Positions 1-64,000 of a DNA stretch of 64,000 bases are shown piece by piece (the first letter of the stretch is position 1; each line of letters opens with the position of its first letter). The DNA lies in the NCBI GenBank assembly GCA_023271875.1, contig JALPWY010000002.1, positions 1,251 to 65,250 on the forward strand, in the 5' to 3' direction. The notes under the pieces are model-generated. The model was given only the letters and a program-made list of their open reading frames with translations. It was not told where the DNA came from and made no database searches. The translations under genes and the position numbers were made by a program. This DNA is from Nitrospinaceae bacterium. GTDB lineage: Bacteria; Nitrospinota; Nitrospinia; Nitrospinales; VA-1.

Positions 1-43
1 TGTTTTGTTTTCCTAGAATCGACTTATAGCTTTGGATATAATG

Positions 44-79
44 GACCGTAACAGGGTGATCCCTGCTACGGTCTTTTTT
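44..79 (+). terminator. Intrinsic terminator-like hairpin
   Basis: GACCGTAACAGGG-TGAT-CCCTGCTACGGTC stem (one mismatch) followed by T6. Confidence 0.65.
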
Positions 80-137
80 GTTTTTGTGTCACACAAAAAG
101 AGTTTGTAATACCTAACTTTTGAAATGTCACGTTCTC

Positions 138-1616
138 ATGTGGATTAAATTCGTCGTAATTTTCTTTGTAATACTTGCCCAGGTAAGTTTTATCTCAAAG
201 GCTGGAGCAGGTGACGAGGAATTTCATCTAAAAATTCTGGAAGCATTAAAAAGAATGAACGTTCGCTTGGTGCGTGTTGAGACAAATAAGTTGAGGTCCC
301 TTAAGGCTGTTCAGGAAAGTTTGCTCAACCAGATAATGGCATTAAGAACCAGTCTCGAGCAAATTCAAGCCACGGGGGAGATGAACAAAACAGAAATGTT
401 GGCCAGTGTCGAGGGAGTAAAGACGAAGATTTTGGATGTGGAAAGCCACCTCAAGAATGAAGTGATGCAAGCACTTGACGGGCAAAATCGAGAGGATACG
501 AGATACCGGGCTCAATTTCAAACTCTATTCAGCCAGCTAAAAGATAGTCTGGCCGCAGATATGAAAGGCCTTTCAAAAGCAAACCAACAGCAATTCAAAT
601 TTTTTAGTGAAGCAAATAATAAGCAACTCCAGCAAATTGTAAGTGTTTTGGAAGAGCAGAATAAAAAGTTGTTACAGACACAAGCATTGTTTAAAACAGA
701 CTTAATACCTGCACTTGATACTCAAAGTGAAGTGACCCGACAGGCTTTGCTGACAGATCTTTCTCAAGCTCGTGAGGTTCAGAAAAATTTTCTAGAGTCA
801 AACCATAAACAGACCCTTGCTTCTTTGGGCACGGTGGAAGAAAAAAACAAGGCATTGATTGAAATTTTAAAAAAAAGCATCTTAGTTGATGAAGCTACAA
901 AAAGTCTAGCTGAGACCATTCAGAAGAATGTTGGAGGAGCGAACCAAAACATAGATCAGGTAAGAAAGATGATAGCTATTTTGCAGGGGGTTTTTGTTCA
1001 ACGAATGACAAACGCTGCTGAGACCGAAGCGGCTTTGACGGTTCGTCTGGACGAAGATTTAGCAGAAGTTAAAAATAATCAAAAAATGGTAACATCTCGG
1101 TTGGAATCTTTGGTTAGTTTGTCTGACCAAATAAATAAACAATCCGCCCAGATGGAGGAGAGTATACAACAATCTGTGGTTAGCGCGTCCAACCAAGTAA
1201 ATAAACAATCTGCCCAGATGGGGGCAAGCATAAGCAAAAGCATCGATATCGCCGCAAATAATGCCAAGGCCCAAACCGACTTATCCAACGAGAAGTTATC
1301 CCGGTTGGTTGATATATTGAAGTCTTTTGCGTTCGAGCAAAGTAAAACTGATCAAGCGTTGCAAGCGCTTACGGCAAGTCAGGGTAAGGTTGACCAGGTC
1401 CTCCAAGGACAAAAAAAAATGGATGTAGTTTTGCAAAGTCAGAAAAAAGTGGAAAAGGCGATACAAGGTCAAAAATTAGGGTCGGTTGTAACGCAAGAAA
1501 CAATCTTGGCTACCCAGAAAAAGATGACAGAAGCACTGAAGGACTTGAGGCGTAAAGCCAATGTTAATATCTCCCGCAGTGATGATATTTTAAAGAAGTT
1601 AAAAAAACAGAAATAA
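138..1616 (+). CDS. Exported long coiled-coil hypothetical protein
   Basis: Signal peptide-like N-terminus (MWIKFVVIFFVILAQVSFISKAGA) and Q/K/L-rich heptads with internal repeats; ATG at 138 preferred over TTG at 120. Confidence 0.75.
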   Translation: MWIKFVVIFFVILAQVSFISKAGAGDEEFHLKILEALKRMNVRLVRVETNKLRSLKAVQESLLNQIMALRTSLEQIQATGEMNKTEMLASVEGVKTKILDVESHLKNEVMQALDGQNREDTRYRAQFQTLFSQLKDSLAADMKGLSKANQQQFKFFSEANNKQLQQIVSVLEEQNKKLLQTQALFKTDLIPALDTQSEVTRQALLTDLSQAREVQKNFLESNHKQTLASLGTVEEKNKALIEILKKSILVDEATKSLAETIQKNVGGANQNIDQVRKMIAILQGVFVQRMTNAAETEAALTVRLDEDLAEVKNNQKMVTSRLESLVSLSDQINKQSAQMEESIQQSVVSASNQVNKQSAQMGASISKSIDIAANNAKAQTDLSNEKLSRLVDILKSFAFEQSKTDQALQALTASQGKVDQVLQGQKKMDVVLQSQKKVEKAIQGQKLGSVVTQETILATQKKMTEALKDLRRKANVNISRSDDILKKLKKQK

Positions 1617-1783
1617 ATTTTTATATTTTTTGCTTTCCCCAGGGCCCATTTTTCTCAATTTTCATCTTCGCCTCCTCTGTGACTTGCATGGGTACTATTG
1701 GGATGTTTTACGAGATTTCAGAAACTTAAAAGACCAGAGCCTTTCCTAAAGTAGGTAAAATAATTTTACTATAAGTTTTTTCT

Positions 1784-3157
1784 ATGGCTAAAACGCTTAC
1801 AGAATACGTGTGTCAAAGCTGTGGCCACCGTGCTCCAAAATGGTTGGGCAAATGCCCTGAGTGCGAGGCGTGGAATACTCTTGCGGAAGAAAAAGTAAAA
1901 GTAACGCGTTCGAGTCGGGAAGTGGATAATGGTTCAGTTGATGGTAAATCGGTTCAGCCAGTTACTTCGGTCGAGGCTCTTACACGGAATAGATTGATTA
2001 CAGGAATAGGTGAATTTGACCGTACCTTGGGAGGCGGACTCGTCGAGGGGTCCCTTGTTCTGATTGGAGGGGATCCGGGTATTGGGAAATCTACCCTTCT
2101 TTTGCAAAGCATGGGGGAGATGGCCAAGTCTGGCGCCAAGGTTCTTTATGTTTCAGGGGAGGAGTCACCGGCACAAATAAAATTACGTGCAGATCGTTTA
2201 GGAGCATTATCAGATAATTTACTGGTTTGCTCGGAAATTTGTATTGAAGATGTACTTTGCGTAGTCGATCAGGTGCAACCAGACGCGCTGGTTTTAGACT
2301 CCATCCAAACGTTTTTTACAGCGGACTTGCAATCGGCGCCAGGGAGTATCGGTCAAGTTAGAGAGGTAGCATTTAAAATTTTTCAAGATGTAAAGAAGCG
2401 GGCCATGTCGGCGTTACTTATAGGTCATATCACCAAAGATGGAGCAATCGCGGGGCCAAAATCTCTAGAGCACATTGTTGACACGGTAGTATACTTCGAA
2501 GGTGAAAAAGGACATTCCTACCGGATTTTGAGGGCTATTAAAAATCGCTTTGGGTCAACCCCAGAGATCGGAGTTTTTGAAATGTTACCCAAGGGCCTGG
2601 TTGGAGTTGAGAATCCGTCCGATATTTTTTTATCGGAGCGTCCGACAGATTCGCCCGGTTCGATCATTGTGTCAAGTATGGAGGGAAGTCGGCCTTTACT
2701 AGTGGAAGTTCAAGCCTTGGTGACGTCTTCCTCCTCAATAGGCATGCCTCGACGTATGTCAGCTGGGTTTGACCACAATAGAACGTCCTTGCTTGTTGCT
2801 ATAATGGAAAAACGGCTGGGGCTGAATCTTCAGGGTGAGGATATTTTTATCAATATAGCGGGCGGGCTTAAAATATCCGAACCCGCTGTTGATATGGGGG
2901 TAGCCGCGGCGATTGCCGGAAGCTTCAGAAATCGATCAGTTGATCCACATACTGTTATGATTGGAGAGGTAGGGCTTACCGGGGAGGTAAGATCGGTCAT
3001 GCAATTAGAGACCAGGCTGGCAGAGGCTGAACGATTAGGTTTTAAGAAGTGCGTTGTTCCACATTCAATAAAGGAAGACAGGCGAATCAATAAGAGTAGT
3101 TCTCTAAGATTAGTTCCCGTTAAAACACTTTCTGATGCATTCGACACGGTATTTTAA
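1784..3157 (+). CDS. radA: DNA repair protein RadA/Sms
   Basis: CxxC..CxxC zinc finger, GDPGIGKST Walker A, KNRFG motif, Lon-like C-terminus. Confidence 0.97.
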   Translation: MAKTLTEYVCQSCGHRAPKWLGKCPECEAWNTLAEEKVKVTRSSREVDNGSVDGKSVQPVTSVEALTRNRLITGIGEFDRTLGGGLVEGSLVLIGGDPGIGKSTLLLQSMGEMAKSGAKVLYVSGEESPAQIKLRADRLGALSDNLLVCSEICIEDVLCVVDQVQPDALVLDSIQTFFTADLQSAPGSIGQVREVAFKIFQDVKKRAMSALLIGHITKDGAIAGPKSLEHIVDTVVYFEGEKGHSYRILRAIKNRFGSTPEIGVFEMLPKGLVGVENPSDIFLSERPTDSPGSIIVSSMEGSRPLLVEVQALVTSSSSIGMPRRMSAGFDHNRTSLLVAIMEKRLGLNLQGEDIFINIAGGLKISEPAVDMGVAAAIAGSFRNRSVDPHTVMIGEVGLTGEVRSVMQLETRLAEAERLGFKKCVVPHSIKEDRRINKSSSLRLVPVKTLSDAFDTVF

Positions 3158-3198
3158 CTGGAGTCGGTCAGTCTAACTTTTCACATATGAGCTAAGAA

Positions 3199-3879
3199 AT
3201 GAAAGTTGGTGCGATTATACCTGCGGCAGGGCGTGGCAAACGAATTGGTGCGTCAGTTCCAAAACAGTTTTTAGAAATCCAAGGTAAACCCCTGCTCCAT
3301 CATACGCTTACGGTATTTGATTCCTGTAAGTTGATTGATTACGTTGTTCTTGTCATGCCACGAGCAGACGTTGATGAGATAGGGGAAGATTGGTTGAATA
3401 AATACGCAATCGTTCGGGAAGTGGTTGTGGGTGGCGAACAACGCCAGGACTCAGTCTATAACGGGTTCAACTCTCTGGAGGAGGGAACAGATATAGTAGT
3501 GGTTCATGATGGCGTGAGACCATTCACCGCACCCCAAATGATAACCGCCACGGTGGAAGCGGCACAGCAGCATGGCGCTGCTATTACTGCAATACCAGTT
3601 AGCGATACGGTAAAACAGGCTGTAGATGGTTTTGTAAAAGAAACAGTTCCGAGAGATGGATTATGGCGGGTGCAGACGCCGCAAGCATTCCAGTACGGGT
3701 TACTACAACAAGCTTTTATAAAAGCAAAGAAAGACTCTTATTATGGAACTGATGAAGGATCATTGGTTGAATACTTAGGGAAAAGAGTCAAGATAGTTTC
3801 TGGCTCAGAACTGAACATCAAAATTACCCGGAAAGAAGATCTCGTCTTGGGAGAAAGTCTACTTTCTAGAATAAGGTAA
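3199..3879 (+). CDS. ispD: 2-C-methyl-D-erythritol 4-phosphate cytidylyltransferase
   Basis: PAAGRGKR, PKQF, GGEQRQDSV, VHDGVRP, QTPQAF and TDE motifs. Confidence 0.95.
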   Translation: MKVGAIIPAAGRGKRIGASVPKQFLEIQGKPLLHHTLTVFDSCKLIDYVVLVMPRADVDEIGEDWLNKYAIVREVVVGGEQRQDSVYNGFNSLEEGTDIVVVHDGVRPFTAPQMITATVEAAQQHGAAITAIPVSDTVKQAVDGFVKETVPRDGLWRVQTPQAFQYGLLQQAFIKAKKDSYYGTDEGSLVEYLGKRVKIVSGSELNIKITRKEDLVLGESLLSRIR

Positions 3880-4003
3880 ACTCAGTAAAAAATAATTACA
3901 AGCCTATAGCGGTTAGTTTGCATCTAAATGAAAGTCCTCCAGATGTTATTTTTTTAATAGGACACCAAAGATTTTATTGTAAATTACGAAAAGGAGGTTT
4001 TTC

Positions 4004-4441
4004 ATGCTGGGAAAAGAAACAAGGGCACCTGGTTTTTCGGTTAAAGATCACAACGGCAATACCGTTAGTCTTGCTGATTTTAATGGGAAAAAAGTGGTGT
4101 TATGGTTTTACCCCAAGGCAGATACGCCGGGCTGCGCTATTGAAGGGAAAGGGTTTCGTGACGATTATGAAAAATTCGCACAAAAAAATACGGTTATTCT
4201 TGGAGTTAGCCTAGATAATGAAACTGATAATAAAGCGTTTGCCGAAAAATTTAACTTCCCTTACCCTTTATTATGCGATGTAAACCAAGAGATTGCTCTA
4301 GCTTATGAAGCGGTTAAAGGTCCAGAAGATGAATACGCATCGCGTATCACCTATGTGATTGGTGAGGATGGAAATATTTTAGAAGCAATTTCACAAGTCG
4401 ATACGAAAACGCACTCGGGAGATCTTTGTTCCAGGTTGTGA
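4004..4441 (+). CDS. bcp: Peroxiredoxin (Bcp/PrxQ family)
   Basis: FYPKADTPGC peroxidatic motif; AAAGGAGG RBS upstream. Confidence 0.9.
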   Translation: MLGKETRAPGFSVKDHNGNTVSLADFNGKKVVLWFYPKADTPGCAIEGKGFRDDYEKFAQKNTVILGVSLDNETDNKAFAEKFNFPYPLLCDVNQEIALAYEAVKGPEDEYASRITYVIGEDGNILEAISQVDTKTHSGDLCSRL

Positions 4442-4462
4442 TGCACTTACTTGGAAGGGCAA

Positions 4463-4834
4463 ATGGCTAAAAAAAATCAGGTAATTTTCTTAGAGCTAGG
4501 TAGAGCGGAGTCGTTTGTTCTGGAGGGGGTTCAAATCGATCAGCTTTTACCCCGGGAAGTCTGTGAGCGGTTTTCTGCTTACTTAGTGCGTATGGAACCA
4601 TTTCAGATTAAAAAACCCAGTTATCATAAAAAGGGCGAGGAGTTGTATTATGTTATCTCAGGTTCAGGGCAGGCTGTTCTTGGTGGAGAAAATTATGACC
4701 TGAGGGCGGGGTGTTTTTTTAGGGTTCCCCCTCGAATTGTCCATCAATTTTCAACAAGTGATCAGCCGCTATGTATACTCAATTTTCATAGTCCCCCCGT
4801 TTTTCCCGATAAGGATACTTACTTTTGCAAGTAA
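4463..4834 (+). CDS. Cupin domain protein
   Basis: YH..GEELYYVISGSG and G..F.VPP..VH cupin motifs. Confidence 0.85.
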   Translation: MAKKNQVIFLELGRAESFVLEGVQIDQLLPREVCERFSAYLVRMEPFQIKKPSYHKKGEELYYVISGSGQAVLGGENYDLRAGCFFRVPPRIVHQFSTSDQPLCILNFHSPPVFPDKDTYFCK

Positions 4835-5961
4835 TCACTATTTGACTCAACCTCTAAGTATAGTTTGACACCATCTATATGTTCGTTTTTTAAGAGGTCA
4901 CTTTTTATTTCCTTAAGACTAATTTCGGTTTCAGCAATTGTCTTTGTAGAGTCTCCGTGCAAATAAAGTTCGACGATATTTTTCCCTTTTAGATGATGGA
5001 TTCGTAGCTGAGTCTTTTTTAGCTTCCCATCAGTCTTAGCAAGTATTGAGGTGAGCAAGAGTTCGACATCGTCCCGCGAGATATTGTAAATCGATTCCAC
5101 TTCACTATCGTCATAGCCATCTACATGGACCAGTACATCCTGGGTATTTGGGTAGCTCTTGATTAGTTGCCTTCGGACCCTTTCAGCTACTTCATGGCCT
5201 TCGGTCACGGTAAGATCACTGTCTACCTGAATGTGAACATCCATTAGAATTTTTCCGCCAACTTTTCGGGTTCGTAAATCGTGAGATTTTAGGACCCCGG
5301 AAACATCATCTATCGCAACTTGGATGTTTCGGGTATCTTTTTCGTCGAGCGCGGTATCCATTAAGTCACGAAATCCTCCAAGAGTAAGTTCGTAACCCAC
5401 TTTCATAATCATGAAGGCGACCATTGTGGCAGCGATAGGATCTAGCGCGGGGAATCCTAGCATGGCACCGATAATACCGACCAAGGCAGCGATAGATGAT
5501 ATCGCATCGGATCGATGGTGCCAGGCATTAGCAAGAAGTAGGGAGCTGTTCGATTTTTCACCAACCGAACGTGTGTAGCGAAACAACCATTCCTTAATAA
5601 AAATAGAAATCAATGCAGCGCCAGCTGCTAGCGGTTCGGGAATACGAGATATACCAGATTGAATGATCTCCCAAGCTTCATAGGCTAATCCTATCCCAGC
5701 TGAAATAATGAAAAATCCAACAACTGTTGTCCCAAGGGTTTCTGCTTTTCCGTGACCATAGGGGTGATCTTCGTCTTTAGGCTTTTGGCCTACCTTGAGC
5801 ATGATTAATACAATCACATCAGTCAACAGATCGGAAACGGAGTGAACCGCATCGGCTACCATAGCGGCACTATTACCAATGATACCTCCAACAAATTTAA
5901 TAATTGAAAGTATAAGGTTGGAAGCTGTTCCAATAAGGGTTACTTTGATTCCTGGGTTCAT
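4819..5961 (-). CDS. Cation diffusion facilitator family transporter (FieF-like)
   Basis: ADAVHSVSD, HPYGHGKAE, WHHRSD, dimerisation domain HVD. Confidence 0.93.
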   Translation of the reverse strand: MNPGIKVTLIGTASNLILSIIKFVGGIIGNSAAMVADAVHSVSDLLTDVIVLIMLKVGQKPKDEDHPYGHGKAETLGTTVVGFFIISAGIGLAYEAWEIIQSGISRIPEPLAAGAALISIFIKEWLFRYTRSVGEKSNSSLLLANAWHHRSDAISSIAALVGIIGAMLGFPALDPIAATMVAFMIMKVGYELTLGGFRDLMDTALDEKDTRNIQVAIDDVSGVLKSHDLRTRKVGGKILMDVHIQVDSDLTVTEGHEVAERVRRQLIKSYPNTQDVLVHVDGYDDSEVESIYNISRDDVELLLTSILAKTDGKLKKTQLRIHHLKGKNIVELYLHGDSTKTIAETEISLKEIKSDLLKNEHIDGVKLYLEVESNSDYLQK

Positions 5962-5992
5962 TTTTCCAATCAGATCTTTTTAGTTTAAGTAA

Positions 5993-7063
5993 TTATTTTT
6001 CGGTTAGGTACTTTACAATTTTAACATTGGCAGCAGGGAAAGGATATTTTTTCAAGTTTGATAATGAAACCCATTTCCATTGTTCGCATCCACCAGGCCT
6101 GATTTGTTGTTTTTGTATTTTGCAGTTGAATACAGTTAGAGTCACACGAAATTGGGTGTAGGTATGTTTGATGGTCATAACTTTGTTTAGATTAACAACA
6201 TTTACTCTTAGTTCTTCCTTAATCTCACGCTTCAAACATTCTTCGGACGATTCACCTTGTTCTCTTTTTCCACCTGGAAACTCCCAGAGTCCACCCATCA
6301 AACCATTTTTTAATCTTTGTTGAATGTAGACCTTTTTATTTTTTATGATGATGCCGGCACTGACTTCAATTTTTTTAGAAGATTTTATTTTATTAGAAGG
6401 AGGAAACTCATTTACTTTGTTTTTAAGAAATGCTTTACAGATAGTTCTTAACGGGCATTGTTGACATATCGGTGATCCGGGTATACATACAGTTGCTCCC
6501 AATTCCATAAGAGCTTGGTTGAAATCACCTGGCCTGCGAACTGGAAGTAAATTTTCGGCTTTTTCCCACAAACAATTTTCGTAAGCGGAGGTGGTTCCAT
6601 TTTTGTTAATACAGAATAATCTTGATAGGACGCGTTTAACATTGCCATCTAAGACAGGCGCTTTTAATCCAAATGCGATACTGGATATGGCACCTGCAGT
6701 GTACCGACCGATCCCAGGAAGATTTTGTAGATTTTTAACGGTATTAGGCAGTTTTCCATTCATTTCCTTATAAATAATTTTTGCAGATTTTTTAAGATTT
6801 TTTGCCCTTGAATAATAGCCAAGTCCCTCCCACAGTTTTAAAATTTTCTGCTCTGGTGCATTTGCTAGTTTGTCTATAGTCGGAAGAGTTTTGATCCAGC
6901 GTTCGTAGTAGGGAATTACAGTTTTGACTTGCGTCTGTTGGAGCATAACTTCGGAAACCCAGATACTATAGGGGTCTTTTGTGTTCCTCCAAGGCAAGTC
7001 CCGTTTTGTTTTGTTGTACCAGGCGAGTAGTTTCCTTTGGATATCTTGGTTATGCTTGGACAT
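5993..7063 (-). CDS. mutY: A/G-specific adenine glycosylase with C-terminal Nudix domain
   Basis: SEVMLQQT, WEGLGYYSRA, HhH LPGIGRYTA, Fe-S cysteines, LWEFPGGK. Confidence 0.95.
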   Translation of the reverse strand: MSKHNQDIQRKLLAWYNKTKRDLPWRNTKDPYSIWVSEVMLQQTQVKTVIPYYERWIKTLPTIDKLANAPEQKILKLWEGLGYYSRAKNLKKSAKIIYKEMNGKLPNTVKNLQNLPGIGRYTAGAISSIAFGLKAPVLDGNVKRVLSRLFCINKNGTTSAYENCLWEKAENLLPVRRPGDFNQALMELGATVCIPGSPICQQCPLRTICKAFLKNKVNEFPPSNKIKSSKKIEVSAGIIIKNKKVYIQQRLKNGLMGGLWEFPGGKREQGESSEECLKREIKEELRVNVVNLNKVMTIKHTYTQFRVTLTVFNCKIQKQQIRPGGCEQWKWVSLSNLKKYPFPAANVKIVKYLTEK

Positions 7064-7106
7064 TACTTGACTAGATTTTGTTTGATTTTAATTTGAGGCA
7101 CGCTAG

Positions 7107-7745
7107 TCAAACACCGATGGTTTTTGGATCCCAAATATATTTGTGTAACTGTGTATGTAGACGAACCGGGAGATTATCTGCCAAGATCCATTCGGTTAAA
7201 TCTTTTAATTTAAGTTTTTCAAAGACGGGTGAAAATAAGATTGGGATTTTTTTGTCGAGTTTGTAATCTTGTAGGACTTTCTTACTCCACTCATAGTCAA
7301 CTTTGTCAGCAATGACAAATTTGATTTCATCTGTGCTGGCGAGATGGTTTAGATTTTCCCAGAGGTTTTTATTCTCTTCTCCACTTCCCGGACATTTAAG
7401 ATCTAAAATTTTAATAACCTCTTTGGGTACATTTTTAATCGAAAGCGATCCGCTTGTTTCCAGCATGACTTGGAATTTATTTATTAGAAGGGATTCCATA
7501 AGTGGGAAGACTTCTTTTTGTAAAAGAGGCTCCCCTCCAGTTATTTCTACTAGGTTGATTCCGTATGATTTCACCTGATCTACAATTTGGTCGATAGATA
7601 AATTTTTCCCATTGTGAAAAGCGTGGGTTGTATCGCACCAAACGCATCTAAGATTGCAGCCTGTCAAGCGAACAAACACGCAAGGGAACCCGATATAAGT
7701 TGATTCACCTTGAACACTTTTATAAATTTCTGTTACCTCAAGCAT
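7107..7745 (-). CDS. queE: 7-carboxy-7-deazaguanine synthase (radical SAM)
   Basis: SVQGES, RLTGCNLRCVWCDT, TGGEPLLQ, QLHKYIW. Confidence 0.9.
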   Translation of the reverse strand: MLEVTEIYKSVQGESTYIGFPCVFVRLTGCNLRCVWCDTTHAFHNGKNLSIDQIVDQVKSYGINLVEITGGEPLLQKEVFPLMESLLINKFQVMLETSGSLSIKNVPKEVIKILDLKCPGSGEENKNLWENLNHLASTDEIKFVIADKVDYEWSKKVLQDYKLDKKIPILFSPVFEKLKLKDLTEWILADNLPVRLHTQLHKYIWDPKTIGV

Positions 7746-7868
7746 AAACTGATTCTACACGTTATGAGACTAATTTTAAAAAAGGTTTTTTGGGGGCTAA
7801 CTTTGTCTATAGAGATGCCAAAAACATAACCAATTAGGGTAGGATTAACTAGAAGTTTTCTTTGGGGA

Positions 7869-9299
7869 TTAAATTCCCATCCGACTGGTTAGAATTTTGG
7901 TGCCCATGCGGGCTTTAGCAGTGAAGTCGGGCCAGGACCGTACTTTGGTAATCTGCTTCATTATGTAGGAGGCACTACTATAGAATCTGGCGTGGCATTC
8001 ATCTTGAAGTTTCCTTAATTCTTGTTCTGTAAAGTTCTTATTCCAGAATTGAATTTTAAAATCGACTCTAGGTCGCTCAGCAAAGTCTTGCCAGTAATCT
8101 TCTGTAACGATACCTTCGTCGCGCATCTGCTGATATAATTCAGTTTTAGGATAGGGAGTGCATATCGAAAATTGTGCATAATCGGGTTTGAGATTTTTGG
8201 CGAAATCGACAGTGGCCAACATCTCTTCTCTGGTTTCATGAGGAATGCCGATCATCATATAAGCGAAAAAGCCTATCCCAGCCTTGCGAGTCATTTTACA
8301 AGCACGTTCTACCTTTTCAGGTGTCTGTCCCTTTTGGAGATATTTCAGGTGACGTGGGCTCGCCGATTCAATTCCAAAGTGGATACGATAGCACCCCGAC
8401 TTTTTGAGCGCCTGAAGCACTTCTTCGTTGATGGTGTCCACTCGTGCTGAAATTTTATAGTTAATTTTTATCCCACGTTCGATAATTAGATTGCAGGTGT
8501 CGATAAGGTTTTTCTTATTGATTGTTATCGTATCATCTACAAAAAATAGATCGTCTACTCCCATGTTGACTAACTGCTCTATTTCATCAACGACACTTTC
8601 CGGAGAACGATATCGGAACTTAGTCTGGCGAATATCGCAGAAGGTGCAAGCCGCCGGGCATCCTCTAGTCGCCTGGATGCTAAAAAACTGTCTTCCTTCT
8701 CCTATGATATGCTTATATTTGCTGACATCAACTAAATGACGTGCAGGAAAAGGCAGTTCATCAAGGTCTAGTAGTTCAGTTTGCGTTTGATTGATTTTGG
8801 ATATGCCGTCTTTTTTCCAGCCTAAGCCTTTGATGACTTGCAAGGATTGAGGGTCTGATATATCTTCTTCAAGAGAGGTGATGAGTTCGGTAAAAATCTT
8901 TTCACCTTCACCAAATACAACATAGTCGATATTTGATTGATCGAGAGTTTCTTTTGGATACATGTTTACATGAGGTCCGCCAAGACAAATTTTGATATTT
9001 GGATGTCTGCGTTTGAGCGATTCGGATGTGTGGAGTGCATCAAGCAGATTGAATGTCATGATGCTCATCGCTACCATGTCGGGCTGAACCTTTTCGACTT
9101 GCTCTAGTAGTTCATGTTCAGTGATTCCCTCCGGTGGACAATCAATGAATACTGGTGTGTTTCCGGTAGCACGTTCGTACCATGCAGCGACATACATTAG
9201 CCCTAGCTTGGGATAATAGCCTTTTCCACCTTCAAGGGCTTTGGGCACAGACGATTCGATGGAGATTGATTCAGGGGGAACTAAAAATAGGATTTTCAT
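7869..9299 (-). CDS. B12-binding radical SAM protein (class B methyltransferase-like)
   Basis: LGLMYVAA/GGPH/GEGE cobalamin domain and RGCPAACTFC; start moved to MKILFLVPP to remove overlap with the divergent gene. Confidence 0.9.
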   Translation of the reverse strand: MKILFLVPPESISIESSVPKALEGGKGYYPKLGLMYVAAWYERATGNTPVFIDCPPEGITEHELLEQVEKVQPDMVAMSIMTFNLLDALHTSESLKRRHPNIKICLGGPHVNMYPKETLDQSNIDYVVFGEGEKIFTELITSLEEDISDPQSLQVIKGLGWKKDGISKINQTQTELLDLDELPFPARHLVDVSKYKHIIGEGRQFFSIQATRGCPAACTFCDIRQTKFRYRSPESVVDEIEQLVNMGVDDLFFVDDTITINKKNLIDTCNLIIERGIKINYKISARVDTINEEVLQALKKSGCYRIHFGIESASPRHLKYLQKGQTPEKVERACKMTRKAGIGFFAYMMIGIPHETREEMLATVDFAKNLKPDYAQFSICTPYPKTELYQQMRDEGIVTEDYWQDFAERPRVDFKIQFWNKNFTEQELRKLQDECHARFYSSASYIMKQITKVRSWPDFTAKARMGTKILTSRMGI

Positions 9300-9370
9300 G
9301 AGACTAGGAAGTTTTTCCTTTAAAATCAATAATTTACTATAACACAGAAACTTGTAAAGGGCTTTGTCAA

Positions 9371-10336
9371 ATGAAACCAATCGTAACTGTGACCAATATT
9401 TTTCCTCAAGTTGCCCTAGACAAACTCTCTTCCGAATGTGATCTAAAAATAAATCGAACTTCGCTAACAAAAGAGGAACTTAAGCAGAAGGTCTCGGGAA
9501 GTGATGCCGTCATAAGCTACTTAACGGACAGAATTGATCAAGACATTATCGATCGAGGTACTAAGCTCAAAATTATTGCAAATTATGGAGCTGGTTTTAA
9601 CAATATTGACGTTACTTATGCATCTGAAAGGGGTATATGGGTTACTAATACTCCTAATGTGCTTCATGAAACCACTGCAGATCTTACTTGGGCGATGATT
9701 CTTGGAACTGCGCGTCAGATTGTTTCCGCTGACCGCTATACACGAGAGGGTAAATTTCAGGGTTGGGGAGCTAAACTATTTCTTGGGGGAGATGTATACG
9801 AAAAAACTCTTGGGATTATCGGGCTTGGGGAGATAGGTCGGTCTGTGGCAAGAAGGGCACTCGGATTTAATATGCGAACACTGTATCACCAAAGAAACCT
9901 TTTGCCGAGGGAAGAAGAAAAGAAACTCAATGTTGAGTACGCTACTTTTGAAAAGATTTTGCGAGCATCTGATTTCTTAACTCTTCACGTTCCTCTGACA
10001 GAGGAAACAGAGTATATGATAGGTAACGATGAAATTGCCCTTATGAAGAAAACAGCGTATCTAATTCATACAGCTCGCGGAAAAGTTATCGACGATTATG
10101 CCTTGGTTGCGGCCCTCAGGGAAGGTCGACTGGCAGGGGCCGCTTTGGATGTTTATGAAGACGAACCAGAGCTTACCGAAGGGATGAGAGAACTTGAAAA
10201 CCTAATGATACTTCCTCATATTGGAAGCGCCAGTTTTGAGACACGAGACAAGATGGCCTTGCTGGTAGCCGATAATATTCTCGATGCTCTCGGAGGAAAG
10301 GCCCCTCGTAGTTTGGTTCCAGGTTACCCCAAGTAA
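9371..10336 (+). CDS. D-2-hydroxyacid dehydrogenase (glyoxylate/hydroxypyruvate reductase-like)
   Basis: TNTP, GLGEIG, TARG, DVYEDEP, PHIGSA. Confidence 0.93.
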   Translation: MKPIVTVTNIFPQVALDKLSSECDLKINRTSLTKEELKQKVSGSDAVISYLTDRIDQDIIDRGTKLKIIANYGAGFNNIDVTYASERGIWVTNTPNVLHETTADLTWAMILGTARQIVSADRYTREGKFQGWGAKLFLGGDVYEKTLGIIGLGEIGRSVARRALGFNMRTLYHQRNLLPREEEKKLNVEYATFEKILRASDFLTLHVPLTEETEYMIGNDEIALMKKTAYLIHTARGKVIDDYALVAALREGRLAGAALDVYEDEPELTEGMRELENLMILPHIGSASFETRDKMALLVADNILDALGGKAPRSLVPGYPK

Positions 10337-10347
10337 TTTTTTTTGTT

Positions 10348-12330
10348 TTAATTTAACTCTCTAGGAGGATCCGGATTAAGGCGAGCTTTAAGCTCTTTGA
10401 CATTAACTCTGAGTTGACTGACCACAAATGCTGCCCTTTTTCGGAGTGAATCTCCTGTGGCCGATTTCGCTTCGGCGCCTATTCCTGAAATAATTTTTCG
10501 AATATCGTCAAGTTTGTCTTCTAAATCCTGGCTTCTTTTTTCACTAAAACTCTTTGCTAAAGCTCCTTTGAGTCCACCACCGTCATAATATTTTGTGATT
10601 GCCATCAAGGCACGCTTTCGCGATACGTATTTTTTTCCACCCTCCCAGTCTTGTATTGCCTGTTCTAGTTCATTATCTATATTATCAACAACAGCGTTGT
10701 AATCGACTGGGTCGACCATGTCATGGATTTCTCCAGAAAGAGAAGCAGTTTTAATATCGAAATTAAAAGTTTTGTCTTCGCCATTTAGGTCAGCAGATTT
10801 TAAGTTGGCTTCGACATCTCCGGGAGCTAGGTGAGGTGTCCAGGCTTGCATGATGTAACGGGCACTCTTTACCTCATTGAATTCGTATTTACCTTGTTTG
10901 TCGGGCTGGGTGTAGTAACCGTTGGGGACAACGAAGATAGTACCCACCATATCCTTATGAAGGTTGCATCGCAGGACGATTGGGCCTGGTTGAAGAAGAG
11001 AGACGGTTTTGACCATACCTGAAGACATGGCACCCAGATTAAATTGATTGTTCAGGGATTTAGAATAAATATTATGTACTTCAGTATCTTGATTAGAAAA
11101 CTTAACGATGGAGCCAATCGGAACTATCGTGTGCTTAGGGGAAAACTGTAGGTCGCTTTGATCAACAGTGAGTTCAAGAGTTTTTTGATTTGGTATTTTC
11201 ATCTTTGTTTTTGTTTCCAGGAATATGATCGCATTGGAACCGGGCGGTTTTCCGTTGATGAGCATCGTCCCCTTGACGTGGGTTGTTGCTTTTTTCATCT
11301 TGGACCCCTCGTCCATTTTATGATCTGATCCCTCTGGTTTTGCTTCTTCCGCCTGTGATGTTTTTATAGGAGCAGTATCTATTTTGGCTTCCTTGACCAC
11401 CGGCTCAGGTTTTTTCTCTTCTTCTTTTTTAGGAGGAGTTGGGTTATACCGTCCTAGGGCGGTTAGGAACTGAACGACGAAAGGTTTTTCGAATTGTTTC
11501 TTGTCTATAGCGATGGCTCTTTCAAAGTGTGGTGCGGCTTCTTCAAATTTCTTTTTCAGACTGAGGGCTATTGCTAGGTCGAAGTGACCCCAACCGAAAT
11601 CAGGTCTTAAGTGGGTAACCTTCAAAAGGGACTTGATTTCTTCGTCGTAATTATTTTTTTGTCCATAGGCCTTTCCAAGATAGTACCAGCCCATGTGGTA
11701 AGATGGGCGAAGTTCGACCGTCTTCAGGAATAATTTAATGGCCTCATCAGTAGCTTTCTCTCTAAAGCGCGAGACACCCCAATTGAAGATAATTTCCGCG
11801 TCGTTGGGCGATAGTTCCAGAGCTTTTGCAAAGTGACGGTTGGCGCCTTTATATTTTTCCTGCACTCGAAGTGCAGTGCCCCAAAGCGCAAAAACCTCAG
11901 GTGAATCCGGGCTGATTTTCGCTGCTTTTTCAAATTCCACATCGGCGCTGTTAAATTTCCCATCTTCAATGAGCTGCATTCCTTTTTGGATATGCTCCAG
12001 CGTCTTCCTTGGTAGCTGGTAATCAGCTGGTTTGGGCGCAGGGTTTGGGGTTGAAATATTGGAGAAGTTCGGTCGTGTGGTTTCGGTGAAACGTTCTAAT
12101 TCCGGTTTTACTTTTGCGTCATAGTTGTTTTCAAAATTCGCGGATGTTTTTTGGAATTTGGTATATGGTTCGAGTTTTGTTTCTGGTGTTGAAAAATGCA
12201 TTAGAGACCATAACCCAGCGACTACCACAATTGTCCAGAATGTTGGTTTAATAATTTTTTTACCAACATTTGACAATGTTACGTCATTGATATCGGTGGT
12301 ATTTTTTTGCTTTGGGTTCTTATTTTTCAT
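10348..12330 (-). CDS. Membrane-anchored TPR protein with cupredoxin-like and C-terminal helical domains
   Basis: N-terminal TM helix, about 5 TPRs, K/E/P-rich linker, H(NIYS)...CNLHKDM motif. Confidence 0.8.
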   Translation of the reverse strand: MKNKNPKQKNTTDINDVTLSNVGKKIIKPTFWTIVVVAGLWSLMHFSTPETKLEPYTKFQKTSANFENNYDAKVKPELERFTETTRPNFSNISTPNPAPKPADYQLPRKTLEHIQKGMQLIEDGKFNSADVEFEKAAKISPDSPEVFALWGTALRVQEKYKGANRHFAKALELSPNDAEIIFNWGVSRFREKATDEAIKLFLKTVELRPSYHMGWYYLGKAYGQKNNYDEEIKSLLKVTHLRPDFGWGHFDLAIALSLKKKFEEAAPHFERAIAIDKKQFEKPFVVQFLTALGRYNPTPPKKEEEKKPEPVVKEAKIDTAPIKTSQAEEAKPEGSDHKMDEGSKMKKATTHVKGTMLINGKPPGSNAIIFLETKTKMKIPNQKTLELTVDQSDLQFSPKHTIVPIGSIVKFSNQDTEVHNIYSKSLNNQFNLGAMSSGMVKTVSLLQPGPIVLRCNLHKDMVGTIFVVPNGYYTQPDKQGKYEFNEVKSARYIMQAWTPHLAPGDVEANLKSADLNGEDKTFNFDIKTASLSGEIHDMVDPVDYNAVVDNIDNELEQAIQDWEGGKKYVSRKRALMAITKYYDGGGLKGALAKSFSEKRSQDLEDKLDDIRKIISGIGAEAKSATGDSLRKRAAFVVSQLRVNVKELKARLNPDPPRELN

Positions 12331-12403
12331 CTAGACCGAGCCAAAAGTTTTATGAGGTTATTAAGGTGTTAGAAAGGCTATTCGGTTTGTTTCGTTGTTT
12401 TGT

Positions 12404-12658
12404 TTATTGGTATTCAGAAATATGTCTGGCTGGAGGAATTCTCAAACCATTTTTATTTGGGAGATCATCAAGAGTGACAGGTTTTTGTAAATCGGCGTGA
12501 GGTTTACCTTGAATCTTCGCTGCAAACGAGGAGAATTTATATCGAGTATTTTTAGAACCACACTCAGAACACTCGGATTCCTCTTTGTTAGTATCCGTAG
12601 ACTGCAGTAGGGTGAAATCCATCTGACAATTTTCGCAGAAATATTCGTAGAGAGGCAT
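12404..12658 (-). CDS. FmdB family zinc-ribbon protein
   Basis: MPLYEYFCENC...CSECGS; AAGGA RBS. Confidence 0.88.
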   Translation of the reverse strand: MPLYEYFCENCQMDFTLLQSTDTNKEESECSECGSKNTRYKFSSFAAKIQGKPHADLQKPVTLDDLPNKNGLRIPPARHISEYQ

Positions 12659-12931
12659 AAAGTTTTCCTTGTAGATCGGGACGACTGACCACAATGGGGT
12701 TGAAATCACATGAATATTAAGATTTAATCATAGCTTCAGAGGGTCTGTCAATTTGTTTTGACTGGTTTTACAGGTTATGCACTATCTAAAGTTAGAATGA
12801 ATAGTCAGAAACCGACTCGATATGTTTTCGCATGAGGTTTATGGACTCGCTTTATTAAAGTACCTTCCGAACGCTTTCAGATAGAATTATTAGTCAATAT
12901 ATTCCCTCAAATGATATAGGCAGACACTACG

Positions 12932-14110
12932 ATGAAGACCCTTTCCGCAAAATCACATCTGTCCAGAGAGCTCGTTAGAAGCCTTAGAGGAAAATCAGGA
13001 TACCTGACCAACCAGTCCATTGAGCTTGCCTGTCATGAAGGAATGATACATTCTCGAGTAACCTTGCTGGCATCTCAGTTTCAACCGGTGAGTCTTGATC
13101 TCAGGTTGGGCAACCATGCCTATCGTATTCAGAGTAGTTTTCTGCCGGAAAATGATACCGTGAACATCAAGTTGAACGAGGTAAAACTCTACGATATTGA
13201 TTTGCGAGACGGAGGTATTTTAGAAAAAGGGGCAATTTACCTCATCCCTCTACTAGAAGAACTGGCTTTTCCTGAAAATTTTCAAGGACGCACTAATCCA
13301 AAAAGCTCTACCGGAAGACTGGACATGTTTACCCGTGTGATTGTCGACTATGGGCACAGATTTGACGAAATTCCTAACGGATATAAAGGAAAAATGTATT
13401 TAGAGGTTATTCCTAGGTCATTCCCCGTAAGAGTAAGAGAGGGGCTACAATTGAACCAGTTGCGTATTTTCCAGGGGAACCCGCATCTTTCCGATATACA
13501 ATTAAAAAATCATTATAAAAAAACCCCCATTTTATTTGGTAATGGTGGCAGGTCGGTCGGAGTGGATAAAGTGAAGGTCGACAATGGTTTGTTCATTAGT
13601 TTGGATCTTGCCGGAACGAGAAGGGACCGTATTGTTGCCTACAAGGCAAAAACCAACTCCAGTGTTATTGATATGAGCCTTAACCGCCATTTTCACCCGA
13701 TGGATTTTTGGGAACCGATTACTTTGACTCAGATCAGGAATAAACGGTTGATTCTGGAGCCAGAAAGCTTCTACATAATGATGTCAAAAGAAAAAATTTG
13801 CATCTGGCCTCATTTGCTTGCAGAGATGGTTGCTTATGAACCAAACAGTGGTGAATTGCGTACCCACTATGCTGGTTTTTTTGATCCGGGTTTTGGTTGG
13901 AATGGTGGCAAGGCCTTAAAAAATCAAGGGACTCGTGCCGTCATGGAGGTTCGCCCGCATGATGTTCCTTTCATGGTAGAAGATGGGCAAACCTTTTGTC
14001 GACTTAAATTTGAAAGCGTTATTGAGAAACCTACGAAAGTGTATGGGAAAAAAATCAAATCGAATTACCATTCTCAGGGACTTGCGCTGAGTAAGTATTT
14101 TAAGGAATAA
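12932..14110 (+). CDS. dcd: 2'-deoxycytidine 5'-triphosphate deaminase (long form)
   Basis: QPVSLDLRLG, NPKSSTGRLD, RTHYAGFFDPGFG, EVRPHDVPF. Confidence 0.9.
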   Translation: MKTLSAKSHLSRELVRSLRGKSGYLTNQSIELACHEGMIHSRVTLLASQFQPVSLDLRLGNHAYRIQSSFLPENDTVNIKLNEVKLYDIDLRDGGILEKGAIYLIPLLEELAFPENFQGRTNPKSSTGRLDMFTRVIVDYGHRFDEIPNGYKGKMYLEVIPRSFPVRVREGLQLNQLRIFQGNPHLSDIQLKNHYKKTPILFGNGGRSVGVDKVKVDNGLFISLDLAGTRRDRIVAYKAKTNSSVIDMSLNRHFHPMDFWEPITLTQIRNKRLILEPESFYIMMSKEKICIWPHLLAEMVAYEPNSGELRTHYAGFFDPGFGWNGGKALKNQGTRAVMEVRPHDVPFMVEDGQTFCRLKFESVIEKPTKVYGKKIKSNYHSQGLALSKYFKE

Positions 14111-14222
14111 ATGTTACAAGCCAATTTTTTGTGTTGCCGATTTATTTTTGCAGAGAACAGGTTAAGTAGATAGAATGGCCTTTGGAACTATTTTTTTACG
14201 GTAATTTAAAAGGGAATTACTG

Positions 14223-14891
14223 GTGGAACAAGAAGAAATTAAAGCAATCATTGAGAATATCCTTTTGGCCGCAGACCAACCAGTAAGCGAAACTCAGTTT
14301 AAAAATTTACTTGGTGGTGAAGTCGAAAAAGTTTCCTTTAAATCAGTTTTAGAAGAATTGATAAACGAGTATAGCTCGAGGAACTTGCAGATTCTTCAGG
14401 TCGCAGAGGGGTACCAGTTGTGCACGCGTCATGATTATTCTGATTGGGTTCGCAAGTTCCTGAAATTTGACAAAACGACAAAATTATCTCAGCCTAGTCT
14501 GGATACGCTTGCCATTATAGCTTATAAACAACCCTTGACTAAGGCAGAGGTTGAAGAGATTCGTGGTGTTGACTCGAGTGGTGTGGTCCGAACCTTGCTG
14601 GAAAAAAAAGTTATTTCTCCAGCAGGGCGCAAAAAAGTTCCAGGTCGGCCAATTATGTATCGAACTACACGTAAGTTCCTTGAATATTTCGGATTGAGGG
14701 ACTTGAGTGATTTGCCTACCTTGGAGGATTTTAAGGAGAGCGAGTTAGAGGGCCAGGTCTCCCCAGACCAAACAACACTACCATTTGATGAACTATCTGG
14801 AGATTCCGCTGAGGAAATGGTGGATACGGTTTCTGAGGTAGAAGCTCAGTCAACAGACCCTTCCGATTTTGATTCCTCGAGTGGTTCTTAA
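14223..14891 (+). CDS. scpB: SMC-Scp complex subunit ScpB
   Basis: LDTLAIIAYKQP, IRGVDS, GRP.MY.TT..FL..FGL. Confidence 0.95.
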   Translation: MEQEEIKAIIENILLAADQPVSETQFKNLLGGEVEKVSFKSVLEELINEYSSRNLQILQVAEGYQLCTRHDYSDWVRKFLKFDKTTKLSQPSLDTLAIIAYKQPLTKAEVEEIRGVDSSGVVRTLLEKKVISPAGRKKVPGRPIMYRTTRKFLEYFGLRDLSDLPTLEDFKESELEGQVSPDQTTLPFDELSGDSAEEMVDTVSEVEAQSTDPSDFDSSSGS

Positions 14892-14942
14892 TTAGATACC
14901 AATTATAAAATCTTCACGCTAATTCTTCTTTACCTTAAGTAA

Positions 14943-15737
14943 ATGAAAACCCGCTTGCAAAAAGTAATTGCTGATGCAGGATTAGCCTCACGCCGAGAAG
15001 CTGAACGGTGGATTACGGAAGGTCGTGTGAAGGTCAATGGTAATGTGATTACAAAATTGGGAACAACCGTAGACCCTTTTTTGGACGAGATTCGCGCTCG
15101 TGGAAAATTAATTCCTCGGCCACAGGGAAGAGTATTTATTCTTCTCAACAAGCCCTCAAATTTTCTCACGACAATGGGCGAGGATGAACGTGGGCGTAAA
15201 ACCGTCATGGATTTGATTAAAAATATTCCTGCTCGTATTTTCCCGGTGGGACGGCTTGATTATAATACACAAGGTGCTCTATTACTTAGTAGCGATGGGA
15301 CTTTATCTAAAAAACTACTTGATCCGAAATATAAGGTACCCCGTACTTACTTGGTTAAAGTGAGGGGAGTCCCGGATGAAAAAACTTTGCGTCGCCTTAG
15401 GCGAGGGGTAGGATTGGACAACCAATCAACCATGCCACTAGAGGCTGAAGTTGATCGTGTCAGTGGAAAAAATAGCTTCGTGAAAATTACAATGTTTGAA
15501 GGGAAAAATCGACACGTTAAACGGATTTGTGAGGTTATTGGTCATCCCGTGATAAGATTGAAGCGAACTCACTTTGGGAACATAAGTCTAGTGGGACTTC
15601 CTTTAGGTGCATATAGGTTTTTAGCGCCACGGGAAATTAAATCCTTAGAGTTGCTAGTTACAAAAGAAGCGGAAGAGGGCAAAAGAACGCTGCGACGATC
15701 GATGGCAAGATCAAAACGATTTCAGGCTAAGCCATGA
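14943..15737 (+). CDS. rluB: 23S rRNA pseudouridine synthase (RluB/RsuA family)
   Basis: S4 domain RLQKVIADAGLASRREAE, VGRLD, EGKNRHV; follows scpB. Confidence 0.88.
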   Translation: MKTRLQKVIADAGLASRREAERWITEGRVKVNGNVITKLGTTVDPFLDEIRARGKLIPRPQGRVFILLNKPSNFLTTMGEDERGRKTVMDLIKNIPARIFPVGRLDYNTQGALLLSSDGTLSKKLLDPKYKVPRTYLVKVRGVPDEKTLRRLRRGVGLDNQSTMPLEAEVDRVSGKNSFVKITMFEGKNRHVKRICEVIGHPVIRLKRTHFGNISLVGLPLGAYRFLAPREIKSLELLVTKEAEEGKRTLRRSMARSKRFQAKP

Positions 15738-16726
15738 TATTTAAAGAATTATTTCCAAAGGTTTGTTTTGGAGTAGCTTTGATTTTTATGATACTTGGGA
15801 AAACTTTTATTTCTTTTGCCCAGTTTGATTTTGATACGCCTTACGAGGTAAGCGCGGAAGTTGCGGTGGTGAATAACGATTTTGTTAAAGCTAGAAAAAA
15901 AGCTATCAAAATAGCTTTAAAATCTTCGCTAGAACAGAGCTTACGAGAAATTTTGGGGGATGATGAATTTCAACAAAATTGGCAGGAAATGCAAAGAATG
16001 TTGAAAGTATCTAATAAATATGTGAAATCCTATCGCTTTTTAGAAGCTCATGATGATTCTGTAGAGTTGATGAGTAGTATTAAGCTCGAAGTAAATTTGT
16101 TTCAGGAAGCGATTAGTAAAACCTTAAGCCGAAGGGGAGTTGCGGCAGGATTAGAAGGAATAGAGCAGATTATTATTCTAATTAATGAAAGTAGTTTGAG
16201 TTCTAATGGAGAATCAAATTTTTGGGAAGAAGCGCCGATTTCCGAAATGTTGTTAACTAGAAGTTTTGTAGAGGCAGGCATGCCTGTTGTGAGGAGAAAT
16301 GCTTTGCGTCACGAAATTTCTAAGAAAATGGTAGAGCGCGCAATAGGTGGTAATATTTCAGGCGCAGTGGATATAGGGTCGAAACTAGGAGCAGATATCG
16401 TTGTCATAGGGAAGGCCACCTCCTCTATGGTAGGTAGAAAAGGAGCGAATGAGCAAAAGATTCGAGTTGGGATCAATGTCAAGGTTGTTTCGTCTCGTCA
16501 GTCGATGGTAGTGGCGGCAAAAAGTGATTTTGCTACAGCTTCTGAAAATGAAATTTTTGCAAGTGAACTAGAAGCTTTTCGTCGCGCTGGGAAAAAAATA
16601 ACAAAATTTCTTATTCCCGCCATACAAGAACATTGGACACCGGAATCAAAAAAGAAAGAGGCCCAACGCACAGTTCCCCCAGTTTCTAAAATGGATAACC
16701 CACCGTTGCCTTTTGGTGATCTTTGA
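15734..16726 (+). CDS. Exported hypothetical protein (FlgT N-terminal/CsgG-like folds)
   Basis: Signal-like N-terminus, ARKKAI..AL..SLEQ helix, IG..LGADIVVIG motif. Confidence 0.65.
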   Translation: MIFKELFPKVCFGVALIFMILGKTFISFAQFDFDTPYEVSAEVAVVNNDFVKARKKAIKIALKSSLEQSLREILGDDEFQQNWQEMQRMLKVSNKYVKSYRFLEAHDDSVELMSSIKLEVNLFQEAISKTLSRRGVAAGLEGIEQIIILINESSLSSNGESNFWEEAPISEMLLTRSFVEAGMPVVRRNALRHEISKKMVERAIGGNISGAVDIGSKLGADIVVIGKATSSMVGRKGANEQKIRVGINVKVVSSRQSMVVAAKSDFATASENEIFASELEAFRRAGKKITKFLIPAIQEHWTPESKKKEAQRTVPPVSKMDNPPLPFGDL

Positions 16727-16727
16727 T

Positions 16728-17792
16728 ATGACTCGAGAGAGAAACACGCAAACAATATATTTTGTTATTGTCGGGGTTTTACTGGCCGTAATTTTTTTCT
16801 ACTTTTCTCGCCGTGTGCTCACGCCATTCTTCATCGCCTTTGCTTTGGCATATCTATTGGATCCAGTTACAGATCGATTAGAGTCTTTGAAAATTTCCAG
16901 AACCTTTGCAGTTTTGGTTCTAATGGCAGGAGTTTTTTCTCTTGTCACTGGGATTGGACTTTTGATTTTTCCATTGCTTAAACTACAGGCAGAACATTTG
17001 GTTTTTAACTTGCCCAATTATATTGCGATCATGCAAGAATGGATGTACCCATTATTAGGAGTAGTTGGTGAACCCGAGAAGATACAAGGAATTCTGAATA
17101 GAGAACTTCTAAAGGTCGGAGAACTTCCTCTTAAAGTAATTTCATCGGTCACGTCAATTTTATGGGGTTCGGTAGCAGGTTTGTTTAGTTTTATTTTACT
17201 TTTGGCTAATCTCGTGATTATTCCGGTGGTTATGTTTTACTTGCTTCGAGATTATGATCTGATAAATAAAAAAATGCTCAGTTTTGTTCCTGCAAGATCT
17301 AGGGAACAGGTGCTGCGTTTGATAAAGGAAATAGATGGGGTTCTTGCAGGTTTTGTCAGGGGACAATTAATAGTTGGTTTAATTATGGCGGGGCTTTATA
17401 GTATCGGGTTGTTTTTTTGTGGCACCCCAATGAGTTTGTTTATAGGTTTATTGGCGGGATTAGCTAGTTTGGTACCCTACCTAGGCTTAGTCTTTGGGTT
17501 TGTTCCAGCAGCGATATTAACTTTCATGCAGACTCAGGACTGGGTGCTTGTTTTTGGTGTGGCAGGAGTTTTTGCAGTGGTTCAGGGTTTAGAGGGTATG
17601 ATAATTACTCCGCGTATCGTCGGTGAAAAAATAGGGTTACATCCGGTAGCAATCATATTGGCTGTTTTGTTGGGAGCAGAGTTCTTTGGACTGGTGGGAA
17701 TCATAGTTTCGGTGCCTGTAGCGGCCGCACTCAACGTTCTTTTTACTCATGGGCTCAATGAGTACAAATCCTCTTCATTTTATACCTCTTAA
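16728..17792 (+). CDS. AI-2E family transporter
   Basis: PFFIAFALAYLLDP, FVRGQL, VPYLG, PRIVGEKIGLHP. Confidence 0.92.
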   Translation: MTRERNTQTIYFVIVGVLLAVIFFYFSRRVLTPFFIAFALAYLLDPVTDRLESLKISRTFAVLVLMAGVFSLVTGIGLLIFPLLKLQAEHLVFNLPNYIAIMQEWMYPLLGVVGEPEKIQGILNRELLKVGELPLKVISSVTSILWGSVAGLFSFILLLANLVIIPVVMFYLLRDYDLINKKMLSFVPARSREQVLRLIKEIDGVLAGFVRGQLIVGLIMAGLYSIGLFFCGTPMSLFIGLLAGLASLVPYLGLVFGFVPAAILTFMQTQDWVLVFGVAGVFAVVQGLEGMIITPRIVGEKIGLHPVAIILAVLLGAEFFGLVGIIVSVPVAAALNVLFTHGLNEYKSSSFYTS

Positions 17793-18022
17793 ACAGTACC
17801 GTTGAGATTAATTCCCAAATTTGATTCAAATGTTGGCGAGGTGCTCCATAGTAGGCAGAAAGTTCTGTTCTGAGTTTCGCTGCTACGCCATAATCATAAA
17901 ATCAACTACAAAACAAAGTTTTTGTTAATTTGCCCGTGTTTATTCTAAGTACTTGGTAAAAAATTCTAAAAAGGATACAATTAATCATCAATAAAAATAA
18001 AGCTTATTTCATAGGGTAATTC

Positions 18023-18394
18023 ATGACCATTCGTTCGATCCGTGTTAGTCATATTGTGTTATCGACCAAAGATATAGCTGACTTGTTGCTTGATAATCTC
18101 AAGTCCTGCGAAAGCAATGAACTGATGCTAAAAATGTTTTCTAAATTAGCGAAAAAGTATAGCGCTTGTGGAACCAGTAAAAAGGGCGGTGACCTTGGTT
18201 TTCTGGAATTCAATACAGCCGCTCCGGAGTTGGAAAAAGCTGCTATGCAGGCCCCTGTTGGAAAAGTATCCGGTCCTATTCAAAGTAAGTTCGGCTATCA
18301 TATTTTTGTCATTACTGAAGAAGAAAAAATGATTGACACGGGTATCGATGGTCTTACTGGTACTTCCATTGGTGCAGGAGACGGAACTCTATAA
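18023..18394 (+). CDS. ppiC: Parvulin-type peptidyl-prolyl isomerase
   Basis: SHIV, LAKKYS.C, GGDLG, SKFGYHI. Confidence 0.85.
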   Translation: MTIRSIRVSHIVLSTKDIADLLLDNLKSCESNELMLKMFSKLAKKYSACGTSKKGGDLGFLEFNTAAPELEKAAMQAPVGKVSGPIQSKFGYHIFVITEEEKMIDTGIDGLTGTSIGAGDGTL

Positions 18395-18420
18395 CCCCCC
18401 CTTTGTAATTTCTGGCAATC

Positions 18421-18810
18421 ATGCGTCTTTTAGGGATTCATCACATTGCATTGAATGTTCGTCACCTAGATAGAGCGGAAGGTTTTTATACTGATGTTCT
18501 GGGATTCAAAGTTTTACAAAGATTTTCCAAGGGTTTGCGTCATCTCATGCTAGATGCCGGAAATTCTCAGATTGCTTTGTTTGAAGTACCTGATTTAGAA
18601 ATGCAATTACACATAGAGGAACTTAGCGAAACAGGTTATATGCACTTTGCCTTTAAGATAGAGAAAAAAATGTTTCAATTGGCAGTAAAGAAACTTAGAG
18701 ATCATAATATTGATATTGGTGAGGGACCTGTTCGGCGGGGTGAAGGAGAATCGGTCTACTTCCAAGATTTGGATTGTAACCATCTAGAAATACATTGTGA
18801 TGACGAATAA
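18421..18810 (+). CDS. VOC/glyoxalase family protein
   Basis: IHHIALNV, FYTDVLG, HFAF, YFQDLD.N.LE. Confidence 0.9.
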   Translation: MRLLGIHHIALNVRHLDRAEGFYTDVLGFKVLQRFSKGLRHLMLDAGNSQIALFEVPDLEMQLHIEELSETGYMHFAFKIEKKMFQLAVKKLRDHNIDIGEGPVRRGEGESVYFQDLDCNHLEIHCDDE

Positions 18811-19870
18811 GATTCTTGAAAAAGCGCTCGATGGCGAACGAATCTCCCCTGAAGAAGCAGTCCGATTATTCGAAACCACGGACATGCTTTTGTTGGGAAA
18901 TATTGCTTCACGTATTTCCAGAAAAAAACTAAAAGAGCGAGTTGTAACTTACATTGTTGATCGCAATATAAATTATACAAATATTTGTATCACCGATTGT
19001 GCCTTTTGCGCCTTTTACAGGAAAGAAGATGATAAGGAAGCTTATGTTCACCCTTTTGAAACTATAGCTCAGAAAATAGAAGAAACCATTGCTCTGGGAG
19101 GGAGGCAAATTCTTCTGCAGGGAGGTCATAACATTAATCTGAAAATTGATTATTTTGAAGATTTATTTCGACGTATCAAAGAACGGTTTGACATACATTT
19201 GCACGCACTATCTCCGGCGGAGATAGTGCATACTGCAAAAATTTCGAAACTTACCATAATAGACACTCTTAACAGGTTAAACGATGCCGGGTTGGATAGC
19301 ATTCCTGGTGGCGGAGCTGAGATTTTAGTAGATCGCGTGCGTCAGAAAATAAGCCCGCATAAATGTTCGACCCGAGAATGGCTTGGTGTCATGGATTGTG
19401 CTCATGGTATGAATATACCCACGACTGCTACAATGATGTTTGGGCATGTGGAAGCCGTCGAAGATCGGGTGGAGCACCTTCGACGTATACGAGATCAACA
19501 GGATAAAACTATGGGATTTACTGCCTTTATTCCTTGGCCTTTTCAACCTGGTCGCACAGAGCTTGGTTTGGATCATGATATTAGTTCTCAAGTAACCGGA
19601 CTTGATTATCTGAAAACTTTGGCCATTAGTCGAATATTTTTGGATAATTTTGACAATCTACAATCATCGTGGGTGACTCAGGGGCCTAAGGTAGGGCAAA
19701 TGGCCTTATATTACGGTGCAAACGATATGGGAAGTACCATGTTAGAGGAGAATGTTGTGAGGGCGGCAGGTACTGTTCATTGCCTTAATGAAGAAGATAT
19801 TCGACGGATAATTACTGACAGTGGCTTCAAGCCTCAGCGAAGAAATATGAGATATGAGCGAGTTAATTAG
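18797..19870 (+). CDS. mqnC: Cyclic dehypoxanthinyl futalosine synthase
   Basis: VTYIVDRNINYTNIC...C.FCAF, PGGGAEIL, QSSWVTQG, GANDMGSTMLEENVV. Confidence 0.92.
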   Translation: MMTNKILEKALDGERISPEEAVRLFETTDMLLLGNIASRISRKKLKERVVTYIVDRNINYTNICITDCAFCAFYRKEDDKEAYVHPFETIAQKIEETIALGGRQILLQGGHNINLKIDYFEDLFRRIKERFDIHLHALSPAEIVHTAKISKLTIIDTLNRLNDAGLDSIPGGGAEILVDRVRQKISPHKCSTREWLGVMDCAHGMNIPTTATMMFGHVEAVEDRVEHLRRIRDQQDKTMGFTAFIPWPFQPGRTELGLDHDISSQVTGLDYLKTLAISRIFLDNFDNLQSSWVTQGPKVGQMALYYGANDMGSTMLEENVVRAAGTVHCLNEEDIRRIITDSGFKPQRRNMRYERVN

Positions 19871-19918
19871 TAATTTCTATAAAATAGGCCGGATTTCCTA
19901 CATATGCAACTGAGTGAA

Positions 19919-20734
19919 TTAAGCAGCTTTTTTTGAATCAGGAGAAGGTGAGAAGGTTTCTCTTCGATCCAAAGTATTTTGTAGGGCAACAGGATCAGCC
20001 TCTTGGTTAAATCTAGAATTGAGAAATGATTGCCTCAACGAATGGGGTGTAGCTAGTTTTTTTAACCCAGACGCAATAAGGGATTTTTTGAAAAATTTTG
20101 CGACTGCTCGTGTTGTTAGTGCACCACCCCGTTCGCTGGGAAATAAATATTGGCTAGTATTTTTAGCTCCGACCTGTCTTCCCAGTGAGTCCTTGAGGTG
20201 TTTTGAAAAAAAAGTGGTTCGCTTCTTTCCGTCAAGTCCCGGCACATGCAACATCAGTCTATCGAGATTGAGATGCTCCACTTTTACTTCCACTAATTCA
20301 GAAACTCTTAAGCCAGCGGAGTATGCTAGTTCAATCATTAGACGGTTCCTGATAGTTTTTGTGTGGCAGGTGATTTGATAAACTTCATTAGGGGTAAGAA
20401 CTATAGGTGCAGGACGTGCTTTTCTCGGCCGTTTAAACCCTGAAAGGTTCAGTTGTCGTCCAAATAATTCATAATAGAAAATTTCCATTGCCTTGGTCGC
20501 CTGGTCTATCGTTGACCTTGAAAACCCACTCTCGACAAGGTGGTCCAAGTGGTTCTTGATATCCTGTTCGGTGATATTTTGTAGATTAACTGGGCGGTTA
20601 AACCGAATAAAGGCTTGGGTTTGTCCAAGGTATGCTTTTACAGTTCCAGAGCTATATCCGCACAGTTTCATATGATTTTGCATCATATTTAAAAAATGAA
20701 TCAGACTTGGAATAGTAATGATAGCTGTATTCAC
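19919..20734 (-). CDS. Integron-integrase/Xer-like tyrosine recombinase homologue lacking the catalytic His and Tyr
   Basis: N-terminal SAM-like domain (YS..T..AY), RPRK, YSAGLRVSE, YLFP, TPHSLR; LGH box and Tyr absent; AGGAG RBS before GTG. Confidence 0.85.
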   Translation of the reverse strand: MNTAIITIPSLIHFLNMMQNHMKLCGYSSGTVKAYLGQTQAFIRFNRPVNLQNITEQDIKNHLDHLVESGFSRSTIDQATKAMEIFYYELFGRQLNLSGFKRPRKARPAPIVLTPNEVYQITCHTKTIRNRLMIELAYSAGLRVSELVEVKVEHLNLDRLMLHVPGLDGKKRTTFFSKHLKDSLGRQVGAKNTSQYLFPSERGGALTTRAVAKFFKKSLIASGLKKLATPHSLRQSFLNSRFNQEADPVALQNTLDRRETFSPSPDSKKAA

Positions 20735-20805
20735 GAATGTGTCTCCTGAAGCGGAGCGTCAGCGACGCAATGGTTATTAGTTTTTTTGGCGAGAATCATG
20801 CCCCA

Positions 20806-20834
20806 AGTATAACCAATAATACTAATAAAATCAA
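20806..20834 (-). promoter_or_regulatory. Sigma70-like promoter of the recombinase homologue
   Basis: TTGATT-17 nt-TATACT on the minus strand, with an AT-rich UP-like tract upstream. Confidence 0.6.
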
Positions 20835-20952
20835 TAATTTAATAAATATATGAGGGATAGCGGCCTTAAGGTTTGCCACTCAGTGGCACACACTTCGAAC
20901 AGCGATTTAAACGTTATCCACTTAAATGACAGGGTGCGTGATTGCTTCGAAA

Positions 20953-22491
20953 TTATAAATCATACTTTGCAAAGTGAGTTTTGATGGCTGAGAAAAGACC
21001 TGTAACGGTGTATTGGTTGGGGACGATAGTAACTTTAAGTCCACGGTCCTCTGCAGTTTTTTGAGTGACGGGTCCGATGCAGGCAACAGTGATCTTGTTA
21101 AGTTTTTCATGATGTTCTTTATTAAGGCGATCAAGAAAATTAGTTACTGTTGAGGATGATGTGAAAGTGATCACATCAATAGTCCCTTCATTCAGCCGTT
21201 TAAGAAAGCTGGACCCCGGTTGTTCAGGTAGAATTATTTGGTAAGCAGGAACCACGTCAATGCTGGCTCCCATTTTACGCAATGTGTTCGGTAAAACTTC
21301 ACGAGCAACACTGGCACGTGGCAAAAGAAATTTTTTCCCTTCGATATTGTCCTTACCTATACACTCAATTAACGATTCGGCTATGTAGTTTTCAGGAACT
21401 GTATCGACTCGAATATTTAATTTGAGGACGGCTTGTTCTGTTTTAGGACCAATCGCATAAACGCGAACTCCTTTGAGTTCTCGGATATCTTTGTTTTTTT
21501 CCCTTAGTCGCTGAGAAAAAAAATGTACCCCATTTGCACTGGTGAAAATTAGCCCATCATAACTGGATAATTCTTCAAGAGATTGATCTAGTGGACCCCA
21601 GTCTACTGGAGGAATGGTCTTAATGGATGAATAGAGAAATGCTTCGGCTCCTTGTTCCTCAAGCATATGAATAAATGATTCTGCTTGATCTTCGGCTCGG
21701 GTTACAACAAATGTTTTTCCAAACAATGGAAGAGTCTCGTACCAGTCAGTAATCGGTTTTAGATTAACTACTTCGCCAATGATAGTCAGGGTTGGAGGTT
21801 GGATTTTTTCTTTCGTGGTGATATCGACTATGGTGTTAAGAGTACCAACCCAAGTTTTCTGGCGGGAGGTGGTACCCCATTGAATAACCGCGACAGGAGT
21901 ATCCGGTTTTTTTTTGAATTTAATAAGCTGTTCAACGATTCTGGGTAGCTTGCGCGCACCCATAAGAAAAACCAATGTTCCTGTGCGAGTAGAAATATTT
22001 TCCCAATCAAGCTTTAAATGTTCTTCTCCGTGTTCGTTGCTTCCGGTAATGATTGAAATAGTTGATGCGTGATCGCGATGTGTAAGAGGAATTCCTGCGT
22101 ATGCAGAAACGCCGACGGGGGAGGGAATTCCGGGAACAATGGTAAAATGAATGTCCGCTTCCTTAAGAGCTTGTACTTCTTCACCTCCACGGCCGAAAAT
22201 AAAAGGATCTCCTCCTTTTAAACGAACAACAATTTTTCCTGCACGGGCACTATTAATCAGCAATTCATTGATTTTATTTTGCGTGACTGTGGCATACCCT
22301 GCCTTTTTCCCAACATATATAAGTTCCGCTGAGCTAGCGAAACAAAGTATGTTTGAGTTGACCAAGTGATCATATATAACTACGTCTGCCCGCACTAACC
22401 AGTCTTTTCCTCTAAGAGTCAGAAGTCCAATATCACCGGGACCGGCGCCCACTAAAATAACTTGTCCTTTTTTCAAGTTTGGTTCAGTCAT
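20953..22491 (-). CDS. cobA-hemD: Uroporphyrinogen-III C-methyltransferase / uroporphyrinogen-III synthase fusion
   Basis: GAGPGD, RLKGGDPFIFGRGGEE; C-terminal VTRA, FTSANGV, IGPKT, FTSSSTV. Confidence 0.95.
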   Translation of the reverse strand: MTEPNLKKGQVILVGAGPGDIGLLTLRGKDWLVRADVVIYDHLVNSNILCFASSAELIYVGKKAGYATVTQNKINELLINSARAGKIVVRLKGGDPFIFGRGGEEVQALKEADIHFTIVPGIPSPVGVSAYAGIPLTHRDHASTISIITGSNEHGEEHLKLDWENISTRTGTLVFLMGARKLPRIVEQLIKFKKKPDTPVAVIQWGTTSRQKTWVGTLNTIVDITTKEKIQPPTLTIIGEVVNLKPITDWYETLPLFGKTFVVTRAEDQAESFIHMLEEQGAEAFLYSSIKTIPPVDWGPLDQSLEELSSYDGLIFTSANGVHFFSQRLREKNKDIRELKGVRVYAIGPKTEQAVLKLNIRVDTVPENYIAESLIECIGKDNIEGKKFLLPRASVAREVLPNTLRKMGASIDVVPAYQIILPEQPGSSFLKRLNEGTIDVITFTSSSTVTNFLDRLNKEHHEKLNKITVACIGPVTQKTAEDRGLKVTIVPNQYTVTGLFSAIKTHFAKYDL

Positions 22492-23272
22492 CACATGAAT
22501 GGATATAGTTAGAAAGAACTGCGAAATCTTCAATTGATAATGTTTCTCCTCTGCGATTCAAATTGATTCCAGCCAGTTTTATTGTCCCATTTTGGTTTTG
22601 AAACAAATTTTTCCACTCCGTAAGATTGTTTTTAAGCATTTTTCGTTTATGCAAAAAAGAGGCGTTAACTACAGAAAAAAATGTTTTCAAGTTGTCAACT
22701 TGCACCCTTGAAGTGGTTAGTGGAGTTAGTTTTATAACCGAAGAATCAATTTTCGGTTTCGGTGAAAAAGCTTCTTTACTCACCTCTATAAGTCGTTCCA
22801 CTTCGCAGTAAAACTGAATAAAAACAGAAAGTGATCCATAGTCACGTGTGCCCGGGAGTGCAACCAGACGGTCGACGACTTCTTTTTGTAACATTACAGT
22901 GATGCTAGTAAAGTATTCGCGGTAATGAATAAGTCTCTTGAGGATATGAGTTGCGGCATAGTATGGTAAATTTGACACGACTTGACACTGGTTTCCTAAT
23001 GCGTTGTAGTTATACTTCAAGGCATCTGTTTGAATAAGTTGAAAGTTTTCGTATGCTTTAAAGCTGTCCGTTAATGCCAAGCAAAGTCCGGAATCTATTT
23101 CAATGGCAGTTAGTGATTTAGCTTTTTTCAGCAGAAGAGCAGTGAGAATTCCTTTTCCGGGGCCAATTTCTAATACATGCTGATTACTAGAAATACCTGC
23201 TTGATAAATAATTTTGCGAGCGATGTCCTCGTTGATTAGATAGTTCTGGCCCAAGGGTGGTTTTTTCATCAT
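22484..23272 (-). CDS. rsmA: 16S rRNA adenine dimethyltransferase
   Basis: LGQNYL, EIGPGKG, SNLPY, MLQKEV. Confidence 0.95.
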   Translation of the reverse strand: MMKKPPLGQNYLINEDIARKIIYQAGISSNQHVLEIGPGKGILTALLLKKAKSLTAIEIDSGLCLALTDSFKAYENFQLIQTDALKYNYNALGNQCQVVSNLPYYAATHILKRLIHYREYFTSITVMLQKEVVDRLVALPGTRDYGSLSVFIQFYCEVERLIEVSKEAFSPKPKIDSSVIKLTPLTTSRVQVDNLKTFFSVVNASFLHKRKMLKNNLTEWKNLFQNQNGTIKLAGINLNRRGETLSIEDFAVLSNYIHSCDD

Positions 23273-24315
23273 GAGCGACTGAGTGTGGGCTTGGTGAGTT
23301 GAGCGGCAGATTGTATTGCTAATTTAAGGCTTTCAGGGGAGGCGTAGTTCTTTCCAGCTATATCAAAAGCTGTTCCATGGTCGACTGACGTACGGATGAT
23401 TGGCAGCCCAATAGTTACATTAACCGCGGTACCCTTATTGGCCATTTTTACAGGAATCATCCCCTGATCGTGATACATCGTGATCACGGCATCGTATTGA
23501 TTTGGCTCAAATTTTGCGAAAAGAGCATCCGCCGAAAATGGGCCAAAAGCGTTGATGCCTTCTTTTCGAGTAGCATCTAGAGCTGGAATGATTTCTTCCA
23601 GTTCCTCCTTACCAAAAATTCCACCGTCACCACAGTGTGGGTTGAGGCCAGTCACTGCAATTTTTGGGTTTTCAGTCACATGTTCAAGTAGCCAGTGATA
23701 AGTGAGTTTGATAGTAGTTGTTACTTGCTTGTATGTGATCCTTTCCCATACTTTATTGAGTGGTACATGCGTTGTAACAATTACCACTCGTAGTGCATCA
23801 CCTGTTAGCATAAGAGCTACGTTGTTCGAGCCAGTTAAATCAGCTAGCATTTCGGTATGCCCCGGCCATGTAAACCCCGCGAGATGAATACTTTTTTTAT
23901 TGATTGGGGCGGTAGTAATTGCTTCAACTTTATGATCGAGTGCTAGGTTAACGGCGGTACGAATATACTCTACAGAGGCTTTTCCACCTACAGCATCAGC
24001 TTGGCCTACATTAATACCATTTGAAATATTCTTCAAATCCAATACATCAATGGAGCCCGGGGTAAAGGATGCTTCCTGCGGAGATGATATGGGGATAATA
24101 GAGAGGCTAGATGCTAACTTCAAGGCCACTTCGTTTAAAAATGTGGCATCTCCGACAATAAGTGGACACGAAAAGTTGTAAACCGATCGATCCTGAAACA
24201 TTTTAACAATGATTTCCGGTCCGACACCGGCGGGGTCGCCCATGGTAATGGCGATGCGTGGTCGGTCTTCCAAAGCGCTTCCTCCAAAATTCTTTAAACT
24301 ATTGTGTGCCGGCAC
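23269..24315 (-). CDS. pdxA: 4-hydroxythreonine-4-phosphate dehydrogenase
   Basis: GDPAGVGPE, GHTE, LNPH, MYHDQG, RTSVDHGTAFDIAG. Confidence 0.95.
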   Translation of the reverse strand: MPAHNSLKNFGGSALEDRPRIAITMGDPAGVGPEIIVKMFQDRSVYNFSCPLIVGDATFLNEVALKLASSLSIIPISSPQEASFTPGSIDVLDLKNISNGINVGQADAVGGKASVEYIRTAVNLALDHKVEAITTAPINKKSIHLAGFTWPGHTEMLADLTGSNNVALMLTGDALRVVIVTTHVPLNKVWERITYKQVTTTIKLTYHWLLEHVTENPKIAVTGLNPHCGDGGIFGKEELEEIIPALDATRKEGINAFGPFSADALFAKFEPNQYDAVITMYHDQGMIPVKMANKGTAVNVTIGLPIIRTSVDHGTAFDIAGKNYASPESLKLAIQSAAQLTKPTLSRS

Positions 24316-24345
24316 GTGACAGTTCGCCCGGGGAGAACTATGAGA

Positions 24346-26016
24346 TCAGCCTCTTAGTTTTTGGACTTTTGGCCGGCTTTGCTCAATGGGGGCCATTGGG
24401 TTGGGGCCAGCTGCGAGTATTTCTTTTGTAACGGTGCTTTCATATTCTTTGAAGTTCTCAACAAATTGTGCAGCGAGATCCCGGGCTTTTTTATCGTAGT
24501 CCTTTTTATTTTTCCAGGTATTTCTTGGGTTAAGAATTTCTTGAGGAACGGCTTGATGGCCTTCGATACTAACCGATGTGGGAATATGTAACCCAAACAC
24601 CGGATCTGTTTCTGTTGGGATGTCCTTAAGCTCCCCTTTAAGAATTGCGCTGATCATAGCCCTAGTGTAAGCTATTTCCATTCGATGCCCTACTCCATAA
24701 GGTCCAGCAGTCCAACCTGTATTGACAAGCCAGCAGTCAACTTTATGCTCAGCAATACGTTCGCCCAACATATTTGCATAAACTGAAGGGTGTAAGGTCA
24801 TAAACGGAGCACCAAAACAGGTGCTGAATACGGCAGTGGGTTCTCGGCTTAATCCTTTTTCTGTTCCTGCAACTTTTGCGGTGTATCCAGAAATGAAGTG
24901 GTACATGGCCTGTTCGGGAGTCATTTTAGCTACCGGAGGCATCACGCCATAAGCGTCGCATGTAAGCATAATGACCTGTTTTGGATTAGCACCCATTCCA
25001 TCGGGAACAGCATTTTTAATATGCGTAATGGGGTAGCTTGCTCGTGTGTTTTCTGTGAGGCTTGCATCATCCAGGTTAAGCCTACGTGTGACCGGATCCA
25101 TAACTACATTTTCGAGAATCGTCCCAAATTGACGCGTACACTGGTAGATTTCTGGTTCTGCTTCTTCAGAAAGACGGATAACCTTCGCGTAGCACCCACC
25201 TTCAAAATTAAAAACGCCTTTATCACTCCATCCATGTTCATCGTCTCCGATTAAATCACGATTAGGGTCGGCAGAAAGGGTCGTTTTTCCTGTACCAGAA
25301 AGACCAAAAAATACTGCAGAATCTCCATCGGAGCCGATATTTGCTGAACAGTGCATCGATAGAACCGAATGCTTTTTGGGCAATAGGTAATTGAGTACAG
25401 AGAACACGGATTTTTTTATTTCCCCCGCGTAGTTTGTCCCACCGATTAGGACCATTTGCTTAGAGTAGTCCACCACAACAAAGACCTCTGAATTTGTACC
25501 ATCAATCGAAGGCACGGCTTGGAAACTTGGAACATGCAGTATTGTAAATGCTGGAACATGATTAGCCAATTTATCGAGGTCTTTGATTTGGATAAACATG
25601 TTTCTTGCGAATAGATTGTGCCAGGCAGTTTCTGTGATGACGCGGATGTGAAGTTGTTTCTCTTGGTCTGCCCCAGCACAGCAATCTTGAACATATAAAT
25701 TTTTATTTTGTAAATAGGCGAGTATGCGACCATGCAAGGCATCAAATTGCTCAACCCCGAAGGGCTTATTTACCTTGCCCCACCAAATGTCGTCTTGGCT
25801 TGTTGGCTCTTTAACAATAAACTTGTCGTTAGGGGCACGACCGGTGTGTTGGCCTGTAGCAACTACCACGGGACCCAAATGTGAAAGATGTCCCTCTCCG
25901 TTACGGCTAATGTGTTCATATAAAGCGGGCGTTGTCAGATTCCAGAAAATTTCTTTGGCATTCTTAATTCCATGATGCTCCAAACCAACCTTGTGCTTTA
26001 GGCCCTTTGTAGGCAT
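24346..26016 (-). CDS. pckA: Phosphoenolpyruvate carboxykinase (ATP)
   Basis: GLSGTGKTTLS, IGDDEHGW, NFEGGCYAK, TENTR. Confidence 0.97.
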   Translation of the reverse strand: MPTKGLKHKVGLEHHGIKNAKEIFWNLTTPALYEHISRNGEGHLSHLGPVVVATGQHTGRAPNDKFIVKEPTSQDDIWWGKVNKPFGVEQFDALHGRILAYLQNKNLYVQDCCAGADQEKQLHIRVITETAWHNLFARNMFIQIKDLDKLANHVPAFTILHVPSFQAVPSIDGTNSEVFVVVDYSKQMVLIGGTNYAGEIKKSVFSVLNYLLPKKHSVLSMHCSANIGSDGDSAVFFGLSGTGKTTLSADPNRDLIGDDEHGWSDKGVFNFEGGCYAKVIRLSEEAEPEIYQCTRQFGTILENVVMDPVTRRLNLDDASLTENTRASYPITHIKNAVPDGMGANPKQVIMLTCDAYGVMPPVAKMTPEQAMYHFISGYTAKVAGTEKGLSREPTAVFSTCFGAPFMTLHPSVYANMLGERIAEHKVDCWLVNTGWTAGPYGVGHRMEIAYTRAMISAILKGELKDIPTETDPVFGLHIPTSVSIEGHQAVPQEILNPRNTWKNKKDYDKKARDLAAQFVENFKEYESTVTKEILAAGPNPMAPIEQSRPKVQKLRG

Positions 26017-26249
26017 TGCAGAAAACTCCTTATGCGATAATTTAGATGATGCTTTTTTGAAAACTTAAAGCTTCTTTTCAGCCGGGAAGGCTTCACGCTT
26101 CTATTTAGAATATTAACACAGATCTCGGCTAGTCAGAATAGTAGACTCTAAAAATATTTGCCAAACACTTACAAACTTTGCGAAATTAAGTAGTAAGAGA
26201 GGACTTCTTCCTTCCTTATTGGTATTTATTGGTTATTTTATAAGAAATT

Positions 26250-27164
26250 ATGAGTATTTTCGGTCAAAAGAAAAAGGAGTCAGAAGTTGAGATACTTGTT
26301 CGAGAAAAAAGCGATTATAACGATATTTATGTTATGCAGAAAGGTTCCAAGCGTGAAATGTGGTTCCGAAAAAAAAATGATTTTTTTCTGCAAAGCCGTA
26401 TCGACATAAATAAACTGGATACCCTGATCCTAGTTAATACAAAATTGCTGATTTCGGCTCTTTTGCTACAACCCGCACCGAGGAGTATCCTTATGATAGG
26501 TCTTGGCGGTTGCGCTGTGAGCAACTTCTTATCTCGTTTGTATCCACAGGCTATTATAGATGTTGTTGAAATAGACCAGAAGGTCATAGATATTTCAAAA
26601 AAGTTTTTTTATTTAAACGAGACATTGAACTATAAAGTGCATCATGATGATGGGCGTCGATTTGTTCGAAAGATGTCAGATAGAAAAACTTATGATTTAA
26701 TTTATCTCGATGCCTTTAAAAGCGGATCGATCCCATTTCACCTCAAAACTATTCAGTTTTATCAAGATGTGAAACGAGTTCTTGCTTCTAGAGGAGTGGT
26801 TGGTTCAAACCTATACGGGAAAAGTAATTTATTGAAGCCCAACGACTGGAAAACGTTCTCCGGTAAATTTAATAGGATTTATTGTTTTGAAGACCATGGC
26901 CGTCGAGCCACAGTTCTTTTCGCAACAAACAGAATAGAGACTTGGGGTATGAGTCACTTTATTCAAGCGGCAAAACAATTTCATTTATCGTTGCCATTTC
27001 CGTTGGTAGATCTAGCTAAAACCTATCGGGCAGAAAAGTTAGAAAAAGATAATGGAACTGTGTTCGAAGATGATTTTGCCAAAGATGAATTTGATCGAAC
27101 GATAGAAAAAAACAATCTTGACCGCACAAAGTCCATTCTTTACCCGATTAAAAATTTTGAATAA
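26250..27164 (+). CDS. Spermidine synthase-like SAM-dependent transferase
   Basis: IGLGG, VEID..V, DGR.FV, YDLIYLDAF, IPFHL. Confidence 0.8.
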   Translation: MSIFGQKKKESEVEILVREKSDYNDIYVMQKGSKREMWFRKKNDFFLQSRIDINKLDTLILVNTKLLISALLLQPAPRSILMIGLGGCAVSNFLSRLYPQAIIDVVEIDQKVIDISKKFFYLNETLNYKVHHDDGRRFVRKMSDRKTYDLIYLDAFKSGSIPFHLKTIQFYQDVKRVLASRGVVGSNLYGKSNLLKPNDWKTFSGKFNRIYCFEDHGRRATVLFATNRIETWGMSHFIQAAKQFHLSLPFPLVDLAKTYRAEKLEKDNGTVFEDDFAKDEFDRTIEKNNLDRTKSILYPIKNFE

Positions 27165-27177
27165 TCAAGAGAAGGAG

Positions 27178-30100
27178 TTAAGAGGATAGGGTTTTCTTGA
27201 TATCGAAAAACTGAATACGGTTGTTGCACATATCCGCTACCGCTAGAAGGTCATCACGTGTGTCCATCCATCCTGCCAAGTTAAACTGTCCGGTTCGCTT
27301 TCCAGAGTTCCCGTAAATTCCTTGAATGTTTAAGGAAGAGTCCAGATGAAGAATACGACTACTCCAGTGATCAGAGGCGAAAATTCCGTAGGTCTGACTA
27401 AATGTTGTAATGTATAAATCTCCAAACCCGGTCTCTTTTCGTTTGAGACTTGCTAATAAATTTCCACCTGCATCGTAACGTTTAATCAGATCGTCAGACT
27501 GGTCGGCAACAAGGTATTCAGCATTTTCGAGACAACAGATGCCGACAGGGTGATTCAAATCTTTAGGAGCAACCGAATTTATAAGCTTACCATTTGGATT
27601 ATAAACTTGAATGCGGTGGTGAGTGGTGTCTGCTACCCAAAGATTGTCTTCATTGTCAATCGAAGATGAAAAGACCATGCCTACACGCTGTCCTTTTTCC
27701 TCACAATCACCGAATGCCAAAAGAAACTCTCCATCTGGCAAGAACTTTTGAATCCGCTGGTTATTCATGTCAACGACATAGACGTTATCCTGCCGGTCTA
27801 GGTGCAAGCTGACAGGATATTGGAATCTACCAGGACCATTGCCCCACCCTCCAAATCGAGCGAGACATATACCGGATTGAGATATTCGACTCACATGATG
27901 ATTTTCTTGATCTACGTAGAATATATTTCCGCTACTGTCAAAAGCTAACCCCATAGGTTGCGCAAGGGTTCCTATAGCTGGACCCATGGGAGTAAGCGAG
28001 TGAGAAATGGCTGGCACTAATTCAAAAATAGACCTTCCCTTGTCGTGTGCATTAGTTTGTCTAAGAAAATCGAACAGACGATCCAGCCTATTGCATGTTC
28101 GGGAGTGGCGAAGTAGATTAAACTTTAAATCTTCTAGGTCATTTTTTATCTCTTCTCTTTCGTTCTCTAATTGTATCGAGCGATCAACGTTCTCTCTATT
28201 TTGTTCCAAGTTTAGATTTAATAGCTGGTTTTTTAAGTCTGAGAATCGGAAGCTAAAACTTTTAATTTTTTTTGCGATGCAATCGACATGAGTTTCTTCC
28301 TGTGAATGGTAGGTCGCGAGGTTTTCATAAAAAGACCGAGAAGATGGTTCTTGAACCACCTCTTTATTGGTAGCAAGGAGGGCGGAGCCAGTTATCAGTC
28401 GGTTGATATTATGGTCTTCATTGACTTCAAGAGTCAGAATCATTCGTTTAAGAAGGCTGATTTGGAAATTAACCGCAGAAATATTATTGTTGATTGAGAT
28501 AGGAGTACGCTTATCCTGTGGGCTAACGCGCTTCAGTTGCTGATTTAAGTCCCGGCACTGCTTGTGAAGATCTTTTAGCTGATACTGTAGTTCATTGTTT
28601 TTTGCCTCGTAATTGGTTTGCGACTCTAGAATTTGAGAAATTCTTTGCGCAAAAGCATCGGGTAAAGAGTCTACGTAGTACGCGCTGTTTCCTATAATGA
28701 GTTGTTTGGATTTGGTTTCAAGTTCGGCATTTTCGGCATCATAGGAGTTAATAATTTCTTCAATATTTAAATCTTCTATGTCGAAGGGTATTGGGGAGAA
28801 ATAATCTGGTTCAAGTTTTTTGGCCGAAGGTTTTTTGTTTTCTCCCCGGAGAGCAATCCATGTATCAATTAGATCTCTCCACAAAGTGTCAATAATAGTA
28901 TGAGCAAAGCGAGTTTCTTGAATGCCTAATAAAATTTTTGGAATAATTTGGTTGGTAGGGGGTTGTTCAATGACCTCTTTTAAAACTGCACCAATTTTTT
29001 GGTTTTCTGTTGATGCTTGGGCAGAACACTTGAGAGTAATGAGCAGGGTGCGTAGTTCGAAAAGTAATGGTGTAAATAGAAGGACTATTCGATTGTTAGC
29101 AAGGAAATTGGTGAGAAAAATATTCCACTTCGACTGGTCCTCTTGTAACTCACTGAATGCTTTGACCATTTCTAGTTCATTTACTTCCTTGATGGCTAGC
29201 TTATCGGAGAAGATATTTCCTAACTCGTTTAATCGTTCAACCAGATTGTCGCACGCTGGCTGAATTAATGTTGCTGAACATTGGCTGGCGACCATATTAC
29301 TTATGTATTCTGCTAATTGATCAGATAACCGGCAGTGTTTATAGGACGCTGCCCGAATTTCTCTGAATAAAATTTTAGCTTGTTTTTCTACGTCGAATAA
29401 TTCCTGATTGAAAACACGGGGGTCTTCTCGATCCTCAAGCATCTCCAATTGTTTTGTAAATTCTTTATCGCTAAATTTTCGAGCAACTTCTTCCCAAGCC
29501 TCATAAGTTTTTTGAACTTTTTCTCGTGAGGACTTTAATTGCCGAATAAAGATTTCAAGTCCACCAAGAAGAGCGGTTTGATTTTTTGAAGAGCTATGTT
29601 CTTTGAGAACTATACGGCTAAGATTTAAAAGGAGGTTTGCGTTAAAAATTTTTATCGACCAGTCGCGATTTGCTTCAGATCGCATAAGTTGGATAGCTTT
29701 TGCATAACTTTCAGTCGCTCTTAAGGATTCTGTTGATTGTTCCGCTATTTGCCCTTGGAGAGTAGGCCACTCCGGATTTCTGGAATCAGATTGAACTCTG
29801 TCACTGGCAATCGATTCTAAAGAATGAGAAGGTGTGGAAAAACGAAAGACACGAGGGTTAAAGGTTAGGCCTACATACAATTTCCCATGAGAATCTATAG
29901 CTGTAAGACAAGGAGACTTAAGAGGCGTAGAATCACCGGTCTGTTCTAAAGAATCCAAGAACTGGCCAAATGGAGAAAATATTTGAACGCGATTATTATT
30001 TAAATCACTTATATAGAGAAGGTCATTTCCTCCAATGGAGACGCAAAGAGGGTATTGAAATTGTCCAATTTCTTCTCCACGTTCACCAAATGTAAGTATT

Positions 30101-30729
30101 CTTTGCCAATTTTTATTGAACTTGACGATACGATGATTACCACTATCAGTAATAAAGTAATTCCCCAGGCTATCCGTTCCTACGGATGTTGGAAACTCAA
30201 ACGCTGGGGAGGAAAAAAGGTTAGCGGAAGTTTCGTAGAAATAGGCAAGGTGTTCCTCCAGAACAGTGCCACGCTGGCCAATCCATCCAAGAGACTTTCC
30301 TTCCGGGGAAAACCATTGAAGGCGATGGTTGTAACGCTCGACCACCAAAATATTTCCGCAATCTTCGACCATAATATCGTAAGGCTCATTTAGTTCGCCT
30401 TTCCTTTCTCCGTATGACCCAAAAGTTTGTAGATGATTTCCCAGTGGATCAAATTTTTGGATTCGGTGATTCCAACTATCTGCCACGTAAATGTTTCCAT
30501 GTTTGTCTACTGCGATACCCTTGGGGTAATTGAACTGACTGCTTTCCTTGCCTTTCTCACCAAAACTTACCAATAACCGGTCACCGTCGTAAACTTGGAT
30601 ACGGTGATTGAAGTCATCGGAAAGAATCAAGTGTCCCTGAGGGGTGAAAGCAAATCCAGAAGGAGGCGATAGTTGTACCGATGATCCATGATCTGAGCGA
30701 AATGAATTATCAAAAGAGATAGGTGACAT
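27178..30729 (-). CDS. Large protein with N- and C-terminal NHL beta-propellers and a central helical/coiled-coil region
   Basis: Repeated F.YP.GIA.D..G.IYVADS.NHRIQKF units at both ends; ATG at 30729 preferred over TTG at 30804. Confidence 0.85.
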   Translation of the reverse strand: MSPISFDNSFRSDHGSSVQLSPPSGFAFTPQGHLILSDDFNHRIQVYDGDRLLVSFGEKGKESSQFNYPKGIAVDKHGNIYVADSWNHRIQKFDPLGNHLQTFGSYGERKGELNEPYDIMVEDCGNILVVERYNHRLQWFSPEGKSLGWIGQRGTVLEEHLAYFYETSANLFSSPAFEFPTSVGTDSLGNYFITDSGNHRIVKFNKNWQRILTFGERGEEIGQFQYPLCVSIGGNDLLYISDLNNNRVQIFSPFGQFLDSLEQTGDSTPLKSPCLTAIDSHGKLYVGLTFNPRVFRFSTPSHSLESIASDRVQSDSRNPEWPTLQGQIAEQSTESLRATESYAKAIQLMRSEANRDWSIKIFNANLLLNLSRIVLKEHSSSKNQTALLGGLEIFIRQLKSSREKVQKTYEAWEEVARKFSDKEFTKQLEMLEDREDPRVFNQELFDVEKQAKILFREIRAASYKHCRLSDQLAEYISNMVASQCSATLIQPACDNLVERLNELGNIFSDKLAIKEVNELEMVKAFSELQEDQSKWNIFLTNFLANNRIVLLFTPLLFELRTLLITLKCSAQASTENQKIGAVLKEVIEQPPTNQIIPKILLGIQETRFAHTIIDTLWRDLIDTWIALRGENKKPSAKKLEPDYFSPIPFDIEDLNIEEIINSYDAENAELETKSKQLIIGNSAYYVDSLPDAFAQRISQILESQTNYEAKNNELQYQLKDLHKQCRDLNQQLKRVSPQDKRTPISINNNISAVNFQISLLKRMILTLEVNEDHNINRLITGSALLATNKEVVQEPSSRSFYENLATYHSQEETHVDCIAKKIKSFSFRFSDLKNQLLNLNLEQNRENVDRSIQLENEREEIKNDLEDLKFNLLRHSRTCNRLDRLFDFLRQTNAHDKGRSIFELVPAISHSLTPMGPAIGTLAQPMGLAFDSSGNIFYVDQENHHVSRISQSGICLARFGGWGNGPGRFQYPVSLHLDRQDNVYVVDMNNQRIQKFLPDGEFLLAFGDCEEKGQRVGMVFSSSIDNEDNLWVADTTHHRIQVYNPNGKLINSVAPKDLNHPVGICCLENAEYLVADQSDDLIKRYDAGGNLLASLKRKETGFGDLYITTFSQTYGIFASDHWSSRILHLDSSLNIQGIYGNSGKRTGQFNLAGWMDTRDDLLAVADMCNNRIQFFDIKKTLSS

Positions 30730-31090
30730 GGATTCGATAACAGATTGTTTAGGGTACACGGTAGGTTCGTGAAGGGTTGAAAAAAGCCCAAACCACCAGT
30801 TCAACCAAACACAGCTTGGGCGTATTTAATCACAATTAAATTTATAAAACAAATCATATTGAAAAATGATTGTTTGGTAGATATAAACACAGAGTTGTTT
30901 CCAATAACTTATTTTATGCTGATGCTAAAGGAGGGCAGATTGTTTTAGTTTTTTATTGGAGAGTTAATAAATTTTTACCATTAGATCTGACTTGATACTA
31001 AAGTGAAACGACAAAACGTTGTGGGTGAAATTTTAAAAATATCAAATAAAACCTAGGCTTAAGTCGATAAAGATTTAAAATGGTCTATTA

Positions 31091-31434
31091 TTAGAGCCAT
31101 TAAGATAAATCTTTTTTTAAATATTTTTGAGAGAATAAATTTTTTCCTCATATAAATTTATCTGAAAAGGAAGAAGAGAAGGCCTTATTATTGAGTGACC
31201 ACCAGTCCAAATTACTTTCTTAAGATTAGTTTTATTTAGCGATCTGTATAAGGTGCTGTCAATATTAAGAAAATTACGAATATTGATGATGCATTGAAGG
31301 GGATTGTTGAGCAAGTTTTTATAGAAAAGTATAAGAATCTAATCAGAAGGAAATGAACTTCTCCAATTTTTGATGCAAGTTTCGTAGTCTCCATTAGAAA
31401 TAGAATGTGGCGTGTTGAAATGCTCCATGAACCA
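31091..31434 (-). pseudogene. Sulfotransferase 3' remnant
   Basis: Hand translation WFMEHFNTPHSISNGDYETCIKNWRSSFPSD*ILILFYKNLLNNP...RPSLL..LYEEKI..; internal stop and no 5' half. Confidence 0.65.
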
Positions 31435-31435
31435 T

Positions 31436-31882
31436 TGCTAGTTTATAAAGACCTTTATGGTCAGGTTGTTCGCACAATTCAAGGGGGCATTGGCAATAAA
31501 TTTTGACAAATAGCTCCTTTGGGACTAGTGCTCTAACTATTTTCTATCTTCTAAAACTGGTGATTATAAACGCTGTCAATGAGATGGCTCAGCTTCAGTT
31601 GTCAATTTGACCAGTTCACTCACCCGGCGTATATTTTCTGTTCTATCTTCAAGAGAAAACCCAAGGTCGGAGCATAAACCACTGCGTATGTCATCACCGT
31701 CCAAAACAAAAGTATGGCATCAAATTAAGTGTAGTTTCTCTTCCACAGCATGGGCTAATGTTGATTTGCCTGAACCGGATAATCGTGTAAACCAAAGGAC
31801 TGAGCTTTGATGATCATTTTTTTTCTTTTTGTTCCCGGTTAATTTTAGATGGGTGGTAGGTAGTCTTATTCAAATGAGCCAT
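31436..31882 (-). pseudogene. cysC: Adenylyl-sulfate kinase pseudogene (5' part)
   Basis: Hand translation [57 protein letters not shown]...LTAFI..CPLELCEQPDHKGLYK; frameshifts, an in-frame TGA and a truncated end. Confidence 0.9.
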
Positions 31883-31891
31883 GATTAAGAA

Positions 31892-32830
31892 TCAGGACTT
31901 GATGATTAGAGGGTCAATTTTACTGTCAGGTACGGTACGGGAACTTTGTATTCGGAAGCGGCGGAAAAGCATAGGGAGAAGCATTGTTAATGCATCTAAT
32001 TTGCTTTTGAATAAGACAATGCCTTGTCCACGGTACGTAAAATATTTAATGTCATTGAACTGATGTTTCAAAATAGTCCATAGGTATCGGAAATACATTC
32101 GCAAAGAATAATTTCGGATTAGAACGAATATATCATTGCGTTTACAAAGATAAATGTAACGATCGCTATACAGTCCTACGGTGGCAGTTCCTATATGGTA
32201 TACCTTGGCCTCAGGAAGATAAATGCACTTAAATCCTTGTAGTTGCCCGCGCATATTTATGTCTACATCTTCTGCGAAAATAAAGAAGTCTTCGTCAAAA
32301 ATACCCACTTGTTCAAAGAAGTCACGTCTATAGATTCCAGCACCAGCGCAAGCGCCAAAAACGTAATCTTCTCTATCGTATTGGCCGGCGTCTTTTTCTC
32401 CTTGCCCGCGCCCACCGCCTGCTGACCATGCATGAAATAGATCACCGGTGTTGTAGAACACATCCCGCTGGTCAAGAAACATCATTTTTGTGGTACCCAT
32501 ACCACATTCCGGGTGGCGTTCCATGCCCTCGTAAAGCTTAGACAGCCAACTAGATTCTACCTCGATATCGTTATTAAGAAGGCTGATGTAAGTTCCTGTT
32601 GCGGCCTTAATGCCCTGATTACATGCTACTGCGAACCCCATGTTTTCCCGATTTTTGATTAGGCGAACCTGTGGGTACTTCTCTTCAATCATTTCACGTG
32701 ATCCGTCGACTGACCCATTGTCGATTACGATCACTTCATAACTATCGAAGTCGGATTGGGCCAGAGAGTCTAAGCACATACCGATAAATTTTATTCCGTT
32801 CCAGTTTGGGACAATAACGCTGATTTTCAA
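31892..32830 (-). CDS. Glycosyltransferase family 2 (WbbL-like)
   Basis: VPNWNG, DNGSVDGS, N.GFA.ACNQG, LNND, FDEDFF.FAEDVD. Confidence 0.92.
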   Translation of the reverse strand: MKISVIVPNWNGIKFIGMCLDSLAQSDFDSYEVIVIDNGSVDGSREMIEEKYPQVRLIKNRENMGFAVACNQGIKAATGTYISLLNNDIEVESSWLSKLYEGMERHPECGMGTTKMMFLDQRDVFYNTGDLFHAWSAGGGRGQGEKDAGQYDREDYVFGACAGAGIYRRDFFEQVGIFDEDFFIFAEDVDINMRGQLQGFKCIYLPEAKVYHIGTATVGLYSDRYIYLCKRNDIFVLIRNYSLRMYFRYLWTILKHQFNDIKYFTYRGQGIVLFKSKLDALTMLLPMLFRRFRIQSSRTVPDSKIDPLIIKS

Positions 32831-32910
32831 GGTAAGGCTCTCTTTAATTAATCAGTTAAAAAAATATGCTGGCATTATAGCTTTATCGGCGAATAAGATA
32901 AAATTCTAAA

Positions 32911-35307
32911 TTAACTGAGCATCTGGTGTTTCGTATTTTCGATGTCTGCGAGTAATTTTTTAGCCGCAACATGATCAGAGGCTAATAGTAGACAATTACG
33001 CAAGAACTGTTCTCTTTGCTGATCAGATGCTAGACGAGCTAGACGAAACCAAGCATTAGCTTGGATATGAGGGTAGTTTTGTTTGTTCGAAACTATCTGC
33101 TCGAAGTTTTCGATAGCAGAATTCAAACGTCCTGCTCGTTCGAGGGCAGATGCTAGAGCGTAGCGCAGAAGCCCATTTTTTGGATCGCTTTTCAGGAACT
33201 CGTTTATCGTTTTATGTTCGTCACGATGTTGACGTTCGAGACGTGCTAATTCTGTTATGAGGCGAGTCTGTACCCATTCTCGATCTTTTTTTATTGTTAT
33301 CATTTTAGTTTCGTTATGTAAGCTTTTTAATCGAGAAGTATCATGTAACTGGCTCAAGGCTTGGATTGTCCATTCCCAGCAATCAATTCTTTCTGGAAAC
33401 TCTGTCCGTACAGAGTTTAACAATTCAGTAGTGTCCCTATAGCGCCTCTCTTCAAGGTTGATTTTTGCAAGTAGATAGGCAACATCAGTATTGTATGCAA
33501 AACGTTTGATTTCTTCCTTGACAAGTTTCTTGGCCTCATCAAGACGTTTTTGTTGGATTCGTTGTAATGCTAGCCAAAGCCTGTTTTTAGGAAGGTAAGG
33601 AGCCAATTCAAGGGTTTTCTCGTAACAGCAAGCCGCGTCATTAGTTTTATTGAGTAGGGCGTAACTTTCTCCCATGTAAGCCCAGCCACCTATATCTTGG
33701 GGGTTTAACCGTAGTAGCTTTTTACACTCTGACATAGCCGTGTTTATTCGTCCTTTATCGAAATCCTCACGATTAATGTTAGGGGCGTGCCGTTTTTTTT
33801 CGGTCAGAAATTCCATGATTTTCATTTTTTCTAAAAATGGGAGGTTTCTTGGATCAGTTGAGATAGAGGTTATTGCTTCTAATCTATAGACCGGAAAGCG
33901 GACCAAAACCACCTTGATTAATTTATAACGTAGACCGGTCACCTGTTCGAGTACATTTATATCGAGATCTTGAAAAGCTTTGATCAAATAAACGGGTCTG
34001 TGTTCCAAAAGTCCGCTTATCACGGAATCAAAAAACCCTTCAAGAGACGGGCTATCCCAGGGGCCAATAGAGTAATGAAGATAGTTGTCTGAGGCAGGGA
34101 CCCCTGTTAGATGATAGATTTGAGAAAATGTTCCCCAAACATAGATTCGCTCGTTGGATTCACCACGCATTCGTATCAGTCGCTTCAACTGATTACAGAG
34201 ATGAGGTAAGTAGAGGTATTGGTCGAATTTTTCGTAGCGGACAAGAGTGTTGGGGTGAAGTGGGAGGAAATAATAAGGCGCGAGTGATTCTAGGTTCCAA
34301 GCAAGAGAGACAACAAATAATGCTAACCAAAGCCATGTGATAAAACCAGTTGAACTTAAAATCCAATTTACTCCTAGTCCAGAGCCAATAGATAATAAGG
34401 CAATCAATGGCAAGTAGTGATAGCGTGAAAAAGTTCGCTGAACGATCATCATAGCTATCGTTACTCCGGTAAAGGCAAGTAAAAAAGGATGACTGTTAGA
34501 AGTGATGGTGAGGACTAGGGCAGGAAGACCAGCAACCCAAACTGGAAGCGTTTGCTTGATGATTAGGTAAACTTCCCGCAAGATACTACAGTACATCTTT
34601 TTGGTTTTTACCAGGCGTAAAGTAGTGGCCAACCGAGTTCCATTTTGTTTTCGTGAGATTACATCCATATACCCAAGCTGCCAATCAGTCAGACTTGATA
34701 TAAACGTGGGGATCGCTGCTCCCAACCCCATAATCAGAGCAGGTTTAATGCCGTAGGCGATAACTGTTGGTAACATCATGGTGGGAACAAAAATTAGAGT
34801 GGTAACTTTTGCCAGAGATGCCAGCCCAAAACATAGTCCCGCAAGTAAAATATTTTCTGGTCCGGACTCTGCAAATGCAAGACCCATGATAATGAAAGGT
34901 ATATAGAACTGCTCAAAGTTAAAGGAACCAGCAATAAGGTCAGGACTTGTTCCATAAAATGCATAAAGTAGACCTGCCATAAGGGCAGCTACTGGGCTTT
35001 GTGTAAATGACCAGGTGACGTAATATACGACTCCAGCAGATAACATATGGAAGGCCGTTTGAAATTTACGTAAACGGCGGATGCCCCCTTCCGGATTACC
35101 GTAGAGCAAGTCGAGGAGAGGCATTTTCCAGAATGGATTTCCAATAAGCTGAACGTCTTTTTTCCATTTAAAACCGCGCTTGGCAAACCGAGCTCGATAG
35201 GTGTAAATTGCAAAATCATCATCTATGGGGAAATTTGTGAATGGCAACCGACAAGACAGAGCTGTTAAAAGTACCGTAAGGGGGAATAAAAATGTATGAT
35301 ATTCCAT
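32911..35307 (-). CDS. GT-C fold membrane glycosyltransferase-like protein with C-terminal TPR domain
   Basis: Multiple TM helices with first-loop PIDDD motif, HYLP motif, IYVWG..IY domain and TPR helices. Confidence 0.7.
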   Translation of the reverse strand: MEYHTFLFPLTVLLTALSCRLPFTNFPIDDDFAIYTYRARFAKRGFKWKKDVQLIGNPFWKMPLLDLLYGNPEGGIRRLRKFQTAFHMLSAGVVYYVTWSFTQSPVAALMAGLLYAFYGTSPDLIAGSFNFEQFYIPFIIMGLAFAESGPENILLAGLCFGLASLAKVTTLIFVPTMMLPTVIAYGIKPALIMGLGAAIPTFISSLTDWQLGYMDVISRKQNGTRLATTLRLVKTKKMYCSILREVYLIIKQTLPVWVAGLPALVLTITSNSHPFLLAFTGVTIAMMIVQRTFSRYHYLPLIALLSIGSGLGVNWILSSTGFITWLWLALFVVSLAWNLESLAPYYFLPLHPNTLVRYEKFDQYLYLPHLCNQLKRLIRMRGESNERIYVWGTFSQIYHLTGVPASDNYLHYSIGPWDSPSLEGFFDSVISGLLEHRPVYLIKAFQDLDINVLEQVTGLRYKLIKVVLVRFPVYRLEAITSISTDPRNLPFLEKMKIMEFLTEKKRHAPNINREDFDKGRINTAMSECKKLLRLNPQDIGGWAYMGESYALLNKTNDAACCYEKTLELAPYLPKNRLWLALQRIQQKRLDEAKKLVKEEIKRFAYNTDVAYLLAKINLEERRYRDTTELLNSVRTEFPERIDCWEWTIQALSQLHDTSRLKSLHNETKMITIKKDREWVQTRLITELARLERQHRDEHKTINEFLKSDPKNGLLRYALASALERAGRLNSAIENFEQIVSNKQNYPHIQANAWFRLARLASDQQREQFLRNCLLLASDHVAAKKLLADIENTKHQMLS

Positions 35308-35632
35308 AAGGGTTATTTTTCAACCTAGATAGTTAGGCAGGATAATTTTTTCTGAGACTTAAGATTTTTGTTACGCCACCTGCAATTATTTCAATGCGCT
35401 TTCTTAAGTTGCTAGTCAGTTTGTAAACTTTAGTTGCGCTCACGAGAGAGTGACCTTTGCTAAGCCCCCCTAATGTTTTATCTCATTAAGATACTATCGG
35501 TTATTCTAATGCATTAAGTTAGATCGCAGGAGGGTTTTCATAGTTCTATGAGTTTGTTAGAGGATAGCTTGTTTTCAGCGAGTTTATTCGAGAAAATAAG
35601 TTGAGTAGGGAAATAGCATTAAGGAGATTTAA

Positions 35633-36734
35633 ATGACTCTGGATGATTTAAGGAAAAAATATCAAGATCAAAACAGGCGGATAGATCGGCTTAGGGGGTA
35701 TCTTTGACGTCGTCAATAAACTAAAAGAAATTGAAGATTTAGATAAAAAAACCACGCAGACAGATTTTTGGGAAGACAACGAGTCTGCTCAAAAAATTCT
35801 CCAAAAACGTTCTGCTTGTCAACGAATTGTCGAGTCGTGGGAGAATCTCCATAAAGATGATCAAAATAACAGCGCCCTTTTGGAATTGGCTGAAGAGGCG
35901 CAAGATGAATCGCTGCTGAATGAAATGGAAAGTACGGTCAACGAGTTGGAAATCAAGTTGGCAAGTGCCGAGGTTAAAGCCATTCTCTCAGGAGAGAGTG
36001 ATTTTAACAATGCTATTGTATCAATTAATTCAGGTGCTGGGGGAACAGAATCTCAAGACTGGGCGCAAATGCTGTTAAGAATGTATACACGTTGGGGTGA
36101 GCGGAACGGATACGAAACAGAAGTTTTGGATATTCAGTACGGAGAAGAAGCAGGAATCAAAAGTGCTACCGTTATATTTTCAGGAGATTACGCTTTCGGT
36201 TATCTGAAGGCGGAAATTGGGGTGCATCGATTAGTGCGAATTTCTCCTTATGATGCGAACAAAAGAAGGCACACATCTTTTGCGTCGGTCTTTGTTTTCT
36301 CCGAAGTGGATGAAAGTGTGGAGGTTGAGGTGAAAGATGAAGATTTGAAGGTTGATGTATACCGCGCATCTGGTCCTGGGGGACAGGGGGTAAACACAAC
36401 CGACTCTGCCGTGAGACTCACCCATATTCCTACAGGTATAGTAGTGCAGTGTCAGAACGAAAGATCTCAACATAAGAACAGGTCTTCCGCGATGAGAGTT
36501 CTTAAGGCCCGGATTTTTGAAGCAGAACAAGAAAAGCTTAACGCCGAAAAAAAAGAGCAGGAGCAGTCAAAAAAGAAAATTGAATGGGGAAGTCAAATTC
36601 GTTCATATGTCCTTCAGCCCTATCGTCTAGTTAAAGATCTTCGGACAAACCATGAAATGGGAAACGTCGATGCAGTTCTAGATGGTGATATTGGTTCTTT
36701 CATAGAAGCTTATTTGCTTACAAATAATAACTAA
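35633..36734 (+). CDS. prfB: Peptide chain release factor 2 (programmed +1 frameshift)
   Basis: ORF0 from ATG 35633 ends ...RGYL-TGA; the +1 frame continues DVVNKL..FWED; GGTESQDW, SPY and GGQ motifs. Confidence 0.97.
35693..35708 (+). promoter_or_regulatory. RF2 programmed frameshift cassette
   Basis: AGGGGG-TAT-CTT-TGA-C, the canonical internal SD, slippery codon and weak stop. Confidence 0.97.
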
Positions 36735-36751
36735 ACCTCGACATTATCTAT

Positions 36752-37429
36752 ATGGGAGACAACCAACTTCATTTGCATGGCCATGGATACATGGAGAAAC
36801 TTTTAAAGGCGGAGTCCTCAGGTCGTCTTTTACGATTAATGCAATTTATTGAAATTAAAAAGAGTTATAGGGTAGCAGACTTCGCCTGTGGTAATGCCCC
36901 AATGTTAGATCTTTTAGACCAAAAGGTTGAAAACTATTCTGGTGTTGATTTTTCGCCGCCTGCTATAAATAATGCGGAAGCTAGAAAAAATAAGCTGGCA
37001 TCAAAAAATTCCCATTTTTATTGTGGATCAATTCAGTCTTTTTGCAACGAGAACATTGGAAAATTTGATGTAGGGTTTGCATTTGATTTAAGTGAACATG
37101 TTTACGATAAGGAATGGGTTCAAATGTTGTTGTCCATTAAATCTTCTTTGAAAAAAGGGGGAAAACTTTATATCCATACTCCCAACGGTAAATTTTTTCT
37201 AGAAATCATGAAAAGTTTTAATTTTATTTTTAAACAGTTCTCAGAGCATATTGCGGTTAGGAACGTTGAGGAAAATATAATTCTTTTAGAAAGATCAGGA
37301 TTTAAAATTAAAAAGATAGTTTTTTTGTCTCACTATAATATTTTGAAGTTTATTCATGTGTTTTCCTATATACCTTGGATCGGAAAATATTTTCAAGCAA
37401 GACTTTTTATAATTGCCGAAAGTTTATAA
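36752..37429 (+). CDS. Class I SAM-dependent methyltransferase
   Basis: DFACGN, GVDFS, SEH, LKKGG.L.I.TPN. Confidence 0.85.
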   Translation: MGDNQLHLHGHGYMEKLLKAESSGRLLRLMQFIEIKKSYRVADFACGNAPMLDLLDQKVENYSGVDFSPPAINNAEARKNKLASKNSHFYCGSIQSFCNENIGKFDVGFAFDLSEHVYDKEWVQMLLSIKSSLKKGGKLYIHTPNGKFFLEIMKSFNFIFKQFSEHIAVRNVEENIILLERSGFKIKKIVFLSHYNILKFIHVFSYIPWIGKYFQARLFIIAESL

Positions 37430-37610
37430 TTTTAATATGAGGGTTGGCATGGTTTTATTATGAACTTTCCTTCCTCCCGCACACTTTTTTCCCCTGATTT
37501 TTTTTCGATATAAGTGTAGATTGAGAGCATATAATTTTAAATTATTGACAAATAACTAGATAAATTAGTTTTTTTTTGTGTTAACCAAACTTTGATTATC
37601 GTCATTAGCG

Positions 37611-38609
37611 ATGAACTCAGACTTTTCACCCAAACTCATTAACAATCCACTTGGTGATCCTGGAATGATGGTGGAGTTTCTTCGCGAACAAAGGGCTTTG
37701 CAGTTTGATCTAGGAGACCTATCTTCGATTGCAAATGGTGAACTATTAAAGATATCCCACGTCTTCATCAGTCATACACATATTGATCACTTTATTGGAT
37801 TTGATCATTTGCTCAGGGTAATTTTTGGGCGAGGGAAGACAATTCATTTGTACGGCCCAGAAAACTTTATCACTAATGTTGCCGGAAAACTTGCTGGATT
37901 TACATGGAACTTAGCCGATCGTTACAGCGAGTCGGTGACTATGGAGGTCACAGAGGTTCATGCAGATCGTCTGATCAAGGCAAAATTCAAAGCTATTGAT
38001 CGGTTTAGAAAAAGTGATGAAAGGGAAGAACCTTTTATAGACGGTGTTTTGGTTGACGAGGGTGGATTCACTGTTCGTGCGGCTATTCTAGAACACCGTA
38101 TCCCATGCCTAGGGTTCGCTTTGAATGAAAAATATCATTTTAATATTCGTAAGGACCGGCTTGAAGAAATGGGCTATCCACCCGGTTCATGGCTTAACGA
38201 ACTTAAAAAATGTATCTATGAAGGGAAGCCAGATGAATACCTTCTTCAAATTCCTGCAGGCAAAAATAGAAGTCAACAAAAATCTTTAGGGCATTTGAAA
38301 AAAGAGCTGGTGTTGATTTCTCCTGGTCAGAAAATTTCCTATGTTGTAGATACGGTTTATAATGAAGCGAACAAGACTCGTATTGTAGATTTGGTGCGGG
38401 AATCAGACATCTTTTTTTGCGAATCACCATTTCTTGCTGAAGAAGAGGCTCGGGGATTGGAACGTCATCACCTAACTTCCCGCCAAGCCGGGATTATAGC
38501 CCGTGAAGCGGGTGTTAAAAAACTAAATGTGTTTCATTTTTCTGGTCGGCACACCTTTCGCACGGAGCAACTAGTTCAGGAGGCCGAGGAAGCTTTTCGA
38601 AAAAAATGA
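37611..38609 (+). CDS. Ribonuclease Z-like MBL-fold hydrolase
   Basis: SHTHIDH, HRIPCLGF, YVVDT, HLT, HFS.R. Confidence 0.85.
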   Translation: MNSDFSPKLINNPLGDPGMMVEFLREQRALQFDLGDLSSIANGELLKISHVFISHTHIDHFIGFDHLLRVIFGRGKTIHLYGPENFITNVAGKLAGFTWNLADRYSESVTMEVTEVHADRLIKAKFKAIDRFRKSDEREEPFIDGVLVDEGGFTVRAAILEHRIPCLGFALNEKYHFNIRKDRLEEMGYPPGSWLNELKKCIYEGKPDEYLLQIPAGKNRSQQKSLGHLKKELVLISPGQKISYVVDTVYNEANKTRIVDLVRESDIFFCESPFLAEEEARGLERHHLTSRQAGIIAREAGVKKLNVFHFSGRHTFRTEQLVQEAEEAFRKK

Positions 38610-38752
38610 GCTTAGAAAATAAAAAGAATTGCCTAGGGTTCTTTATTGTTTTAGAAACGGATGTTTTATCCGTTAAATTTTTATGCATGTAAAACTAGTT
38701 GATTTTTCCATTCCAATTTTGTCATATCCAACTATCTTACAACTAATGCTCC

Positions 38753-40741
38753 ATGTTCTGGATTGAACTTTATTTAATTCTTCAAATGTCTTTATGGTTT
38801 GTTACCCACTTAGGGCTAAATTTTTCTACAGGGGAACGGAATGCACTTGTGGTGCTATTGGGTTTAGGCATCAAATGCGTCTTAATGTTTATTTTTATAA
38901 TACTGGGGCTTGAACGGTTTCTTGTGTTTCCAGTGGTTCTTTCTATGGGGGTTTTCTTTTTATGTTTTGCATGGACGAAAACCCGTCCCATAAGTTTTGA
39001 TAGATCATCTTTTGAACACTTAAACAGAAAGGGATTCTACGAGTTTTCCGGATTTTGGATTTTACTTATTCTATTAATTTTTAGTCTAGCGAATGCCTAC
39101 TTTTTCCCAATAACAGGTGCCGATGGAGTCTGGCACCATGTAAAAGGCATGGTGTATGCTTTGCCGCTCGTTGATTTTGAGTCAAAACAAATTATTTCCC
39201 AGTTTAGGCAGTATCCACCACTAATCGGGTTGCTTTATGGATGGTTAATTTCAGCGGGGTTTGAAAGAGTTACAATAATTCCCCCCGCACTATATTTATG
39301 CTTTTTGTATATATTTTATTACAGAAGTTACGAGCACTTTAAAAGTTCAACAATAGCTGGTACAGCCACACTTATTTTGGGGACAACGCCTTATCTTTGG
39401 TGGCACAGTTTTCTACCGTTTTTAGATTGGACAGCTGGAGTATTTTATGCTGTGGGGATACTGTACTGGTTTGTGTTGATGAAAAATATTTTAGAGCCAA
39501 CTAAAAGTATTAGCGTCAAGCAAAATAGGTCACTTGCTGTGTTGAGCGGAATCTTCTTTGGGTTAGCCAGTTGGACGCGGCCAGAATTTGTTCTTTATTC
39601 AGCAGTGCCTATATTTCTGCTTATAGCTGCTTTTGATTGTAAAAAAGAATTTATTGACGAGAGAAATCCTATAATTATTCGATTTTCTATAGCGGCGCTT
39701 ATTCTCCCTTCATTATGGTTTGCTGTTCTTTTAAATTTTGAAGGATCATTGGGTAGCATTTTCAAACAATTGATAATAGGTTGTGCTGTTTTATGGGTAG
39801 GACTTGGCTTAGTATTATTTCGCGTAGTCCATTTTACTCCACGGTCTGCTACCATAGTTTGTGTTTTTGCAATTGCTATTTGTTTGATTGGATTATTTGT
39901 TTTTCTTCCATCAGAACTTTCTCCATGGGTCAGATTATCTACTAGATTCTTTCGCTTGTTTGTGGTGCAAATTTTTTTCGCCGGAACGATTTTTCTGTTT
40001 GTTTTTCTTTTTACTGAGAAATTACGTCAACGGCCTCTAGCAGAAAAACATCTAGGCGCCTTTTTATTATTATTTTTGTTGGTCCAGTTCTTTATATACG
40101 CGTATTCTGGGCTCAAATGGCCTACTCTTTCACACTATATTGAAAACACGTTTATCCATCCGGGGAACTCAATCAACCTTTCAGATACACGAGGAACTTT
40201 AGCGATTTACCCCGCGTTCGTGTTTTTTATATTTTGCCTTCCCAGAATTAAGAAAGGAGTTACGTCCGGCCATGTAAAGCGATTTTTGTTAACGACTATA
40301 GTGATAAACTTGATATTGATTTTAGTTGTGTTTGCCGGTCCCAGAGTCAAGTTCATAGCCGAGAACTTTGACAAATCGTACGAACAACTTGCAGAAACTT
40401 CTGGCCCCCCTGATTTGCCCAATCAGTTCAGAAAGACATATCAGGTAGCCCACCAACTTAAAGAACACGTCATAAAAGGGCAGTCTTTGTTCTTGCCACC
40501 TGGCAATCGAGATGGCTCATTTCGTTCTGTAATGACACAGGTTTTGTTTTCACAAAAGCTGATTTTTGCAGATGATCCTTATTTTTGGAGAGACGTAGAA
40601 GAAAAAGAATCTCGTGCCTATGTGGTGAGTCAGCGTGGTGGAGAGGTTAAATTGTGTGACGGAGTGGAGGAAAAAGTTTTAGGTGAGACCGGGTTTGTTT
40701 TATGCCAATTGGATAAATCTCAGTTCCACCTTTTAAGGTGA
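38753..40741 (+). CDS. Polytopic membrane protein, GT-C-like
   Basis: Many TM helices; FPITGADG.WH, YPPL and WTRPE motifs. Confidence 0.65.
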   Translation: MFWIELYLILQMSLWFVTHLGLNFSTGERNALVVLLGLGIKCVLMFIFIILGLERFLVFPVVLSMGVFFLCFAWTKTRPISFDRSSFEHLNRKGFYEFSGFWILLILLIFSLANAYFFPITGADGVWHHVKGMVYALPLVDFESKQIISQFRQYPPLIGLLYGWLISAGFERVTIIPPALYLCFLYIFYYRSYEHFKSSTIAGTATLILGTTPYLWWHSFLPFLDWTAGVFYAVGILYWFVLMKNILEPTKSISVKQNRSLAVLSGIFFGLASWTRPEFVLYSAVPIFLLIAAFDCKKEFIDERNPIIIRFSIAALILPSLWFAVLLNFEGSLGSIFKQLIIGCAVLWVGLGLVLFRVVHFTPRSATIVCVFAIAICLIGLFVFLPSELSPWVRLSTRFFRLFVVQIFFAGTIFLFVFLFTEKLRQRPLAEKHLGAFLLLFLLVQFFIYAYSGLKWPTLSHYIENTFIHPGNSINLSDTRGTLAIYPAFVFFIFCLPRIKKGVTSGHVKRFLLTTIVINLILILVVFAGPRVKFIAENFDKSYEQLAETSGPPDLPNQFRKTYQVAHQLKEHVIKGQSLFLPPGNRDGSFRSVMTQVLFSQKLIFADDPYFWRDVEEKESRAYVVSQRGGEVKLCDGVEEKVLGETGFVLCQLDKSQFHLLR

Positions 40742-41022
40742 CTAAAGAATTTCTAAAATCACTCGTGCATAAACCAGATTTATTGTGTGATTAAAGTGAA
40801 CCAAACCTATTATAAAAAGTAGTATACAAAAGAGAAGAATCTAGAACATTGCATTCTAACAAGGGCTACACAACTTAACCTTTTAAAGGAAGCTTCTATG
40901 GTCAGTGAGCAGGTTATTTATGCTTCCTGAGTGAAAAGAGATGAATGTCTACTCTATTAAACTGGGAGCATCTTTATTTGAAGGATTTCGAAATTGAAAA
41001 TTCGACGAAAATGACCTATTTT

Positions 41023-42123
41023 CTAGCTCTTTTCCCCTAAGCTTTTTTGATAGGCCGTCAGTGTGTCGTGCGCTACGCGGGACCACGAAAAATAAGTTTC
41101 AAGACATTCTTTTGCTTTTAGACTAAAAGACTTTCGGTCCTCTTCATCCCATTCCAAAATTTGGTTAACTTGGGTGACCCAAGCATTAGTATCTTCTGCT
41201 GAAACCAGAAAGCCTGTTTCGGATGGGCGTACCGCATCTTGCAGTCCTTCTATACTAGAAGCAACGCAGGGTACACCGTGAGCAGGTCCTTCCAAGGCAA
41301 CCAACCCGAACCCTTCCGCGTCTGTCTTATCCGGATTGGAGACATTCGGAATAACAATCATTTCGGATTCACTAATCAATGAAGGGAGTTCATTGTCGGG
41401 AACATAACCCAAAAGATTTACACGAGAATTATTCTTCAACATTTTAACCTCGGGACAGTCCCAACTCTTGCCAGCCACATAAAACTTTACGTCGTCAGGC
41501 AAGGCAGGTAATACATTTCTGGCAAACCAAGAAGCTCCCTTACGTCTTACTAAGCGGCCTAGAAATAAAATATACCTTTCTCGGCCTTGCCGTTTCGATA
41601 AAAAAGCAGGAATGTTCTTTTTTAACCTGACACCCAAAGGGATTACAACAACATTCTGTATGTTCAACTCGGAACATATGGTTGACGTATAACGGCTGAT
41701 GGCAAGGAAGCAATTTATCAAATCTTGGCGTCGGACAGCCCATGAAACAAACCGTGAGTAAAGGGCTGATTTCCACCCAGAACGGTTTCCGAAAAGCAGA
41801 TCCAGTCCGAAAACTGAAACGATACGGGTCGTTGAAGGAGCCCACCGAGCGTGCCACCAAGCTAATGAAAATAGAACGAAATCTCCGAAATGTACCACGT
41901 CGAAGTCGCGTCGTGTCCGCCATAGATAAACTAAATTAGAAAATAAGAAATAGACTAATCGCCCTATTCTTGGGGGGGAACCGTCCTTGCTTCCTGAAAG
42001 ACTACGTACTGTGAGGTCGACCTTGTGAGAAAGCTCCTCTGATAGTTCCATGCTATAGACTTCCATACCTCCTATCGCAGGGGCCCACTTTCGAGTCAAA
42101 AATAACACACGTAGTTTTTTCAT
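41023..42123 (-). CDS. Glycosyltransferase family 4
   Basis: PAIGGME, GRLVRRKG, EGFGLVALE. Confidence 0.92.
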   Translation of the reverse strand: MKKLRVLFLTRKWAPAIGGMEVYSMELSEELSHKVDLTVRSLSGSKDGSPPRIGRLVYFLFSNLVYLWRTRRDFDVVHFGDFVLFSLAWWHARWAPSTTRIVSVFGLDLLFGNRSGWKSALYSRFVSWAVRRQDLINCFLAISRYTSTICSELNIQNVVVIPLGVRLKKNIPAFLSKRQGRERYILFLGRLVRRKGASWFARNVLPALPDDVKFYVAGKSWDCPEVKMLKNNSRVNLLGYVPDNELPSLISESEMIVIPNVSNPDKTDAEGFGLVALEGPAHGVPCVASSIEGLQDAVRPSETGFLVSAEDTNAWVTQVNQILEWDEEDRKSFSLKAKECLETYFSWSRVAHDTLTAYQKSLGEKS

Positions 42124-42246
42124 GAAGATTCACTACCTTTCTATAAAGAGGCCTCTCCCTCACTTTTTAAGAAACTTTGGTTAGCTTTCAGGTTAAGTTT
42201 TTGATTACAATGTTCATGCAAAATAGAAATACTACCCCCACACTTT

Positions 42247-43173
42247 ATGAATTTCTCCAAGATCGCAAATTTTATTATAAGCACCATTTTTATCGGCATT
42301 TTCATTTTTCTTATTTATCGGTTAAAAATAGATTTTTATGCGGTCGGGGAAATATCTTTTTTGCAATTCTTTTTATTATTTGCGCTATCCATCCTTACCA
42401 TTTCCACTAACGGTTCCAAGTTAAGGAACATTGTTAGCGTATTTGGTATTCGTTTAAACGCGCGGGAATGGTTTGGAATTTCCTCACTTAATATCACTCT
42501 GAACAACGTATTCTTCAAAGCGGGTTCTCTCGCAACCTCCAACTATTTAAAACGAAAATACGATTTCCCTTATATGTCCTTCGTGGGTTCCCAAGGGGCC
42601 GACCAATTAATTCTACTATTGAGTAACGCCATTATGGGAGCTATAGTCTGCCAATACATTGTTTCCATTCAGGGCAACGATTTGCAATGGATGGTCGCGT
42701 GTTATATTGCTCTGGCAGTAGCCTTGATTCTGTTAATGCAGTGGGAGTTTAGGGGGGTAAGTACCGAATCTCGACTGGCGGATGCTCTCCGGCGAGTGCG
42801 GGACTCCCTTGTCGGTATTTTTAAGAACCGACGCCTGTTTTTCATTTTATGTGGGCATAACGCTACCCTGATTCTTCTAAACTCATTCCGATTCTACGTC
42901 TGCTGCTGGGTACTTCAATTGGATGTTCCCTTCACCCACTGTCTTTTGTTCAACACTGCTATGACTTTCCTTTCCGCCGTTCCGCTTCTCCAAAGTGATA
43001 TCGGAGGGCGAGAGATCTTAGTCGGGCTTTTATCTGAAGCTATCGGGTCAGGTTTCAACACTGGTTTGACGGCCACCGCAGTAGATCGCATTTTTCTTTT
43101 GTTGTGGGCTTTTCTTTGTGCCGTCGGATGTAAAATGATCTTCGCTCCTTTCCACCAGAGTCATAAAATTTGA
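42247..43173 (+). CDS. Flippase-like (LPG synthase TM / UPF0104) membrane protein
   Basis: About 8 TM helices; P....IGGRE and DR motifs near the C-terminus. Confidence 0.7.
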   Translation: MNFSKIANFIISTIFIGIFIFLIYRLKIDFYAVGEISFLQFFLLFALSILTISTNGSKLRNIVSVFGIRLNAREWFGISSLNITLNNVFFKAGSLATSNYLKRKYDFPYMSFVGSQGADQLILLLSNAIMGAIVCQYIVSIQGNDLQWMVACYIALAVALILLMQWEFRGVSTESRLADALRRVRDSLVGIFKNRRLFFILCGHNATLILLNSFRFYVCCWVLQLDVPFTHCLLFNTAMTFLSAVPLLQSDIGGREILVGLLSEAIGSGFNTGLTATAVDRIFLLLWAFLCAVGCKMIFAPFHQSHKI

Positions 43174-43399
43174 AAAATTTTAACTCTCCTTCCAGCCTAG
43201 GCAGTAAAGGGGATATTTGGTTCCTTTCAGAAAACGCAGAGGAGATTCCATGCAGTTTGCCACGCCTATATTGATTTTCAGTAATTCAAGTGTTCGATCC
43301 ACTGTAGTTATAATAATTCCTCGCTCTTCTATATCTCTATGAGTTATTGGGCATAATTAGAAAAAATATCATGGTCGCTCCTCCGATTAGTTCATAGAA

Positions 43400-44347
43400 C
43401 TAGTCTTTAGATTCGACTTCTTTTTTTTTGACCCTGAGTTGTATGTCTTCAAGAAGTTGGCGGTTTATGGCTATGAGTTCAGCGGCAATTCCCATCATAA
43501 TAATCTGAAATCCAACAATGAGTGTAATAGCGGATAAGATCAGAGACTGAATGTGACCTTCAGTCTGTCCTTGGAAAAAGAAAAAGAGGTATCTACAACC
43601 AATTGCGAATCCAATCAGAAATATAGTTCCTCCAGCAATGGTGAAAAGCTTCAAAGGTCGGTACATGGAATAAACTTTGAGCATAGTAACCAGGGTACGC
43701 CGCAAGTAAACCTGGATACTGGGAAATAAACGCGATTCCCTCAGTTTTTTATTAGTTCGGACTGGAGTATGCTCAATAGCTAGATTTTTGTTACCCGCGC
43801 TGATTATGGTTTCAACTGTATAGGTAAAGTCGGAGATAACATTCATTTGAAGCGCGGCCTCCTTGCTGTAGGCTCGAAATCCGCTAGTTGCATCGGGGAT
43901 GGTTGTGCCAGAAAGTCGTCGTACAGTCCAACTCCCTAATTTCTGTAAAAGTATTTTAATGGGCGAGAAATGACTAATGGTTTCGACTTGCCGATTGCCA
44001 ATCACAATATCAGCTCTCTTATCCAGGATAGGTTTTACGAGTTTTTCAATATCCCCACCAAAGTACTGATTGTCAGCATCGGTGTTTACGATAATATCTG
44101 CTCCAAGTTTGAGGGAATGGCTTATCCCAAAGATGAATGCCTTTGCCAGACCCTTGTTATTGGTCAACCTCAGGACGTGATGTGCACCATGTTCTTTTGC
44201 GAATTCTACCGTCCGGTCAGTGCTACCGTCATCTATGATCAATACTTCAATGTCATCTATTCCATTCAGAGATTTCGGTAAATCCTTCAAGGTTTCTGGA
44301 AGGGTTTGCTCTTCGTTTAAACAGGGAATTTGAATAATAAGTTTCAT
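43400..44347 (-). CDS. GT2 polyprenyl-phosphate glycosyltransferase with C-terminal TMs
   Basis: IPCLNEE, DDGSTD, TDADNQY, DATSGFRAYS, two TM helices. Confidence 0.92.
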   Translation of the reverse strand: MKLIIQIPCLNEEQTLPETLKDLPKSLNGIDDIEVLIIDDGSTDRTVEFAKEHGAHHVLRLTNNKGLAKAFIFGISHSLKLGADIIVNTDADNQYFGGDIEKLVKPILDKRADIVIGNRQVETISHFSPIKILLQKLGSWTVRRLSGTTIPDATSGFRAYSKEAALQMNVISDFTYTVETIISAGNKNLAIEHTPVRTNKKLRESRLFPSIQVYLRRTLVTMLKVYSMYRPLKLFTIAGGTIFLIGFAIGCRYLFFFFQGQTEGHIQSLILSAITLIVGFQIIMMGIAAELIAINRQLLEDIQLRVKKKEVESKD

Positions 44348-44360
44348 AGCATAGATTCAG

Positions 44361-46004
44361 CTAGTTTTTTTTTGATGAATGGTTGTCTAGTCTATAGACA
44401 GTAACCTTATCGGTATTGGTGGAAGAAGGTGAACGAAAAAGATGAATTTGTATGTCGTAGGTATTATTGACACGCATCGAAGGAACATTGAGCTCTATCT
44501 TGGAGTAGGGGGACTTACTTAGAATTTCCCGAAGATTCCGGGCTATTTTTGAAGACGAGTTTTCTTTGACGGTTTCCCTATAATCTCCTCGAAGAACAAT
44601 CCAGTCAGGCGCATCTTGTGCTTTTATGTCATCTCGGTGAATGACTTTCATCCCAGTATAATAGGCCAAAGATTCAGGCTCATTATCAATATAGCATGAC
44701 TCTCCTGAGTTACCATTTATTTTAAAGAAAGAAACAATTTCGTCAAGCGGCCCTTGATAATCATGGCTAACTTCATATATGTAATCGAAGTAAACTGATT
44801 TGAATTTAATTTCTCGCATTAAGGTGTCATAAGCATTTCCCAAGTAGGGGCTTTTCTGGAACCAGTTGGGGCGATCTTTTACTATCGATTTTAATGGAAA
44901 AAAAAGGCAAATATGAACCAAGTTGGAGGTAATGAGAAGAGTCACTAACAGACTCTGTGCTAAAAGGTATTTTGGAAAAATGTTTGCGATCAAAATGGCT
45001 AAAAGAAGGAAAAATAGGGGAAAGCTAGCACTTATGTATTGTTGGATCGGCATGGCGTGAGGCAGGGCTGTCAGCAATACGGTTAGAATGCACAGCAAAA
45101 GAAGGCTAACTTGTTTGGTAAAAGGCCTAAGTTGTCTTAAAAAAAGCAAAGGTATCAAAATAAAAGGAAAGATATAATTGTTTACTTGGAACAGGAACCC
45201 TAAAAACCTTTTAATGTAACCATGCCATGATAGGTCAATTAGCCTACTCCAGGAAGCGAGGTGCTGGGTAACTTTTGAGAACATGGGAGAGATGAAGATA
45301 AGCCAGGGAATGCAGAAAATTCCAGTGATCCCAGCAGCCCAGGCGGCCCGTTGTCGGTTCTCAGGTATAGTTTCCTTGTAGTGAATAAAAAAATGAATTA
45401 ATACCCCTACGATCATCCCGGCAAACTCCACATACATGGTATGAAAAAATATTATAGAAACCACTGTTAGTGGTAAGGGGTTCCATTTTTTATTTTTGTA
45501 TATATCTATGTAAAAGCTCAAGAGTAGGACCGAGAGCAAAATGGGGAGCCCCACATATCGTGCGGTGCGAAAATAAATCAAGGCAGGTATAGAGGAGGCG
45601 AGTAAAAAAGCAGCCAAAAAAGCAATAAATTGTCGACCAGTGAATTTAAGGGCGAACCGGTATAAAAAAATAACGGAAAGTACACCGCATAAGGCGAAAG
45701 GGAGCCGAGCTGCAAAAGTGGTTTGGCCAAAAAGAGACAAAGAAAATGCTTGGATGTAATACGGAATCCAAGGGCGGTAAACAAATAAGCCGTCATGGGC
45801 ATCGGCCCATAACAAAGTGTAATTGATCCCATCAGAGTGTCTGGGAAAACCGAATTTGAGGAGATTTGTGGTAATGAAGGTGTCATTGCCTTCATCTACT
45901 TGCAGAACGTTGTCACCAAGGCCAAGAAAAATCATTAAGGCCGAATAAATAGTCAAGAAAAAAAGCGGAAAATACTTAAATAGAGAGGGTTTAAGAGGAT
46001 CCAT
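44361..46004 (-). CDS. GT-C (ArnT/PMT-like) glycosyltransferase
   Basis: First-loop VDE motif, FG.TTFAARLP, R.ARY. Confidence 0.8.
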   Translation of the reverse strand: MDPLKPSLFKYFPLFFLTIYSALMIFLGLGDNVLQVDEGNDTFITTNLLKFGFPRHSDGINYTLLWADAHDGLFVYRPWIPYYIQAFSLSLFGQTTFAARLPFALCGVLSVIFLYRFALKFTGRQFIAFLAAFLLASSIPALIYFRTARYVGLPILLSVLLLSFYIDIYKNKKWNPLPLTVVSIIFFHTMYVEFAGMIVGVLIHFFIHYKETIPENRQRAAWAAGITGIFCIPWLIFISPMFSKVTQHLASWSRLIDLSWHGYIKRFLGFLFQVNNYIFPFILIPLLFLRQLRPFTKQVSLLLLCILTVLLTALPHAMPIQQYISASFPLFFLLLAILIANIFPKYLLAQSLLVTLLITSNLVHICLFFPLKSIVKDRPNWFQKSPYLGNAYDTLMREIKFKSVYFDYIYEVSHDYQGPLDEIVSFFKINGNSGESCYIDNEPESLAYYTGMKVIHRDDIKAQDAPDWIVLRGDYRETVKENSSSKIARNLREILSKSPYSKIELNVPSMRVNNTYDIQIHLFRSPSSTNTDKVTVYRLDNHSSKKN

Positions 46005-46172
46005 AGACTAGCTTTTCAATGCAAAAGCGATATGAAAAAAGCTTAAGTGATTATGGATTATATTCGATAAGTAATAGAATTTAAAATAAATTACGTGATC
46101 GGTTCCTGTGATCCTTCTAGTTTTCCACAAACGAACTATTTTCTCTCCTCTTACCCTATACGTTTGTTGACC

Positions 46173-46976
46173 ATGGTGACTACTGAAAAAAATTATACGA
46201 GCCAGGCAATACCTTCTACGAAGGCTAGTTTTTTCTTTAGCCAGAAGCCCGACAAAAAAGAAGTCACTCCAAAAATATCAGTCGTGATTCTGGCCTATCG
46301 AAGCGGCGAAGGGATCCGTAACTTCATTGAATCTATGATTCAATCCCTGGAAACACATGAGCCGGATTGGGAAATCATCCTTGTTGCCAATCACTTCGTG
46401 GATGATGGCGATCCGACACCATGTATTGTGAATGAAATAGCCCAGAGTCACCCTCGGATTCGTACTGTGACCCGCATCAAAGAAGGTATGATGGGATGGG
46501 ATATGAAAAGTGGTCTGGAAGCCGCCACGGGACGGATACTCGCAGTGATTGATGGAGACGGCCAGATGCCCTTCGAAAATGTAATTGATGTTTACAAAAA
46601 ACTCAGAGACGAAGATCTGGATCTGGTTAAAACGTTTCGAACTCAACGCAGTGATGGTCTCTATCGAAAAACTATTTCCGTAGTGTATAATATTATTTTT
46701 AATATTTTATTTCCTGGTCTCAAAAGCAGGGACATCAATTCAAAGCCAAAAATCATCACCCGCGAAGTTTACGATCGCATGAATCTAAAGTCTAATGGTT
46801 GGTTTATAGATGCAGAGATTATGATTCAAGCAGGAAAAATGAATCTAAAAATTGGTGAAATTCCTACCGTATTTCACCGAATCGATTTTCGTCCCTCGTT
46901 TATCAAATTCAGGTCTGTTTGGGAGTTTTGTGTAAATCTTCTCTGGTATCGTTTTTTCAACAGGCCCATGATATAA
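46173..46976 (+). CDS. GT2 (DPM synthase-like) glycosyltransferase
   Basis: DGDGQ, RDINSKPK, WFIDAE; start at ATG 46173 is tentative. Confidence 0.88.
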   Translation: MVTTEKNYTSQAIPSTKASFFFSQKPDKKEVTPKISVVILAYRSGEGIRNFIESMIQSLETHEPDWEIILVANHFVDDGDPTPCIVNEIAQSHPRIRTVTRIKEGMMGWDMKSGLEAATGRILAVIDGDGQMPFENVIDVYKKLRDEDLDLVKTFRTQRSDGLYRKTISVVYNIIFNILFPGLKSRDINSKPKIITREVYDRMNLKSNGWFIDAEIMIQAGKMNLKIGEIPTVFHRIDFRPSFIKFRSVWEFCVNLLWYRFFNRPMI

Positions 46977-46993
46977 ATAGGAGGCGGAGTCCA

Positions 46994-47710
46994 TTGCAAA
47001 AAGATTCCATTATCCTTCCGATAAAGGCTTTCCTCAAACAATACCCAAGGCTAACTCGTTTTCTTGCCAATTACGTCGACCATTTCTATGAGGATTACTC
47101 TGCTTACAAGGTATTTCTTCAAAGTAATAGAGAAAAGACGTATAAACTGAATTTAGGGTCGGGAGCAGATTCTGTCGCAGATAATTTTCTGAATGTGGAT
47201 TACTCTCATTTGAGAGGTGTTTCTCTGCGTGCAGATGTACACCACCTTCCATTTCTGGGGGGATCGATCGATGCGGTACAGTGCATGCAGTTAATAGAGC
47301 ATGTTAAAAATCCAGAGCGAATGATAGGAGAAATTCATGATGCTTTAAAACCGGGAGGGGAAATCTTTCTTACGGCACCCTTCATGTATCCTTATCATGA
47401 AGCTCCGATCGATTTAAATCGATGGAGTCAGGAGGGGCTTCGGAGCCTTATGAAAGAGTTTTCTCCTATCCAGATGGGTGTCCTTGGAGGCCCTACCGCT
47501 ACCCTTGTTGAGGCTTTTCACGGGTGGCTATCTATTCTTTTTTCTTTCAATTCAGATAAGTTATACCAGACCATTTATCTTTTGTTACTTCCTTTTTTGA
47601 AGCCTTTGAAAATAATCGATCGAGTTTTTTTAAATAAATACAGCAGTTCTCATCGACTGGCAGCAATGGTTTATTTTTATGGAAAAAAAAGGGACAGTTG
47701 TAGTCAATGA
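46994..47710 (+). CDS. Class I SAM-dependent methyltransferase
   Basis: LNLGSG, DVHHLPF, EHV.NP, LKPGG, PF.YPYHEAP.D; TTG start after GGAGG is tentative. Confidence 0.85.
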   Translation: MQKDSIILPIKAFLKQYPRLTRFLANYVDHFYEDYSAYKVFLQSNREKTYKLNLGSGADSVADNFLNVDYSHLRGVSLRADVHHLPFLGGSIDAVQCMQLIEHVKNPERMIGEIHDALKPGGEIFLTAPFMYPYHEAPIDLNRWSQEGLRSLMKEFSPIQMGVLGGPTATLVEAFHGWLSILFSFNSDKLYQTIYLLLLPFLKPLKIIDRVFLNKYSSSHRLAAMVYFYGKKRDSCSQ

Positions 47711-48630
47711 TATTGCCAACAAAACTCTCCTTATCAAAAATCACAAATACGCTGCTGGTCACCGGGGCTTCCAGCGAAATGGGAAGCGCTCTCATTCGGC
47801 AACTGTTAAATAATTCTGACTTAAAAATCAGGGCGATGGTTCACCGCTCTTTGGTGAATGTTTCTGGCTGTGAAATAAGGCCGGGCAATCTAAAAAATAA
47901 GGGCTTGTTGGTTCGGGCTCTCTCTGGGGTTGATACAGTGGTTCATATGGCGGCACTGACCAAAAGTACAAGAGAGTCAGATTATTTTGAAGTCAACGTT
48001 AGCGGAACCAAAAATCTTATAGATGCCTGTTTAGAGAGTGGGGTAAAAAAAATCATATATATCAGTTCTTCAGCGGCCTCGTTGAATGGAGGAGGGTATT
48101 CTCGCAGTAAACTGGAAGCGGAGCAATCGATTAAGAAATCTGGAATGAAGTGGTTGATTCTACGTCCGTCGGAAGTGTATGGTCAAAGGGGGGGTGATTC
48201 CATCAATCGGCTGATTCGTTGGATTCAAAGATACATCTTTGTTCCTGTGATAGGTACCGGGACATGTAAACTCAGTCCGGTGTTCATTGACGATGTGGTA
48301 TCCGCAATAGCGTCCTCTATTTTTAATAAAGAACTTGAAAATGAAACCATAGTTTTGGCTGGCCCTGAAGAGTTGACTTATGATGATTTAGTAGATCGTG
48401 TCGCAGCATATTTTGGGGTGAAAAGGTTCAAACTGCATTTACCAGCAGGCCTTATCAGGTTTTGCATAACTGTAATGCTAAAGTTAGGAATGAATATTTT
48501 GGTGCCAGATCAAATTTCACGACTCCTTTGTAACAAATCGTTCAGTATAGATCTTGCCAAGGAGAAGTTAGATTATTCACCTCGCGTTCTGGAAGAGGGG
48601 ATAAACAATACTACCGCCAGTAATGACTAG
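47707..48630 (+). CDS. NAD-dependent epimerase/dehydratase family protein
   Basis: LVTGAS..MG, HMAA, YSRSK, LRP..VYG. Confidence 0.88.
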   Translation: MILPTKLSLSKITNTLLVTGASSEMGSALIRQLLNNSDLKIRAMVHRSLVNVSGCEIRPGNLKNKGLLVRALSGVDTVVHMAALTKSTRESDYFEVNVSGTKNLIDACLESGVKKIIYISSSAASLNGGGYSRSKLEAEQSIKKSGMKWLILRPSEVYGQRGGDSINRLIRWIQRYIFVPVIGTGTCKLSPVFIDDVVSAIASSIFNKELENETIVLAGPEELTYDDLVDRVAAYFGVKRFKLHLPAGLIRFCITVMLKLGMNILVPDQISRLLCNKSFSIDLAKEKLDYSPRVLEEGINNTTASND

Positions 48631-48638
48631 GAACTTTG

Positions 48639-49771
48639 TTAAAGCGATTGGTACAGATCCAAATACTGTTTGATAATTTCTTCCCACCCGTAAAGACTAC
48701 GCACTCTTTCTCTTACGACTTTTCCCATTTCTTTACGCAGGCTTAGGTCGGTGAGTTGAGTGATACGGTCCGTCAATTCTTGGTCGTCACCGTTGAAAAG
48801 AAAACCGGTTTTGTTGTCCGTGATTATTTCCTGGGCAACGCCAACGGGTGTTGAGATTATAGGCAAGCCAGCCGCAGCCGCTTCAAGAATCGGTTGCCCA
48901 AAATTTTCATAAAGAGAAGGATATACAAAAATATCTCCCTTGCTATACCAGTTGAAAAGTTCATCTTGTGCCACGGGTCCAATGAAGGTAACTCGGTCAT
49001 TAATATTTAAGGATCCGCATAATTTCTTTAATTCATCCAGATATCCCGACCTTGACAGGCTGGATGTCTTCTCCTCTCCGCCCACAAGGGTGAGATAGAA
49101 AGGAATAGATAGCTTTGCGACTGCTTGAAGAAGTATTTCAATCCGGCGGACACGGGCGATTCTTCCTACAAAAAGAATATTTATCGAATCCTCGTTTTGT
49201 CTAACCGGTTTATTCATATAGTCATCAACGTCAATTCCCATAGGAATCACATGCAGTTTATCTTTTTTGATCCCAAACTCGATCGCGTCTTCGTATTCAA
49301 GCTTTGAAGAGACAACCACCGCGTCTGCACTTTTCGCAGAGGCTTTAAAGGTCAATGCGTCGTATAGTTTGTAAGGGGTATGCTGGTTGCTGGGAAGGTA
49401 TTTTTTATACCCAAGAAGCGAGCCGTGGGTATTTAAAACTTTTGGCTTTCTTTTTAATTTGGCAAAAAAAAACCACAGTCCGTTTGAAAATTCCGATAAT
49501 TGTGCGCGTGTAGAATGTCAAAGTTGTTCAGGTGTGGGATCATTCCAGGGGTTACGGTGTAACGCATAAAACGGAACCACTCCGGTATACGAGTTACCTT
49601 AATATCATCTATTGTTTCAAGAGAGGGTAGATGTGGGTCGATATCAGAGTATGAGGTCAAAACAGGTGATTTGACGTTGTGTGAGTGTAAGCGACGAGAG
49701 ATTTGAAACGCCTGATTCACAGGCCCACATACGTAGGGCAAAAAAGTTTCTATGGTTCTGAGTACGATCAA
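48639..49771 (-). pseudogene. Glycosyltransferase family 4, split by a frameshift in a T9 tract
   Basis: The 5' ORF ...DCGFF joins AKLKRKPKVLNTHGS...ENFGQPILEA in another frame. Confidence 0.85.
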
Positions 49772-50166
49772 AGTTTTTCCAATTTTGATTGGTTTCGCTC
49801 TAAAGAATCCAGACCGATTTGTTCTTCCAACGATTGTTTTTCGCTATGTAAAATCCCCATGTGCTGCGTCAAGGTTCTCACCTGGTTGGTCAGCGCAGAG
49901 ATGCGGATAGAAAAATGAAGACAGATGGTCACCAAAAAGACCAGACCGAAGAAAAAAAGCGTCGAGGTGAACAGGGTAGCTCCGACCAGGTTCGAGACCC
50001 AAACCAGGAGGCCCTCTGAAATAGAAAGAATTAACATCATGGACCCAGCTATTAGCCATCCCATGGAGTATTCTTCACTCAAGTGCCGTCGCCTGACGAG
50101 CTCAAACACGTAAGCTACAAGGAAAATACAGATCAGAATCGCAATTATCCTAATTCGTGGTGGCAT
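49768..50166 (-). CDS. DUF2304 family membrane protein
   Basis: LVRRRHL.EEYS..WL, three TMs and a C-terminal coiled coil; paired with a GT2 gene. Confidence 0.85.
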   Translation of the reverse strand: MPPRIRIIAILICIFLVAYVFELVRRRHLSEEYSMGWLIAGSMMLILSISEGLLVWVSNLVGATLFTSTLFFFGLVFLVTICLHFSIRISALTNQVRTLTQHMGILHSEKQSLEEQIGLDSLERNQSKLEKL

Positions 50167-50170
50167 AATT

Positions 50171-50992
50171 TTAGATCCGTGGTTTTTTTCTCAAAAGAGT
50201 AACAAATATTGACAGAAACATTTTAAACACATAATAAATAGATTGGGGACCATCGTGCATAGATTTTTCAATTTTGCTTGGGTGCATCTTTACAGGAATT
50301 TCACGGATTGTGAACCCACATCGGCTAAGCATGATCAAAAAATCCGCGTCTGGATAATCGGGTGGATAATAATCACTGGCAACAAAGTCAATAGCCTTCC
50401 CCTTGACTGCTTGAAACCCAGAGGTCGGGTCCGAGACTATTTCTTGGCAAAACAAGGATGCCAGCTTCCCGAAGACAAACATCCCAACCCGCTTCGCTAT
50501 GGATGTTTGATAGGTGTTTTGTCCCAGAAAACGAGAACCGATGACTACATCCACATCGCTACTATTAACCGTACTTAATAAATCCTGAATACATGCAGGG
50601 TCATGCTGACCGTCCGCATCCATTTGAACCACTATGGAGTAGTTATGTTTGCGTGCATAAAGATATCCGGTTTGTAAGGCAACACCATAGCCGGAGTTAT
50701 ATGGAAGTGAAATTACTCGCACCCCATGTTCTTCTGCGATTTGTGCAGTTTGGTCTACGGAACCATCATTGACAACAAGAATCGGAATTTCCGGGGCATT
50801 TTGTTTCACATCCTCAAGAACTTGACCAATACTGGCTTCTTCATTAAAAGATGGTATGACAATAAGGATTTTGTGACGATCGCCCAGAGGTACTTTCCGG
50901 TGCAAAGATGCTGGTGGTTCCTCTGACAAAAAATCCAGAGAAACACTTCGCCCCGTAATCCATTCGGTTTGTTTCTGTTTGAGCTGATTCAA
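50171..50992 (-). CDS. GT2 (DPM synthase-like) glycosyltransferase
   Basis: PSFNEE, DGSVD, DADGQH, GSRF, DPTSGF; true start uncertain. Confidence 0.9.
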   Translation of the reverse strand: MNQLKQKQTEWITGRSVSLDFLSEEPPASLHRKVPLGDRHKILIVIPSFNEEASIGQVLEDVKQNAPEIPILVVNDGSVDQTAQIAEEHGVRVISLPYNSGYGVALQTGYLYARKHNYSIVVQMDADGQHDPACIQDLLSTVNSSDVDVVIGSRFLGQNTYQTSIAKRVGMFVFGKLASLFCQEIVSDPTSGFQAVKGKAIDFVASDYYPPDYPDADFLIMLSRCGFTIREIPVKMHPSKIEKSMHDGPQSIYYVFKMFLSIFVTLLRKKPRI

Positions 50993-51469
50993 TTGGTTGG
51001 TCCACTATTGTTGAGGTAGGTCAATTCTTTCTAATTACCGCCTTGCCCGTAGAAAATCCTCACCACAGGAAAAACTCTTCTACCCATCTATGGATAGAAC
51101 GGGTTATGAGCGAATAAACTTAACACTGCTTAGGCTTTTATTGTAGTAGATTTGTAAGTTATTATAAAAATTATGGTTATTGTGTTTTGTGGGGGATGGG
51201 ATGGCATAGGCAAAACAGTTCTTTTGGTGACCTTTTGGGCTCAATTGATTGGAGTGGTTTTGACAGAAGTTTTTTAGCAGTTTCTTGATGGGTTTATGGC
51301 TATGAAACGATTGTTTGGGTTGTCTTGGTGAGCACACAATCATGGTGGTGTAGAAATTTTTCTAGCAATGAGTAGACGGTACGAGGGGATTTTTTTCTCC
51401 ACCTTTACATCTTTGGAATAGAACTGTTAAAATCCTTTATTACGTAGAATTTTGGGGGTCCCTTGATTC

Positions 51470-51667
51470 ATGAATGAAAAGACGTTGGCCATTGCCTTGT
51501 TCACTATTCTGGGAATAGGATTTGTGGGGGTCCTGTTTGTTGTATTTCCATGGATTTTCAGCCATGGTTTTTCAAACTGGGCACAGACGTTGATTGATGA
51601 TGGTTTGATCATCGTTTGCTTAATCATGCTCGTGTACGGTTTTTATATGAATACCAGGATGCACTGA
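51470..51667 (+). CDS. Small two-TM hypothetical protein
   Basis: ATG start, two clean hydrophobic helices, no overlap with neighbours. Confidence 0.6.
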   Translation: MNEKTLAIALFTILGIGFVGVLFVVFPWIFSHGFSNWAQTLIDDGLIIVCLIMLVYGFYMNTRMH

Positions 51668-51703
51668 ATCAATATTGTTTCAGGGTGTACTTCCTGCCAT
51701 GTT

Positions 51704-52498
51704 TCACAATGAAAACTTCTTTGGGCACCGTATTTTTTGGTAGAGCAGCCAAAATAACATGAGTGTCAAACTCGTGCCACAGGCTCCGAGAGCCCATTCC
51801 TCTATATAAAAAGTAACCGCGAGATTAAACAGCAGAACCCCAAAATAGAGTGCTGGACCGAGCAAAGCCTGTGCAGGGAATTCTTGTTCTTTGTAAGGTA
51901 ATATTTGATCTAGGTATCCGTCCAACCGGGTGAAACTGTAAAGAATGGATGCGCCTACCAGTAACCACCCAAAAAAATTGGTGAGGGGAATGTTGAAATA
52001 CTCTCCTTGCTCCTTGTAGGTGTAAATCTTTCCCAGGAACCATCGATCCCCCTGGAATGCGATCGGGTCGATGATGACATCCATCAACATGAAAAATATT
52101 GCTCCTGAAAATACCACCCTCAGCGACTTTCTAACGCGAGCACTTTCTACCAACCGTATATTCCACCGATCTATTTTTAGGGGGGACCACATAAAAAGGG
52201 CCATCGTATAGGCCACGTAAGCAAGGAAAGAGTAGGATAATGAGTCCATGAAGGGGACGTTGGATAACCACAGCTCCTGGCCCCTAGTTGTTTCTATGTA
52301 TTCATAGAACCCATAGGGAAACCCGATTCGAGTCGATGAATATTCCGATAGAAAAGCAATGGTATAAGCCAGTAGGGTAAAAACGATGGAACGTACCAGT
52401 CCCATGTTGAGTATGGCAATGGTTAAATAGATAGCAAGAAATACGAAGACATAAGGACGAAGTACAATAGTTCCCAAGAGTAATGTCGGCCACTCCAT
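51704..52498 (-). CDS. CruF-like (DUF422) carotenoid-biosynthesis family membrane protein
   Basis: SE....GFPYG.Y.Y, VP, D..IDP, YF.IPL.NF.GW. Confidence 0.82.
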   Translation of the reverse strand: MEWPTLLLGTIVLRPYVFVFLAIYLTIAILNMGLVRSIVFTLLAYTIAFLSEYSSTRIGFPYGFYEYIETTRGQELWLSNVPFMDSLSYSFLAYVAYTMALFMWSPLKIDRWNIRLVESARVRKSLRVVFSGAIFFMLMDVIIDPIAFQGDRWFLGKIYTYKEQGEYFNIPLTNFFGWLLVGASILYSFTRLDGYLDQILPYKEQEFPAQALLGPALYFGVLLFNLAVTFYIEEWALGACGTSLTLMLFWLLYQKIRCPKKFSL

Positions 52499-52507
52499 AT
52501 AGTTTTC

Positions 52508-53500
52508 TCAGCGTGTTAGGTAGTTGTTGTCTTTAAACCAGTCCACCGACTGCCTTAATGCATTTTCGACGGGGCTCTGCGCAAGCCCAAGTTTCTGGAC
52601 GGCTTTGGATGAATCAAAATACATGAAATACTTGGCCATTTTTACTCCGGCCAAGGGGACTGCGGGCGGTTTCCCGGTCAAATGATTTGACACCATTTCG
52701 CAAGCCCAGCCGGCGCTCAATGCCACCCAGAAGGGCATTTTGATACGGGGTGCTTTGAGACCGGTAATCTTTTCCAGGGTGACCAGGATATCAAGTAAAG
52801 ACATGTTCTGGTTGCCGAGGATGTATCGCTCTCCCGGGACCCCTTTTTGTTCTGCAAGGATATGGCCCCTGGCGCAATCTTTTACATCAATGAGGTTAAG
52901 GCCGGTATCGAGATAGGCGGGCATCTCACGGTTTAGGAAATCCAGTATGATTTTCCCCGTGGGTGTGGGCTTGATGTCTCTTGGGCCTACCGGTGTGCTT
53001 GGGTTGACAATGACCACGGGCAGACCACCGCGGAAAAACTCCAAGGCCACCTGCTCTGCCTGGTATTTCGATTTTTTGTAGTCGTTGGATAAAGTGGTTT
53101 GGTTGAAAAAAGTGTTTTCGGTTGCCGGGGTCGTGTCTTCGTTGAGTCCGATGCAGCCCACAGTACTTGTGTACACGATTTTTTCAAGACCCTTCTCCTT
53201 GGTTGCCTGAAGAATGTTTCGGGTTCCCTCCACATTGATTTCATATATGAGTTGTTGGTCACGATTCCATAAGCTGTAATAAGCAGCGACGTGGTACAAA
53301 ATATCGCAGCCGTTTAAGGCAGACCGAATCGATTCGGAATCTCTAAGATCACCATAAGCGATCTCTACATCCAGCCCATCGATATTTGCTGTATCGGCAT
53401 CCTTTCGAATCAGGAGTTTTACTTCACGGCCGTCGTCAAGCAGCTCGCGTAAAACAGCAGAACCCAGGAATCCAGTGGAGCCGGTGATAAGAGTTTTCAT
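52508..53500 (-). CDS. hpnA: Hopanoid-associated sugar epimerase
   Basis: TGSTGFLGS, HVAAYYSLW, YKKSK, NPSTPVGPRDIKPTPTG. Confidence 0.88.
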   Translation of the reverse strand: MKTLITGSTGFLGSAVLRELLDDGREVKLLIRKDADTANIDGLDVEIAYGDLRDSESIRSALNGCDILYHVAAYYSLWNRDQQLIYEINVEGTRNILQATKEKGLEKIVYTSTVGCIGLNEDTTPATENTFFNQTTLSNDYKKSKYQAEQVALEFFRGGLPVVIVNPSTPVGPRDIKPTPTGKIILDFLNREMPAYLDTGLNLIDVKDCARGHILAEQKGVPGERYILGNQNMSLLDILVTLEKITGLKAPRIKMPFWVALSAGWACEMVSNHLTGKPPAVPLAGVKMAKYFMYFDSSKAVQKLGLAQSPVENALRQSVDWFKDNNYLTR

Positions 53501-53635
53501 TATTAAAAAAGAAGGCTGATTGATAAAAAATGGAAGACCTTGAAAACAAATACGACCTCACTTGACGATACATCATGACTTGGTCAAGGAAGTTTCCAGG
53601 AATTCAAACACCAAGTATGATAGAGGGAATGGTAG

Positions 53636-54691
53636 TTAAATAAAGATTTTTATTGCTGATTTTTTTCGTAAACCAGACAAGTAACTTTTGAGTTGTTTTT
53701 CTGTCTCCAGTTTTAATAGGTGGTTGAGTATGTCTGGTTTCACCTCGTCTAACGCGATTAAGTGGCTTTCTTTTTTTTCCGTCAACTGAATGATGTGAAA
53801 CCCGAGAGAGCTTTCAATGACACTACTTATCTCCCCAACCTTTAGCTCTACCATGGCACTTGAAACTTCAGGGAGTGTCTGGTTTTTCATCATAAAGCCC
53901 AGATCGCCTCCTTTTACTGAGGTCTTGGGATCTTCAGAAAATTCTTTTGCGACACTTGCAAACGGCTTCCCTTTTTTTAGAGCTAATAAAGCCAGATTAA
54001 TTTTTTTTCGGGCCTCGTTTTTGACCCAGTCGATGATCTCCCTTGCCTTCGCCCGGTCCTTTTTTGATTCGGCTTGCCCGTCGCCGGGGTCAGGAATAGA
54101 AACGTAGATGTGGCTGATCTTAAAAGTTTCCGGTTTGATGAAGGTAGCTTTATTTTTATCATAAAAAGATTTCACCTTATCATCGATGACTTGAACCTTT
54201 GGCGCAATGTTGGTTCGAACAAACTCGTCTTTAACCAGAGTTTTTTTAATATTTTTTTTAAGAACATCGAAGGTGAGGCGCTGCGCGGCAAGTGCGGCAA
54301 GGAAAAGTTTTTTGTCCGGGAACTGGGATTGGATATGGTTGAGTTCACGGTCGATGGTAGCCGAATCGATATTGATATTTTGTTTGAGCCCCTCTTGATA
54401 AATCAGTTCATCATCAATGGCCTTCATTAAGAGGCCCTGTGCAATTTTTCCTTCATCTTCGGTTTCAATATTTTCCCCCTGCCGGTTTGCCAGCAGTCGG
54501 TAAGCAATCATCTCCCGTTTGAGCAATTCAGAGCTCAATTTAGTTCCATTTACCGAGGCAACGACTTTAGGGGCAGGTTTCCCATTGATAGTGAATTCCG
54601 ATTTATTTTTAGCGAGCGCTATCCCAGAAAAAGCGATCAAAAAAGCTGAGGCGTATAGAAAATGGCGATTAATAAATGGGAATAGGCTCAT
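53636..54691 (-). CDS. SurA/PrsA-like periplasmic parvulin foldase
   Basis: Signal peptide, VASVNG, SHI, FSED..GGDLG, GFHII. Confidence 0.88.
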   Translation of the reverse strand: MSLFPFINRHFLYASAFLIAFSGIALAKNKSEFTINGKPAPKVVASVNGTKLSSELLKREMIAYRLLANRQGENIETEDEGKIAQGLLMKAIDDELIYQEGLKQNINIDSATIDRELNHIQSQFPDKKLFLAALAAQRLTFDVLKKNIKKTLVKDEFVRTNIAPKVQVIDDKVKSFYDKNKATFIKPETFKISHIYVSIPDPGDGQAESKKDRAKAREIIDWVKNEARKKINLALLALKKGKPFASVAKEFSEDPKTSVKGGDLGFMMKNQTLPEVSSAMVELKVGEISSVIESSLGFHIIQLTEKKESHLIALDEVKPDILNHLLKLETEKQLKSYLSGLRKKSAIKIFI

Positions 54692-54885
54692 CGTGGTTTT
54701 CTATTTCTTGAATGTGTATTGAAATTCAGAGTAAAAGATTGCTCATCGAGAAACATGGTCGGTTTAGGCTGTGTATGGTAAACCTCATGATAGATTTGGT
54801 CAAGAGGCTGATTCAAATTACTCAAGAAGATTTCTTTTTTTAGGAAGTGGAGGAGATTGGAGATCAGCTCTTACTAAACGGAGAT

Positions 54886-54927
54886 AAAAAAAATCCCCGA
54901 CTAGGACAATGCCTGAATCGGGGATTT
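54886..54927 (-). terminator. Intrinsic terminator of the porin gene
   Basis: AAATCCCCGA...TCGGGGATTT stem with a U-tract on the minus strand. Confidence 0.85.
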
Positions 54928-54949
54928 CGAAAAGAAACTTGTTTGTTAC

Positions 54950-56380
54950 TTAGAACTTCGTGTCAAGCATTACAAACATCCAGTCGGAATCGTCGTTTCC
55001 TGTTGAGCTAGTAGCTCCTGCGTTGACGTCTGATGCGCCTCCAGTGTTCATCATCGAAAAGGTATTAGAGGTCCAATAATGGGAATAACCCATTACTAGC
55101 TTGGTATTCGCATCATACTTGTGAATCAATACTAGATCTAACTCAGAACCCAAGTCTCGTTCCACCTGGCCATTTAAGATGGCATCGGAAGCAACATAGG
55201 TGTTTGCGTCACCGCCAGATGCGTCTACTGCGGTGTTGAACCAATGCATGTCAGCTTTTAACGTCCAACCAGGTTTTGGTGACATTTTAGTTTTTATAGC
55301 AAAATCTTCTAGACCTAAACCTCTTGTACCTTGATTAGCGGCATTTAGGTAAAAGTCTTGGAAACCATAAAACTTGTGACCGGTATCAGACAGGGTGTCA
55401 AAAGTCCCGTACTCAGTACCAGTTACATCGTCATCATCGGTTCCAGACAAACGATCGTACCAGAAGGTGATGGTTGGTTTCGCTTGAGCATTTTTAAAGG
55501 TTTTCCCTATGCGAATACCAAACATATCCGCACTTCTGTCGATGTCTGTACTATTGTTAACAGTAGTGCCATAACCTGACAAAGCATTTGCTGCTGCTCC
55601 AGCTTCACCAAACTGATGGTAGTACTCTACTCTGTAATCTATACCTCCTAGTTTGCCAGCTTGTCTCGCACCAATCGTATACCAAGTCATTTTGTCATCA
55701 GCCCCAGTGGTAGCTGTTCCATCCTCCGTCATAACGAAGTAAGCAGAAAGATTGCCGCCCATCACACCTTGTGTATTACCATGTAGAACGTACATATCCT
55801 CGTTCTGCTCGTTGCTATTGGCGACAGAGTCTGAATTTCTGCCAGCTATGTAAATAGCATTAATGGCGTGGTTTCCAGCTGCATGCGTTAAACGGATAGC
55901 ATCCTTGGTCTCGCCACCTGTTGTCCATCCAGTGTGACCGAAAAGTCGGTGACCATCTAAAACGACTTCCTGACGACCAATTTTAGTAGTGAGACCTGTG
56001 TTAAAAAAGTTTTTAAAGGTCACAAAAGCTTGGTGGAATCCAACGTCGGACAGTTCGTCACTCGCCTGTGCAGCAGCACCAGCGCCAGTACCACCACCCT
56101 GAGATATACGTGTACCAGCTTCATAATCTGGTGTCGTACCCCAGACACCTACTGATTGGAACTGAAGGAAAGCGCTTGTGTTTGCATTAATGTTCGCCTT
56201 TGCGTTCAAACGGATTCGTGTATCAAATTGTTTTGCAGAATCATTTGCATCAACAGAATCTGAGTCACTTATGAATCTGGGTCTGACTTGACCGCTGAAG
56301 GACACATCCGCAGCCTGCGCAACCGTGGTCGCTACCATGAAGATAGCAACAGCAACTGTTAATATAAAGTTTCTTTTCAT
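54950..56380 (-). CDS. Outer-membrane beta-barrel porin (alginate export family)
   Basis: Signal peptide, IGRQE..LD..RL.G, GHKFYG..D, LGSELD, C-terminal Phe; GGAGG RBS. Confidence 0.88.
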   Translation of the reverse strand: MKRNFILTVAVAIFMVATTVAQAADVSFSGQVRPRFISDSDSVDANDSAKQFDTRIRLNAKANINANTSAFLQFQSVGVWGTTPDYEAGTRISQGGGTGAGAAAQASDELSDVGFHQAFVTFKNFFNTGLTTKIGRQEVVLDGHRLFGHTGWTTGGETKDAIRLTHAAGNHAINAIYIAGRNSDSVANSNEQNEDMYVLHGNTQGVMGGNLSAYFVMTEDGTATTGADDKMTWYTIGARQAGKLGGIDYRVEYYHQFGEAGAAANALSGYGTTVNNSTDIDRSADMFGIRIGKTFKNAQAKPTITFWYDRLSGTDDDDVTGTEYGTFDTLSDTGHKFYGFQDFYLNAANQGTRGLGLEDFAIKTKMSPKPGWTLKADMHWFNTAVDASGGDANTYVASDAILNGQVERDLGSELDLVLIHKYDANTKLVMGYSHYWTSNTFSMMNTGGASDVNAGATSSTGNDDSDWMFVMLDTKF

Positions 56381-56401
56381 TTTTTTGTCTCCTCCAAAGT
56401 T

Positions 56402-56454
56402 TTACTAACAAGTTTCACTAAACTATAAACATTACTAACAATTATTACTAACAA
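56402..56454. repeat. Three TTACTAACAA direct repeats upstream of the porin RBS
   Basis: Exact 10-mers at 56402, 56432 and 56445. Confidence 0.8.
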
Positions 56455-56605
56455 TTTCAGATTCTAACCAAATCTAAAAAAAGCAAGCTAAACTAAAAAA
56501 ACATATTCGGTTAACCTTAAAAAAACCTAACGCAAGGCCCCGGAGCACTATAAAATAACTCCAGATGTTGCAAAATACACACTTACCGAGTCTACAATCT
56601 AGACG

Positions 56606-56634
56606 ACTTTATCGCATTCGTGTAATTAAAGCAA
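56606..56634 (-). promoter_or_regulatory. Putative sigma70 promoter of the porin
   Basis: TTGCTT-17 nt-TAAAGT followed upstream by an A/T tract. Confidence 0.45.
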
Positions 56635-56691
56635 CATCTTTTTTAAATTTTTTTTAATGCACAGATGACCTGTTTTACCCGCTTAGAATAC

Positions 56692-58530
56692 TCACTTCTG
56701 CCATAAGTAGGTGTAAATCGTACTTAAGGTCTTCCCGCCAAAACCACGTTTTTCCACAACGGTAGCCATATGCAAGCTTTCGGGACTGTTTTTTTGGGCT
56801 TTCAGAATGCCATACCCGGCAAGATACCCCTTTTGTTTCCTCATTTCAACGGATTTTTCAAACCCCTCCCTTGTGAGGTTGAGGAAGGCCATACGGCTAT
56901 TTGGATCCACCACGACACCAGGCAGAAGGCTGCCTGCAGCCGACTCAATCTTCGGTAAGACAAGATAGCGTTTTGCTCCTTGGCGGATAAAGCTTAGCCT
57001 GCCTCTGTATTGGACTGGGTCGCCTACTCGAACAATCCCTGCAGCGTCTTCACTCACCCCTACCTCTATCAACCGCGGGTCACGCCCGTAGGATTCGTTA
57101 GACTGCACCAGGACTCGACCACTAGCGCTGTAGACTCGGAGGTACCCATCTTTGTCAAGCATTACGATTTCGTTCTTGCCGTCTTCATTGATATCTGCCA
57201 GGGTGAGTCCGTAGAGTATGAATTCTGTGCCATAAATCGTCGGGAGATTTAACTTTTTAGCAGGGAGATAACGGTCTTTCCTGAATTCCATCTTGCTTAT
57301 AGGGCCGTGGAACGGGTCATTGTATCCGGGAGCCTGGGTCAGGAGAACGGGTTTTCTCCCAAATGGACGGATGATTCGGAAATACAATCTGACGTCATCC
57401 CAGATTTTTTGCAGTTTTTTCTTACCACGATGCGCTTCTAAAACAAAAGAGCTCAAATCATTTCCTAGATGATCAGCAACAAAAATCTCATCGCGCCCAT
57501 TTTTATTAATATCTCCCACATCTACAGCCAGGAATGTATGGTTTCTGTTCTCTGCTTTGAATTGTGCTACTCGTTTTAGTCGGTTGTTTTTGTAGTCGTA
57601 AATGATCACACGGTTAGGCGTTATGACTACAAGTTCCTCACGTCCGTCGCCGTTTATATCGCCCACATCTAAATCTACAATCTTGAATAGAAATTCCTGT
57701 TTGCCAACGTATTTGACTAGCCCTTCTTTAGGGGGTAAAAAACTCCGCTGAACCTGATTTTCTCTGGGAGACGCCAGCTTTGCACGTTGGCCTGGCAGTT
57801 GCTCTGACAAAATTCTAGCTTGTTTTTCAAGTCGGCCTGTTCGAGCGGAGTAGAGCTTGTAGCTTATGACTAGTTTTTTCTTGATTGAACCGACACTTGA
57901 AACCAACAGGTAGTCTGCTTTGACTTGATCGCTCAGTTGATCCAGGTGCTTCGGTGTAAGCAGGCCCTGGACACTCAGGTTATTCTCCAACAGCCACAAG
58001 TCCAACTCGAAGGACGGGACCTGGAACCGGGGGTGACTTGCAAGTTTTTCTTCAAGCTGTATACGAAGGAGGTCACGATCGCTTGTTTTCTTCTTGGTTT
58101 CGATTCTCGGGGTCGCGACCACGAATGTAAGCTCGTTGAAAGGACTTCGAACCCCGTCGCTCGCTCGCGCGAGGGTGGTAGGGTCCATCAGTTTCGCTAG
58201 AGAAAAGTTTTGCCTGACCTCTATGATTTCAACCTCGCCCAGGTCGGTTTCCTTGCGACCGATCTTTTTTTTGCTGACCGGGTGGATGATATCCCTACCG
58301 AAACGGATGAGCTCCAACCGATCACCTTGCTTGATCGGTTGCCCCTGCTTGAGGTCCAGAGTCAGAATTTTCCGGTCAACGGAGACCACCACCCCCTCCA
58401 GAGGAGGAAACATAGAATCGATCTGGCTGACAATGCGGTCGAGACTCTCAGCGGAGGCACCTAAGACGGGTGTTGTTCCAAAAAACCAAAATACACACAC
58501 AAGGACAAATGATAGGCTATGTTTTTTCAT
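56692..58530 (-). CDS. Exported FG-GAP/VCBS repeat protein
   Basis: Signal peptide; DVGDINGDGREE, DINKNGRDE and DINEDGKNE Ca-binding repeats. Confidence 0.82.
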   Translation of the reverse strand: MKKHSLSFVLVCVFWFFGTTPVLGASAESLDRIVSQIDSMFPPLEGVVVSVDRKILTLDLKQGQPIKQGDRLELIRFGRDIIHPVSKKKIGRKETDLGEVEIIEVRQNFSLAKLMDPTTLARASDGVRSPFNELTFVVATPRIETKKKTSDRDLLRIQLEEKLASHPRFQVPSFELDLWLLENNLSVQGLLTPKHLDQLSDQVKADYLLVSSVGSIKKKLVISYKLYSARTGRLEKQARILSEQLPGQRAKLASPRENQVQRSFLPPKEGLVKYVGKQEFLFKIVDLDVGDINGDGREELVVITPNRVIIYDYKNNRLKRVAQFKAENRNHTFLAVDVGDINKNGRDEIFVADHLGNDLSSFVLEAHRGKKKLQKIWDDVRLYFRIIRPFGRKPVLLTQAPGYNDPFHGPISKMEFRKDRYLPAKKLNLPTIYGTEFILYGLTLADINEDGKNEIVMLDKDGYLRVYSASGRVLVQSNESYGRDPRLIEVGVSEDAAGIVRVGDPVQYRGRLSFIRQGAKRYLVLPKIESAAGSLLPGVVVDPNSRMAFLNLTREGFEKSVEMRKQKGYLAGYGILKAQKNSPESLHMATVVEKRGFGGKTLSTIYTYLWQK

Positions 58531-58565
58531 AAATCTTTACCAAATTATGAAGAGAAATTTCTGAA

Positions 58566-59777
58566 TTATTCGAGCAGTTGTACGGTGACTTCGGTTCCCT
58601 CCGTCATTTCGGTCAACTCTAGGGGAAAGATGAGCAGTCCGTTTGCATTGACGGTGGACTTCAGGATTCCGGATCCTTGCTCCTGAGTCGGGTTGACCGT
58701 ACATGCACCGTTTTCCCATTGTACGTAGGCACTTAGAAAATGCTGGCGTCCCGCTTTTTTGTGGATGGTGCGGGTCAGTTTGGCCTGAACCGACCGATGG
58801 CTCAACTGGGTCGCCCCCATCATTTTGCGGATGGAGGGTCGAACAAACTGCTCGAAGGACACGAAAGAGGATACCGGATTGCCAGGTAACCCGAATATCG
58901 GGACATCGTCTATTCTGCCAAAGGCCAAAGGTTTTCCAGGTTTCATCGCCACCTTCCAGAACAGCATCTCCTGCCCCATTTTTTTAAGGCTGGCCTTAAC
59001 CAGGTCGTAGTCGCCCACCGAAACTCCGCCCGACGAGACCACCATATCGCATTGCAGCGCCCACTTGAATTTTTCCATCAAGTCCTCTTCGTTATCGCGC
59101 GCGATACCAAGATATGAAGGGGTGCCCCCCGCGGACTTGATCTGTGCTGCCAGCATATATCCGTTACTGTTATAAATGCAGGGTCCGCTCAGAGGGTCGT
59201 CCAGATCCATGATCTCATCACCGGTGGAAAGTATCGCCACGCTGGGGCGTCGTCCCACCAAAACAGAGGACCGCCCCACCACGGCCATCATCCCTATATG
59301 CGCTGGAAGAAGGTCGGCACCCTTTTTGATGACGGTCTCGCCTTCACGGACATCCTCACCCGCGTCACGAATGTTTTCTCGGGTTTCTGCCTTGTCCTTG
59401 ACTTGAACACGGTTGCCATCGCGCTCGGTGTCCTCCTGCATGATCACCGAGTCGGCTCCTTCGGGGATAGGGGCTCCTGTCATGATGCGGACTGCCTGAC
59501 CTGACTTTACTACCATCTCAGGAGTGTAGCCGGCTGCCAGGTCCTCTATGATATCCAAGGTTACCGGGGTATCTGGTGTCGCCGATTGAATATCGTTCGC
59601 GATGAGCGCGTAACCATCCATGGCCGAGTTGTCCATCGGTGGGTTGTTGCGTCGAGCCACGATATCCTCAGATAGGATGCGACCAAGCGCCTCGTTGATA
59701 GATACTTTCTCGGTTCCTTGAACCTCGATTTTTTCAAGAATGACTTTTCGTGCTTCGTCTACTTTGATTGAACTCAT
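58566..59777 (-). CDS. moeA: Molybdopterin molybdotransferase
   Basis: SAMDGYA, IMTGAP.P.GAD, STGDE, SGGVSVG, PGKP, LPGNPVS. Confidence 0.96.
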   Translation of the reverse strand: MSSIKVDEARKVILEKIEVQGTEKVSINEALGRILSEDIVARRNNPPMDNSAMDGYALIANDIQSATPDTPVTLDIIEDLAAGYTPEMVVKSGQAVRIMTGAPIPEGADSVIMQEDTERDGNRVQVKDKAETRENIRDAGEDVREGETVIKKGADLLPAHIGMMAVVGRSSVLVGRRPSVAILSTGDEIMDLDDPLSGPCIYNSNGYMLAAQIKSAGGTPSYLGIARDNEEDLMEKFKWALQCDMVVSSGGVSVGDYDLVKASLKKMGQEMLFWKVAMKPGKPLAFGRIDDVPIFGLPGNPVSSFVSFEQFVRPSIRKMMGATQLSHRSVQAKLTRTIHKKAGRQHFLSAYVQWENGACTVNPTQEQGSGILKSTVNANGLLIFPLELTEMTEGTEVTVQLLE

Positions 59778-60913
59778 GATGGTTCCTTTTTTTGATACAG
59801 GACTATTCTTTTGTTCCTCTTCTCATAATCTTCCGTTGTGTTGATGTTCATAAACTTTGACCGGTCTGCTTCGTCGATCTTTAATTTTTTAAATGGGAGT
59901 GCCTCAATAATCCTGGACATGGAAAGCTCTCGTCTTGACATGGCTTCAAAAAGAGGAACAATGAATTTTGGTTCGTAAATGGCGCACATAGGCTCATAAC
60001 CGAAACGGCCTTTTTGAACATAGCAGGTACCATATCTTAATGGGTCTCGCTCTTGAAATATTCTCTCGAAATCATCTGCCTTTAAAAAGGGCATATCGCA
60101 TGCGGTTATCATCCACGCCTTATCCGGAAACTGCCCCATTAAAGTAGCTAAACCACCTACCGGTCCCATGTTAATATGCTCGTCGTTAATACGCTCGACA
60201 TTTTTGATCGTGGATAATGAACTCATATCCAGATCGGCCCGCGAGGAAAGAAATATTTTGTTACAAAATTTGCTCAATAGTTTGACCGCCTTCTCTGTTC
60301 CCGATACACCATCGTAGGTGAGCGAAAACTTTGGTTTCCCCATTCGCGTGCTTTGACCTCCTACAAAAACAGCTCCAAAAAGTTCGCTGGCACAGTTTTT
60401 AAAGTGCCCATTGACGAAATCAAAAATTTTTTCCACCTCGTCCCGGTGGAATAGGGGGATCCCCCGCTCAATAAATGGCTCCAGCGCCCCTACCCCCTGA
60501 TGGACAATGGCACGAATGCCCTGGCTGTCAGGGGGAATGGGCAGTTTGCCTGCGGCATCAAGAAACACAATTTTGTTGAATGGAGACTGCTTGTATCCTT
60601 CGATCAGGATGCAGTCACAGCGTTCTAAGGCATGCGTGATTGTGAGTTGCTTGAAATCATTATCTGCAAGAACTCCAAAGTGGGTCGGATCATTGATCGC
60701 CACAATTCCGGCGCCAGCTTCACGAACACGCGCGGTGTCTTTCCCGGTTTTGTCCATCTTAAACCGGTGCGAATCGTGCTTGTAATAACCAACACGGATA
60801 TTTTCTTCCCGGAAGCGTGCCACCAGCCGCTCGACCAGGGTAGTTTTGCCCACACCGGAAAAGCCAGCAAAACACAAAAACGGAGCTTTGAACTGTTCCC
60901 AATAACTGTCCAT
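59774..60913 (-). CDS. mobBA: MobB-MobA fusion (molybdopterin-guanine dinucleotide biosynthesis)
   Basis: N-terminal GFSGVGKTT/KHD/GKDT/EGYK (MobB); C-terminal GG.S.RMG..K, GP.GG, ACDMP, NINT..D (MobA). Confidence 0.9.
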   Translation of the reverse strand: MDSYWEQFKAPFLCFAGFSGVGKTTLVERLVARFREENIRVGYYKHDSHRFKMDKTGKDTARVREAGAGIVAINDPTHFGVLADNDFKQLTITHALERCDCILIEGYKQSPFNKIVFLDAAGKLPIPPDSQGIRAIVHQGVGALEPFIERGIPLFHRDEVEKIFDFVNGHFKNCASELFGAVFVGGQSTRMGKPKFSLTYDGVSGTEKAVKLLSKFCNKIFLSSRADLDMSSLSTIKNVERINDEHINMGPVGGLATLMGQFPDKAWMITACDMPFLKADDFERIFQERDPLRYGTCYVQKGRFGYEPMCAIYEPKFIVPLFEAMSRRELSMSRIIEALPFKKLKIDEADRSKFMNINTTEDYEKRNKRIVLYQKKEPS

Positions 60914-61490
60914 AAGACCTAGTATTAGACCGCCATAATCCGAGCAGGTACCCCCTTGATCAGGCGACAGGCTTATATAAATGATTAAAAAATATAGATT
61001 TAGACATTATTTCCGATCGTTATGTTTCTGTCAACCGTTTATGTAGTCCGATACAGAAACTTGATGAGGGTTGTTTTTTCGTCAAGATCATGGTTGCACT
61101 TTAAAAAATACTTATGACATTTAACATTGACCACTCATCAGGTAAAGTCTCGATAGTTTACCCACACCAAAATAAATTGACCCTACAATTAAGCAGATAC
61201 GGTATTACCCGGTAGTTCACCTATTTTGTAGAATCGATGTCAAACTCGTTCACTCTTCACCGAAAGAATACATTCGTCTTGAGTGCATCTGATAAAAATT
61301 TGATTGCTAAGGAGCTCGTAGTACTTTTTCCATTTCAAGGGGGGGCACTTATTGCTAGAATCGTCAGGCAGGTAATTACAGATGTTTTAGTTTTATTAGT
61401 TTGTCTCCTTAAAGCCCGGTTTTCTTTGAGCTTTGAAAATTTTCCTAGCCCAGTAACTAATTTTCTTCCACCACTCGATGCCCCTTGCAA

Positions 61491-63458
61491 ATGAAGTTAC
61501 AAGTTAGCACTTCGAAAGCAATGATTTTACTGTTTTTTCTAGCGGTTTGCTTGCGTCTGCCTACCCTTGGGAGTGTTCTTTCTGGTGATGAGGCGACAAC
61601 TTTTCTCATGCACGCTGGGTCTTCCTGGGAGAGTTTGTTTTTAAGTTATCTGGGGCCCAATCAGCACACGCTATTTTCAGTTTTGTCAAATTTGATGATG
61701 GAAATATTTGGTGACAGCGAAGTAGCTTTTCGCCTGCCATCAATGATGGCGGGGTCTTTAGCTGTTCCACTTACTGTTTTGATCGGGAAACGCTTAACAG
61801 GATCGATAGCAGTAGGTTGGATTGCAGGTATCTTGATGGCTTTTTCCGCGTCCAACATCCTTTGGTCTCAGGTGGGGCGTGGGTACTCTCTAACCATTTG
61901 CCTTTCCTTGGCGGTGATTTTTTTTACTTTAAAAGGAGAAGATGATTTTTCACGTTGGAGTTGGAGGTGTGGACTTGCTTTGTCAGGTTTGGCGATGGTA
62001 TTGACTCTCCCGAGCAACGTATATTTTCTTCTTGGATGTGCGGTCGCGTTTTTTGTTCGCTTTCACATGATAACCAAACCAAGTAAGTCATCTTATCTCA
62101 AGGAAAAGGCGAAGAGCTTCGTTCCATGGGCGATTTTGTTTTCGCTGGTCTTGGTTTATTTTTTTCTGAACTTGTCCGATCTGCAACGCGGGGTAAAAAT
62201 ATATAAAGAATACGCGCGTCTACTTGAAGGACTGGAAAACCTTGCTTTCACGCCAGCCCGAATTATTGGGATATTTGAAAACTTGATATCACCCTGGGGT
62301 CTTTGGGCCTACTTATTATTTTTTATTGGTTGGGGGGGATTGAAAGGTGAGCGTGTTCTCCAACTATTTTTCATACTGATCGTCCCAATCGGCTTTGCTT
62401 GGTCTTCTGAGCTTTTGGGACCGCCACGGTCCTATATTTACTTGTTGCCACTGGTATTAATGCTGATGGCAAATGGAACCTTGATTTTGAGTCGAGTGTT
62501 GAGTGGCTGGTTTACATGGTCACACATGAAAGAGGTTACAGTTGTTTTGGTTGCCGTTGGGTTTCTTTGGTCCCCAATCACGAATCTTAAGGGTTATTAC
62601 CCGTCTCGACTGGGAAATACTTACGCCTCGATCAATGAGGCCAAACAGGTGAGCGAATATATAACGAGGGAAACGACACCCCACCAAATGGTTGTATTTT
62701 CATTTGATGATAGGGTTTTACGTTTCTTCGTTGAGGAGCAGGTGGCCAAGAAAATGGCTCAGATATTCACGGAAGAAAACTTGGATGGGTTGCTCTTTAT
62801 TGGGCATAAAGATATCGCACCTAAAAACCTGCCCCTGGTAGGTTTGGTTAAGGCTTCCCCACTGTCTGACCATTCATTTGTCTTGGTGCAGGAAATTGGA
62901 GATCTTCGCGTTTACAAGCTGGACGTTCAAGCGGTATCTCTGTTTACCACGGGCAGTGCCCCTGATGTTCAGTCACGATTCGATTTGGAAAAACATTCCA
63001 GGCTTGAGGTAACGACAATGCCTTCCCCGTGGACTGGAGATCGTCGAATGTTGGTTATTCAAAAAAACGGGGAAACCGACTTCCTTTTTAAATCACATCA
63101 ATCCAAGTTACTGGAAAGTGAAGGTAAAACAGGCTATCTATTGTCGGTGTTTGGTAGAAAACTTGACCAGAGCTCGATTGCTGGAATTCTCAGGAGCGGA
63201 AAGGGGGAGGCCAGCATGGTGTTTTTGAACTACATGTCGGGTATTTTCCGGGAAGAAGGTCAGCTTGACTGGTTTCCCGTGCATCCTTATTATAATTTTA
63301 GACCGGTTCCCGATAATTTGGAGCCGTTTTGGCGGATCGAGTTTTCAATCATGGCATTACATAATGGGGGGCAGGAAATTAGGGAGGCTTTTAGTCTTAA
63401 GGATCGTATGAGCTATTTTGATGGGTTTCACTCCTATTTGCTTTACCCCGAGTCTTAA
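61491..63458 (+). CDS. GT-C (PMT/ArnT-like) glycosyltransferase with extracytoplasmic C-terminal domain
   Basis: LSGDE, NQH.L, FG.SE.AFRLPS, SQ..RGY. Confidence 0.8.
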   Translation: MKLQVSTSKAMILLFFLAVCLRLPTLGSVLSGDEATTFLMHAGSSWESLFLSYLGPNQHTLFSVLSNLMMEIFGDSEVAFRLPSMMAGSLAVPLTVLIGKRLTGSIAVGWIAGILMAFSASNILWSQVGRGYSLTICLSLAVIFFTLKGEDDFSRWSWRCGLALSGLAMVLTLPSNVYFLLGCAVAFFVRFHMITKPSKSSYLKEKAKSFVPWAILFSLVLVYFFLNLSDLQRGVKIYKEYARLLEGLENLAFTPARIIGIFENLISPWGLWAYLLFFIGWGGLKGERVLQLFFILIVPIGFAWSSELLGPPRSYIYLLPLVLMLMANGTLILSRVLSGWFTWSHMKEVTVVLVAVGFLWSPITNLKGYYPSRLGNTYASINEAKQVSEYITRETTPHQMVVFSFDDRVLRFFVEEQVAKKMAQIFTEENLDGLLFIGHKDIAPKNLPLVGLVKASPLSDHSFVLVQEIGDLRVYKLDVQAVSLFTTGSAPDVQSRFDLEKHSRLEVTTMPSPWTGDRRMLVIQKNGETDFLFKSHQSKLLESEGKTGYLLSVFGRKLDQSSIAGILRSGKGEASMVFLNYMSGIFREEGQLDWFPVHPYYNFRPVPDNLEPFWRIEFSIMALHNGGQEIREAFSLKDRMSYFDGFHSYLLYPES

Positions 63459-63810
63459 AGAGGTGCAGGCGGACTCTTGGTTGTCAGGATCGAGAAAAGT
63501 CCGGTTACCTTCAGCATTTTTTCTGGAAACTAGACGGCGGTCATGAGTTTGTGGAGGAGTATGAGACTGTCTTCGGGGGGGGCTACCCTGATGATCCCTT
63601 TGTGATACCGCATTTTCGAATTCATTGTGAAGAGAGTTTTCTAAACGATATCATTTAAAACTTACTTGGTTTGACAATCATTTGTCTATTGCTTTAGTAT
63701 ATTTTTTTCGTCACGACTTTAAAATGATTGTTTCTCAAACAGGGGGCATACAACTTGGCTTCCATTTGATTCCATTGTCCCTGTAATCCAAAAATTAAGG
63801 AAATTAAACG

Positions 63811-64000
63811 ATGAAAGCTTTGACCCGAAACCTAGTGGTTGTTTTATTGAGCACGCTATTGTTAACGGCTGTAGTATCGGCCCAGGAGATTGCGCTAATT
63901 GAAACCAAATTCGGGAAGATAGAAATCCAATTTTTTAAAGACAAAGCACCCGGTCATGTAAAAAACTTTAAAGATTTAGCCAAGAAAGGGTTTTATGATG
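63811..64000 (+). CDS. Periplasmic cyclophilin-type PPIase (5' part, runs off the window)
   Basis: Hand translation: signal peptide followed by IETKFGKIEIQFFKDKAPGHVKNFKDLAKKGFYD. Confidence 0.88.
   Translation, partial: MKALTRNLVVVLLSTLLLTAVVSAQEIALIETKFGKIEIQFFKDKAPGHVKNFKDLAKKGFYD

Follow-up and report, generated by a model that had tools for sequence, protein, structure and literature searches.

A recombinase-like gene beside mqnC

The window, by which we mean the whole stretch of 64,000 nucleotides analysed here, carries on its minus strand a gene for a protein related to Xer/IntI-type tyrosine recombinases that lacks the nucleophilic tyrosine (19919..20734; the Tyr-less gene in the following). 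The gene starts with GTG, ends with TAA and encodes 271 aa, and its translation has no internal stops, in line with the intact reading frame claimed by the original prediction. The predicted AGGAG ribosome-binding site was also found, at 20743..20747 on the same strand, 8 nt ahead of the GTG. Only 48 nt lie between its stop codon and that of mqnC (radical SAM domain plus CofH/MqnC C-terminal region), with which it is convergent, and cobA-hemD (TP_methylase and HEM4 domains) follows at a distance of 218 nt on the other side. Among the window's other 51 ORFs scanned, no other recombinase or mobile-element domain and no transposase gene was found. This supports the earlier statement that no island lies beside the gene. 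The PADLOC anti-phage models gave 0 families at E <= 0.01, PHROGs gave matches to generic integrase families only, and no Rfam family matched within 19500-21300 at E <= 1.

The location between mqnC and cobA-hemD, as originally described, is true in the window, but only the mqnC side is ancestral. A block of four genes at 18023..20734 (a ppiC-like gene, a glyoxalase-like gene, mqnC and the Tyr-less gene) lies in reverse orientation in this genome compared with six related loci, and the adjacency to cobA-hemD is due to this local inversion. In a comparison of syntenic orthologues, the convergent arrangement with mqnC was observed in 9 of 13 Nitrospinota loci. A genome scan for the family found a single locus in each of the 13 Nitrospinota assemblies, and Tyr-bearing and Tyr-less forms never occurred together in one of them. 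In five of the 13 loci (L001, L002, L004, L005 and L007) the Tyr-less gene is the last member of a co-directional string that consists of dcd, scpB, an rluB-like gene, a gene of unknown function, an AI-2E permease gene and the Tyr-less gene itself; locus L006 is broken off inside rluB. The members of this string are also present in the window, with scpB at 14223-14891, and their order is disrupted there because of the inversion. GC skew is positive over the whole window, with no switch within it, so the Tyr-less gene does not lie at a terminus.

Missing catalytic residues in a retained recombinase fold

The protein matches PF13495, the N-terminal SAM-like core-binding domain, at aa 14-95 (20450..20695, minus strand; E 7e-14) and PF00589, the catalytic-type domain, at aa 112-256 (19967..20401, minus strand; E 1.2e-23), both above the gathering score. 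The first match confirms that the SAM-like domain is kept. Since the PF00589 match covers profile positions 2-155 of 172 and stops there, the segment that carries the Tyr is absent. The individual motifs, all on the minus strand, read as originally reported. Box I is GLRVSE (residues 141-146) with Arg143 (20306..20308), and box II, HxxR, is His231-Ser-Leu-Arg234 (20033..20044). The GKGxKxR hairpin reads GLDGKKR (166-172), with Leu167 (20234..20236) at the position of its first Lys, presumably the catalytic one. LGH has changed to LDR (255-257), so that Arg257 (19964..19966) stands where active enzymes have the second catalytic His/Trp. No Tyr occurs downstream of HSLR in the 271-aa protein. 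Instead, Asp266 (19937..19939), 5 residues from the C-terminal end, aligns with the nucleophilic Tyr of relatives (the alignment column of RIYTKV). It belongs to a tail, aa 257-271 (19922..19966), that ends in SPDSKKAA and is predicted to be disordered. An LGH..Y segment is also absent from all three frames downstream of the stop codon. Compared with the catalytic pentad R-K-H-R-H/W, as described for tyrosine recombinases in PMC8138268, the protein keeps Arg143, His231 and Arg234 and has Leu167 in place of the Lys and Arg257 in place of the His/Trp.

An AlphaFold2 model of the protein has a mean pLDDT of 85.7 and shows four helices in the N-terminal domain (residues 8-24, 29-46, 56-68 and 73-91). 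With Foldseek, the best match of the model was the integron integrase IntI4 (2a3v, E 5e-16), followed by XerA (5hxy and 4a8e), and lambda Int, XerH and Cre were matched as well. In the predicted structure the tyrosine recombinase fold, consisting of a core-binding and a PF00589-type domain, is thus present.

Relationship to XerA, XerC/XerD and integron integrases

The best sequence matches of the Tyr-less protein are XerA-type (NF040815, 148.7 bits, below the cut-off of 220; 4a8e, E 6e-18). The scores for XerC/XerD (TIGR02224, 113.1 bits against 335.15; TIGR02225, 110 against 329.6) and for IntI (TIGR02249, 116.5 bits against 265; NF011946, 79 against 435) are also below the cut-offs. As judged from these profiles and the structural matches, the protein is closest to XerA and IntI. 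With XerA and XerC/XerD it shares the two-domain fold, a PF13495-type N-terminal domain, the box I Arg, the box II HxxR and a chromosomal, single-copy, housekeeping-like setting. Unlike these enzymes, it has neither the Tyr nor the second His nor a conserved hairpin Lys, and it stops approximately 25-30 residues short of them.

The original prediction had called the protein integron-integrase-like. The resemblance to the subfamily holds, as IntI4 is the top structural match and has the same type of N-terminal domain, but membership does not. The alignment to IntI4 (2a3v) is split where query 190-211 stands opposite chain 183-247; 20 query residues are set there against 63 of the chain (184-246), so that approximately 43 are absent. 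This is the region of the IntI-specific insertion. In addition, the protein lacks the Tyr of IntI enzymes, and mqnC at 48 nt and cobA-hemD at 218 nt appear to leave no room for attI or cassettes. With the scores below every curated cut-off, we rejected an identity as integron integrase.

A single ancient loss under purifying selection

The Tyr is absent in the same manner in 94 of 111 full-length homologues. In these 94 Tyr-less proteins Arg143 and Arg234 are kept without exception and His231 is kept in 93, whereas a Lys at position 167 occurs in one. A His at position 257 was found in 0 of the 94, compared with 17 of the 17 Tyr-bearing homologues. In a tree of 81 rows, rooted on eight ordinary recombinases and obtained by a quick search with SH-aLRT as the only support measure, the 58 rows without the Tyr group together in a single clade (SH-aLRT 96), which was also recovered when the C-terminal columns were left out. 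As this single clade is nested within Tyr-bearing relatives from the phylum Nitrospinota, one ancient loss of the Tyr suffices. Close relatives with an intact LGH..Y segment, which had been named as a sign of ordinary decay, were not found; such relatives occur solely outside the Tyr-less clade, in separate genomes and at no more than 50% identity.

The closest relatives of the protein from the window are 86-97% identical to it, and among the relatives listed the length stays at approximately 271 aa down to approximately 59% identity. Length, start codon, promoter and position of the gene are all conserved. The extreme C-terminus is kept within subclades: an AA-type tail (..SPDSKKAA and variants) ends 49 of the 94 Tyr-less rows, the SPDSKKAA ending is kept within the window's own subclade only, and the tails of different subclades are unlike each other (SPDSKKAA, LLGRRAL, LLGLRRTKPVKLVG). 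A wider search with the profile of alignment A1 against 1.84 billion representatives gave, beyond the Tyr-less family, mostly ordinary Tyr-bearing recombinases. Among the matches listed (P0027 excluded), 141 of 149 proteins have the full HxxR...GH...Y pattern; of the other eight, one (P0121) has GH without a Tyr, three have the Tyr with a variant first His, and four seem to be truncated.

Selection was assessed by NG86 dN/dS, which gave values of 0.068, 0.035, 0.051, 0.080 and 0.031 for five pairs of Tyr-less genes, with the two domains alike; these pairs come from other Tyr-less subclades, and for the window's own subclade the evidence is at the protein level only. For mqnC, three of the same pairs gave 0.049, 0.088 and 0.028, and Tyr-bearing pairs gave 0.034 (L010/L012) and 0.051 (L011/L012). 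The Tyr-less gene is as constrained as this core biosynthetic gene. Its divergence follows that of mqnC with r = 0.85 (28 pairs, not independent). Within the protein, the supposedly dead catalytic-type domain is the best-conserved part, with a mean top-residue frequency of 0.74 and 35 positions at >=98%, compared with 0.59 and nine positions in the N-terminal domain. Consistent with the original view that the gene is maintained and not decaying, the loss of the Tyr is conserved among the homologues and dN/dS is far below 1.

Upstream region

The sequence TTGATT-17-TATACT was found at 20806..20834 on the minus strand, as predicted. A scan of the region gave three promoter-like sites compared with 3.4 +/- 1.8 in shuffled sequences, and this promoter alone is therefore not above chance. 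It does have counterparts upstream of orthologues. All five loci of one subclade carry TTGAC(C/G)-17-TATATT 112-155 nt upstream of the start, and a related promoter 10-mer with at most one mismatch is present in 9 of 10 upstream regions (the window and nine loci). Besides this promoter-like 10-mer, no clade-wide upstream motif or shared operator was found in the same ten regions. Two candidate operators were rejected. The palindrome or hairpin AGCGGAAC-N5-GTTCCGCT, directly past the -10 element, is restricted to one subclade and absent from the window, and a two-sided change was seen in just one of nine pairs. The 7-1-7 palindrome of the window (20871-20891) is not shared by relatives.

A probable DNA-binding protein

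Because the gene has been kept almost unchanged across the lineage despite the loss of the Tyr, its product is now probably a DNA-binding protein and not an enzyme. We consider it probable that it is a non-catalytic descendant of an Xer/IntI-type recombinase which has become a non-cleaving, sequence-specific DNA-binding protein, most likely a clamp at a specific site. The missing nucleophile suggests that it is catalytically dead, and we likewise infer DNA binding and a cellular role. The gene is inherited vertically and in single copy and would descend from a Xer/IntI-type tyrosine recombinase of Nitrospinota. The ancestor of a single large clade would have lost the stretch that carried the nucleophilic Tyr along with the second His, and the hairpin Lys would no longer have been kept, so that a covalent 3'-phosphotyrosyl intermediate could not be formed. 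The C-shaped clamp around DNA still has its two lobes, and the protein retains the Arg-His-Arg triad, which in active tyrosine recombinases grips the scissile phosphate. The protein would then occupy a recombinase-type core site and would act through occupancy or bending, not through strand exchange, in a setting of chromosome organisation or segregation, or of regulation.

Ordinary decay, in which the gene would be a recently truncated recombinase pseudogene with its frame still open, would account for a short protein from which Tyr, second His and Lys are all gone. The identical loss in 94 of 111 homologues and in one old clade, dN/dS values of 0.03-0.08 and the conserved length, start codon, promoter and position leave it scarcely credible; as far as sequence evidence allows, it is refuted. 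We also regard it as very improbable that the protein is an active recombinase or nuclease in which water, or a tail residue such as Ser or Thr, replaces the Tyr as nucleophile. The intact phosphate-binding triad speaks for such an activity, but the tail differs wholly between subclades and is predicted to be disordered, so that there is no conserved substitute residue, and the general-acid Lys is likewise lost. The protein might instead be a non-cleaving subunit that joins an active Xer on DNA, either as a silent partner in an XerC/XerD-like heterotetramer or, in a bolder version, as part of a shared active site in which its Arg-His-Arg pocket may receive a Tyr supplied in trans by another recombinase, in the way that Flp delivers its Tyr in trans. 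The original suggestion of a dominant-negative or partner protein agrees with the residue pattern, and the invariant or nearly invariant Arg-His-Arg and the strong constraint on the catalytic-type domain argue in the same direction. On the other hand, the segment past the last conserved helix is missing, and in Xer-type enzymes this C-terminal segment holds the Tyr helix and the helix that is exchanged between subunits (XerA structure 4a8e). Also, no second recombinase gene was found in the window or beside the gene in the 13 loci, and Tyr-bearing and Tyr-less forms do not share an assembly. A subunit of this kind is therefore quite unlikely.

A specific version of the DNA-binding clamp places the protein in chromosome organisation. 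It would bind dif-like sites and unload or block Smc-ScpAB, as XerD does in Bacillus subtilis, with recombination abandoned. Such a separation-of-function Xer, whose Arg-His-Arg pocket would clamp a chromosomal site and serve, for example, as a stop or unloader for Smc-ScpAB, seems doubtful to us, and we treat chromosome organisation as no more than a weak lead; if true, a structural, non-catalytic Xer job would be old enough to outlive the enzyme. In the B. subtilis study of XerD and SMC, unloading by XerD is reportedly independent of catalysis. As cited in PMC11840125, B. subtilis XerD is a site-specific unloader of Smc-ScpAB, and XDS sites are named as the place of unloading there and in citations in PMC8357415 and PMC12322038. 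According to PMC8136486, scpA/scpB adjoin xerD in most Bacilli. B. subtilis XerD thus offers the precedent of an Xer protein with a site-specific job besides strand exchange and with a genomic link to scpAB (PMC11840125, PMC8136486), but it remains a full recombinase, unlike the Tyr-less protein. In Nitrospinota the link to scpB is loose and partial. scpB is located co-directionally upstream in 5 of the 13 loci, and the window has the same string genes including scpB, in the order broken by the inversion. Three unrelated genes separate scpB from the Tyr-less gene, the link is missing in L003, L008 and L009-L012, and scpA and smc are not among the genes seen. Also speaking against this role, archaeal XerA is described in PMC11840125 as dispensable for the dif-associated boundary, and the uniformly positive GC skew places the gene away from a terminus. 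A complex prediction for aa 1-260 of the Tyr-less protein with aa 1-180 of the window's ScpB gave a score of 0.00 and, being without controls, argues neither for nor against binding.

Significance and comparison with known truncated recombinases

Annotation nearly always treats tyrosine recombinases as enzymes or takes them as signs of mobile elements. For the Tyr-less genes, labels such as "XerD" or "integrase", which occur among the source names, are misleading, and an integron, prophage or dimer-resolution system should not be deduced from them. The Tyr-less clade spans much of Nitrospinota and has lacked the nucleophile for a long evolutionary time, and the lineage that carries the gene consists of marine nitrite-oxidising bacteria. 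If these genomes have no other Xer, the question arises how chromosome dimers are resolved in these nitrite oxidisers, which are abundant in the sea. As Tyr-bearing sister lineages survive, the Tyr-less and Tyr-bearing forms can be compared directly, and this natural experiment could reveal a non-cutting job of the fold and the reason why Arg-His-Arg is still needed. A literature search found no published description of a Tyr-less Nitrospinota family.

Two known proteins resemble the Tyr-less family in part and, together with B. subtilis XerD, are precedents for employing this fold without catalysis. The truncated "XerD" of streptococci and lactococci (YnbA) is described in PMC1914069 as a chromosomal protein that is missing its very C-terminal end and some of the catalytic residues, which does not recombine at the host dif site and whose function is not known. 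It is likewise a conserved chromosomal tyrosine recombinase homologue that is C-terminally shortened and catalytically incomplete. YnbA lacks two residues of the R-H-R-Y tetrad, whereas the Nitrospinota family lacks only the Y. It belongs to another phylum, and the Tyr-less protein scores 19.7 bits on the model of the streptococcal truncated XerD (NF002685; cut-off 178), which indicates an independent origin; on these scores, YnbA is an analogue and not a member of the same family. The second case is TnsF of Tn6022-like Tn7 elements, described in PMC10293859 as a tyrosine recombinase derivative that has lost the catalytic Tyr chamber and serves as a DNA-site selector. TnsF is transposon-borne, with zinc fingers at its N-terminus and core-binding domains in tandem, whereas the Tyr-less protein has none of these features, contains no zinc-finger domain and has no transposon genes near it in the window. 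According to the same source, the active ancestor of TnsF, Tsy, is still extant, and the Tyr-bearing relatives of the Nitrospinota family likewise survive in sister lineages.

An intact recombinase gene without the nucleophilic tyrosine

The recombinase-like gene (19919..20734, minus strand) is an uninterrupted open reading frame of 271 codons with a GTG start, and AGGAG is found 8 nt 5′ of this start (20743-20747, minus strand). A promoter-like TTGATT-17-TATACT sequence lies at 20834..20806 (minus strand). By itself this sequence is no proof of a promoter, since the scan yielded three such sites compared with 3.4 ± 1.8 in shuffled sequences. In Pfam searches, the protein matched the SAM-like N-terminal domain (PF13495, residues 14-95, E 7e-14) and the phage-integrase catalytic domain (PF00589, residues 112-256, E 1.2e-23); the latter match ends at profile position 155 of 172, short of the tyrosine-carrying part. 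The protein carries the motifs GLRVSE (141-146), GLDGKKR (166-172), HSLR (231-234) and LDR (255-257), and no tyrosine follows HSLR. Both the intact frame and the motifs are as described in the original prediction of a dead but maintained integron-integrase-like recombinase, so that this observation is confirmed. A tyrosine-carrying segment was not found in any of the three frames 3′ of the gene, and only 48 nt separate the stop codon from that of the convergent mqnC gene.

Conservation of the Tyr-less family

A protein search over 5.8 billion sequences gave 268 matches at E ≤ 0.001, the best 120 of which were analysed together with the window protein (121 rows, 111 of them full-length, i.e. 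at least 243 aa). The few source names among these 120 were from Nitrospinota: Candidatus Nitromaritima (67% identity), Nitrospinae and Nitrospinaceae MAGs and Candidatus Nitrohelix. The LGH...Y ending, which comprises the second histidine and the nucleophilic tyrosine, is absent from 94 of the 111 full-length proteins in this set and present in 17. Arg143 and Arg234 are found in all 94 Tyr-less proteins and Arg172 and His231 in 93 each; histidine never occurs at position 257, and lysine at position 167 only once. Six of the 94 have some tyrosine after HxxR, none at the aligned nucleophile position; in three of the six, a long extension of unrelated sequence is present. The tails vary by subclade (window-like ..SPDSKKAA and variants, 49; LLGRRAL type, 14; LLGLRR.. 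type, 27). The gene is a member of a family, not an accident.

To build a tree, the window protein, 110 full-length matches and 9 of 11 outgroup ORFs (120 rows) were reduced to 81 by thinning at 88% identity, with 8 ordinary recombinases serving as the root; the outgroup ORFs L017 and L021 were omitted, as the recombinase portion of each had not been separated out. All 58 Tyr-less rows fell into one clade (SH-aLRT 96), with a single change of the trait, and this clade was unchanged when all columns past window residue 250 were dropped (both trees by quick search with SH-aLRT and no bootstrap). The sister group and deeper branches consist of Tyr-bearing proteins with the ending LLGH...Y(T/S/A)K. 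Loss of the tyrosine thus appears to be one ancient event.

dN/dS was determined by NG86 in Tyr-less subclades other than that of the window, using DNA from species representatives with at most 52% identity to the window protein. The five pairs gave values far below 1: 0.068 (L004/L005; mqnC 0.049), 0.035 (L005/L007), 0.051 (L004/L007), 0.080 (L001/L002; mqnC 0.088) and 0.031 (L003/L008; mqnC 0.028). Five further pairs of one of these Tyr-less subclades gave no value due to saturated dS. The two domains (N-domain, codons 1-100; catalytic-type domain, 105-end) did not differ much in their values, and Tyr-bearing pairs gave 0.034 (L010/L012) and 0.051 (L011/L012), with L010/L011 saturated. Conservation over the 94 Tyr-less proteins is highest in the catalytic-type domain (mean top-residue frequency 0.74, 35 near-invariant positions), lower in the N-domain (0.59, 9) and lowest in the tail (0.44, 0). 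A pseudogene would not be expected to show such low dN/dS in other Tyr-less subclades and such a conserved catalytic-type domain, and this reading was rejected. By the test proposed with the original prediction, the sequence data, including the single clade, instead support a dead but maintained protein.

Two departures from the common pattern were seen. P0121 (276 aa), the second-best family representative among the matches listed, keeps LLGH and is missing the tyrosine that should follow. This protein may represent a transition from the Tyr-bearing to the Tyr-less form, or its record may contain a frameshift. The nearest relatives outside Nitrospinota, L014:5929-6783 (Candidatus Aegiribacteria MAG; 41% identity) and the protein P0122, retain LLGH...Y but have RTLR in place of HxxR, and so depart from part of the catalytic set in another way.

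Genomic neighbourhood

The 13 Nitrospinota loci with a homologue (L001-L013) come from 13 different assemblies, with one copy each. Nine of them (L001-L008, L013) have the gene and mqnC in convergent orientation, with a gap of 9-225 nt at five loci and of 0.9-5.2 kb at the other four. Glyoxalase-like and ppiC-like genes lie past mqnC in eight of these nine, followed in the same eight by cobA-hemD and, within the reach of each locus, by ksgA and pdxA; the L007 locus stops inside mqnC. Upstream, co-directional dcd, scpB, an rluB-like gene, an unknown gene and an AI-2E permease gene precede the Tyr-less gene in L001, L002, L004, L005 and L007 (L006 is cut inside rluB), and the upstream genes of L003 and L008 differ. 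The window carries all genes of the dcd-scpB-rluB-permease string and the mqnC block. However, the ppiC-like, glyoxalase-like, mqnC and Tyr-less genes (18023-20734) are inverted relative to six related Nitrospinaceae loci (L001, L002, L004-L007), with breakpoints between the AI-2E permease gene (16713-17792) and cobA-hemD (20953-22533). Because of this inversion, the flank towards mqnC is ancestral and that towards cobA-hemD is new, so that the predicted placement between mqnC and cobA-hemD is true of the window but only its mqnC half is old.

No neighbours in common with the window were seen in L009 (Tyr-less) or L010-L012 (Tyr-bearing), and no phage or transposon genes surround these four. 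Protein divergence tracks that of mqnC (r = 0.85; 28 non-independent pairs from 8 genomes), which is consistent with vertical descent. In the window and five related loci, scpB (14223-14891, plus strand, in the window) is preceded by a dCTP deaminase gene, not scpA, and no scpA was seen in the window. Elsewhere, a release-factor ORF (35880-36734, plus strand) has a PCRF match that begins no earlier than profile position 59; a prfB gene with its programmed +1 frameshift would have this appearance if the short upstream part sits in another frame.

Fold and relation to known recombinases

Among NCBIfam models, XerA ranked top (148.7 bits, cut-off 220), followed by IntI (116.5, cut-off 265), XerC and XerD (113 and 110, cut-offs about 330); the protein is under every one of these cut-offs. 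The best match by sequence among solved structures was Pyrococcus XerA (4a8e, E 6e-18). The next, IntI4 (2a3v), gave a split alignment, with 63 IntI4 residues against 20 in the window protein. An AlphaFold2 model from an alignment of 23 sequences had a mean pLDDT of 85.7, with the final 14 residues below 50, and its closest Foldseek matches were IntI4 (E 5e-16) and XerA (E 4e-14), with lambda Int, XerH, Tn1549 Int and Cre ranking behind them. On the basis of these rankings, matches and model, the protein has a true tyrosine-recombinase fold with two lobes, of the XerA/IntI kind. It is neither an integron integrase, as originally labelled, nor a curated Xer.

The search also matched window residues 57-256 to residues 55-269 of PDB 9i5v chain 14, a 401-aa Porphyromonas gingivalis protein deposited as RaiA (E 3e-12). 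Since no more than 34 of its residues are modelled on the ribosome in the paper (PMC12123416), this protein appears to combine a tyrosine-recombinase-like domain with a hibernation-factor domain.

Possible function

Tyrosine recombinases are known to require the nucleophilic tyrosine and the R-K-H-R-H/W pentad (PMC8138268). Because the tyrosine is missing, we infer that the protein would be unable to form the covalent intermediate. The clamp and the three residues that grip the scissile phosphate are retained, and the protein is therefore most likely a non-cleaving, site-specific DNA binder. There are precedents for such proteins. Truncated streptococcal ‘XerD’/YnbA, without the extreme C-terminus and two of R-H-R-Y, shows no action at the host dif site (PMC1914069). 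TnsF, an inactivated tyrosine-recombinase derivative, serves as a Tn7 target selector, and its active ancestor is still extant (PMC10293859). Bacillus XerD, a Xer protein with a site-specific job, is cited as unloading Smc-ScpAB at specific sites (PMC11840125, PMC8357415, PMC12322038), and scpA/scpB adjoin xerD in most Bacilli (PMC8136486). Given the loose linkage to scpB, a role in chromosome organisation is a lead worth testing, no more; caution is advised because archaeal XerA was dispensable for the dif-associated boundary in Thermococcus (PMC11840125). The family represents an independent case, at phylum level, of a known though little-explored kind, in which tyrosine recombinases are retained for a non-recombination job.

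Upstream regulatory candidates

In the window, a near-perfect palindrome, TGCCACT-N-AGTGGCA (20871-20891), is situated between the stop codon of cobA-hemD and the promoter-like sequence; no T run follows it, and it was not found upstream of the orthologues. In all five loci of one subclade, a TTGAC(C/G)-17-TATATT promoter is located 112-155 nt 5′ of the start, and similar sites are visible in the remaining loci. Directly 3′ of the -10 box in this subclade lies a palindrome or hairpin with 9-bp arms of the type AGCGGAAC-N5-GTTCCGCT (L003:5867-5889, L004:5899-5921, L005:5829-5851, L007:5855-5877, L008:5873-5895), which is absent from the window. Only one of the nine pairs of its arms shows a two-sided change; the element may serve as an operator or form a stem in the 5′ RNA.
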